Below, one piece after another: positions 1 to 42,850 of a stretch of DNA of 42,850 bases (position 1 is its first letter; each line of letters opens with the position of its first letter). The stretch lies in the IMG/VR virus record IMGVR_UViG_3300045988_041681, positions 1-42,850 of that record. One strand, given 5' to 3'. The notes beneath the pieces are model-generated. The model worked only from the letters and a program-made list of their open reading frames with translations, searched no databases and was not told the origin of the DNA. Position numbers and translations under genes: made by a program. This DNA is from a virus.

Positions 1-119
1 CCTTTTTTTCAAATTAATATCCTAGGTTTTTACTGGTCAATGTCCGGCAGAAATTCTCCGGTGTGTAATTCTTCCGCAACAATCCTGTACGCTTTTCGGA
101 TTGTGCTGGCTCTATTTAC
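1..119 (+). repeat. Direct terminal repeat, copy 1 (identical to 42732..42850)
   Basis: Read base by base: cctttttttcaaattaatatcctagg...ctctatttac occurs at both ends. Confidence 0.95.
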
Positions 120-284
120 CAGATACTCCCAACCCTGCACGTCTTTTTCTTTCCAGTCTCCCATGTACTCGGCTTTCACTTCTTCATCAAGATTAATAAA
201 ATCCATGATGTCTGTGTCGTGTCTGTTTTCAATTTCCTTCATGAGTTCATCCAACTTTTTGTAACATTTTCTTAATTCTTCCAT
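30..284 (-). CDS. Hypothetical protein, 84 aa
   Basis: Intact ORF downstream of the operator-promoter at 325-356. The antisense ORF 40..264 is low-complexity. Confidence 0.6.
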   Translation of the reverse strand: MEELRKCYKKLDELMKEIENRHDTDIMDFINLDEEVKAEYMGDWKEKDVQGWEYLVNRASTIRKAYRIVAEELHTGEFLPDIDQ

Positions 285-324
285 TTTCTTTTCCTCCGTG
301 TGTTGTGTTTTCCTTGTTTCTGAT

Positions 325-356
325 ATTATAATACACCATTTTTAGTGTAATGTCAA
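325..356 (-). promoter_or_regulatory. Promoter TTGACA-17-TATTAT(AAT) with palindromic operator TACAC-N8-GTGTA (332..349) in the spacer
   Basis: The minus strand reads TTGACAtTACACtaaaaatgGTGTATTATAATAT. The same architecture occurs at 718-749. Confidence 0.5.
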
Positions 357-384
357 TACCTTTTTGCATTATTTTTAAAGTATT

Positions 385-603
385 TTATTTTTCTGTATCT
401 TCTACATATTTAATTATGTTTCCCGGCTGCATATCCAATATATCGCATATCTTTTCGAGTGTTTTTATTCCTACCATTTCGCCTTTTCGCAATGATTGGA
501 TTGCGCTTTCTCCTACGATCTGCTCTTTTCTTAGCCGTGTCGTGTTGTATCCGCATTCTTTCAGCGTTTCTAATACATCAATTTTATATTTAAGCATCTG
601 CAC
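385..603 (-). CDS. Small XRE/Cro-type helix-turn-helix transcriptional regulator, 72 aa
   Basis: HTH-like segment GYNTTRLRKEQIVGESAIQSLRKG. GAGAGG RBS. Flanked by TACAC/GTGTA operator sites. Confidence 0.8.
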   Translation of the reverse strand: MQMLKYKIDVLETLKECGYNTTRLRKEQIVGESAIQSLRKGEMVGIKTLEKICDILDMQPGNIIKYVEDTEK

Positions 604-717
604 ACCTCTCTTTCGTATTTATTATATACCTGAGACATTTTTATTTCAATTAATTTTACACCAAAAAAATACACAATTATCGCTGATATTTTGCACTTAT
701 TTTGGTGTATTTGTATA

Positions 718-749
718 TTGATTTTACACTGTTTTTAGTGTATTATAAT
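718..749 (+). promoter_or_regulatory. Promoter TTGATT-17-TATTAT(AAT) with palindromic operator TACAC-N8-GTGTA (725..742) in the spacer
   Basis: TACACtgtttttaGTGTATTATAATAT read on the plus strand. It would drive 796..1679. Confidence 0.5.
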
Positions 750-795
750 ATTAACAAAGGAACAGGAAACAAGTTAAAAAAAAGAAAGTGAGGAT

Positions 796-1026
796 TTGAA
801 TATGACTGGAGCTATTAAAATCAACGGAACATATGGAGAGAAAATTGGAAATTTACAAGTATTCACTTATGAGGGTGCTGTTAATGCTTATAAAATTTTC
901 TGTGAACTCTTTAATCGTGACATGACAATGGAAGCGTCAGCGGTTATGAGTGATGCATCACTCGATATGCACAGGATCGGTTTTACTTGGGACGAGATCG
1001 AAGCGATTGAATTATCAGTATTATGA
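796..1026 (+). CDS. Hypothetical protein, 76 aa
   Basis: ORF preceded by AAGTGAGGA RBS. First gene of a small plus-strand operon. Confidence 0.6.
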   Translation: MNMTGAIKINGTYGEKIGNLQVFTYEGAVNAYKIFCELFNRDMTMEASAVMSDASLDMHRIGFTWDEIEAIELSVL

Positions 1027-1032
1027 GCCGAA

Positions 1033-1050
1033 ACGCTCCGTCTGGAGCGT
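1033..1050 (+). other. GC-rich stem-loop ACGCTCC-gtct-GGAGCGT just after a stop codon
   Basis: 7-bp perfect stem preceded by CGAAAC. No U-tract. Confidence 0.5.
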
Positions 1051-1103
1051 CCACCGTGGAATGGTCGCCCGGTGCTGATGATGGCAGACCAGAAAGGGAA
1101 AAC

Positions 1104-1319
1104 ATGAAAAATTTAAGTGAATGTAAAGAATATTATAAAGATTTATACATGGATTGTTTGGAAAATGATTCATTTGAAAAGAGCATTTTTGAAAGCACTG
1201 AAAAAGCTCGATATGAAACATTCTGCGAAACATTAAAATTTATCTATTGCGCAGATTTTGAAAACATTATGTCGAACTGGTCAAATGATGCATTGAAAGA
1301 ATTTTATTCAAGAAAGTAA
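1104..1319 (+). CDS. Hypothetical protein, 71 aa (start moved to internal ATG)
   Basis: ATG at 1104 follows AAAGGGA. The upstream part of track ORF 1023.. is the GC-rich hairpin region. Confidence 0.55.
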   Translation: MKNLSECKEYYKDLYMDCLENDSFEKSIFESTEKARYETFCETLKFIYCADFENIMSNWSNDALKEFYSRK

Positions 1320-1325
1320 GTCGAA

Positions 1326-1341
1326 ACCGCCGCCCGGCGGT
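1326..1341 (+). other. GC-rich stem-loop ACCGCC-gccc-GGCGGT just after a stop codon
   Basis: 6-bp stem preceded by CGAAAC, as at 1033. Confidence 0.5.
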
Positions 1342-1403
1342 CTGTAGGAACTGCCCCACCTGCACCGATGAGACAGGGCATAAACGAAAGGATGGTTGAT
1401 TTT

Positions 1404-1679
1404 ATGACTAAAGCAGAACTTATGAAAGAATTTAAAGAACTTGAAGAAGAAAAGCGAGTGCATATCGACGGCATTTACTGGAATAGTAAAAAAAGTGAGA
1501 TTGAAAACGCTATAGAATGCTTAAAATGTCCGGATGAATTGTTAGAAAAATATCTCATTGTTTTATCATTGAAATATGAAAACACCGGGCGGACGATCGC
1601 TAATAATGGAGATTTTAAATATCACAGCTACAATAGGCTTTATGTATTTAATACAGCACGTCAGATCTTAAGAAATTAG
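1404..1679 (+). CDS. Hypothetical protein, about 91 aa (start uncertain: 1368, 1392 or 1404)
   Basis: ORF is intact. AAAGGA lies 11 nt before the ATG at 1404. Confidence 0.55.
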   Translation: MTKAELMKEFKELEEEKRVHIDGIYWNSKKSEIENAIECLKCPDELLEKYLIVLSLKYENTGRTIANNGDFKYHSYNRLYVFNTARQILRN

Positions 1680-1699
1680 ACAACCGCCGCAGAGGATTA

Positions 1700-1728
1700 C
1701 CGCCGGATCACTGCCGGCGGCTTTTTTT
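1700..1728 (+). terminator. Rho-independent terminator
   Basis: CCGCCGG-atcactg-CCGGCGG followed by C TTTTTTT. Confidence 0.8.
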
Positions 1729-1792
1729 GTGTACGGATTTTTATTTTTATATCCAGCATCTGCCTTGCATATTTTTTCAATACAGCCATTTT

Positions 1793-1908
1793 TATGCGTG
1801 CGTGGTATTTTTATCCTATGCGTGATAAGAAATCCGTCTATGCGTGCGTTATGCGTGCATTTTAAATAATATGCGTGTTTCTATGCGTGAATCAAAGTAT
1901 TATGCGTA
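1793..1908 (+). repeat. Array of direct TATGCGTG repeats (6 perfect plus 1 degenerate). Further copies at 1984 (degenerate), 2087 and 2140.
   Basis: Perfect 8-mers start at 1793, 1817, 1839, 1850, 1870 and 1882, with TATGCGTA at 1901. All are on the same strand. Confidence 0.9.
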
Positions 1909-2125
1909 GCTGTCCGTTGCTTTCTTCTTCGTACAAGCTCCGGCTGTTGAGCATCCTTAATGCCATTTTCTTTTTTCTGTAAAAATGCGTGCGTGAAATC
2001 GGCATAATCCCATAGTGTGCTTCCATTTTGTCATATGAGATATTATTTAAAATTGATTCTGCTATTTTATCGCCCAGGTAATCGTCTATGCGTGTGCATA
2101 TCTCTATCGTTTCCTCTCTACTCAT
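1892..2125 (-). CDS. Small sigma-70 region-4-like / RinA-ArpU-like HTH protein, 77 aa
   Basis: C-terminal SYDKMEAHYGIMPISRTHFYRKKKMALRML resembles a region 4.2 HTH. GGGAGG RBS. Last gene of the early operon. Confidence 0.55.
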   Translation of the reverse strand: MSREETIEICTRIDDYLGDKIAESILNNISYDKMEAHYGIMPISRTHFYRKKKMALRMLNSRSLYEEESNGQLRIIL

Positions 2126-2270
2126 TTTAAAGACCTCCCTATGCGTGACACATAAGTTTCTTACAACATTATACCATATATCAGTTCATAAAAACACAAC
2201 ATATTATCGTATTCATGCAACATTATTATATTTTTATTCATTTAATCATTGTTCTTTGATATTTATTTTT

Positions 2271-2450
2271 TTACCGGTTCTTTCTTGGTTTTTTTAATAC
2301 TTTTCGGTATGATCTCCTTCTGCTAACAACCACTAATTCACTTTTATTTTCGTAAATTATTAGCCAGCTGTCCGGTATAAGTCCTCTCGACTTCAAAAAT
2401 ATTCTTTCCTGATTTGTCGGTTCTCTTCTTTTATATTCTCTTTTTAACAT
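2271..2450 (-). CDS. Hypothetical basic micro-protein, 59 aa
   Basis: Hand-translated MLKREYKRREPTNQ... Its ATG overlaps the upstream stop (ATGTTAA). Confidence 0.35.
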   Translation of the reverse strand: MLKREYKRREPTNQERIFLKSRGLIPDSWLIIYENKSELVVVSRRRSYRKVLKKPRKNR

Positions 2451-2608
2451 GTCTCCTCTCCTTTATTTTTCACTAACTGCTTGTCGTCAAACCATTTTAT
2501 CGTGCCACCGCCAAACTTTACTTCCGGCTGTATGATAATGCTTTTTCCTATATGTTTTACTTCACCGTTTTTTATTGCAGTGAAAAAATGCAATGTTGTT
2601 TTATCCAT
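2444..2608 (-). CDS. Hypothetical micro-protein, 54 aa
   Basis: Hand-translated MDKTTLHFFTAIKNGEV... with GGAGG RBS upstream. Confidence 0.35.
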   Translation of the reverse strand: MDKTTLHFFTAIKNGEVKHIGKSIIIQPEVKFGGGTIKWFDDKQLVKNKGEETC

Positions 2609-2647
2609 GTTTTCAATACCTCCGTTAAATTTCAGTTTAAGTGATTA

Positions 2648-2809
2648 TTAATAAAGTTCTATAGTATCTCCAATATGTCCGTCCTCAATTTCTCTTATAT
2701 GAACTTTCCCATCATTTTCAGCTTTCGCCTTATCATATAATTCACCAAGGATCCTATTCACTGATAATTCCTCAAGCTGTTCTCTGTTTCCGTGAATTCC
2801 ATTTTTCAT
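2648..2809 (-). CDS. Hypothetical micro-protein, 53 aa
   Basis: Hand-translated MKNGIHGNREQLEELSVN... with GGAGGATAC RBS. Confidence 0.35.
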   Translation of the reverse strand: MKNGIHGNREQLEELSVNRILGELYDKAKAENDGKVHIREIEDGHIGDTIELY

Positions 2810-2855
2810 TTTTTTGTATCCTCCATTAATTTCTAAGTTTCAACTATTTCCATTT

Positions 2856-3218
2856 TTAGTTATTTTCCTCAAAGTAGAAAACAACTGGCTTTTTGTTCGG
2901 AATTACCAGCCCAAACCTTACAGCATTCTTGTATGTAGTACTGTCACGCATCAGTGTATCAGGCATGGCTTCTACCATCTTTCTGAATCCTTCAAGTGTG
3001 GACCGACTCTTATAATGATTGCAGCTCCGGCAGGCAGGAAGCATGTTATCCACTGTGTCTGTTCCCTGCTCGCTCCATCCGTTCAATGGTATCACATGAT
3101 CAATCTGCATATCCTTGTATTCCAGACTGCATCCGCAATAAGCGCAATGTCCATCGCATTTCTGATATATTGTCATTCTAATGCTTTTTGGTATTGCCTT
3201 TCTCTTATTCACCATCAT
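2856..3218 (-). CDS. HNH endonuclease
   Basis: CAYCGC...DHVIPL...DNMLPACRSCNHYK is a typical HNH / zinc-finger motif set. Confidence 0.85.
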   Translation of the reverse strand: MMVNKRKAIPKSIRMTIYQKCDGHCAYCGCSLEYKDMQIDHVIPLNGWSEQGTDTVDNMLPACRSCNHYKSRSTLEGFRKMVEAMPDTLMRDSTTYKNAVRFGLVIPNKKPVVFYFEENN

Positions 3219-3231
3219 ATCTACCTCATGT

Positions 3232-3945
3232 TCAGTTTAAAGAAACAATATGACCATCCAAAACACAGTAACAAGATGGCTCTATCTCTTCCTGTTCTAT
3301 CCACGCTTTGACGGTTTCATCAATCATCCTCGCAAGTTCCAGTTCCTGTTCAACAGAAACTTCAAAATTTTCTGCTGCTTCCCCCACATCTTCAGACAGA
3401 TTTTCTTTGATGGAATCAATAATTTCTTCCTCGCAACTATCCCATCTAAATATCGGCTTTGTACATGTTCCGATGTAAATTTCACTCTCACCCGGATAGC
3501 TTTCTTTTGCATCTTCTAGTGCATCCTGTTCTGTGTCAAATTCCCCATAATAAAGTTCTCCGTCATTGCTATGACAATATTTACTCATGTTTATACCTCT
3601 CTTTGCATTTGATACTATCTCTTTTACCTTTTTCTCGTAAAATTCTTCCGAAATATACTGATCTCTATAAGTGAATTTGCTGTCTGTTAGAACAGCATAG
3701 GCTTCCGACCAAGACAGACCTCCTCTGGCTGCTAATCTGTCTAATGTCTGACCACAGTGATTTTTTAATGCCTGCTCTTCATGCGGTTTAATGATATCGT
3801 AGGGAATATATTCTTTGCCCTTTTTCGTCATAATCGGAAATTCTTTCATTTTGCTTATTTCCTCCAATTCTTCTGGACTATATTTTCGATAGCTGATTCC
3901 GTGATTCGTAAATCCGCCGGACTGAAATATAATAAGTTGTGACAT
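3232..3945 (-). CDS. Hypothetical protein, 237 aa, with acidic C-terminal half
   Basis: Long intact ORF. The motif QTLDRLAARGGLSWSEAYAVL is seen in many phage early proteins, but I cannot name the family. Confidence 0.6.
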   Translation of the reverse strand: MSQLIIFQSGGFTNHGISYRKYSPEELEEISKMKEFPIMTKKGKEYIPYDIIKPHEEQALKNHCGQTLDRLAARGGLSWSEAYAVLTDSKFTYRDQYISEEFYEKKVKEIVSNAKRGINMSKYCHSNDGELYYGEFDTEQDALEDAKESYPGESEIYIGTCTKPIFRWDSCEEEIIDSIKENLSEDVGEAAENFEVSVEQELELARMIDETVKAWIEQEEIEPSCYCVLDGHIVSLN

Positions 3946-3947
3946 GG

Positions 3948-4154
3948 TTAATCCTCGTATCTATCCATTTCTTCGTCAAAAAGTGCCTGCTGGATTTTCT
4001 CTTCCGTAAATGCTCTTTGATGTAACTTGGTACCACATTGCGTGCAAAAGAATGTCTTTTCTTCATAATCTCTGGAAATATTTTTCTTGCATACCGGGCA
4101 GTTACAACTGTGCGAATATGCATCATTGTTTATCGTTTCTTTGATATTTTTCAT
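3948..4154 (-). CDS. Zinc-ribbon protein, 68 aa
   Basis: CNCPVC...CTQCG four-cysteine ribbon. Confidence 0.55.
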   Translation of the reverse strand: MKNIKETINNDAYSHSCNCPVCKKNISRDYEEKTFFCTQCGTKLHQRAFTEEKIQQALFDEEMDRYED

Positions 4155-4242
4155 ATGTTTCTCCTTTTACATGAAAGTTCAGTTTAGACAGTTAAATATC
4201 CACCTAAATTGTCCATGCTCTTCCATCTGATTTTTTCGATTA

Positions 4243-4518
4243 CTAAAACATAGTATTCTTTATCAGGTTCAGCACCCCATTCTTTTCTTCCGGTTCTCTT
4301 TTCAAGTGACAGTCCGCAATAAATGCAGGAACTTTATAACCATATCCATTCGTGAATCGCACCTGTGTTTCTGCATAATCCAATGGAATATCGTCAACCA
4401 TGTTAAATATCTTGTTCAATCGTGTCGTGTAATATGGCTTGACATCTCTATATTCCTCTCTTTTTTCGCCTGTAAGAATCATATAGAACCATTTCTTTTT
4501 TATAGGCAATACCAACAT
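4243..4518 (-). CDS. ASCH / PUA-like domain protein, 91 aa
   Basis: N-terminus LPIKKKWFYMILTGEKREEYRDVKPYY is typical of phage ASCH proteins. Confidence 0.55.
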   Translation of the reverse strand: MLVLPIKKKWFYMILTGEKREEYRDVKPYYTTRLNKIFNMVDDIPLDYAETQVRFTNGYGYKVPAFIADCHLKREPEEKNGVLNLIKNTMF

Positions 4519-4538
4519 TTCACTACCTCCGCTAAAAT

Positions 4539-4757
4539 CTAATTTAACGGCTCATAAAATTCGCATTGAGCCATGTTTTCCTTTCCCACTACATCTACAA
4601 CATAATTATCTGGATCGAATATCTCTCCGACAAGAATTGTTTCTCTCGTACATCCATAGCACTTTTCTCCATTTTTATATTTATATTTTTTGCTGGCTCT
4701 TTTTGAACGATATTTACAATCTGTCATTGAGCATAAAACTATCGCCATGTCCGTCAC
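4539..4757 (-). CDS. Hypothetical Cys-containing protein, 72 aa
   Basis: Intact ORF containing CSMTDC...CYGC. Confidence 0.5.
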   Translation of the reverse strand: MTDMAIVLCSMTDCKYRSKRASKKYKYKNGEKCYGCTRETILVGEIFDPDNYVVDVVGKENMAQCEFYEPLN

Positions 4758-4778
4758 CTCACTAATTCAATTCTAATT

Positions 4779-4845
4779 TAACTCACATATCTTGTTTAAT
4801 TCTTGTTTTAACTCAATTCTAACTCGACTTAACTCGATTTAACTC
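4779..4845 (+). repeat. Phased TAACTC repeats (5 copies; the last four are spaced 11, 10 and 10 bp)
   Basis: TAACTC at 4779, 4809, 4820, 4830 and 4840, in the intergenic region between the methyltransferase gene and 4757. Confidence 0.8.
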
Positions 4846-4858
4846 AATTCTCCGTTAA

Positions 4859-5740
4859 TCATGGCATCACCCCCGGAATATCCTCAAAACTAATCTGATT
4901 ATCTCGTTCAAAGACAATCATCTCATTTTTGGCTCTCTGATAAAAGTTGCGATCAATCTCAAATCCGAATACACTTCTCCCGATCTCTGCGGCTGCTCTT
5001 AAGGTACTACCGCTACCACAGCAAGGATCAATAACAACATCACCGGGATCCGTAAAAATCTCTATCAGCTTTTTTAGCACCGCTACTGGTTTTTGTGCCG
5101 GATGGATTTTCGGAATATCTTTTCCGTCTTTCTCCCAACTGAACCAGTTAAAAATCATTTTCCCAGTGCCCCGAATCGTCTTACCGTTTTCGTCAAACTG
5201 TGCGCCATTTCTGAACTTCGGAAGTTTGTCTCGATAGAATACAAGTGCGTATTCAGTAGCACCAACCACGCGCATATTTGCCTTAAGCACCTGCGGACTA
5301 TAATTTTTCACAAATACAAGCGGTATGTAATGGATGAATCCATGTTTCCGGGCTGCATCAATCAGCGTAGGCATCTGTTCAAATGAGCAGAAAACGATCA
5401 TGCATGGTGCATCAGAACTTCTTCCTCTATTTCCTGCTTTCTTCGGTTCTTTCTTAAGCATCTTGCTGCAAAAATGGAAGTACTCATACAGATTAAAATT
5501 AAAATCTGAATTGAATGCTGCTTTTCCTGCAAGTTTGCTCTCTCCATTCTTATTGTCTCCACCGTTGTACCACATGGGATTGCTGCCGTAAAAGTTTTTA
5601 CCAACGTTGTACGGCACGTCTGCAATAATTAACTGTGCCGGTGGAATTGCATATTTTTTATAATTCTGCATTGAATCTCTGTAAATTTCACATTTTAATT
5701 TCTTCATTTTTCTCAAAGGAACCCGATATATCGTTACCAC
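4859..5740 (-). CDS. Site-specific DNA methyltransferase (N6-A or N4-C, beta class). Start uncertain: 5740 GTG or 5707 ATG.
   Basis: DVPY catalytic motif (IIADVPYNVG) near the N-terminus. AdoMet motif VIDPCCGSGST near the C-terminus. Confidence 0.85.
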   Translation of the reverse strand: MVTIYRVPLRKMKKLKCEIYRDSMQNYKKYAIPPAQLIIADVPYNVGKNFYGSNPMWYNGGDNKNGESKLAGKAAFNSDFNFNLYEYFHFCSKMLKKEPKKAGNRGRSSDAPCMIVFCSFEQMPTLIDAARKHGFIHYIPLVFVKNYSPQVLKANMRVVGATEYALVFYRDKLPKFRNGAQFDENGKTIRGTGKMIFNWFSWEKDGKDIPKIHPAQKPVAVLKKLIEIFTDPGDVVIDPCCGSGSTLRAAAEIGRSVFGFEIDRNFYQRAKNEMIVFERDNQISFEDIPGVMP

Positions 5741-5761
5741 GGCCGTAGGTTCGGCTCCTTT

Positions 5762-6976
5762 CTACATAAAATCTTCTAACCTCATTTGTCCTTTACAATT
5801 GCCACCGATCGTGGATGGATCCCAGCCAACTCCAATGTAGTCTAAGACTTTTGCCCATCCATAATCATTGCCATTTGCATCCTTGCACATGTGGAACATC
5901 AGATAGTCCCACTCTTTTGGGTTACTCTCATACAACAGATCAAACCGATGTGGTCGTTTCTCCATGTGAATCCCAAATCCACACATACTGCATCCGGTGC
6001 GCTGCGCCTTTGTCGTGTACAATGTACCGTCTGGCTTTTTCTCAATAGTTCCATAAATCTCTGGAATGATGCTGTCAGGCATTTCAAAACTTTGAGATAA
6101 TCTTCCTTCTTTCAAAAGTCTTTCATGATATTTTTCTTTCAGTCCACCTTTCCACATCTGATCCATCTCTAAGGCAAGCGCTAAAATATCCTGTCGATGG
6201 AATATAGCAAATGGTGCTGATCTGATCGTGGATGCTCCAAAATAATTGCAACCATTCATCCGCAGGCTCTTGGCACGTCTGCCACCTTCGGATGCCATCA
6301 GCCCCAGATACGGCACGCTGTTATGCTCTTTTCCCCAATCATCACAGTTCTTTTCTTTGAGGTAATAGCAGCATTTAGCAGATACAAGGAAATCGGGCTT
6401 CTGATAATCACACCCTTCATTTTCGTTTTCATATCCACCGAACAGCTTTAACCATCGTTGATTTAACTGCATTTTTGAGTTTTTCTGCCATCCACCATAT
6501 TCTCCAGTTTCTCCGGTTATAATCGCATGACGGACTGTCTTATTCTTCTCGCTCGGATTTTGTAAAAGTTCTATCTTTCCGGCAATCTCTTTTGAAATGA
6601 CCGGAAAACCAAATTCCTGTATGACCTTTTGTTTCGTCCAATAAGTACCATCATCCCTTTTCAGCGGTGGCACATTGATAATTCCAAGAGCTTTATGTAC
6701 CCTCTGTATACTCTTGTCTTCCAGTGTAGATGCACTGACTCCTGGTGCGTCAATTCCGCATACCTCATGTAAAAACAAATATAGAACTATACTGTCAAGT
6801 CCACCAACCGAAACATGGTAATTGAGTAATCTTCCGTCACATTCATTTGCGAACTCTTCTGCTCTGATCTGTGCATATTTTCTTTTATATTCATATGGCT
6901 GCTTTTCTTTCTGCATAAATGATGCAATCTTCTCATATGCTCCGATCCGCTCCATTCTTTCTTTTACTGATTCCAT
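5762..6976 (-). CDS. PAPS-reductase-like / PP-loop ATP-pyrophosphatase family protein (DndC/IbrA-like)
   Basis: 404 aa. HVSVGGLDS PP-loop-like motif and C-terminal CSMCGFG. Families of this kind commonly accompany phage methyltransferase or ParB genes. Confidence 0.65.
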   Translation of the reverse strand: MESVKERMERIGAYEKIASFMQKEKQPYEYKRKYAQIRAEEFANECDGRLLNYHVSVGGLDSIVLYLFLHEVCGIDAPGVSASTLEDKSIQRVHKALGIINVPPLKRDDGTYWTKQKVIQEFGFPVISKEIAGKIELLQNPSEKNKTVRHAIITGETGEYGGWQKNSKMQLNQRWLKLFGGYENENEGCDYQKPDFLVSAKCCYYLKEKNCDDWGKEHNSVPYLGLMASEGGRRAKSLRMNGCNYFGASTIRSAPFAIFHRQDILALALEMDQMWKGGLKEKYHERLLKEGRLSQSFEMPDSIIPEIYGTIEKKPDGTLYTTKAQRTGCSMCGFGIHMEKRPHRFDLLYESNPKEWDYLMFHMCKDANGNDYGWAKVLDYIGVGWDPSTIGGNCKGQMRLEDFM

Positions 6977-7035
6977 TTTTTCTCGGAGTAAAGAGCTCTT
7001 TCACGCTGGCCAGCAAACCTCTCACTCCTTTCAAT

Positions 7036-7314
7036 TTAGTTTAAAATTTCATCCAAGCAGGCATTCCAACCTACGCTCTTTGCATCTGTCCAAAAGTTAC
7101 TTATGTAGTGATTTTTGTTATGATTAATTTCTCTTTTCTCCGGCAGTTCCCGGAGCGGACACCAATCTGGCTTTCCAACGTTATATGCATCTACTTGTGT
7201 CACACCACATATTAAATTTAATATTGGATTATCTCTTTCGAAAAAGCTACAAGGACAATCAGCACAGCATTCCGGCATATCGTCCATTATCAATATTGCT
7301 TTAGGCATATTCAC
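7036..7314 (-). CDS. Hypothetical Cys-rich protein, 92 aa
   Basis: Intact ORF containing CCADCPC. Confidence 0.55.
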   Translation of the reverse strand: MNMPKAILIMDDMPECCADCPCSFFERDNPILNLICGVTQVDAYNVGKPDWCPLRELPEKREINHNKNHYISNFWTDAKSVGWNACLDEILN

Positions 7315-7895
7315 ACTCCTTCCGGTTTCTCACACCGCTCAAATTCAATTACCCACACCCACGGATTAGCATCCCAACCGTAGCAATTGAGGTCGGATTT
7401 CTTGATGGTGGAATCCCATACATCAAAAAAACCAAGTGCTGTTGATGTATAATCGAAACATCCCTCTGCTTCTGCATCATCGTCTGTCATATCCTGCAAC
7501 CGCTCCACCCTCACATCCGTAACCTTAAGCCAGATACGTGCCGCTTCTTTCGGCATGTGGATTGACGGATGCCAAGTGCCTCTCCAACCTTTAGGTCGAA
7601 GTTCTCCATCAGCTTTGTAATAATAGATGGTATGACCACGCATATGACCTGCTTCATTGACTGGAAGTCCGCACCATGTTTCTCGAACATACAGGGTATC
7701 ACCCGGCTGATATGGTACTTTTATGATACAAGGCTCATTCCTGCCATTGTAGAGCATCAGTCCATCTCTAATATATCCAGTCCACTGTGGATTTTCTCCC
7801 GGTAAAAATCTTACCAGCCGACGAGTGCAAGTCTTCCGTCCGTCCAGAATTGCCCGAACCATTTCCGTGTTGAATAAAATCGGTTTAATTGCCAT
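7311..7895 (-). CDS. ASCH-like domain protein, 194 aa
   Basis: N-terminus KPILFNTEMVRAILDGRKTCTRR is characteristic of this phage family. Confidence 0.5.
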   Translation of the reverse strand: MAIKPILFNTEMVRAILDGRKTCTRRLVRFLPGENPQWTGYIRDGLMLYNGRNEPCIIKVPYQPGDTLYVRETWCGLPVNEAGHMRGHTIYYYKADGELRPKGWRGTWHPSIHMPKEAARIWLKVTDVRVERLQDMTDDDAEAEGCFDYTSTALGFFDVWDSTIKKSDLNCYGWDANPWVWVIEFERCEKPEGV

Positions 7896-8190
7896 CTACT
7901 CCACCGCCTTTCACAATCTCGATTGCTTTACTAATAAGGCATACCATGCAGTCCGATGCTTTACACTCTTCTCCAAAACAATCTTTGTTCACTGGTGATG
8001 TCATTATTTTTTCAACTTCTTCCAACTGTTCCACGACCTTGTCCGGGTCGTAGGCGGTCGGTTGCGCATCTATTAATTTTAAAATTGCATCTTTAATATC
8101 ATTAGTAAATACATCTTTATTTTCTACCTCATCCCAAATTCCTAAAATTTTTATATGTCCTTCTAATTCATCAGCATCAATCAATCTCAT
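7885..8190 (-). CDS. Hypothetical protein, 101 aa (start at internal MRLIDADEL)
   Basis: GGAGG lies 7 nt upstream of the ATG at 8190. The longer track ORF overlaps the Lar gene. Confidence 0.55.
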   Translation of the reverse strand: MRLIDADELEGHIKILGIWDEVENKDVFTNDIKDAILKLIDAQPTAYDPDKVVEQLEEVEKIMTSPVNKDCFGEECKASDCMVCLISKAIEIVKGGGVDGN

Positions 8191-8428
8191 CGTTCGCCCT
8201 CCTGTTCCAATCTGTAGTTGCTTTCGTTCGCTCGTCTTTCCCTGTTCTGATGTCTCCGTCCTGATCCATATACATCTCACATTCATAGCTTTTTGGAAGT
8301 TCTGTTCCGCATTTCATACATTTGATTTTGAACATTACCCCAACATCCGAATGTAATGGCTTATTTCTAATGGTTAAGAACATTGCTTTTCCACCGCAGA
8401 ACGGACATGGCTTAAGGCTTTCACTCAT
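8177..8428 (-). CDS. lar: Lar-family restriction alleviation protein
   Basis: N-terminal LKPCPFCGG and second CMKCG, typical of the Lar family. Confidence 0.65.
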   Translation of the reverse strand: MSESLKPCPFCGGKAMFLTIRNKPLHSDVGVMFKIKCMKCGTELPKSYECEMYMDQDGDIRTGKDERTKATTDWNRRANDEID

Positions 8429-8973
8429 TCTTCATCACCTCCAAAACTAAATTCAATCCCATCGCTCCAATCGACACCTAACTGTTTACATTTTGCTCTC
8501 GTAGATGTACCTCCAGAATGACTGGTTCTGAAAAGAAACAGTTCTTGAACGATACTAAAATATGACATTCTATAATAAAAGCGTTCCTCTTCGTCCAACT
8601 CCCTAATAGCATCTTCACCATGCACATATTCGTACCATTCCTCGAACTTTCCGACCAACTCCTGCATAAGGCTAATGCAATACTTCAAGATGTACTTTTC
8701 ATCGTGGCTCTCCAATTCTTTCTCTACAATCTGTTTCTCCATCGCCGCCCGGCATTCTTCCACCGTGCCGATTGCGCGGTACTGCTTCAGTTCTTCCAAC
8801 CATTCAGCAAGTTGCTCATGTTCGTTTGCACATATAGTATTGCCATATGTAATGGCTTCTTTATCAACCGATTCTGGAATATACGCATTATCTTCGATTA
8901 GTCTTGCTGACATCTTTTGGCATTCAGCCACTTCTCTTGCGTGTGATATAGCTTCATCAATTGTCATAGTCAC
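8425..8973 (-). CDS. Hypothetical protein, 182 aa
   Basis: Intact ORF with overlapping start/stop to its neighbours. Confidence 0.6.
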   Translation of the reverse strand: MTMTIDEAISHAREVAECQKMSARLIEDNAYIPESVDKEAITYGNTICANEHEQLAEWLEELKQYRAIGTVEECRAAMEKQIVEKELESHDEKYILKYCISLMQELVGKFEEWYEYVHGEDAIRELDEEERFYYRMSYFSIVQELFLFRTSHSGGTSTRAKCKQLGVDWSDGIEFSFGGDEE

Positions 8974-9362
8974 ACCTCCAACAGTTCCGGGTTATCAATC
9001 ATGTTGCCGATCACTTCAAAATTCTCTGAATCAAAATCATCCAGTTCCTCGTAGTAATCACAGCCCGGCTCATTCGTACACCATCCGTTTTCATGCCACA
9101 CGACACGCTTTCTCGTCTCATCTTCTGGAAACTCAACGTCGATATGCCCTGAAAGAATATCATTCTCAAAAATCCGTCTGCCGCTTTTATCATTAAGTCC
9201 TGTGCACTGGCAAATAGTTGATGGGTCTATCTCGTAAACAGCTTTTTTACTTGCGAAAACCGGTTTAAAAATAAGCGGTCTTCCTGCAAGTTCATAATAA
9301 CTACCAGACATCCATTCTCCGTCATCAATGCACTTTCCGCGGAATAAATATCTATCTTCCAT
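8970..9362 (-). CDS. YopX family protein
   Basis: FRGK...GEW...CQCTGLNDKSGRRIFENDIL signature. GGAG RBS before the ATG at 9362. Confidence 0.8.
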   Translation of the reverse strand: MEDRYLFRGKCIDDGEWMSGSYYELAGRPLIFKPVFASKKAVYEIDPSTICQCTGLNDKSGRRIFENDILSGHIDVEFPEDETRKRVVWHENGWCTNEPGCDYYEELDDFDSENFEVIGNMIDNPELLEV

Positions 9363-9780
9363 CCTTTTTCTCCATTTCTTTCTGCAACCATTTCTTGATA
9401 TTATTTTTGCAACCTGTATCACAATTACTATGTCTGCAATTTATTTTGTCTGATAAATACACTACGCAATGCTGGCTCACAGTAGACAGCATTTCTGCCA
9501 ACTCCTCATCCGTCATGCTTCTGATCCGGTCTGCATTGGTCTGTGGCTTCTTCTGGTCTCTAAGAAACGCACCAATTACAGGCATATCCCTGTCTGCAAA
9601 AGAGAGATGCTCACTACTTTTCGCAGAATAGATAATCAAAGGATTCTGTCTTCCAGCTTTACCGGCTCTTAATACCTCATAATGATTGTTTGAGAGCGGA
9701 AGCAATTGCCATCCATCCTTAACCAGCCATTTCTTTAAATTTTCTAACTTACTGATATGTAACACATTTCTTTTTGCCAT
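9352..9780 (-). CDS. Hypothetical protein, 142 aa
   Basis: Intact ORF in the early operon. Confidence 0.6.
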   Translation of the reverse strand: MAKRNVLHISKLENLKKWLVKDGWQLLPLSNNHYEVLRAGKAGRQNPLIIYSAKSSEHLSFADRDMPVIGAFLRDQKKPQTNADRIRSMTDEELAEMLSTVSQHCVVYLSDKINCRHSNCDTGCKNNIKKWLQKEMEKKDGR

Positions 9781-9784
9781 ATTT

Positions 9785-9976
9785 CTACCTCACTAAATCC
9801 GTTATTTTAACAGATACCCCTTTATATTTCCCGGTGCGACAATACTCTGCTGTATCAAAAAAACAAATGCATCCATCATCTTTTTTTTCAAGTGCTATGC
9901 TTACACCATTGCTTACCAGTGTATTTTTTAACAACATCAGCACCGCTTCTATCTCCTGCTTGGTTTCATCTGTCAT
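9785..9976 (-). CDS. Hypothetical protein, 63 aa
   Basis: ORF with GAGGAGGG RBS. Confidence 0.5.
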   Translation of the reverse strand: MTDETKQEIEAVLMLLKNTLVSNGVSIALEKKDDGCICFFDTAEYCRTGKYKGVSVKITDLVR

Positions 9977-10169
9977 TTCAACTGTACCCTCCTCTTTTTT
10001 CTACCTCTCTTTTCGAATTTATCGCACATTCCTACCGGACAGCCGCGTCTTAATCCTGTCTGTGAATAATATCAACACATGACCTCTGTTTGACTGTGCT
10101 TGTATGAGTAAATACATTTACGGCAGTATTTTATGCTTGTCTTTATCATCTCTCCCATGTTAATAATCC

Positions 10170-10763
10170 TTATTTCACCGCTTTTCCTGTTACAATATCC
10201 CAATTTTCATCCTCAATAAACTGATTCCGAATAATCTCATCCGTCAGATAGTGCTCCTTACTCTTTGGCTGCTTGCGCCAATAGGAATCAATGTAATAGG
10301 CAACCCAATTCATAAATTCTTCGATTTTGGCATTTGAGAAACGGTAAGAATCTTTTAATGTCGGAATTGTCAGATACATTGTGGAGGCAAGCGCGCTCTC
10401 GATATTCCGATCTGCGCCAAGCACTGCCCGTCCATTTTTTATATCTGCCATATACAATTTTTGTGACATTGGGATTGATTTTACCCACTTGACCACATCA
10501 ATTTTCTTTTTACGGCAATATGCCATCATGCTCTCGCTCGTTACCGCTTCGTCATCATCGTCCTGCCAAGATTTCCGACGCTCAACGGTTTTGCTATAAA
10601 AATTCGTGACCTGCTTAAACGTCATATCAAACTTGTCATACAAAATGGCTGTAAAAATATATCCCATGTGATTCGCGATATTATCTCCTAACTGACATTT
10701 TGCTAATTCCTGCTTATAAACAATCGACGGAATTAACCTCTGTCTCTGCTGTACGTTATGCAT
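10170..10763 (-). CDS. Hypothetical protein, 197 aa
   Basis: Intact ORF with AAGGAAGG RBS. Confidence 0.6.
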   Translation of the reverse strand: MHNVQQRQRLIPSIVYKQELAKCQLGDNIANHMGYIFTAILYDKFDMTFKQVTNFYSKTVERRKSWQDDDDEAVTSESMMAYCRKKKIDVVKWVKSIPMSQKLYMADIKNGRAVLGADRNIESALASTMYLTIPTLKDSYRFSNAKIEEFMNWVAYYIDSYWRKQPKSKEHYLTDEIIRNQFIEDENWDIVTGKAVK

Positions 10764-10785
10764 TTGTTCACCTTCCTTGTATTTT

Positions 10786-11622
10786 TTATTTTATATTTCC
10801 ACCCGCCATCATCTTTTCAATGATTTCCTCCTGCATCCGCTCTGCGATATGATCCCGGACTGATTCTTCTGGAAATGCGATCTGATATGTCCGCTCCTTA
10901 ATCCGGTTCGTGATCCGGTCATCGTAGGATAGCTTGTCCAGCGGATCATTACTCGTGAAAATCGTTACCTTCTGGTTTATGTACCGCTCGTTGATGATCT
11001 GATACATTTTGTCGTTGATCCATGCCGCCGGTGCTTCCACACCAAAATCATCAATGATTAAAATATCCGTTGTGGAAAGTGCATCTAAAAGCTGGCTTTC
11101 ATTGCCTGCTGCATCCCTGCGCCATGTATTCTTGATTTCCTGCAAGATGGTCAGTGATACTGCAAATTTGACTGTATATCTTTTCATCAGTTCATTTGCA
11201 ATCCCGGCAGAAATCCTTGTCTTACCGCTTCCCTTTGTCCTCGACCAGATATACAGTCCCATGCCTCTTTCCTTCTGGCTCTCGAAATCATCCAGATAGG
11301 TTTTTATGATTTTACAGGCATCTGACACCATCTTTTTACTTTCCTGCTTTCTGTACACATCCATTCGAAACGATCTCAGATCCATCCCACGGAATGCCTC
11401 CGGTATATCTGCGAATCGCAACCGCCTTGACATGACCGCTTTCTCACGGCATTTACACGGTACTGCGATTTCCACACCGTCTTTTATTTTTAAAATCCAC
11501 TCCCGCCCTTCGCAAATTGGACACACATCAGAATCCCTGGAAGTCTCCTGTGTCTCCACATTCCTGCATAAGTTCGTTGAGTGATTTTTCATGCGTTCCA
11601 GTATCTCTTCCAACTGTTCCAT
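10786..11622 (-). CDS. DnaC/IstB-like AAA+ helicase loader
   Basis: Walker A GSGKT, Walker B LIIDDFG, N-terminal CPIC zinc motif. AAAGGAGAG RBS. Confidence 0.85.
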   Translation of the reverse strand: MEQLEEILERMKNHSTNLCRNVETQETSRDSDVCPICEGREWILKIKDGVEIAVPCKCREKAVMSRRLRFADIPEAFRGMDLRSFRMDVYRKQESKKMVSDACKIIKTYLDDFESQKERGMGLYIWSRTKGSGKTRISAGIANELMKRYTVKFAVSLTILQEIKNTWRRDAAGNESQLLDALSTTDILIIDDFGVEAPAAWINDKMYQIINERYINQKVTIFTSNDPLDKLSYDDRITNRIKERTYQIAFPEESVRDHIAERMQEEIIEKMMAGGNIK

Positions 11623-12274
11623 CGTTCTCTCCTTTCAGGTACTGCATAAATAAGTTTTCACGAAGAAAGTTCTCCGGCTTTTTAATATACCGCTCTGTTG
11701 TTTTCTCCCGTCTACATATATCTGCATAATTCTGTGCGGCCAATACCAGATCATCTTCCGGTACACCAGCCAGTACTGCATTGCAGTATTCTGTTTCAAC
11801 AAGACAGCCAGTACACCGTTTCGGATAGACTGCTGCAAACTCTGCATACCGTTCCACGGGGGATATAGGGGGTGTATTTTGTTTATGTTTATGTCTTTGT
11901 TTATTAATAGGTTCACTTTGTGGTTCAAACTGTGGTGCAATTTGCAGTTCACTTTGTGGTTCATCTTGTGGTTCATTTTTACTGTAATTTTGAACCACAA
12001 GACTATTTATTTTATATTGTGCTGCAAGATTCCCACCGCGCGATTTCCATTCGATGAACCCATCTGTAGCAAGCTTGTTTCTCGCTCTCTTTAACGCTGA
12101 TGCATTTAATCCAGACCGAAGTCCAAGGACTGACGAGGCTACCGTAAACGTATCTGGCCACCCTGCCTTATTCGCTATGGACATTAACGCATGCCATAAG
12201 GCGATTGCAGTGTTGGGCTGCGGGTTTAGTTCGAGCCTGTCGTAAAATGCTTTTATCTCAGCTAAATAGTTCAA
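11528..12274 (-). CDS. Replisome organizer / DnaD-like replication initiator
   Basis: Winged-helix-like N-terminus (ALWHALMSIANKAGWPDTF...LKRARNKLATDGFIEW). EPQ repeat linker. Positioned just upstream of the loader. Confidence 0.7.
   Translation of the reverse strand: MNYLAEIKAFYDRLELNPQPNTAIALWHALMSIANKAGWPDTFTVASSVLGLRSGLNASALKRARNKLATDGFIEWKSRGGNLAAQYKINSLVVQNYSKNEPQDEPQSELQIAPQFEPQSEPINKQRHKHKQNTPPISPVERYAEFAAVYPKRCTGCLVETEYCNAVLAGVPEDDLVLAAQNYADICRREKTTERYIKKPENFLRENLFMQYLKGENDGTVGRDTGTHEKSLNELMQECGDTGDFQGF
11918..12000 (+). repeat. Iteron-like TTGTGGTTCA repeats inside the organizer gene (3 direct, 1 inverted, plus degenerate copies)
   Basis: Perfect 10-mers at 11918, 11954 and 11966. 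Inverted TGAACCACAA at 11991. Confidence 0.8.
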
Positions 12275-12666
12275 GTTTCCACCTCCCGAATCCTAACTTC
12301 AATCCGTGGATTTTCAGCATCTATACGAAATTCATCAGAGAATCCACAGATCTGCTCCCAGCCATCATTTTTTAATACATGGCAGTTAACTAATGCATCC
12401 TGGATCACTTTTCTGCCGAATGACGATATATTGTCCAAATCACGCCTTTTATTCTTTTCCACCCACAGATATTCCATAAATACTTTTTTATTGATATTTA
12501 CGTCTCTCAGACACTTTCTGATGTACACAGAAACAATAGCTTCATTCTGCTTTTTCATCTCTCCGCCTTTATATCTGCTTGCCTTATCCGCACGGATAAA
12601 ATCATTCAGATTATCCAGTCTCCCTGGAATGATTAGTAAGTATTCCAATCTCACGCCACCTTTCAA
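12271..12666 (-). CDS. rusA: RusA-family Holliday junction resolvase
   Basis: About 130 aa. LIIPGRLDNLN...DNISSFGRKVIQDALV...LKNDGW pattern. Confidence 0.65.
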   Translation of the reverse strand: MKGGVRLEYLLIIPGRLDNLNDFIRADKASRYKGGEMKKQNEAIVSVYIRKCLRDVNINKKVFMEYLWVEKNKRRDLDNISSFGRKVIQDALVNCHVLKNDGWEQICGFSDEFRIDAENPRIEVRIREVET

Positions 12667-12925
12667 ATGTCATTTTCATCGAGAGCCGCTTCTTTAGAAC
12701 CGCTCTAGCTCTATGTAAATCTTTTGCAAGATATTCTTGAAGTTCTTTCTCATCCACCGGATCACCGTGGACTGGTCTGTAATAACCATTGCCAACGTTA
12801 ATGATGCAGTCACCTTCGTTGTTCGCACTCTCGACCATTTTTCGAAACTTTCTGTCTTTTACCGGGTTTGACATTCTAGCCATTGGCTCTTTGTGTCCAT
12901 AGGGAATATCGTTGATCGTATTCAT
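12611..12925 (-). CDS. Hypothetical protein, 104 aa
   Basis: Intact ORF with AAAGGGGA RBS. Confidence 0.55.
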   Translation of the reverse strand: MNTINDIPYGHKEPMARMSNPVKDRKFRKMVESANNEGDCIINVGNGYYRPVHGDPVDEKELQEYLAKDLHRARAVLKKRLSMKMTFERWREIGILTNHSRETG

Positions 12926-12938
12926 TAATCCCCTTTCT

Positions 12939-12960
12939 TCTCCGGGACTAAACCCGGAGA
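12939..12960. other. Stem-loop TCTCCGGG-actaaa-CCCGGAGA
   Basis: 8-bp perfect stem directly upstream of the RBS of 12925. No U-tract. Confidence 0.5.
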
Positions 12961-13044
12961 TAATAACCAGCTTCCAATAATTCGTGATATATTATTTTCT
13001 GCATGAATAGGTTTCTTTCTGCCGACCGGCAAGGTGTTCCAACC

Positions 13045-13344
13045 CTATAACCACGACTTTCCAAAAATATCTCTGAAATCTTCTCTTGTTCCGTAATGAG
13101 ATTCAAAATATTCCTGCGCCATAGTTTTTAATTTCAAATCAATTTCTTTTGCATTGGCGCCTCTCTGCGCTCCGTTAGGATGCAGATCAGGTCTGAGCGG
13201 AATAACAAAACCATACTTTTCACTGTTTTTACGGTTTGAACTTCCAAAGATATGATGTCTTTCCACCGGATATGTTCCGGTAAAATAACAGTGATCCATA
13301 TCATCCGTGAACACGCTCCAAAGCTTTTTACTCATGTTCCACAC
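13045..13344 (-). CDS. Hypothetical protein, 99 aa. Possible small His-Me-finger-type nuclease.
   Basis: CYFTG...VERHHIFGSSNRKNSEKYG...LHPNG motif. Family not recognised with certainty. Confidence 0.5.
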   Translation of the reverse strand: MWNMSKKLWSVFTDDMDHCYFTGTYPVERHHIFGSSNRKNSEKYGFVIPLRPDLHPNGAQRGANAKEIDLKLKTMAQEYFESHYGTREDFRDIFGKSWL

Positions 13345-13862
13345 TCCTGTTTCATTCGTTCCAATTCATCCGGTGTAGCTGTCTCAATTCCAAGTTCCTT
13401 TGCTTCTTCAACAATCCGATCTATAAAGTGGCTCATTTCGGCAGTATCGTATTCACTGGATCCTTTAATCATCAGATATGAAGCAAATTTCCCATTGTCT
13501 TTAATAAATTTCCAATGACCATCTACCTTTGACATATCCACTGATTTTTTTACTGTGATTGTGATATATCCATCTTCATCCTCATATAATGTTCCATATT
13601 TCTGGAGCATCTGCTCATATACATCCTCTTTACTTGAAGATATATCTGGATGATTGGCAATCTTCGTCATTAATACCCACGCATAAGCATTTGCATCAAG
13701 GCTTCGTTTCTGCTTATATTTGACCGCTCGGATACGTAACAGATCATCTGATCTCATATTTTCAACCTGTCCTGCTGCCGAAGAATCAACCTCAAATGTA
13801 AGGATGATGCCTTGTCCATTTAATGTACGGCTCGCTCCGGTCAGTTTTCCTATAGTATCCAT
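13332..13862 (-). CDS. ninB: NinB/Orf-like recombination mediator
   Basis: LTFEVDS...KRSLDANAYAWVLMTKIA parallels lambda NinB LTFEIRS...RSLDQNRKLWACLGDV (recalled from memory). It sits beside the ERF gene. Confidence 0.55.
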   Translation of the reverse strand: MDTIGKLTGASRTLNGQGIILTFEVDSSAAGQVENMRSDDLLRIRAVKYKQKRSLDANAYAWVLMTKIANHPDISSSKEDVYEQMLQKYGTLYEDEDGYITITVKKSVDMSKVDGHWKFIKDNGKFASYLMIKGSSEYDTAEMSHFIDRIVEEAKELGIETATPDELERMKQECGT

Positions 13863-13865
13863 AAG

Positions 13866-14528
13866 CTACTCTTCTTTCTTTTTCTTATACCAGCACTTAA
13901 CCTGTTCAATGATCTTAGCAGCCATTTCACTTGATAGATCTGAAGTCTTTTCAAAATGATATTTTTCTTTCAGCGTTTTCCAGATATCATTGGATGTAGC
14001 ATTCTCACACATATCAGAATACGCGCTTACAAAATCTGTCATTGTCCTAAGCTGTTCTACGGTTGCTGGAACAAAATCATTTTTAGGTTCTACAGTATGG
14101 CTTTCTGAATCTGGATCCTGCATCTCTTCGGTAGGAATACAGAACACTTGGAAACAAGCATATTTAAACGCAATCGCCATAGCTTTATTCGTTGCCTTAT
14201 CTCCGGAATCCATGCCCTCACCGATTGTTACCGCCGTGATACTGCTTCCATCTTCCGCATAAAAGGTATATTTAATCTTGCAGACCGAATAGATCAGCGT
14301 TGCACCTTTTATGGATTTTCTTTCTTCTCTGGTCTGTTCTAAGACCTCTGGAACGATAAATATATGATTGTTGGCCAATGCCGGATTGATTGCATTCATT
14401 ACCGCATCAATTCCGCGGTATTTAAACCCCTGCGTCTTATTCACATCATTTTTTCCAACCGCACCGATTTCTTCCATGCACTTTGATATTGCCTGATATA
14501 TGTTCATCTGTTTTGCTGTCTCTGCCAT
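13866..14528 (-). CDS. erf: ERF-family single-strand annealing protein
   Basis: NIYQAISKCMEEIGAVGKN...GFKYRGIDAV...GEGMDSGDKATNKAMAIAFKYA is typical of ERF. Confidence 0.85.
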   Translation of the reverse strand: MAETAKQMNIYQAISKCMEEIGAVGKNDVNKTQGFKYRGIDAVMNAINPALANNHIFIVPEVLEQTREERKSIKGATLIYSVCKIKYTFYAEDGSSITAVTIGEGMDSGDKATNKAMAIAFKYACFQVFCIPTEEMQDPDSESHTVEPKNDFVPATVEQLRTMTDFVSAYSDMCENATSNDIWKTLKEKYHFEKTSDLSSEMAAKIIEQVKCWYKKKKEE

Positions 14529-15406
14529 TATCGTACTCTCCTATACTTAATTTCTAAGCTGCGCATCTGTGCTTCCAACTGCACGATCTGGAACGGATCA
14601 GCAATAATCTCATAAACAATGGAATCATTAACCGGCTTCGGCTCAATAATAATTTCTTCCGGTGCAGTCTGCGCAACTGGTGATTCCTGCATCGGAGTAT
14701 CAATAGCAGAATTAACCTCTGATGCCGTACGTGCTTCCTCTTCGGCTTTTCTTTTGGCTTCCTCTTCCTGTCTGCGCAAAATCTCTTCTTTCTGCTTCTG
14801 ATACTGATTCATGACCTCAATAGCATCTGATAATTCTAAGGTTGTCTTATATTTCTCAATTCCTTTATCCTCAAACTCTGATTCCATGCTGCGGATAATA
14901 CCGAGGTCTTTTTCTACATGATCCACTCTCTCTGTAATGGCTTCTGTGATTGCTTTCTTTGTAGTAGTGGCATTCTCCCACTTGCTGTCATAAATTCTCT
15001 GTAAAGGAAGATATCCGCTCGCTTCCTCATGCTCTGCCATGATCTCCGTATAAATTTCAGAAATCAGCGCTTTCTTTTCTTCCACACGCTTGCGCTCAAA
15101 TTCTTCCACCTGGTTATTAATAAAGTTGATAGGTTCATCAATCAGATTGTCCAGTTCCTTTACCTGCGCTTCAAAATTGGTGTAAGGAATCATAAAAGAT
15201 TTCTTCACTTCCAGCTTTTTATCGTTAACTGATTTTTTCAGTTTTCTAAGACTTGCAATTGTTTTTTTTGCTTCTGTCTTGGATTCCTCCGTGAAAATCA
15301 TATTTTTATAAATTTCCAGCTCGGAATTAAGTTTTTCCTTAATCTCCTCAAAATTAAAACCAATAACACCATTTTTCTGCTCAACATTTACTCTGATTTC
15401 TTCCAT
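14528..15406 (-). CDS. DUF1351-like protein
   Basis: Coiled-coil protein, 292 aa. N-terminal GFNFEEIKEKL...EESKTEAKKTIASLRKLKK pattern. The usual partner of ERF/RecT genes. Confidence 0.65.
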   Translation of the reverse strand: MEEIRVNVEQKNGVIGFNFEEIKEKLNSELEIYKNMIFTEESKTEAKKTIASLRKLKKSVNDKKLEVKKSFMIPYTNFEAQVKELDNLIDEPINFINNQVEEFERKRVEEKKALISEIYTEIMAEHEEASGYLPLQRIYDSKWENATTTKKAITEAITERVDHVEKDLGIIRSMESEFEDKGIEKYKTTLELSDAIEVMNQYQKQKEEILRRQEEEAKRKAEEEARTASEVNSAIDTPMQESPVAQTAPEEIIIEPKPVNDSIVYEIIADPFQIVQLEAQMRSLEIKYRRVR

Positions 15407-15570
15407 CTTTCTTTTATCCTCTCTTCCTCTGATTCAATATCTGCCATCTCTTCACGTCTGGCTAGTCGCTCATGCAATCTATGAAGCCTTGCTTTCTCAG
15501 CTTCATACCGTTCATAATCATTGTCTGGAAATTCTTCAATTGGCATAGGTAACTGACTCCCTTTTTCCAT
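15388..15570 (-). CDS. Hypothetical protein, 60 aa
   Basis: Intact ORF overlapping both neighbours. Confidence 0.45.
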   Translation of the reverse strand: MEKGSQLPMPIEEFPDNDYERYEAEKARLHRLHERLARREEMADIESEEERIKERWKKSE

Positions 15571-15751
15571 CCTCTGTAATACTTACGGTAAATTCATTAG
15601 TATCTATTACGAATGTTCCATAAATATTTCCATCTGCTGCAAGGATTAAATTTCCATTTTCAATCCCTAAATTTTCAAGTAAAACTGATAAATCTTTCAG
15701 TGCATCAATAAGCTGTCCACTGTCATTTCTGCATAATCTAGTTGCTGGCAT
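15536..15751 (-). CDS. Hypothetical protein, 71 aa
   Basis: Intact ORF with GGAGGAA RBS. Confidence 0.5.
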   Translation of the reverse strand: MPATRLCRNDSGQLIDALKDLSVLLENLGIENGNLILAADGNIYGTFVIDTNEFTVSITEDGKRESVTYAN

Positions 15752-15803
15752 TTAAAAATTCCTCCATTTCCATCTGTCTGAAATCTGTGTATCTGACAGC
15801 TTT

Positions 15804-15908
15804 CTATTGCTGTTGCTTCATGTACTGCTCGTCCCGGCATTCTTCACACATGTTTCCTTCCCCTGGATCTAAACTGCATCCACAGATTCTGCATTTTCTG
15901 TAAATCAT
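15804..15908 (-). CDS. Micro-protein with two CxxC pairs, 34 aa
   Basis: Hand-translated MIYRKCRICGCSLDPGEGNMCEECRDEQYMKQQQ. Confidence 0.4.
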   Translation of the reverse strand: MIYRKCRICGCSLDPGEGNMCEECRDEQYMKQQQ

Positions 15909-16014
15909 AAAATCACGCTTTCCAAAAATTTAACTATGTGTTACAATAAACGCAGAAATACTTTTGTATTCCTACGGTAAATAGCACCAGTTCTCGCCAA
16001 AGAATGTTATGGTG

Positions 16015-16188
16015 CTATTTTTCTTTTTCACTGAGTAACCATCCTTTCATTTGATGGTAATGCGGTATGTATCTTTCAGCGTCAACCTCAATATGAAAAT
16101 CCGTTGCCACCTTCGCAATAATCATGCCGACCGCTATATCCTCGACATTCGGATTTTCCTCACCGCTCACGCATTGAGCATTTGTCAC
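16015..16188 (-). CDS. Hypothetical protein, 57 aa, GTG start
   Basis: GTGA start/stop overlap with the upstream ORF. GGAGGTGG RBS. Followed by a 9-bp inverted repeat (15981-16018). Confidence 0.4.
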   Translation of the reverse strand: MTNAQCVSGEENPNVEDIAVGMIIAKVATDFHIEVDAERYIPHYHQMKGWLLSEKEK

Positions 16189-16451
16189 TTTGCCACCTCC
16201 TCAAATTCCCCAAGGAACTCAACATCAGCGTCAAGCTTGTCCTTCCGGCGGATCATGTTAAAGTCTGCTTTCCGCTTTTCTTCCCGGCGGTTCTCCACGT
16301 CAAAGATCACAACTCCAATAAGTGCAATCACCGCACCGAGAGCTATTGCAATCAGCAGAAAAACATAATACATTCCATCCGCATCGAGCATTCCACCAAG
16401 AAACAGGATTCCAAACCCTACCGCTATAAAAACTTTTGCTACATTTTTCAT
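16185..16451 (-). CDS. Membrane protein, 88 aa (two predicted TM helices)
   Basis: Hydrophobic stretches VFIAVGFGILFLGG and VFLLIAIALGAVIALIGVVIF. Confidence 0.6.
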   Translation of the reverse strand: MKNVAKVFIAVGFGILFLGGMLDADGMYYVFLLIAIALGAVIALIGVVIFDVENRREEKRKADFNMIRRKDKLDADVEFLGEFEEVAK

Positions 16452-16567
16452 GATGCCTTGTCCTTGACTACAAGCTTAATTCCTTCCTGTCTTTCGTAAA
16501 TCTCTAACAGAATGTCCATAATCTTGGCTTTCCTCTCTGGTGTAATTTCCATGTCTGCTTTGTTCAT
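16448..16567 (-). CDS. Micro-protein, 39 aa
   Basis: Hand-translated MNKADMEITPERKAKIMDILLEIYERQEG... AAAGGAG RBS. ATGA overlap with the next ORF. Confidence 0.4.
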   Translation of the reverse strand: MNKADMEITPERKAKIMDILLEIYERQEGIKLVVKDKAS

Positions 16568-16584
16568 AGGAATCTCCTTTCTCA

Positions 16585-16749
16585 TTATTTAACGCTCCCA
16601 CACATGGCAATCTGCTTGTCAAGTTCCGCCTGTTTCTTTGAGATTGCCATACCATCCGCAACACCGAGAATGTAGTTGAAGCTCACTTTGTCCAGCTGTG
16701 ATACTGTTTCAGCTAATCTTGCAAGGGCCTTTTCCTTTTCTTCGTTCAT
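16585..16749 (-). CDS. First early-operon protein, 54 aa (in the Cro position; no clear HTH)
   Basis: ATG at 16749 preceded by AAAGGAAG. The longer track ORF runs into the promoter region. Confidence 0.5.
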   Translation of the reverse strand: MNEEKEKALARLAETVSQLDKVSFNYILGVADGMAISKKQAELDKQIAMCGSVK

Positions 16750-16765
16750 CTGCTCACTTCCTTTC

Positions 16766-16870
16766 GTGTTTGTATTACCTTGTGTGATTATAATATCATA
16801 CGTAGTTTGTATTGTCAAACATTTTTTAATATTTTTGTTTGACATTGTGTGATTTTTGTATTATTATACT
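16766..16870. promoter_or_regulatory. Lysis-lysogeny switch: back-to-back TTGACA-17-TATTAT promoters with direct-repeat operators
   Basis: Plus strand: -35 at 16839-16844, -10 at 16862-16867. Minus strand: -35 at 16813-16818, -10 at 16790-16795. TTGTGTGATT at 16780 and 16845. (G/T)TTTGTATT(A/G) at 16768, 16805 and 16855. Confidence 0.7.
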
Positions 16871-16888
16871 AGTGGGAGGTGATAATAA

Positions 16889-17251
16889 GTGGATGAGCAA
16901 ATAAAACAGTTGAGAAAATCGCTTGGAATGTCACAAGAAAAGTTTGCTAAAGAAATTGGTTTAACTAAAAATTTCATATCTTTAGTAGAAACTGGTCAAA
17001 GAAATCTATCAACCCAGTCGATCAAACTTATTTGTCGATTGTTTGATGTTAATAAGGAATGGCTCGAGACCGGAAAAGGCGAAATGTTCATTCAAAAGAC
17101 AGAGAATGAAAAGATAGCTGAATTTCTTGCAGATGTTCTGAAAGCCGGGGAAGACGACCAGCGGTACAAATTCATAACCGCTATATCACAACTGGATGAA
17201 GACGAATGGAACACAATCCAGAAGATGGCAGAAATGTTTGTGAAGAAGTAA
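16889..17251 (+). CDS. CI-like XRE-family repressor (GTG start)
   Basis: HTH LGMSQEKFAKEIGLTKNFISLVETGQRNLS. GGGAGGTGA RBS. Divergent from the early operon. Confidence 0.85.
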   Translation: MDEQIKQLRKSLGMSQEKFAKEIGLTKNFISLVETGQRNLSTQSIKLICRLFDVNKEWLETGKGEMFIQKTENEKIAEFLADVLKAGEDDQRYKFITAISQLDEDEWNTIQKMAEMFVKK

Positions 17252-17255
17252 AAAG

Positions 17256-17292
17256 AAAGACAAGGGCAATGCGCAAACCCTTGTCTTTTTCT
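17256..17292. terminator. Rho-independent (bidirectional) terminator
   Basis: 11-bp stem AAAGACAAGGG / CCCTTGTCTTT, then a T-rich tail. Confidence 0.75.
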
Positions 17293-17293
17293 T

Positions 17294-17395
17294 TTATCTC
17301 AAAAACCTCTTTATAAATGCATATATGGTTCGGAGATCATCCTCGTCCATGCACTTCTCTATTAATTCTATTATTTTCTCTTTAATCTCTCCCAT
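17294..17395 (-). CDS. Micro-protein, 33 aa
   Basis: Hand-translated MGEIKEKIIELIEKCMDEDDLRTIYAFIKRFLR. AAAGGTGG RBS. Confidence 0.35.
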   Translation of the reverse strand: MGEIKEKIIELIEKCMDEDDLRTIYAFIKRFLR

Positions 17396-17589
17396 ATACA
17401 ATACCACCTTTCTATTTGATACATAAAGTATACGAACGTATGTTCGAAAAGTCAATAACGCATCCATTTGTTTTTATCCTAAACTTTCATTTTGCAAAAA
17501 AATGTCATAAAATAATGACAAAAATGTATTGTTTTATAATCATTTTGCTTTATAATGATGATATCAAAAGAAAGGAAAGGTATAAACGT

Positions 17590-17958
17590 ATGGAACAAAA
17601 CACAAAATTCTGTAAGCATTGTGGAGAGAAGATTGATATTGATTGTGTAGTATGCCCTAAGTGCGGAAAGCAAGTTGAGGATATTAAGAATTCAACCCCT
17701 GAAAGTATAATTATCAATAATAGTGCTAATTCTTCTTCTAGTTCTGCAGCTCCTGTTTATTCGAAAGCACCAAAAGCAAAAAACAAGTGGGTTTCATTCT
17801 TTTTGTGTTTGTTTTTAGGATGGTTTGGAGTTCATAAATTCTATGAAGGGAAAATTTTATTTGGAATTTTATATTTATTAACTTTTGGTTTATTTGGTGT
17901 CGGAGTTGTAATTGACCTTATATTAATTATATTGAAGCCAAATCCATATTATGTATAA
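17590..17958 (+). CDS. Zinc-ribbon plus TM2-domain membrane protein, 122 aa
   Basis: CKHCG...CPKCG ribbon, then WVSFFLCLFLGWFGVHKFYEGK...GLFGVGVVIDL (TM2 signature). AAAGGAAAGG RBS. Confidence 0.75.
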   Translation: MEQNTKFCKHCGEKIDIDCVVCPKCGKQVEDIKNSTPESIIINNSANSSSSSAAPVYSKAPKAKNKWVSFFLCLFLGWFGVHKFYEGKILFGILYLLTFGLFGVGVVIDLILIILKPNPYYV

Positions 17959-17965
17959 AAATTAT

Positions 17966-17993
17966 GCCCCTCTATTAATATGAGGGGTTTTTT
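17966..17993 (+). terminator. Rho-independent terminator between the TM2 gene and the integrase gene
   Basis: CCCCTC-tattaatat-GAGGGG followed by TTTTTT. Confidence 0.7.
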
Positions 17994-18006
17994 AAGGGAG
18001 TTAAAA

Positions 18007-19347
18007 ATGAACATAGCAATTTATCCAAGGAAATCAAAAAAAGATGATAATTCAGAATCAATGGAACAGCAAATAGACGATTGTAAAAAGTACATTAATA
18101 AAACTTACCATAATGCAAATATAATCGTTTATTCTGGCGATTATGCGATTACAGGGCATAGCACGGCAAAAAGAAAGGACTTTCAGCGCATGATGGATGA
18201 TGTCAGAGCAGGAAGAATCAATGCAGTTGTTATTATGAGATACGATCGTATAGCAAGAAATATGAGAGATTTCTGTAACCTCTATCACGACATGGAAAGC
18301 GCAGGATGCAACTTGATATCAGTAAGTCAGCAGATCGATACTTCTACGCCATACGGAAAGAACTTCATGTACCAGATGGCAAACATGGCAGAATTAGAAT
18401 GGGCGGTTATATCTGAGCGATACAAAGACACCGCAGCTTATAAAATCCGTGAAGGGAAAGCTTACACTGGCAGAGTGCCCATAGGATTTAAAATAGAGAA
18501 AATAGATGGTGTAAAGAAAGTCGTACATGATAATGAGGAACAGACAAGGGCTATATTTGATTATTTGTTAGCAACCAAAAGCAAGCGTGGTACTGTTCTG
18601 TGGGTTCGTGAAAACTTCATCCCAGATTTTACTAGGCACAAATTGGACACAATGATCAAGTCAGATTTATATATTGGGAAAGTAAGGGAAAATGAAAATT
18701 TCTGCGAACCTTATTTTACCAAAGAAAAAATGGAAGAAATAAGAAGTGTCAATCAGATAAAATACGCTCCATCTGGTCATATATATTTATTCAGCGGATT
18801 ATTCCGTTGTCCTATATGTGGCAGAAAAATGTCAAGTTTTTACAGTATAGACAGGAAGACCAAAAAGCACCGGCAATATCAACGATGCTGGTTTGGTGGA
18901 AATGAGAAATTGCACAAAACAAAATTAGTATCAGAAGCAAAAACAGAAAAATATCTTCTTGAAAATCTTGATGCAGCATTAAAAAATCTTGAATTTGATG
19001 TAAAAAAAGAAGCAGGTAAACCAAAGCAAAATTTGAATAAAAAACTTAATGATGCGATAGGGGAGCGTGAAAGACTGAATTACCTTTTTGAAAAAGGAAG
19101 AATTGATATCCCAGAATACGAAAAGAAATACAGTATCTTATCAGAAAAAATAAATTCCATAACTGAGGAGTTGTCAAACAACAAAGTTGTAAGGATTGAG
19201 GAATTTAAGAAGCAGATCCCAGAAGACTGGAAAGAACTTTACGAACAACTAGATCAAAAAGGAAAACAAGAATTTTGGCATAGAATAATAAAAGAAATTT
19301 ATTTGAATGAAGCCTTTGAAATTACTGGCTTTATATTTTATATCTAG
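18007..19347 (+). CDS. int: Large serine recombinase (integrase)
   Basis: N-terminal resolvase domain (IAIYPRKS...VVIMRYDRIARN), recombinase domain, CPICGRKM zinc ribbon and C-terminal coiled coil. Confidence 0.9.
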   Translation: MNIAIYPRKSKKDDNSESMEQQIDDCKKYINKTYHNANIIVYSGDYAITGHSTAKRKDFQRMMDDVRAGRINAVVIMRYDRIARNMRDFCNLYHDMESAGCNLISVSQQIDTSTPYGKNFMYQMANMAELEWAVISERYKDTAAYKIREGKAYTGRVPIGFKIEKIDGVKKVVHDNEEQTRAIFDYLLATKSKRGTVLWVRENFIPDFTRHKLDTMIKSDLYIGKVRENENFCEPYFTKEKMEEIRSVNQIKYAPSGHIYLFSGLFRCPICGRKMSSFYSIDRKTKKHRQYQRCWFGGNEKLHKTKLVSEAKTEKYLLENLDAALKNLEFDVKKEAGKPKQNLNKKLNDAIGERERLNYLFEKGRIDIPEYEKKYSILSEKINSITEELSNNKVVRIEEFKKQIPEDWKELYEQLDQKGKQEFWHRIIKEIYLNEAFEITGFIFYI

Positions 19348-19399
19348 GACTTGTACTAAATAACTATTTCCTAGAGGTTAACATCAATTAGTACAAGTC
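19348..19399. other. Candidate attP: 52-bp element with perfect 12-bp inverted arms
   Basis: GACTTGTACTAA-N28-TTAGTACAAGTC begins at the base after the int stop codon. Confidence 0.45.
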
Positions 19400-19402
19400 T
19401 AT

Positions 19403-19432
19403 TAAAAAGGGCGATTAGAAATTCTAACCGCC
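19403..19432 (-). terminator. Terminator of the late (lysis) operon
   Basis: GGCGGTTAG-aattt-CTAATCGCC, then CTTTTT, on the minus strand. Confidence 0.6.
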
Positions 19433-19439
19433 ATTTATT

Positions 19440-20165
19440 TTACGCTTTTACAATCGCAGCGTCAAATCCTGCTGCTTTCAATTTTTCCTGCAAGGAAATA
19501 GCATTTGCTTTGTTGCGATACGCTCCGACCTGTACACGATAAATAGAATCTTTATCACCTACGCTTGTCTCTGATCCAGAAGTTGCAGCATCGTCATCAG
19601 ATGTGTTATTGGATGGTTCAATGTACTGCTGTCCGGTAATTCCGTAAACAATTGCACTTGCCATGCTCTTAAAGTCATACAGTGCTACATCGTCTTTATC
19701 ATCCACGAAGCAACATTCAATCAGCATCGCAGGTGCTTTTGTGTGATTGAGCACGTAAAGCTTTTTGTTAATCTTCACACCACGATTTTTAAATCCAAGT
19801 GCTGCGATCGCATTTACAATTTTCTCTGCAAATGGTTTTGCTTTACTGTTATCACTATACACATATGCTTCTACACCTGTTGTCTGTCCGTTCCCGACAG
19901 CATCTTTGGCTCCTGCGTTAAAATGGATAGATACATCAAGATCAGCCGCATGAGAATTGCATTTACCTACGATGTTGCAAAGCACATTATTTGCACTTGT
20001 GCCATTGTCAACCGTACAGTCATACACGGTATGCCCAAGACCTTTTAACTGTCTGATAACCTCATTTTTAACATTTCTTGCTTCTGTTGATTCCCGGATG
20101 ATTCCGATAGCTCCGCACGCTACTTTTCCGTCCGGGTTGTGTCCGGCATGTACGTTAATAACCAT
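19440..20165 (-). CDS. Endolysin: N-acetylmuramoyl-L-alanine amidase (Amidase_3 type) with C-terminal SPOR domain
   Basis: VINVHAGHNP...SIHFNAG...LIECCFVD amidase motifs. YRVQVGAYRNKANAISLQEKLKAAGFDAAIV SPOR. AGGAGG RBS before the ATG at 20165. Confidence 0.9.
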   Translation of the reverse strand: MVINVHAGHNPDGKVACGAIGIIRESTEARNVKNEVIRQLKGLGHTVYDCTVDNGTSANNVLCNIVGKCNSHAADLDVSIHFNAGAKDAVGNGQTTGVEAYVYSDNSKAKPFAEKIVNAIAALGFKNRGVKINKKLYVLNHTKAPAMLIECCFVDDKDDVALYDFKSMASAIVYGITGQQYIEPSNNTSDDDAATSGSETSVGDKDSIYRVQVGAYRNKANAISLQEKLKAAGFDAAIVKA

Positions 20166-20169
20166 TCTT

Positions 20170-20439
20170 TTATTCCTCCTTCTTTTCAATATACTGCTTA
20201 AATAACTGGTGCAGTCCTGTGCTTGCTAAACCGCTGAATAAGCCACTTAATAAGATTGATGCTGTGATTGTCCATCCGTTGATCCAAATGGCTAAAAAGA
20301 CACCTAATACCGCACAAATGGTAGGGATATACTTGTTGTCAACATCCTTAATCCACTTCTTTACGACATAGCCTACACAAAGGCAAATGCCTACGATTAC
20401 CGGCACCATAAATTCTGTCAAAAATCCTAAATCTGTCAT
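20170..20439 (-). CDS. Holin
   Basis: 89 aa with three hydrophobic segments and a charged C-terminus (KQYIEKKEE). Immediately upstream of the endolysin. Confidence 0.7.
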   Translation of the reverse strand: MTDLGFLTEFMVPVIVGICLCVGYVVKKWIKDVDNKYIPTICAVLGVFLAIWINGWTITASILLSGLFSGLASTGLHQLFKQYIEKKEE

Positions 20440-20441
20440 GT

Positions 20442-20756
20442 TTAAATCCTCTCTTTCTGCTTCAGATGAAGCTCTTCAATCTCGTTTTTCATTTTTGTGA
20501 CCATTCCATTTCCGCCCAACGCATGATAGGCATTGTACATTTCCATAAAATTCTGGTAGGCATAGGATGGAATTTCTTTGAGAGCCATGTATTTATCATG
20601 GTACTCAATCAGTTGTACTCGAAGCAAAAGCATCGTTCCTCTGCTATTCGCATCTCTGTCTGACTTCTGGTTTTTCAAAAGCCACACTATGTATCCCATA
20701 AATGCTGTCAGAACGATAGGCAAAGCAATCGTGTACGTTTCTTTTAACATCTCCAT
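20442..20756 (-). CDS. Membrane-anchored protein of the lysis cassette, 104 aa
   Basis: A single N-terminal TM segment (IALPIVLTAFMGYIVWLL). Function unknown. Confidence 0.55.
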   Translation of the reverse strand: MEMLKETYTIALPIVLTAFMGYIVWLLKNQKSDRDANSRGTMLLLRVQLIEYHDKYMALKEIPSYAYQNFMEMYNAYHALGGNGMVTKMKNEIEELHLKQKERI

Positions 20757-20832
20757 TGGATCATCTTCCTTTCTTTTGTATAATTCAATTATAATATTTC
20801 ATAATAATTTTTTGTTCCATTTTACTTCGCAT

Positions 20833-20864
20833 AACCAGAGTTTAAATATGTTAAACGAAGGAAT
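20833..20864 (+). repeat. Inverted repeat, left copy (AACCAGAGTTTAaatatGTTAAACGAAGGAAT)
   Basis: 28/32 identical to the reverse complement of 21466..21497, with perfect blocks of 12 and 15 bp. Confidence 0.9.
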
Positions 20865-21195
20865 CGAATGGAAGCGTAACGATGACGTGTTACAGCATGA
20901 AGATTGTGAAATCGCCTACATTGAATATACTAAATTTTTGTATAATAAATTACATGCAGAAGCAACCTTCAAACTTAATGCTAAACAGGCTATTTCTAAA
21001 GGAACAGATATCATAGTTGCTAAAATATCCGATTCGAAATTTAATCCTAAAACTACAGTAAAAGATATATCATACACCGGTATTGCTATTGGTGCGTTAT
21101 ATATCGAGAATGGGTATATTAAATATCGTCAGCTCATAGATACCATGCCTAAAGATTATACGATTATCTTTACAATCAGATGGGATTTATTTTAA
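20848..21195 (+). CDS. Promoterless, SD-less alternative tail-fibre C-terminal cassette, 115 aa
   Basis: The frame stays open upstream through the repeat (..NQSLNMLNEGIEW). No RBS. It converges on the fibre gene with overlapping stops. Confidence 0.5.
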   Translation: MLNEGIEWKRNDDVLQHEDCEIAYIEYTKFLYNKLHAEATFKLNAKQAISKGTDIIVAKISDSKFNPKTTVKDISYTGIAIGALYIENGYIKYRQLIDTMPKDYTIIFTIRWDLF

Positions 21196-21695
21196 TTATT
21201 TCGTAAATAATAAAATCGAACTGTAAAGTCAACTTTTAATTCACTTTCCGTTAAATTTTTATACCTTACACAGCATGTGGTATTATCTTTGATAGCAGGA
21301 GAACCTAACATACCATGAGAATGTGCGTCTGAACTTCCGTAAGTTGCAATAATTGTAGTAGCAAGCGGTACATAATCCTTAAAATTTATTGGTGTATTAT
21401 CACTTATTGAAATATCGCTATTTGGAAGCACGGTAACAACTCCAGTTCGTACATCATTATATATCATTCCTTCGTTTAACTCACGTAAACTCTGGTTTAC
21501 CTCATCAAATCCACCCTTGATCCTGTTCTCCAGATCATTCATCTCTTCCGCAGAAAAGGCATTTCCTTCTGCTGAGATCTGCCCCTCTGCTCTCGCTACG
21601 GTCACAAGTTCCGTGCTGCCGTCCTCATGTGTTAATTTTCTTCTGTTCGGGTACTCGGAAATACGATTCACCCATGTTTTTAAACTAAATGCCAT
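21192..21695 (-). CDS. Distal tail fibre / receptor-binding protein, 167 aa (currently expressed variant)
   Basis: N-terminus WVNRISEYPNRRKL...AEEMNDLENRI is typical of Firmicute phage fibre proteins. Last gene of the tail module. Confidence 0.65.
   Translation of the reverse strand: MAFSLKTWVNRISEYPNRRKLTHEDGSTELVTVARAEGQISAEGNAFSAEEMNDLENRIKGGFDEVNQSLRELNEGMIYNDVRTGVVTVLPNSDISISDNTPINFKDYVPLATTIIATYGSSDAHSHGMLGSPAIKDNTTCCVRYKNLTESELKVDFTVRFYYLRNN
21466..21497 (-). repeat. Inverted repeat, right copy (AACCAGAGTTTAcgtgaGTTAAACGAAGGAAT on the minus strand)
   Basis: Lies inside the fibre gene and encodes residues N67-M77. Confidence 0.9.
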
Positions 21696-21713
21696 GATAA
21701 AATCCTCTCTTTC

Positions 21714-22391
21714 TTATAAAAGTAATCCAATGCTCTGTCCGGCATAGATTTCTTCGCCTGCGTAATGGACAAAGTTTGAATTATAAACTTCATAAATGTC
21801 ATGTAATATTCTCTCAATATCATTGATTTTCTGGTATGTGTTAATAGGTTGCTGCGGAACTTCCGGTGTCTCTACATACTGATAACCAGCATTCCGCAAT
21901 GCTGTGGCGTTCTTTAAAAGACTGTCAAAATATGTTTTATCCGGATATGTGGGGAGATTATCCTTACAAGTGACCAGAGAAATGTTCAGCAATTGTGCAA
22001 TGACATAGCAGTTGTTTTCATTCCGCCTGACATCTGATAAGTTGAATGCGCCTTTCATCCCCCGCTGCCATTCCGTTTTTTCACTGTCTGTCATCCTCTC
22101 CCAGCCAATGTTGCGAAGTTCAATCACCCGGTCTACATCCTCTTGTGTCCTGTCGTAGATGAACCACGGCAGAATGTACTCAATCGTATTCTCGTAGGTA
22201 CTCTTATTACCTGCTTCATCATACATTTCAAGATATATATGGTATAAGCTGTCCTCTGCCACATCTACCGTTGCACGCCACTTCACAGGATATGCTTCAT
22301 CCTGGATAAAAACTGTCTTAACACCATTTACAGTCCCGGCAACATAAGTGATGTCTGTTGACAGTTCAAAACTGATCGTTCCAGAAGCCAT
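21714..22391 (-). CDS. Tail fibre-associated protein, 225 aa
   Basis: Position in the tail module. DRTQEDVDRV...KGAFNLSDVRRNENN pattern seen in Firmicute prophage fibre genes. Confidence 0.5.
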   Translation of the reverse strand: MASGTISFELSTDITYVAGTVNGVKTVFIQDEAYPVKWRATVDVAEDSLYHIYLEMYDEAGNKSTYENTIEYILPWFIYDRTQEDVDRVIELRNIGWERMTDSEKTEWQRGMKGAFNLSDVRRNENNCYVIAQLLNISLVTCKDNLPTYPDKTYFDSLLKNATALRNAGYQYVETPEVPQQPINTYQKINDIERILHDIYEVYNSNFVHYAGEEIYAGQSIGLLL

Positions 22392-23302
22392 CAGCTGACC
22401 TCAACCGTGATTGCTACACTTGCACTTGTGCTTACCGGATTTGGTGTAAGTGTAATGCCTTTTAACACAGGCACCGTAGTATCAAGCTTGACGCTCAATG
22501 TAATGCTGGTAGTCTGTCCGGCTCCGTCTTTAGCCGTAACCACAATACTGTTCGTTCCCTCTGCAAGAGTAACCGCTTTTGAAAAGCTTCCATCAGTTTC
22601 TACCGCTACTGATCCTAGGCTCGTGCCGTTTAATGTCATAGTCAATGTTATCGGACTTGAAGTTGCATCATTCGTTTTACCGGTTACTGTAAGCGCAGAT
22701 TTATTTGTGATTAGCCCTGTCTGTGGAGAAGAAATTGTCAATGTCGGCGGCACTGTGTCAATTGTAAATGTTGATGAAACGGTAGTCGCCGCATTTCCGT
22801 CATTATCTGACGCATTGATCGTGATAGTGTGGTTTCCATCCTTAAGTGCCGTCTGTGGCGTAAATGTAAACTGATAACCATTTGTAATCCCTTTACTTAC
22901 CATTCCTGTGCTTGAAGTTGTGTATGTAGTGCTGTCTACTTTAATTTTTACAGATGACAGCTTAACTCCTGATCCACCGGCTTCATCCACGACTTTAAAT
23001 GTGATCGGCTGTTTATTGTTTGTCACATATGCACCTTTTGATGGAGATACTAGTGTGATCGCAGGCTTCATCGTTTCTTTTACAACCAGTCTCAATGCTT
23101 CTCCCAGAGTGGCATCTGTAGCATCTTTCGCCACTACAGTTCCCGCATCATTGGTAATCTCAATTTTAATCGGATAATACTTATTGGACAGATTGTATGA
23201 TGTGGTTGCAGGGGCTGTAATTGTTCCAACCCATTTTCCATTACTTAAAGTAAGATTCGTCCACACTCCATCAACCTGTACCCTTACTTTTACAATTGCC
23301 AT
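22391..23302 (-). CDS. Ig-like (Big-type) repeat tail / adhesion protein, 303 aa
   Basis: T/S/V-rich beta repeats, e.g. DTVPPTLTISSPQTG...TVTGKT...AEGTNSIVVTAKDGAGQ. Confidence 0.65.
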   Translation of the reverse strand: MAIVKVRVQVDGVWTNLTLSNGKWVGTITAPATTSYNLSNKYYPIKIEITNDAGTVVAKDATDATLGEALRLVVKETMKPAITLVSPSKGAYVTNNKQPITFKVVDEAGGSGVKLSSVKIKVDSTTYTTSSTGMVSKGITNGYQFTFTPQTALKDGNHTITINASDNDGNAATTVSSTFTIDTVPPTLTISSPQTGLITNKSALTVTGKTNDATSSPITLTMTLNGTSLGSVAVETDGSFSKAVTLAEGTNSIVVTAKDGAGQTTSITLSVKLDTTVPVLKGITLTPNPVSTSASVAITVEVS

Positions 23303-23478
23303 TAAATAACTCCTATCTCCTGTCCAGCTATAAGTTCATGATTGCTGGATCTGGTATATTTTGTTTCTGTGTAATATGTCTCTACATCATCTGCCACAAC
23401 CGTTATTGTTACTTTGGTTTTTGTTGTGACTTTCTGACTGGATAATTTTGCACTGTATATAATTGGTCTCATTTCCAT
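23302..23478 (-). CDS. Small tail-module protein, 58 aa
   Basis: Hand-translated MEMRPIIYSAKLSSQKVTTKTKVTITVVADD... TAATG overlaps at both ends. Confidence 0.4.
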   Translation of the reverse strand: MEMRPIIYSAKLSSQKVTTKTKVTITVVADDVETYYTETKYTRSSNHELIAGQEIGVI

Positions 23479-33213: not shown

Positions 33214-33246
33214 AAAATAAAAAAGCACGCCCAAAATAGGACGTGC
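33214..33246 (-). terminator. Rho-independent terminator directly upstream of the tRNA
   Basis: GCACGTCC-tatttt-GGGCGTGC, then TTTTTTATTTT, on the minus strand. Confidence 0.75.
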
Positions 33247-33366
33247 CATGCATCATCCAATAACTATTCTAGGTTAGCGAACAGAATCCCTTTTTCTGTC
33301 CGGTACTTTTAATATTCTTTTCAATATATATTTTAACCTATTTTAAACAACTTTTTGTACCATTTT

Positions 33367-33395
33367 AAAAAGGGCAGATTGCTCCACCCCTTTTT
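33367..33395 (-). terminator. Weak terminator-like hairpin after the accessory island
   Basis: AAAAAGGG-N13-CCCTTTTT. Confidence 0.4.
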
Positions 33396-33396
33396 G

Positions 33397-33606
33397 CTAT
33401 TTCCCACCAAAATACCTTCTAAGTACTTCTTTTTCTTCTTCCACAATGCAATCCTTTTTTAATCTGTTGCACTGGTCGTATATATACTTTCCGTACTCTT
33501 CTAATTTGGCTATCATTGCATTTTTATTTTCCAATGTAGGATTTTTAATGTATTCTTTTTTAAGTCCTATATAGTCCTCATACTGCTTTATAACATCCAT
33601 TTTCAA
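33397..33606 (-). CDS. Hypothetical protein, 69 aa
   Basis: Intact ORF; last gene of the island. Confidence 0.5.
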   Translation of the reverse strand: MKMDVIKQYEDYIGLKKEYIKNPTLENKNAMIAKLEEYGKYIYDQCNRLKKDCIVEEEKEVLRRYFGGK

Positions 33607-33919
33607 TTACCCCATTCAAAATATCATCTGCTATGCCAACGACTTCTTTTCCATAAAGAGACAGAAAATCCGCTACGATTTCCTCTACATCTATTGGAAT
33701 TTGGCAGTCATATGAAAATGAAGCGCAGTGTACCAACTCATGAGATAGAACTCGCTCTAAAAGACTTCCGCTTAATGCATTTGACAAATAAACCGTTCGT
33801 TTGCTCCAATCTGTAACACCAAGTGTAATTGTTCCATCTGAACGCATCAAGCATTCACTATTAGGATTTACATATAAAATATTCCATTCAACATCATTGA
33901 TTTTAAACACTGCGCTCAC
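33578..33919 (-). CDS. Small putative zinc metallopeptidase (HExxH), 113 aa
   Basis: VLSHELVHC motif after a TVYLSNAL segment. Confidence 0.55.
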   Translation of the reverse strand: MSAVFKINDVEWNILYVNPNSECLMRSDGTITLGVTDWSKRTVYLSNALSGSLLERVLSHELVHCASFSYDCQIPIDVEEIVADFLSLYGKEVVGIADDILNGVIENGCYKAV

Positions 33920-33922
33920 CTC

Positions 33923-34573
33923 TTAGATTTTCTGTAACATCATCTGTAATTCATTTCTCCACATCTGCTTTTCTTCCGGGGCTGCATCTGATGTCATTTC
34001 AGTAATATCCATCTGCATATCTCGCAAGTAATCTTTTCTTGCTTTTGCACGCTCTTTTTTATCTTCTTCTGAATTGCCATGATGGTTTTCTCTGGTTTCC
34101 ATATAAGTACGTCTGGAAATACCGGCTTTTCCCTCTCTGGAATCCCTCGGATATGATCTATCTCCCATCATTCCGGTATCTGTATACATCCTTTTCAGGT
34201 CTTTCTTATCCATGTCTCTCATGTGCTCTGCATCTTCGTAATCATCCGGGTACATGTGATAATATGGGGGTTCATCATATCCTCTTCGTTTTCCTCTGCC
34301 TTTCGGTGCAAATCTTCCATCAGCATAACGATACCGGTCGTAATATCTTCGGTCATCCCCATACTCTAAAAGCTTCTCCATGATATCTGTTTCGTCCGCT
34401 TCGTTCATTGCCTTAGTAATTGTGGCATAATACTCTGCTTCTGACAGATCCTTTATCATGTCGATCACTTCTCCCATTTCTTCTGTGCTGACATTCTCAA
34501 TCCCTTTTTCAATCTCACATAAGGATTTTTCAGCAAGGCATTCAAGCATTTTATGAATTCTTTCAATATGCAT
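33923..34573 (-). CDS. Highly charged R/D/E/Y/M-rich protein, 216 aa
   Basis: Low-complexity core DRRYYDRYRYADGRFAPKGRGKRRGYDEPPYYHMYPDDYED. Confidence 0.55.
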   Translation of the reverse strand: MHIERIHKMLECLAEKSLCEIEKGIENVSTEEMGEVIDMIKDLSEAEYYATITKAMNEADETDIMEKLLEYGDDRRYYDRYRYADGRFAPKGRGKRRGYDEPPYYHMYPDDYEDAEHMRDMDKKDLKRMYTDTGMMGDRSYPRDSREGKAGISRRTYMETRENHHGNSEEDKKERAKARKDYLRDMQMDITEMTSDAAPEEKQMWRNELQMMLQKI

Positions 34574-34576
34574 ATA

Positions 34577-34999
34577 CTAAGCCTCCCTTACTACAATTAA
34601 ATTACTGTTTTGAACCTCGATAGCCTGTCCAGATGTATTCTGAACCGCTATTGCGCTGCTGTATCCATAAGCAACATCTACATAAACCTGTGCAGATACA
34701 TTGAATAAGTTTTCTGCTGCCGCAGGTGTTACGATCATTCTTGTAGACTGTAAAGGCTCTCCGTCAATTGCGATTGCAAGAGAAATAGCTTCCACCGTTC
34801 CACCGGTTGGGATCTGGATATTTCCGCTATAAGATACAAGAAATCTTGCTTTGCACTGGTTTGTGATTCCTCTTAATTTAACTACTCCGCTTCCCTGTCT
34901 GTGAACGATACATTTTGTTCCGCAAACCGGTGTCTCAGTAAATGCGACATCTTCTCCTTGCAGTACAGTCTGTAAAGCATTGGCTGTAAATTCTGACAT
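34577..34999 (-). CDS. Beta-rich protein, 140 aa. Possible C1q/TNF-like jelly-roll (BclA C-terminal-domain-like).
   Basis: Alternating hydrophobic pattern (FLVSYSGNIQIP...AISLAIAIDGEPL...VQNTSGQAIEVQNSNLIVV). The family call is from memory only. Confidence 0.5.
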   Translation of the reverse strand: MSEFTANALQTVLQGEDVAFTETPVCGTKCIVHRQGSGVVKLRGITNQCKARFLVSYSGNIQIPTGGTVEAISLAIAIDGEPLQSTRMIVTPAAAENLFNVSAQVYVDVAYGYSSAIAVQNTSGQAIEVQNSNLIVVREA

Positions 35000-35017
35000 A
35001 ATATTTTCCTCTCTTTC

Positions 35018-35051
35018 AAAAATATAAGGGCAAACATTGAAGTCTGCCCTT
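35018..35051 (-). terminator. Terminator-like hairpin inside the island
   Basis: AAGGGCA-N12-TGCCCTT, then ATATTTTT, on the minus strand. Confidence 0.5.
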
Positions 35052-35118
35052 TGTGTTTAAGTAATACTGCTATGCAGACATAATCTTGTCGATTAAGATA
35101 CTTTAATTATTCAGTTGT

Positions 35119-35865
35119 CTAACATCCGCATCCAGTATTGCAACCACATCCATACGGAATGTATGTGTTCGGGTTTGGCACCTGGTATGCTGGGATTGGT
35201 GATGGATTAACAGCGCTGATAATATGATTTGTCTGTGCTGTCATAGCGGTAGTCAGAAGTGCGTTCTGTCTATCCTGTGATGCTGCAAGTCTCAAATCAT
35301 TATTTTCTGCCTGCAACGTTGCGATCTTATCCTGGCATAAGTAGTCAAGTATCGCTCTTGTTCCGGCATTCTGGCTGTCAATAATATCTCTCGTGTTGTT
35401 GTTCATGGTGTTCTGTAATGCGCAAGTGTTCTGCGCCATGTTGAAGTTTACACCCTGGATAGCTTCACGAGTTTCGCAGCAACAATTTGCAAGCTGAGAC
35501 TGAATAGCATTTGCATTCTGCATTCCTGCTACTGTGTCCGCATTAATTGCCTGCTGAATGCTGTTAAATCCTGTCAGCATTCCGTTGTTTACTGCATAAA
35601 AGCCATCACAAAGACCATTTGTAATGCCATCAAGCTTACTTATGACTGCTGAATTGTCAAATCCTCTCTGGATATCAGCCTGTGTAGCCGCAGTTGCGGT
35701 ATAACCGCCACCACCATTACCACCGAATCCATAACCGCCCCATCCACCGAATAAGGCAAAAAGGATAATGAGAACCCACCAACCACCATCGCCCCATGCA
35801 CCATCATTACGGTTTCCACCAGTAACGGCGGCAATGTCCGCTAAACTTGGAGATGAATTAAACAT
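35119..35865 (-). CDS. Gly/Trp-rich membrane-anchored, N/Q/A-rich protein with Cys clusters, 248 aa
   Basis: WWVLIILFALFGGWGGYGFGGNGGGG TM/Gly segment. Internal CCC. C-terminal YGCGCNTGCGC. Confidence 0.6.
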   Translation of the reverse strand: MFNSSPSLADIAAVTGGNRNDGAWGDGGWWVLIILFALFGGWGGYGFGGNGGGGYTATAATQADIQRGFDNSAVISKLDGITNGLCDGFYAVNNGMLTGFNSIQQAINADTVAGMQNANAIQSQLANCCCETREAIQGVNFNMAQNTCALQNTMNNNTRDIIDSQNAGTRAILDYLCQDKIATLQAENNDLRLAASQDRQNALLTTAMTAQTNHIISAVNPSPIPAYQVPNPNTYIPYGCGCNTGCGC

Positions 35866-35916
35866 ATGTGTTCCTCCTAATAAAATTTATTTATACATAA
35901 TCTTGCAAGAATAGTA

Positions 35917-36132
35917 TCAATGTTTAAACTGGCTCATGATTTCTTCCGGGTTTAGACCTTTTTCTTTGCACAAATTTCTGGCAAGCTGTTCCAGCCCTTT
36001 ACTGTCTCCACGGTTCATCATGTCGAATGTATTTTTCATGATCGGATTATTTGAAAATTGAGAGTTGCTCATCATTTGACTTAATATCATCTTAGGGTTT
36101 CCACCGCACTGGATCATCTGCATTAAATTCAT
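35917..36132 (-). CDS. Met/Asn/Gln-rich protein, 71 aa
   Basis: Intact ORF with ATGA overlap to the upstream gene. Confidence 0.5.
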   Translation of the reverse strand: MNLMQMIQCGGNPKMILSQMMSNSQFSNNPIMKNTFDMMNRGDSKGLEQLARNLCKEKGLNPEEIMSQFKH

Positions 36133-36536
36133 TCAGAATCGCTCTCTTTCTTTGCTCTGGTAGTCCTCTGGGACTGAGTTATTTTAGCTTCTATCTGGTC
36201 TAATCGCTCCATTATCGGGGCAAACAATGTTGCCGTGTCTTCTTTCGGTAATTCGTTCTGCTTTCCGTCTAGCTGCGGTTTGTATGTAACTGTCTGAATA
36301 AGCCCATTAGCACCCCACGATTTTATATATATCTCTGATCCATCTGCTTTTGGGAAAATGGCAAATGGTGCATTCATGGGAACGTCATTCGCTGTGACTT
36401 CCTCAACAGAATTAACCATTCTTCCGCAAAGTCCAGCTTGTTGCGGCATGATTTGTTGCGGGAATTGCTGTTGAATCTGCTGTGGCTGTTGATATTGAGG
36501 ATAAGAATACTGGTTATATCTCTGATACTCGTACAT
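36129..36536 (-). CDS. Protein with Q/Y/P-rich (prion-like) N-terminus, 135 aa
   Basis: MYEYQRYNQYSYPQYQQPQQIQQQFPQQIMPQQ, followed by a globular segment. GAGAGG RBS. Confidence 0.55.
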   Translation of the reverse strand: MYEYQRYNQYSYPQYQQPQQIQQQFPQQIMPQQAGLCGRMVNSVEEVTANDVPMNAPFAIFPKADGSEIYIKSWGANGLIQTVTYKPQLDGKQNELPKEDTATLFAPIMERLDQIEAKITQSQRTTRAKKESDSE

Positions 36537-36614
36537 AATAAACCTCTCTTTCTATCTTCATTTTATTATTAACAACACAATTGAACCACCCCAGTAAAAC
36601 CCCATTAAAAGGAC

Positions 36615-36643
36615 ACAAAAAAGACACCCTTAACGGATGTCTT
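36615..36643 (-). terminator. Rho-independent terminator after the island regulator gene
   Basis: AAGACATCC-gttaa-GGGTGTCTT, then TTTT, on the minus strand. Confidence 0.65.
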
Positions 36644-36657
36644 TAATGATGAGAAAG

Positions 36658-36879
36658 TTATGTAAAATGTTGTCCAGTTACCTTAAGAATTTTATGTTGC
36701 ATTTTTACGTTAATACGTCCGGCTGTCTTAGTCGAAATATGCATAATTTCTGCACATTCTTCTAGCGACTTTTCTTTCTTCCGTAAATCAAAGAGCGTTT
36801 CTTCTGTCGGTGTGAAATCACACAATTCTTTTATATGCTCTTTTTCTTCTTTGGTAAAGCACGTAACAATGTTTTTCAT
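36658..36879 (-). CDS. Small sigma-70 region-4-like HTH protein, 73 aa
   Basis: LFDLRKKEKSLEECAEIMHISTKTAGRINVKMQHKI resembles a region 4.2 HTH. Confidence 0.55.
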   Translation of the reverse strand: MKNIVTCFTKEEKEHIKELCDFTPTEETLFDLRKKEKSLEECAEIMHISTKTAGRINVKMQHKILKVTGQHFT

Positions 36880-36992
36880 TTGCTTTACCTCATTTGGGGG
36901 AGTTTCCGGCTATGACGGTGAGTTGTTATCTCGCTTGAGTTCCACTGCATTAATTAAAGAAAGGTGGATAACCAAGTATGTATGGTTAACAC

Positions 36993-37006
36993 GTTATTAT
37001 AATAAC
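36993..37006. promoter_or_regulatory. Perfect 14-bp palindrome GTTATTATAATAAC containing TATAAT
   Basis: Read directly. It lies between the gp7-like gene stop and the island regulator gene. Confidence 0.4.
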
Positions 37007-37009
37007 ATA

Positions 37010-38293
37010 TTATTCCACTTTCGTTGTACCATTTTTTTCGATTTTATTTTTATAAGCCGTTGCTCGTCCATTTGCAACCGCAGACTGTTTTCTATTAAAT
37101 CCAGAAACCTTCGTTCTATCGCCTTGTAATTGAAGATCATTATTCTTACAGAATGATTGAAGTTTTTTATTCTGCATTCGCAGTTTATATGCAAGTTTAT
37201 CATATTGAGGTTGCAAGATCTCTTTTACATCTGTTTCGGCAATCATATCAAGTTCTTGTTTCTTGGCCATAATTTCACGCTTTGTTTTTCGAATTTCTCT
37301 TTCAAGTGATCTCTGCTTCTGCTGCAAATCATAAAGTTTTTGGCTTTCATCTGCATTTATATTCACATTTCCGTTTTCATCAAGGTACTTATTTACCATG
37401 TCTTTTCGCCACGGGCCATGTGAATGTCTGCAATTGTATCCGTGAAGTCCTAATAGATTCACAACAGTTCCCGTTCCGGTTTTAGGGTCTATGGTATAAC
37501 CTGTGCTTTCAAGAAGATTCGGAAATCCTGGTTCGCTCCCGATTATTTTATATGCTTTTCCTTGCCAGTGATCGTGAGATGGAATCCCTGTTGGATCCTT
37601 TTTATCATATCTTGCCCCCGGATGCGCTGATACTAGAACATACTCTATTTTATATTGTGCAATATAAATGTTTGTCACTTGTGCCGCGGTCTGATTCATA
37701 GATGTGACGATGCAACACCTCACTGCCGCTTCAAGAGAACGCTTCGTTCCAGTAGGGTATTCTACCATAACACCAGATTCCGCATATCTATCCAGAACTT
37801 CGCAGACTGCACTGCTGTAAGACTGCATTCCAGATGCAACTCTATAATCAACCTCATTCAGCATGTTGAGCAAGTCTTTCTGTGTCTGGTTAATGGTTGT
37901 TTTTGTCAAATTATCAAGTTCACCGGATGTCTTTATTAATTCTGCATTCATTGCCAGAATTGCCATATTATTTTTTAGAGGAGATATAATATCTGATGCT
38001 GATATCTGCGTCAAGACTTCCTTATCATCTGAGAATGATGTCATAACACTATCCCTTAATAATCTGCGAACCTCATTTCTCGATTTTCCAGACATTTCAG
38101 ATATTCTTTTTACAATCTCTGTGTTATGCAGTCCCATCTGTTGGAGTTTCCACAATTCTCGGTCGGCAGTTCCTGACAATTCACCGGATTTTATCAATCG
38201 TGTTACAATGTCTGATATAATCCAATTTTCAAGATCCTGATACATCTCAACCAGTTTATCAGTTTTTCCGTAAAAATAATCCGGTCTAAGCAT
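37010..38293 (-). CDS. Minor head protein, SPP1 gp7 / Mu F family, with coiled-coil C-terminal extension
   Basis: N-terminal LVEMYQDLENWIISDIVTRL and central AHPGARYD...HWQGKAY motifs. Position after the portal gene. Confidence 0.8.
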   Translation of the reverse strand: MLRPDYFYGKTDKLVEMYQDLENWIISDIVTRLIKSGELSGTADRELWKLQQMGLHNTEIVKRISEMSGKSRNEVRRLLRDSVMTSFSDDKEVLTQISASDIISPLKNNMAILAMNAELIKTSGELDNLTKTTINQTQKDLLNMLNEVDYRVASGMQSYSSAVCEVLDRYAESGVMVEYPTGTKRSLEAAVRCCIVTSMNQTAAQVTNIYIAQYKIEYVLVSAHPGARYDKKDPTGIPSHDHWQGKAYKIIGSEPGFPNLLESTGYTIDPKTGTGTVVNLLGLHGYNCRHSHGPWRKDMVNKYLDENGNVNINADESQKLYDLQQKQRSLEREIRKTKREIMAKKQELDMIAETDVKEILQPQYDKLAYKLRMQNKKLQSFCKNNDLQLQGDRTKVSGFNRKQSAVANGRATAYKNKIEKNGTTKVE

Positions 38294-38628
38294 TATCCTT
38301 TTCCAACCTCTCTTTTAACAAGATCTATCCACTGCTTACCGTGATTTTCTTTTGCAGTTTCAAACCATCTTTTTCCCGTTCCAGGTGTGTGATATTTTAA
38401 TTCTGTTCCTGTCGGATACTTCTTTTCTCCACGATTCGCCCATGATCTACCGTCTGCCGTCAAATAAAGTTCCCCTACATACTGATAATGCGCATACGGT
38501 GTGTCTACTGTAATTAATCCTGGTTCTTTTATCTGAGTCTTATTTCTCAGGTCGCCCTGCTGCATAGGTGTGTATTTTCTCATGTCATTTACAACCTGTT
38601 CGTCAAGAACATTCTGAGCATTTCTCAA
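38293..38628 (-). CDS. Minor capsid protein-like protein (start uncertain; TTG in the ORF track)
   Basis: YAHYQYVGE and PGTGKRWFE motifs. The frame stays open 93 nt further upstream with no ATG, GTG or TTG. Confidence 0.5.
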   Translation of the reverse strand: MRNAQNVLDEQVVNDMRKYTPMQQGDLRNKTQIKEPGLITVDTPYAHYQYVGELYLTADGRSWANRGEKKYPTGTELKYHTPGTGKRWFETAKENHGKQWIDLVKREVGKG

Positions 38629-38713
38629 ATTTTCATCTATTCTTTTAGTGTCAAGCTTAATATTAAAGCTTCCAATGACTTTATTATATTTTATATTAAC
38701 GCATCCCTTTCTA

Positions 38714-38872
38714 TCACTTCTTTAAATAAAACTTAATTGTCTCTATCGCAGTCTTTTTCTGCAACTTTATCTGAACCAACTCCGGCGGTTCAGGTTCAGG
38801 GATAATATATCCACCTTTTAAAATACCATTTTTAGGAAGCTCCGGTAGCCCTTTAATTATTTTACTCCTCAC
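38714..38872 (-). CDS. Possible micro-protein, 52 aa (GTG start)
   Basis: GGTGG lies 7 nt upstream of the GTG at 38872. Fills the gap after the portal gene. Weak call. Confidence 0.25.
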   Translation of the reverse strand: MRSKIIKGLPELPKNGILKGGYIIPEPEPPELVQIKLQKKTAIETIKFYLKK

Positions 38873-40334
38873 CAAACAGACCACCGCTGTTCCTTTCCGC
38901 ATCTTCCTGTGCTCTCTCTGCAAACATGGCATCTACTTCATCATCATTAAATCCCTCGTATTCCTTAAGGTATTTACGCTTAGAATAAATACCCTGAATC
39001 ATTAAATTATATGCTCTTGATCTGTCCTGCTCAAAACTTGCAAGCAAATCTTTAAAATAAAATATATCTTCGTCCGGTACATCATCATCCAGTGCATCCA
39101 CATAGCCTGCCGGGATTCCGTAAAGGTCGCAGAATACATTGATTGCATAAATAAGATTTTTCAACGCTGTCTTTATGCTTTTTCTGATATCGTTAATCGT
39201 TTCTACCGTTTCATTATCGTCACTTTCAACCTGCGTTGCTGTCAATCTTCCTGACTTTCTGTCAAGGATAAACTGCCCTTGTGAAAATCCGCATTTTGTC
39301 GAAATCATAGATAGCACGCTGTTAATGTCTGTGATTCTGTCAGAAGTAAGCATGGTCGGGACGTGTTCATCAATCGTGCTTTTTGAATCCAGCCCCAATT
39401 TCAAGCCTTTAACGAACCGAGGAAGTTCTACTGTTGAGGAACGGATGCCGCCTTTTCCCTGTTTTGTCATGGCGTTCTCATCAATGAAAGTAATGTGCTG
39501 CGAATCCTCAACTTCATTCCCTTTTTTACTCCATGCTATATCGAGATCTCTAAGCTCCATAAGTGCATTTGAGAAAATCGAGACACCTTCTGGAGATGAG
39601 TAGTCGATCGTATTGTTAAATGGTGTTTTTAAATAGGCGAACAGTGGCTTTTCTACGTTCATAATATGAACGACTTCATCAATTGAAGACCACTCCGAAA
39701 CGTCATGCAGTTCTATCTTTTTACCAAGTGAGTTACTGCTGTTTGACTTGAACGCTCTATTCTGGATCTCGTAAACGTTCACATCTTCGCCCTCTTTATT
39801 TTTTGAGGTCGTGAAATGATGGTATTCAAGCCGGTAATAATACACTTTATCTTTTATAATTCGATTAATAAAGATGCATCCTCTAATATCTCCGTTGCTG
39901 GTCTTTTCTGTAATCGCAAAGTCCCACGGCATAATATAATCTATCATGTTGTCTGGGTTCATTGAGCCGTTCGGCTTTAAGATAATTCCGCCAACTCCTA
40001 GCATATCTTCTACTTTGTCCCGGATAGAAGTGTCAACCATTGCCATGATGCACTTATTAATAAAATCCGCTCTTTCTGAACCTGTTATGCTAACTGATAA
40101 ATCCATGCAAGATTTCTTTGCTGTGTACTGGCAGAGAAATTTTGCAAAATTGATTGTACGGATGTCATTGTTTTTCGGATCCACCCAGAAAGGGCTTCCC
40201 TTAATTATGTCGTTCCATCTCTGCTGTGAGTTTTCAATCTCCGGAGAAGTGATAAACTCGACATTAAATTCTTTCTCAGCATCTGTTCTAAAAAACTTCA
40301 TGATCGTCTCCCTTATTTTTTCAAAAAAATTCAT
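38862..40334 (-). CDS. Portal protein (SPP1 gp6-like)
   Basis: 490 aa, directly downstream of the terminase gene. Acidic C-terminus. Confidence 0.9.
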   Translation of the reverse strand: MNFFEKIRETIMKFFRTDAEKEFNVEFITSPEIENSQQRWNDIIKGSPFWVDPKNNDIRTINFAKFLCQYTAKKSCMDLSVSITGSERADFINKCIMAMVDTSIRDKVEDMLGVGGIILKPNGSMNPDNMIDYIMPWDFAITEKTSNGDIRGCIFINRIIKDKVYYYRLEYHHFTTSKNKEGEDVNVYEIQNRAFKSNSSNSLGKKIELHDVSEWSSIDEVVHIMNVEKPLFAYLKTPFNNTIDYSSPEGVSIFSNALMELRDLDIAWSKKGNEVEDSQHITFIDENAMTKQGKGGIRSSTVELPRFVKGLKLGLDSKSTIDEHVPTMLTSDRITDINSVLSMISTKCGFSQGQFILDRKSGRLTATQVESDDNETVETINDIRKSIKTALKNLIYAINVFCDLYGIPAGYVDALDDDVPDEDIFYFKDLLASFEQDRSRAYNLMIQGIYSKRKYLKEYEGFNDDEVDAMFAERAQEDAERNSGGLFGEE

Positions 40335-40337
40335 TTT

Positions 40338-42038
40338 TTAATCCTCATAATCGTCGCTGTCTTCTTCTTCCTCATCATCATAAAGACCGTCATTTCTTCG
40401 GCTGGTCATGATAATCCTGTTTAATGCATAAATGTTTGCCATGATCGTATCTTCTTCTAAGGTCGGGTATGCATCCGAAAATGAACCATCTGGAAGCTGC
40501 TCATGTTCTGCTTTTACAAACTCTTTTTCTGTATTCGGGCATCGCTCTGGATCAATCACGATCTTATTACATCGCTGAAGCCACTCCCAGCAGTAATCTC
40601 TGCCTTTTCCGCTTCCCCATCTTTTCTTTGCCCCAATCGCATTGAATCCCCAGTCCTGCATCTCTGCTATTCCGTCCGGTCTGGCAGAATCGCAAATGAT
40701 CTCTACATTCATAAACTTCTTTATCTTTCTGGCAAAGGTAGAGTTTTTACATTTTTTAGAATACACTTCGCCGAAAATGTAAAGTGTGTCCGTTTCGTAA
40801 TCATAATAATTCTGACTGAATACCTGTGGGTGTGTATATCCGAAGTCTAAGCCGTGGTTTACTGTATCGAATGTCATTAACTCATCATCCGATATTTTTC
40901 TGATTTCTAAATTGTCAAAGATGCCTCCGCCTGTTCCAGTGACTTCTCCGAGATAATTATTTTTATAATATAATGGCTTATGAATCCTGAACCACTCCGC
41001 ACGTTCGAAGAATCGTTTTCCTAACCATTTCACTGGGACGTTATAATAATAACTGTGGCAGATCCGTGCCTGTGGCTTATTTCTGCATTCTTCGGTATAC
41101 TCATTCATAAAATTGTTTTTTGACTTCGGAGGGTTGAAGATTTTTATGTCGAGTGCTGGCGTATCTGCTCGCAGAAATGTATCCTCGATGTTATCCATCT
41201 GCTCAACTCCTGCCATCTCATCGCACTCCTCGTGAATTAAAAGCTTTACATATCCGAATGGCACGTTGAACGATTTCAAGCTGATTGGCTTATCTGCTCC
41301 GGCAAACATGACCATTTGCCCGGTTGGTTTATAAACCGCACACATTGGGGATTGTTTAAAATCCCAGTTATCCAGATCCTGATATCTTATTACTGTTTTC
41401 ATAAACTGATTATACACCGAGCTTCTTAAGTCGACTTTAAATCTTCTGGTGTATACGACATGCGCCTGTGGATCTTGTCTGATCGTCTCATATGCAAGAT
41501 TTCCCCAAAAATTGGACTTAATAGAACCACGACCGCCCTTAGAAATTATCTCATGCACATCTATCTCTCCGGCAAAGGCTTCATGTACAGTTCTGTAAAT
41601 TTCCACAAAGTCGCTTGTTATATCTGTGATCGGGATCGTCCAGAGTGCCGATTTCTCTCTCTTTTCCTTTTCCTCTCGCTCGATCTTCTGCTTTTCTGCT
41701 ATGGTCAGTGCTTTTTCCAAACCGTCCATAGCCTTAAGCTGATCTGAGAAATCCGGGGCGAATCCCAGTCCGTCCACAACTTCGCCCTTTGCAATTTTAC
41801 TTCTGCGCTCCTGTATTTCTGCTAGCGACATGATATCCCGGTGCTGTTCTTTCTCGATGCGCTGCATCTGATTTTCTATATATGCTAAAACTTCAACATT
41901 TTTCAGCAGACGCTGTCCCTGAGAATATGCTGTCTTAGAAGAATATTCGGCGGATATCGCAGCTTGAGTAGCATTCCCGCCATTTTTTATATACTCGTCT
42001 GCAAATGCTTTCCGTTTCTGTGTGAGTTTTCCCTTCAT
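40338..42038 (-). CDS. Terminase: N-terminal small-subunit (Terminase_2-like HTH) domain fused to a PBSX-type large subunit
   Basis: Residues 1-60, KRKAFADEYIKNGGNATQAAISAEYSSKTAYSQGQRLLKN, are TerS-like. Walker A GGRGSIKS at about residue 170 and the nuclease region that follows are TerL-like. Confidence 0.85.
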   Translation of the reverse strand: MKGKLTQKRKAFADEYIKNGGNATQAAISAEYSSKTAYSQGQRLLKNVEVLAYIENQMQRIEKEQHRDIMSLAEIQERRSKIAKGEVVDGLGFAPDFSDQLKAMDGLEKALTIAEKQKIEREEKEKREKSALWTIPITDITSDFVEIYRTVHEAFAGEIDVHEIISKGGRGSIKSNFWGNLAYETIRQDPQAHVVYTRRFKVDLRSSVYNQFMKTVIRYQDLDNWDFKQSPMCAVYKPTGQMVMFAGADKPISLKSFNVPFGYVKLLIHEECDEMAGVEQMDNIEDTFLRADTPALDIKIFNPPKSKNNFMNEYTEECRNKPQARICHSYYYNVPVKWLGKRFFERAEWFRIHKPLYYKNNYLGEVTGTGGGIFDNLEIRKISDDELMTFDTVNHGLDFGYTHPQVFSQNYYDYETDTLYIFGEVYSKKCKNSTFARKIKKFMNVEIICDSARPDGIAEMQDWGFNAIGAKKRWGSGKGRDYCWEWLQRCNKIVIDPERCPNTEKEFVKAEHEQLPDGSFSDAYPTLEEDTIMANIYALNRIIMTSRRNDGLYDDEEEEDSDDYED

Positions 42039-42304
42039 CCACTCACCGCCTTATAAATTTCAAGCAAGCAGAATATTACTTCCGGGATAGATGCCGTTTT
42101 AAGAATCTCATAATCTTCTGTTTTCCATTCTTGTCTATTTTTCTTAAAGGTGCACACTGGTGTTAGGATTCTGTAAATTGTGATCATGCGCTTCTGGTCG
42201 TCGCTATAAAATTGATTTTGGTTTATTTTTATAATCAGCCCACGCTGGACAATCGCAGTCTGAAGCTTTTTAACTTTTCCTTTTAAATTTGCCAATGCGC
42301 ACAC
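42035..42304 (-). CDS. Hypothetical protein, first gene of the late operon (start at 42304 GTG or 42295 TTG)
   Basis: GGGAGG RBS. ATGA overlap with the terminase gene. Confidence 0.5.
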   Translation of the reverse strand: MCALANLKGKVKKLQTAIVQRGLIIKINQNQFYSDDQKRMITIYRILTPVCTFKKNRQEWKTEDYEILKTASIPEVIFCLLEIYKAVSG

Positions 42305-42318
42305 CTCCCATCATTTTA

Positions 42319-42337
42319 CTTATAATTTTATTATAAG
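42319..42337. promoter_or_regulatory. 19-bp palindrome CTTATAAT-ttt-ATTATAAG in the late-operon leader
   Basis: Read directly. Contains TATAAT on both strands. No good -35 nearby. Confidence 0.4.
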
Positions 42338-42373
42338 ATATTTTTTAACTGTTTTTGTTCCATTTTTAGGCAT

Positions 42374-42402
42374 AAAAAAAGCGGCTATATTTCAAGCCGC
42401 CT
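42374..42402 (-). terminator. Rho-independent terminator
   Basis: GGCGGCT-tgaaatat-AGCCGCT, then TTTTTT, on the minus strand. Confidence 0.7.
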
Positions 42403-42406
42403 TCTC

Positions 42407-42721
42407 TTAATATCTTAAGTAATAAGTTCCCCCAAATTCATTACATTTACATTTTTCTACAGTATCATCAAAGTTCGCCTCGTTCATGGTGGCGTATCCG
42501 CTAGTACATGGAAAATTATCTTTTGTTCTAAGCCTAAAGCTCATTTCGCTCAGGCTTTCAGCTACGCAGGCTTCCCACTCATTACCGTTATCATCCGCCA
42601 CCTGCACAACGTACCCGCGTCCCCTGTTTGAAGCCCATTTAAAAGTCTCTCTTAATGTTTCAAAATCTTTTCCTTCGTCAAAAATAATACCTTCTTTATT
42701 TTTTAATACGCAACTATACAT
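42407..42721 (-). CDS. Hypothetical protein, 104 aa
   Basis: Intact ORF with AAAGGAGA RBS. In the circular map it is co-oriented with 30..284. Confidence 0.6.
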   Translation of the reverse strand: MYSCVLKNKEGIIFDEGKDFETLRETFKWASNRGRGYVVQVADDNGNEWEACVAESLSEMSFRLRTKDNFPCTSGYATMNEANFDDTVEKCKCNEFGGTYYLRY

Positions 42722-42731
42722 AATTTTATCT

Positions 42732-42850
42732 CCTTTTTTTCAAATTAATATCCTAGGTTTTTACTGGTCAATGTCCGGCAGAAATTCTCCGGTGTGTAAT
42801 TCTTCCGCAACAATCCTGTACGCTTTTCGGATTGTGCTGGCTCTATTTAC
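42732..42850 (+). repeat. Direct terminal repeat, copy 2 (identical to 1..119)
   Basis: Same 119-bp string as the window start. Confidence 0.95.

Follow-up and report, generated by a model that had tools for sequence, protein, structure and literature searches.

The locus considered here raises the question of what a block of eight genes is doing inside the head-gene region of a phage. The window, which is the whole 42,850-nt stretch of DNA analysed, belongs to a temperate Lachnospiraceae siphophage from the gut, and the block, or island, consists of eight co-oriented ORFs (33397-36879, minus strand) between a minor-capsid gene and a scaffold gene. An initial annotation had listed eight genes, four terminators and a tRNA at this head-gene block, all of which were borne out by ORF, folding and tRNA calls. 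The features are as follows.

37010-38293: flanking minor-capsid gene, Phage_min_cap2 protein (PF06152, E 1.7e-66)
36658-36879, minus strand: g1, 73 aa, HTH protein resembling sigma-70 region 4
36620-36644, minus strand: terminator-like hairpin and U-tract in the g1/g2 gap (-15.9 kcal/mol, z -5.6)
36129-36536, minus strand: g2, 135 aa (Q 15%, Y 6%)
35917-36132, minus strand: g3, 71 aa, Met/Asn/Gln-rich (M 14%, N 13%)
35119-35865, minus strand: g4, 248 aa, predicted anchor protein
35026-35051, minus strand: terminator-like hairpin and U-tract in the g4/g5 gap (-16.4 kcal/mol, z -4.8)
34577-34999, minus strand: g5, 140 aa, stand-alone TNF/C1q-like jelly-roll with a BclA-CTD / ExsFA / BxpB-like fold
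33923-34573, minus strand: g6, 216 aa, rich in E, D, R, M, K and Y
33578-33919, minus strand: g7, 113 aa, GTG start, motif SHELVH, putative minimal HExxH (zincin-like) metallopeptidase
33397-33606, minus strand: g8, 69 aa, K/E/Y-rich, overlapping g7 by 29 nt
33367-33394, minus strand: terminator-like hairpin and U-tract at the island end (-14.8 kcal/mol, z -2.9)
33141-33247, minus strand: boundary element just upstream of the scaffold gene, comprising a hairpin (33224-33247) and tRNA-Ile(UAU) (33141-33214)
32439-33062: scaffold gene on the other flank (PF06810, E 1.3e-17)

The island and its boundaries

That the island is an insertion between genes that are normally adjacent, as had been proposed, is supported by two comparisons. 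In Roseburia phage Jekyll, whose minor capsid protein is 72.6% identical to that of the window, nothing but an 88-aa ORF and ~390 nt lies between the minor capsid and scaffold genes, and the cassette is absent. In crAss001, the scaffold gene lies 236 nt beyond gp30 with no cassette at the homologous site, while in its relative cr116_1 the gp30/scaffold gap is occupied by a seven-gene cassette. The boundary stretch of hairpin and tRNA is ~80% identical at the nucleotide level to the corresponding place in Jekyll, which is without the island, and relatives have another tRNA in the slot of tRNA-Ile(UAU); this tRNA is part of the phage backbone and lies outside the mobile cassette. The island is not foreign by composition, with a GC3 of 0.363 versus 0.372 in the remaining phage genome and an ATA share among Ile codons of 23% versus 22%.

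The four hairpins with U-tracts have energies of -14.8 to -16.4 kcal/mol (z -2.9 to -5.6; equalled by 0 of 200 shuffles), the one at 33367-33394 being seen in sequence and folding and not picked up by a stricter terminator scan. Together with g1, they fit the earlier description of the block as insulated and as carrying an HTH gene of its own. No such terminators were found at the corresponding sites of the L044 relatives, and promoter-like sites in the island are in no excess over shuffled sequence. The g1 protein matches two sigma-factor profiles below threshold, phrog_1190 'RNA polymerase sigma factor' (E 3.3e-5; 98-157 of its 167 positions) and TIGR02937 (E 0.0023; 107-163 of 165), in both cases in the C-terminal (region-4) part, and is a probable regulator of the cassette.

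A cassette with a fixed gene order

Gene neighbourhoods were compared across 95 non-redundant loci, in which no two g4 proteins are more than 85% identical and the flanks span 3.5 kb or more, counting genes co-oriented with g4 and within 4 kb of it; since the starting set for this census was g4 proteins of Firmicutes phages, its percentages describe that part of the g4 family. In these loci g4 is accompanied by g2 in 88%, mostly two genes upstream, and is directly preceded in 86% by g3, which occurs as two sequence types, both counted here. Directly after g4 comes g5 in 75%, with the beta-rich type-B (16%) and crB (3%) as mutually exclusive alternatives. Upstream of g4, 67% have a g1 homologue, and downstream of g5, 66% have a g6 homologue, found through iterative search; a peptidase is either of a Cys type (58%) or of the HExxH type (12%), never both. 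The members of the cassette are g1, the small peptidase, g2, g3, g4, g5 and g6, and they keep their relative positions across loci: g1-g7 is a cassette with a fixed order and not a random set. The conserved unit comprises g1-g7 only; g8 is a weakly conserved appendix of the island, present in only 3% of loci. The complete g2-g7 order is also found beside an integrase in Dulem virus 39 and in 9 of the 28 matching Clostridia genomes, which are species representatives; all but two of the 28 have Clostridia-type titles, and the other two (Collinsella and Akkermansia) may reflect errors in binning.

The cassette is widespread, movable and dispensable, as it is found at varied module junctions and is missing from some relatives. 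It sits in the head module in the window, the L044 group, Dulem virus 35, the crAss-like cr116_1 and the loci L307, L308 and L312, in each case directly upstream of scaffold/major capsid genes and in the same direction. It follows lysis genes in Ceridwen, XP41-N3, bajarodcaudo virus 5 and Dulem virus 33, follows tail genes in Dulem virus 36, lies amid recombination genes in C3_41T2LP, and in some cases is located among early genes. By-eye motif reading places some copies next to SNF2-type helicase or endolysin-like genes. Ceridwen is a Butyrivibrio phage, and its numerous rumen relatives carry the cassette as well. A cassette of the same layout is present in virulent-type crAss-like phages of Bacteroides, where only g4 is demonstrably homologous and the other genes are alike in layout alone.

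A predicted membrane stalk and a predicted TNF-fold knob

The g4 protein matches phrog_16490 (E 9e-66) and has homologues in 2045 clusters (50% identity, E<=0.001), including crAss-like phages, T1-like coliphages and Methanomassiliicoccales (archaeal) viruses. Neither sequence nor fold searches gave a PDB match. The protein is rich in A, G and N (12% each), has 10 Cys and begins with a conserved motif, SLADIAAVTG. Its single hydrophobic segment (about residues 28-48) has Gly/Trp on both sides and is flanked by an acidic N side (K+R 0.5, D+E 2.9) and a nearly neutral C side. One long helix (72-219 in the AF2 model) bears a CCC triplet and leads to a Pro-rich tail (PxPxPAYxVPNP) and a Cys-rich C-terminus, GCGCNTGCGC. 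The triplet, the prolines and the terminal Cys are conserved in alignment columns of the family, ~90% of whose members have Cys pairs within the last 15 residues. The other island proteins contain no hydrophobic stretch (top 19-residue Kyte-Doolittle mean <1.1). Homologues of g4 in crAss-like phages have been deposited as 'outer capsid protein/viral fiber', which are annotation labels only.

For g5, the initial annotation had guessed at a BclA-CTD-like fold, and this was correct: the AF2 model (pLDDT 85, pTM 0.81) has F-BclA CTD, BxpB, ExsFA and BclA (9h38, 8d02, 7r1m, 1wck) as its top Foldseek matches in the PDB (E 5e-7 to 1e-5, TM 0.67-0.77). In addition, g5 matches phrog_20016 (E 7e-60), a 42%-identical homologue matches Pfam BclA_C (PF18573) at E 5e-7, under the gathering score, and the BFVD matches are stand-alone 'BclA protein' entries from gut phages. 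Knobs of the TNF/C1q-like kind are frequent in phage fibres and giant-virus proteins as well; the structure matches include the central spike of phi812 and tail fibres of cyanophages. A contact between g4 and g5 is only an analogy, for which the precedent is a crystal structure of ExsF/F-Anchor in which a TNF-fold trimer binds a Pro-rich peptide (PMC12357932), the counterparts here being the Pro-rich g4 tail and the TNF-fold g5. There is no co-variation between the g4 tail motif and the identity of the gene that follows, be it g5 or type-B.

Low-complexity regions occur in g2, g3 and g6. In g2 (phrog_21718, unknown function, E 2e-7; no PDB sequence relative found), the family alignment shows a Q/Y/P-rich, low-complexity N-terminus and a small conserved central domain; a short C-terminal stretch looks helical by eye. 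An R/D/Y/G-rich low-complexity middle separates conserved N- and C-terminal segments in g6, which received no family annotation in profile searches and whose terminal segments appear helical by eye. The g8 protein matches the C-terminal part of phrog_28802 (E 1.5e-5) and resembles the C-terminal segment of relatives' g6-like proteins. The putative peptidase g7 has sub-threshold matches to phrog_1233 (E 6e-12) and DUF2268 (E 0.0016), and a homologue has weak matches to DUF6782, Peptidase_M78 and SprT-like; the Cys-type peptidase of other cassettes has invariant D-C, H and D residues. No island gene has an above-threshold match in Pfam, NCBIfam or PADLOC, and PHROG matches are all of 'unknown function' apart from the sub-threshold match of g1 to a sigma factor. 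The proteins are, as had been noted, unlike canonical virion components, with no virion family matched in PHROG, Pfam or NCBIfam.

A model for the cassette

Our preferred reading, to which we give a probability of roughly 0.4, is that the island is a horizontally moving, self-contained, moron-like accessory cassette that builds a membrane stalk-and-knob in the infected cell and is not part of core head morphogenesis. In this model g4 would be the organiser, held in the cytoplasmic membrane by its short Gly/Trp-flanked hydrophobic segment, while its helix of ~150 residues would form an oligomeric coiled-coil stalk ending in the Pro-rich, Cys-rich tail. A presumed trimer of g5 would serve as knob or docking platform, a place that an unrelated beta-rich, Cys-rich protein would take in other cassettes. 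The Q/Y/M-rich or R/D/Y-rich low-complexity proteins g2, g3 and g6 may be matrix, chaperone or adaptor parts, and the single small peptidase (HExxH here, Cys-His-Asp type elsewhere) may mature one component. The whole unit would be controlled by g1, with internal terminators giving graded expression of the blocks g1, g2-g4 and g5-g8. Because only g4 has a hydrophobic segment and signal peptides are absent elsewhere, the assembly would form at the cytoplasmic face of the membrane of an infected or lysogenic cell; it could become extracellular only upon lysis, when its Cys and Tyr residues could cross-link.

Alternative explanations

Several copies lie upstream of and co-oriented with the scaffold and major capsid genes, so a virion-associated role fits too. 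Such a non-essential virion accessory, matured by the small peptidase, would have g4 as its fibre- or ejection-type protein and g5 as its distal knob or decoration, and would provide gut phages with an adhesin, or with a membrane-inserting protein delivered at infection. TNF/C1q-like knobs typically form the tips of phage fibres and spikes, as in the phi812 and cyanophage structures matched by g5, and Cys- and Tyr-rich proteins fit an extracellular existence. With hosts ranging from Firmicutes, Bacteroides and E. coli to archaea, g4 seems to have a function that does not depend on the host envelope, and the depositors' fibre labels, as labels only, fit a virion role. However, non-structural settings (post-endolysin, integrase-adjoining, among recombination/helicase genes) are equally frequent, two-thirds of loci carry their own HTH regulator, crAss001 and Jekyll do without the cassette, likeness to known virion families was not found, and so strongly hydrophobic an N-terminal segment is unusual in a capsid-attached fibre. 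We regard this role as possible, though unlikely.

Less probable is a system for superinfection exclusion, competition or defence, in which a g4 membrane complex blocks DNA entry or triggers abortive infection, with the peptidase as effector or activator and g1 as regulator. Phages commonly place such systems at junctions near integrases and lysis genes, where this accessory, mobile cassette is also found; a membrane anchor, a protease and an HTH regulator are all present, and carriers are both temperate and virulent. Against this, 5027 PADLOC models gave no match to the island save one weak, chance-level hit of g8, there is no nuclease, NTPase or other customary effector domain, and we know of no exclusion or defence system with Q/Y- and R/D/Y-rich low-complexity partners and a TNF-fold knob.

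It is improbable that g4 is a spanin-like or signal-anchor-release-like accessory of lysis that aids envelope disruption after holin and endolysin. Its architecture is reminiscent of i-spanins in the N-terminal anchor, the long coiled coil and the conserved Cys; its Gly-rich anchor is as in signal-anchor-release domains, most strongly in the T1-like homologue; and many cassettes are directly downstream of endolysin/holin genes. However, the endolysin of the window (19440-20189, with a possible holin adjoining) is ~13 kb away, a lipoprotein partner is absent, and the T1-like homologue adjoins lateral tail fibre and primase genes with no lysis gene annotated in the fetched stretch. Clostridia are generally monoderm, and cassette genomes are mostly those of Clostridia and their phages, so spanins would not be needed.

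The least probable reading is that of the initial annotation, a lysogenic-conversion module remodelling the host spore coat, exosporium or cell surface. It could draw on the fold of g5, on Cys-rich, Tyr-rich and hyper-charged compositions reminiscent of coat/exosporium proteins, on the absence of signal peptides, as in proteins assembled in the mother cell, and on the 28 genome matches, nearly all with titles naming Clostridia, many of which form spores. Exosporium assembly likewise has a TNF-fold trimer with a Pro-rich peptide and a proteolytic step, the first 19 residues of BclA being removed (PMC12357932). This reading is unsupported: the TNF fold is common in viruses; the island has no exosporium leader (TIGR03720, also searched with g4), collagen-like repeat or coat-protein family match by profiles and sequence reading; and the full cassette in Ceridwen, whose host genus Butyrivibrio does not sporulate, and in its rumen relatives, its same-layout form in Bacteroides crAss-like phages, and g4 in T1-like coliphages and archaeal viruses argue against a spore-specific or lysogeny-specific role.

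The cassette, with its proposed stalk and knob, thus looks like an undescribed phage system and not a spore-coat module. As a leading guess, it would be neither spore-building nor an essential virion part, and would change the membrane or envelope of the infected cell in favour of the phage, through exclusion, competition or adhesion.

The island and its host phage

On ORF calls and family scans, the window is an essentially complete temperate siphophage genome, where the head genes, and the tail genes with them, are encoded on the minus strand. Over the island region it is 97.4% identical to a human-faecal phage record, MT835516.

Features of the phage genome around the island (coordinates, strand, feature)
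40338-42038, minus, terminase
38862-40334, minus, portal
38293-38628, minus, small minor head protein, 111 aa, phrog_556
37010-38293, minus, Phage_min_cap2 minor capsid protein, 427 aa
33397-36879, minus, eight-gene island, g1 to g8
33141-33214, minus, tRNA-Ile(UAU)
32439-33062, minus, scaffold
31495-32427, minus, major capsid protein
19440-20189, minus, endolysin
17980-19347, plus, serine integrase

The initial annotation had described eight genes with products of odd composition, insulated by four terminators, followed by a tRNA and inserted between two head genes that normally lie together, and each of these points has been confirmed. The eight ORFs are co-oriented and fill the interval, the unusual protein compositions (Q/Y-rich g2, M/N/Q-rich g3, R/D/Y-rich g6) were recovered by computed composition, and ten Cys residues and one hydrophobic segment were counted in the Cys-bearing membrane protein, g4. 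The terminators are hairpin-plus-U elements at 36620-36644, 35026-35051, 33367-33394 and 33224-33247, where energies of -14.8 to -16.4 kcal/mol (z -2.9 to -5.6) beat 200 of 200 shuffles, and the tRNA gene lies beside the island as claimed. A search of 6.5 kb gave no convincing promoter (16 sigma-70-like sites, against 18.2 +/- 3.8 in shuffles); a 9-of-12 sigma-70-like match lies at 37070-37041, upstream of g1.

The insertion is evident from comparison with other phages, where the flanking genes are nearly adjacent in Roseburia phage Jekyll. The minor capsid protein of Jekyll is 72.6% identical to that of the window, and no more than an ORF of 88 aa and about 390 nt lie between its minor capsid and scaffold genes, a spacer that is in part about 80% identical to the tRNA region of the window. 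The identity covers the first ~419 residues of a single 615-aa Jekyll protein (locus L094, 7633-9480), whose remainder has no counterpart in the window's 427-aa protein; the window has abutting 111-aa and 427-aa ORFs instead. In a further phage group (L044-L083), with a major capsid protein about 61% identical, an island occupies the same site as in the window, where tblastn recovers g1 (48%), g4 (75%) and g5 (60%), and diverged counterparts of g2, g3 and g6 were also read from the ORFs.

The tRNA slot directly upstream of the scaffold gene is a feature of this phage lineage, and its identity varies among relatives: Ile-UAU in the window, and Gln-UUG, Thr-UGU or Met-CAU in others (slots at L044 10385-10468, L047 10191-10262 and L062 10270-10343). 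tRNA-Ile(UAU) is uncommon in bacteria; in the phage, 22-23% of Ile codons are ATA.

A conserved cassette with interchangeable parts

Loci related to the island were gathered with four g4 seeds, drawing on IMG/VR, on GenBank phages and on a single genome for each GTDB species. The census covers 95 of these loci, with no two g4 proteins more than 85% identical and with at least 3.5 kb on either side. Neighbours were labelled through iterative profile searches and counted if co-oriented and within 4 kb of g4; an earlier, cruder ORF-picking procedure had undercounted the cassette members. The g4 seeds came from phages of Firmicutes, so the percentages apply to that portion of the family.

Cassette members in the census (share of 95 loci)
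g2, 88%
g3, two sequence types, 86%
g5, 75%
type-B, a different Cys-rich beta protein, 16%
crB, a protein of crAss-like phages, 3%
g1-like HTH, 67%
g6, 66%
small Cys-His-Asp-type peptidase (phrog_3754), 58%
g7-type HExxH protein, 12%
109-aa protein, 36%

Members occupy fixed slots relative to g4 (g2 at -2, g3 at -1, the knob at +1, g6 at +2). The three proteins found at the knob position, g5, type-B and crB, are mutually exclusive across the 95 loci, and the Cys-type and HExxH peptidases do not co-occur in any of them. A constant order in which two kinds of peptidase and three kinds of knob can be exchanged is the mark of a functional machine, and points to a single machine over a collection of unrelated genes. 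Among 28 species-representative genomes, nearly all with Clostridia titles (Lachnospiraceae, Oscillospiraceae, Ruminiclostridium, Ruminococcus, Christensenellaceae), the complete g2-g7 order is repeated in nine. Whether the gene set travels without phage context was a check put forward by the initial annotation, and in those of the 28 genomes that have recognisable markers, these are phage genes.

The position of the cassette in the phage genome is variable. In Dulem virus 39 the genes run g2-g3-g4-g5-g6-g7 as in the window, but next to the integrase, while cassettes based on g2, g3 and g4 lie behind lysis genes in Butyrivibrio phage Ceridwen, Clostridium perfringens phage XP41-N3, bajarodcaudo virus 5 and Dulem virus 33, and downstream of tail genes in Dulem virus 36. 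The island is a single copy of a cassette that is conserved, mobile and six to eight genes long. In a few phages, HNH/NUMOD4-type homing endonuclease genes (typed by eye from motifs) are located within the cassette, with g3 and g4 on either side, or directly upstream of it (antisense at L087 4178-4729, which is Dulem virus 33, and at L101 5364-5912; also at L091 5270-5890), which hints at one route of cassette mobility. Homing endonucleases were rejected as a general route, with a convincing HNH-type ORF inside the cassette at only two loci, L087 and L101; the remaining antisense ORFs of the census look spurious by eye.

Morons, a concept from the lambdoid-phage literature, are autonomous accessory transcription units between core genes of a phage, and the cassette is similar in that its insertion site separates genes that are neighbours or near neighbours in relatives, terminators delimit and subdivide it, it has its own regulator gene, and it is present or absent among relatives at varying genome positions, with presence and absence at a homologous site seen for the window against Jekyll and for the crAss-like phage cr116_1 against crAss001. 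It differs in its size, with six to eight conserved genes where morons have one or two, in occurring also in virulent-type crAss-like phages, and in having a codon usage indistinguishable from that of the rest of the phage genome, so that the island is not a recent foreign arrival.

The g4 anchor protein

The g4 family comprises 2045 clusters at 50% identity (E<=0.001), and proteins 99-100% identical to g4 are found on hundreds of contigs, with source names including Anaerobutyricum hallii, Roseburia inulinivorans and 'Clostridiales bacterium'. Homologues have also been found in many crAss-like phages and Bacteroides phage C3_41T2LP, in T1-like coliphages of the BASEL collection, and in two viruses assigned to Methanomassiliicoccales. 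Conserved in the alignment are an N-terminal motif, a Gly/Trp-flanked hydrophobic segment, an invariant CCC triplet, the motifs TRDIID and ASQ..Q, and near-invariant prolines ahead of the Cys-rich end; the Pro-rich tail of the window protein reads NPSPIPAYQVPNPNTYIPYG. In the T1-like phages the homologue is divided between two ORFs with 94 nt separating them, one for a Gly-rich membrane piece of 77 aa and one for a CCC...CCGC piece of 125 aa (in Escherichia phage JakobBernoulli, L085, 3668-3901 and 3995-4372, bas07_0035 and bas07_0034). The second of these, which bears the annotation 'putative sugar-binding protein', adjoins the lateral tail fibre gene.

The AF2 model of g4 has a short helix at the hydrophobic segment and a continuous helix over residues 72-219, and is confident only from about residue 140. 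Foldseek returned zero PDB matches for it, as expected of a model that is one long helix with a pLDDT of 67; single-sequence PDB searches with g4, g5 and g7 gave nothing significant, and 47 g4 relatives gave two chance matches to Pfam. The window protein reads SLADIAAVTGG, and processing of a double-glycine leader by a C39 peptidase was considered and rejected, as the GG is not kept across the family and there is no C39 match.

In cr116_1 the g4 homologue lies within a seven-gene block, in the order HTH; HExxH; g4; beta-rich Cys protein; a small-N-domain protein whose C-terminus looks coiled-coil-like by eye; charged Tyr-rich protein; second HExxH. This block is inserted between L,D-carboxypeptidase and scaffold genes that are adjacent in crAss001. 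It parallels the window's cassette in layout, with g4 as the only member demonstrably homologous by sequence. The same phage (L084) has two CDS annotated 'major capsid protein' (8658-8858 and 9942-10792) with an unrelated ORF, VOG10904, between them, which suggests a capsid gene interrupted by an intron or homing element.

The g5 knob and the exosporium fold

The initial annotation guessed a BclA-CTD-like fold in the island, and the AF2 model of the 140-aa g5 (pLDDT 85, pTM 0.81) agrees with this, being a predicted ten-strand jelly-roll superposable on BclA-CTD, ExsFA and BxpB. Its best Foldseek matches in the PDB are the F-BclA CTD, BxpB, ExsFA and BclA-CTD entries 9h38, 8d02, 7r1m, 9h3d and 1wck (E 5e-7 to 1e-5, TM 0.67-0.77), followed by TNF-family ligands and phage fibre knobs, and its best BFVD matches are stand-alone proteins of 135-145 aa from gut phage assemblies, some of them named 'BclA protein'. 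By sequence, g5 of the window has no match to Pfam PF18573 at E<=0.1, whereas its 42% identical homologue in Dulem virus 35 scores 30.1 bits (E 5e-7, positions 13-127 of 128), against a gathering score of 38 bits. As candidate distant homologues of g5, crB reaches a probability of 16% and type-B one of 0.2% in profile-profile comparison. Residues ~110-115 of the window protein read AYGYSS, where 17 of 17 aligned relatives have G-C-C (mostly PRGCC); on this alignment, the window g5 has lost a near-invariant Cys pair of its family.

The g5 model shares its TNF/C1q-like jelly-roll with the exosporium nap-anchoring proteins BclA and ExsFA (BxpB) of the Bacillus cereus group, and g5 is the size of stand-alone ExsFA/BxpB, but sequence identity is 11-14%, the context is a phage and not a sporulation operon, and the cassette also occurs in phages of non-sporulating hosts. 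The island also lacks a collagen-like region and an exosporium leader: no GXY repeats are visible in its protein sequences, and an NCBIfam scan found no TIGR03720, only weak sigma-70 and chance matches. ExsF trimers clamp a Pro-rich leader peptide in their inter-protomer clefts (PMC12357932), to which the conserved Pro-rich end of g4 is loosely similar. Since the tail motif does not co-vary with knob type, docking of the g4 tail on g5 was not retained and stands as an analogy. BclA is also N-terminally processed, losing its first 19 residues (PMC12357932), and the cassette has a protease of its own.

Two further structural matches of g5 are Chlamydia Pgp3 and EDA-A1, the latter one of the TNF-family ligands, which are type II membrane proteins. 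Pgp3, such ligands and the PRD1 P5 spike are trimeric, with a stalk and a TNF-like knob. The cassette would share their design, with a membrane or particle anchor, a long coiled-coil stalk and a TNF-fold head, if g4 and g5 associate. It differs in that stalk and knob are separate polypeptides whose association is putative, in that the knob can be replaced by different beta-rich proteins, and in that low-complexity partners and a peptidase are added.

The remaining cassette proteins

None of the components has a function assigned in Pfam, NCBIfam, PHROGs or PADLOC. The eight proteins, which the initial annotation held to resemble no canonical virion component, gave only PHROGs of unknown function and sub-threshold matches in these collections, and so did the extra cassette members in family scans. 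For the proposed region-4-like HTH, g1 falls short of threshold against sigma-factor profiles, where it lines up with their region-4 end (TIGR02937, 17.5 bits against a cut-off of 42.9, aligned over 107-163 of 165); a match to phrog_1190 (E 3.3e-5) is likewise sub-threshold, and there is none to Pfam. The predicted HExxH protein, g7, carries SHELVH and scores 18.4 bits against DUF2268 (cut-off 23.6), with matches of a homologue to DUF6782, Peptidase_M78 and SprT-like families all below cut-off. The Cys-type peptidase has invariant DC, H and D residues, with no Pfam match and, in a profile search, nothing significant in the PDB. Proteins g2, g3 and g6 match no annotated family, and profile searches of the PDB with g2 and type-B gave nothing significant. 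Outside g4, no hydrophobic stretch or signal peptide was found in the island proteins.

The g7 and g8 genes overlap by 29 nt in different frames (33578-33606), and the 69-aa g8 is similar to the C-terminal segment of g6-like proteins as well as to phrog_28802 in its C-terminal part; g8 may be a remnant, or a fragment with its own translation. Type-B cassettes usually carry a further conserved protein, phrog_17879, often with a long N/S/G-rich N-terminus (L001 7631-8158; L086 6374-7381; L088 6395-7174), for which a ferritin-like motif seen by eye had no support in Pfam. A BhlA/XhlA-like holin, likewise suggested by eye for a 77-aa protein, was not supported by the family scan.

Alternative explanations

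The main rival is that the cassette encodes a virion component, as could be expected from the several copies located just upstream of scaffold and capsid genes; however, about as many copies are outside structural modules, the cassette brings its own regulator, and relatives do without it. An exclusion or defence system is possible and would suit the architecture and position, but it is not supported by PADLOC, where the sole match to the 2.0 defence models is that of g8 to PD-Lambda-5_A (E 0.004).

Architecture and position would also suit a lysis accessory, which is likewise possible, and the cassette often lies near lysis genes in other phages; in the window, however, it is far from them (endolysin at 19440-20189). 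The predicted N-terminal anchor and long coiled coil of g4, with its conserved Cys residues, are like those of lambda Rz-type i-spanins, but g4 has no sequence or fold match to these, an ORF for an outer-membrane lipoprotein partner is absent from the island, and most cassette-bearing genomes are Clostridia, which are generally monoderm.

The initial annotation's idea of a surface-remodelling or lysogenic-conversion module, in a form specific to spores or to lysogeny, is removed by the presence of the cassette in phage Ceridwen of Butyrivibrio, a non-sporulating genus, and in virulent-type phages (with the same layout in Bacteroides crAss-like phages), and of g4 in viruses of Gram-negative bacteria (coliphages) and archaea.

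Proposed mechanism and significance

The finding is real and more general than first claimed: we regard the cassette as an undescribed kind of phage system with one recognisable fold, for which a mechanism is proposed here. In this mechanism, g4 would anchor in the cytoplasmic membrane and form an oligomeric stalk, on or around which the knob (g5 or its substitute) and the low-complexity proteins would assemble, while one peptidase would mature a component and g1 would regulate the cassette. Export signals are absent from the partners, so the cytoplasmic side would be the place of assembly, and the material would get outside only at lysis. Two of these steps have a precedent in the exosporium, in the clamping of a Pro-rich leader by ExsF and the N-terminal loss of BclA.

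The most far-reaching reading, to which we give a probability of roughly three in ten, is an undescribed multi-protein system of gut and rumen viruses across host domains, where g4, as a membrane-anchored coiled-coil protein bearing Cys residues, would nucleate a TNF/ExsF-fold knob, prion-like Q/Y- and R/D/Y-rich proteins and a maturation peptidase into a new intracellular or surface nanostructure during infection. Under this g4-nucleated system, phages would have reinvented or donated the assembly principle of the exosporium, which by analogy would be that of a Pro-rich peptide on a TNF-fold trimer with proteolytic maturation and disulfide/tyrosine cross-linking.

A literature search on the PHROG identifiers and on BclA-like phage proteins found no description of the cassette. 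If it is a real system, it would be among the more widespread blocks of phage "dark matter", with g4 reaching from abundant human-gut prophages to rumen phages, crAss-like phages, BASEL coliphages and viruses of methanogenic archaea. The question is directly testable, since there are cultured, genetically tractable carriers among the T1-like coliphages, Ceridwen and the Clostridium perfringens phages. The cassette also places the BclA/ExsF fold in phages, away from the spore setting, which bears on the origin of exosporium and endospore-appendage proteins.
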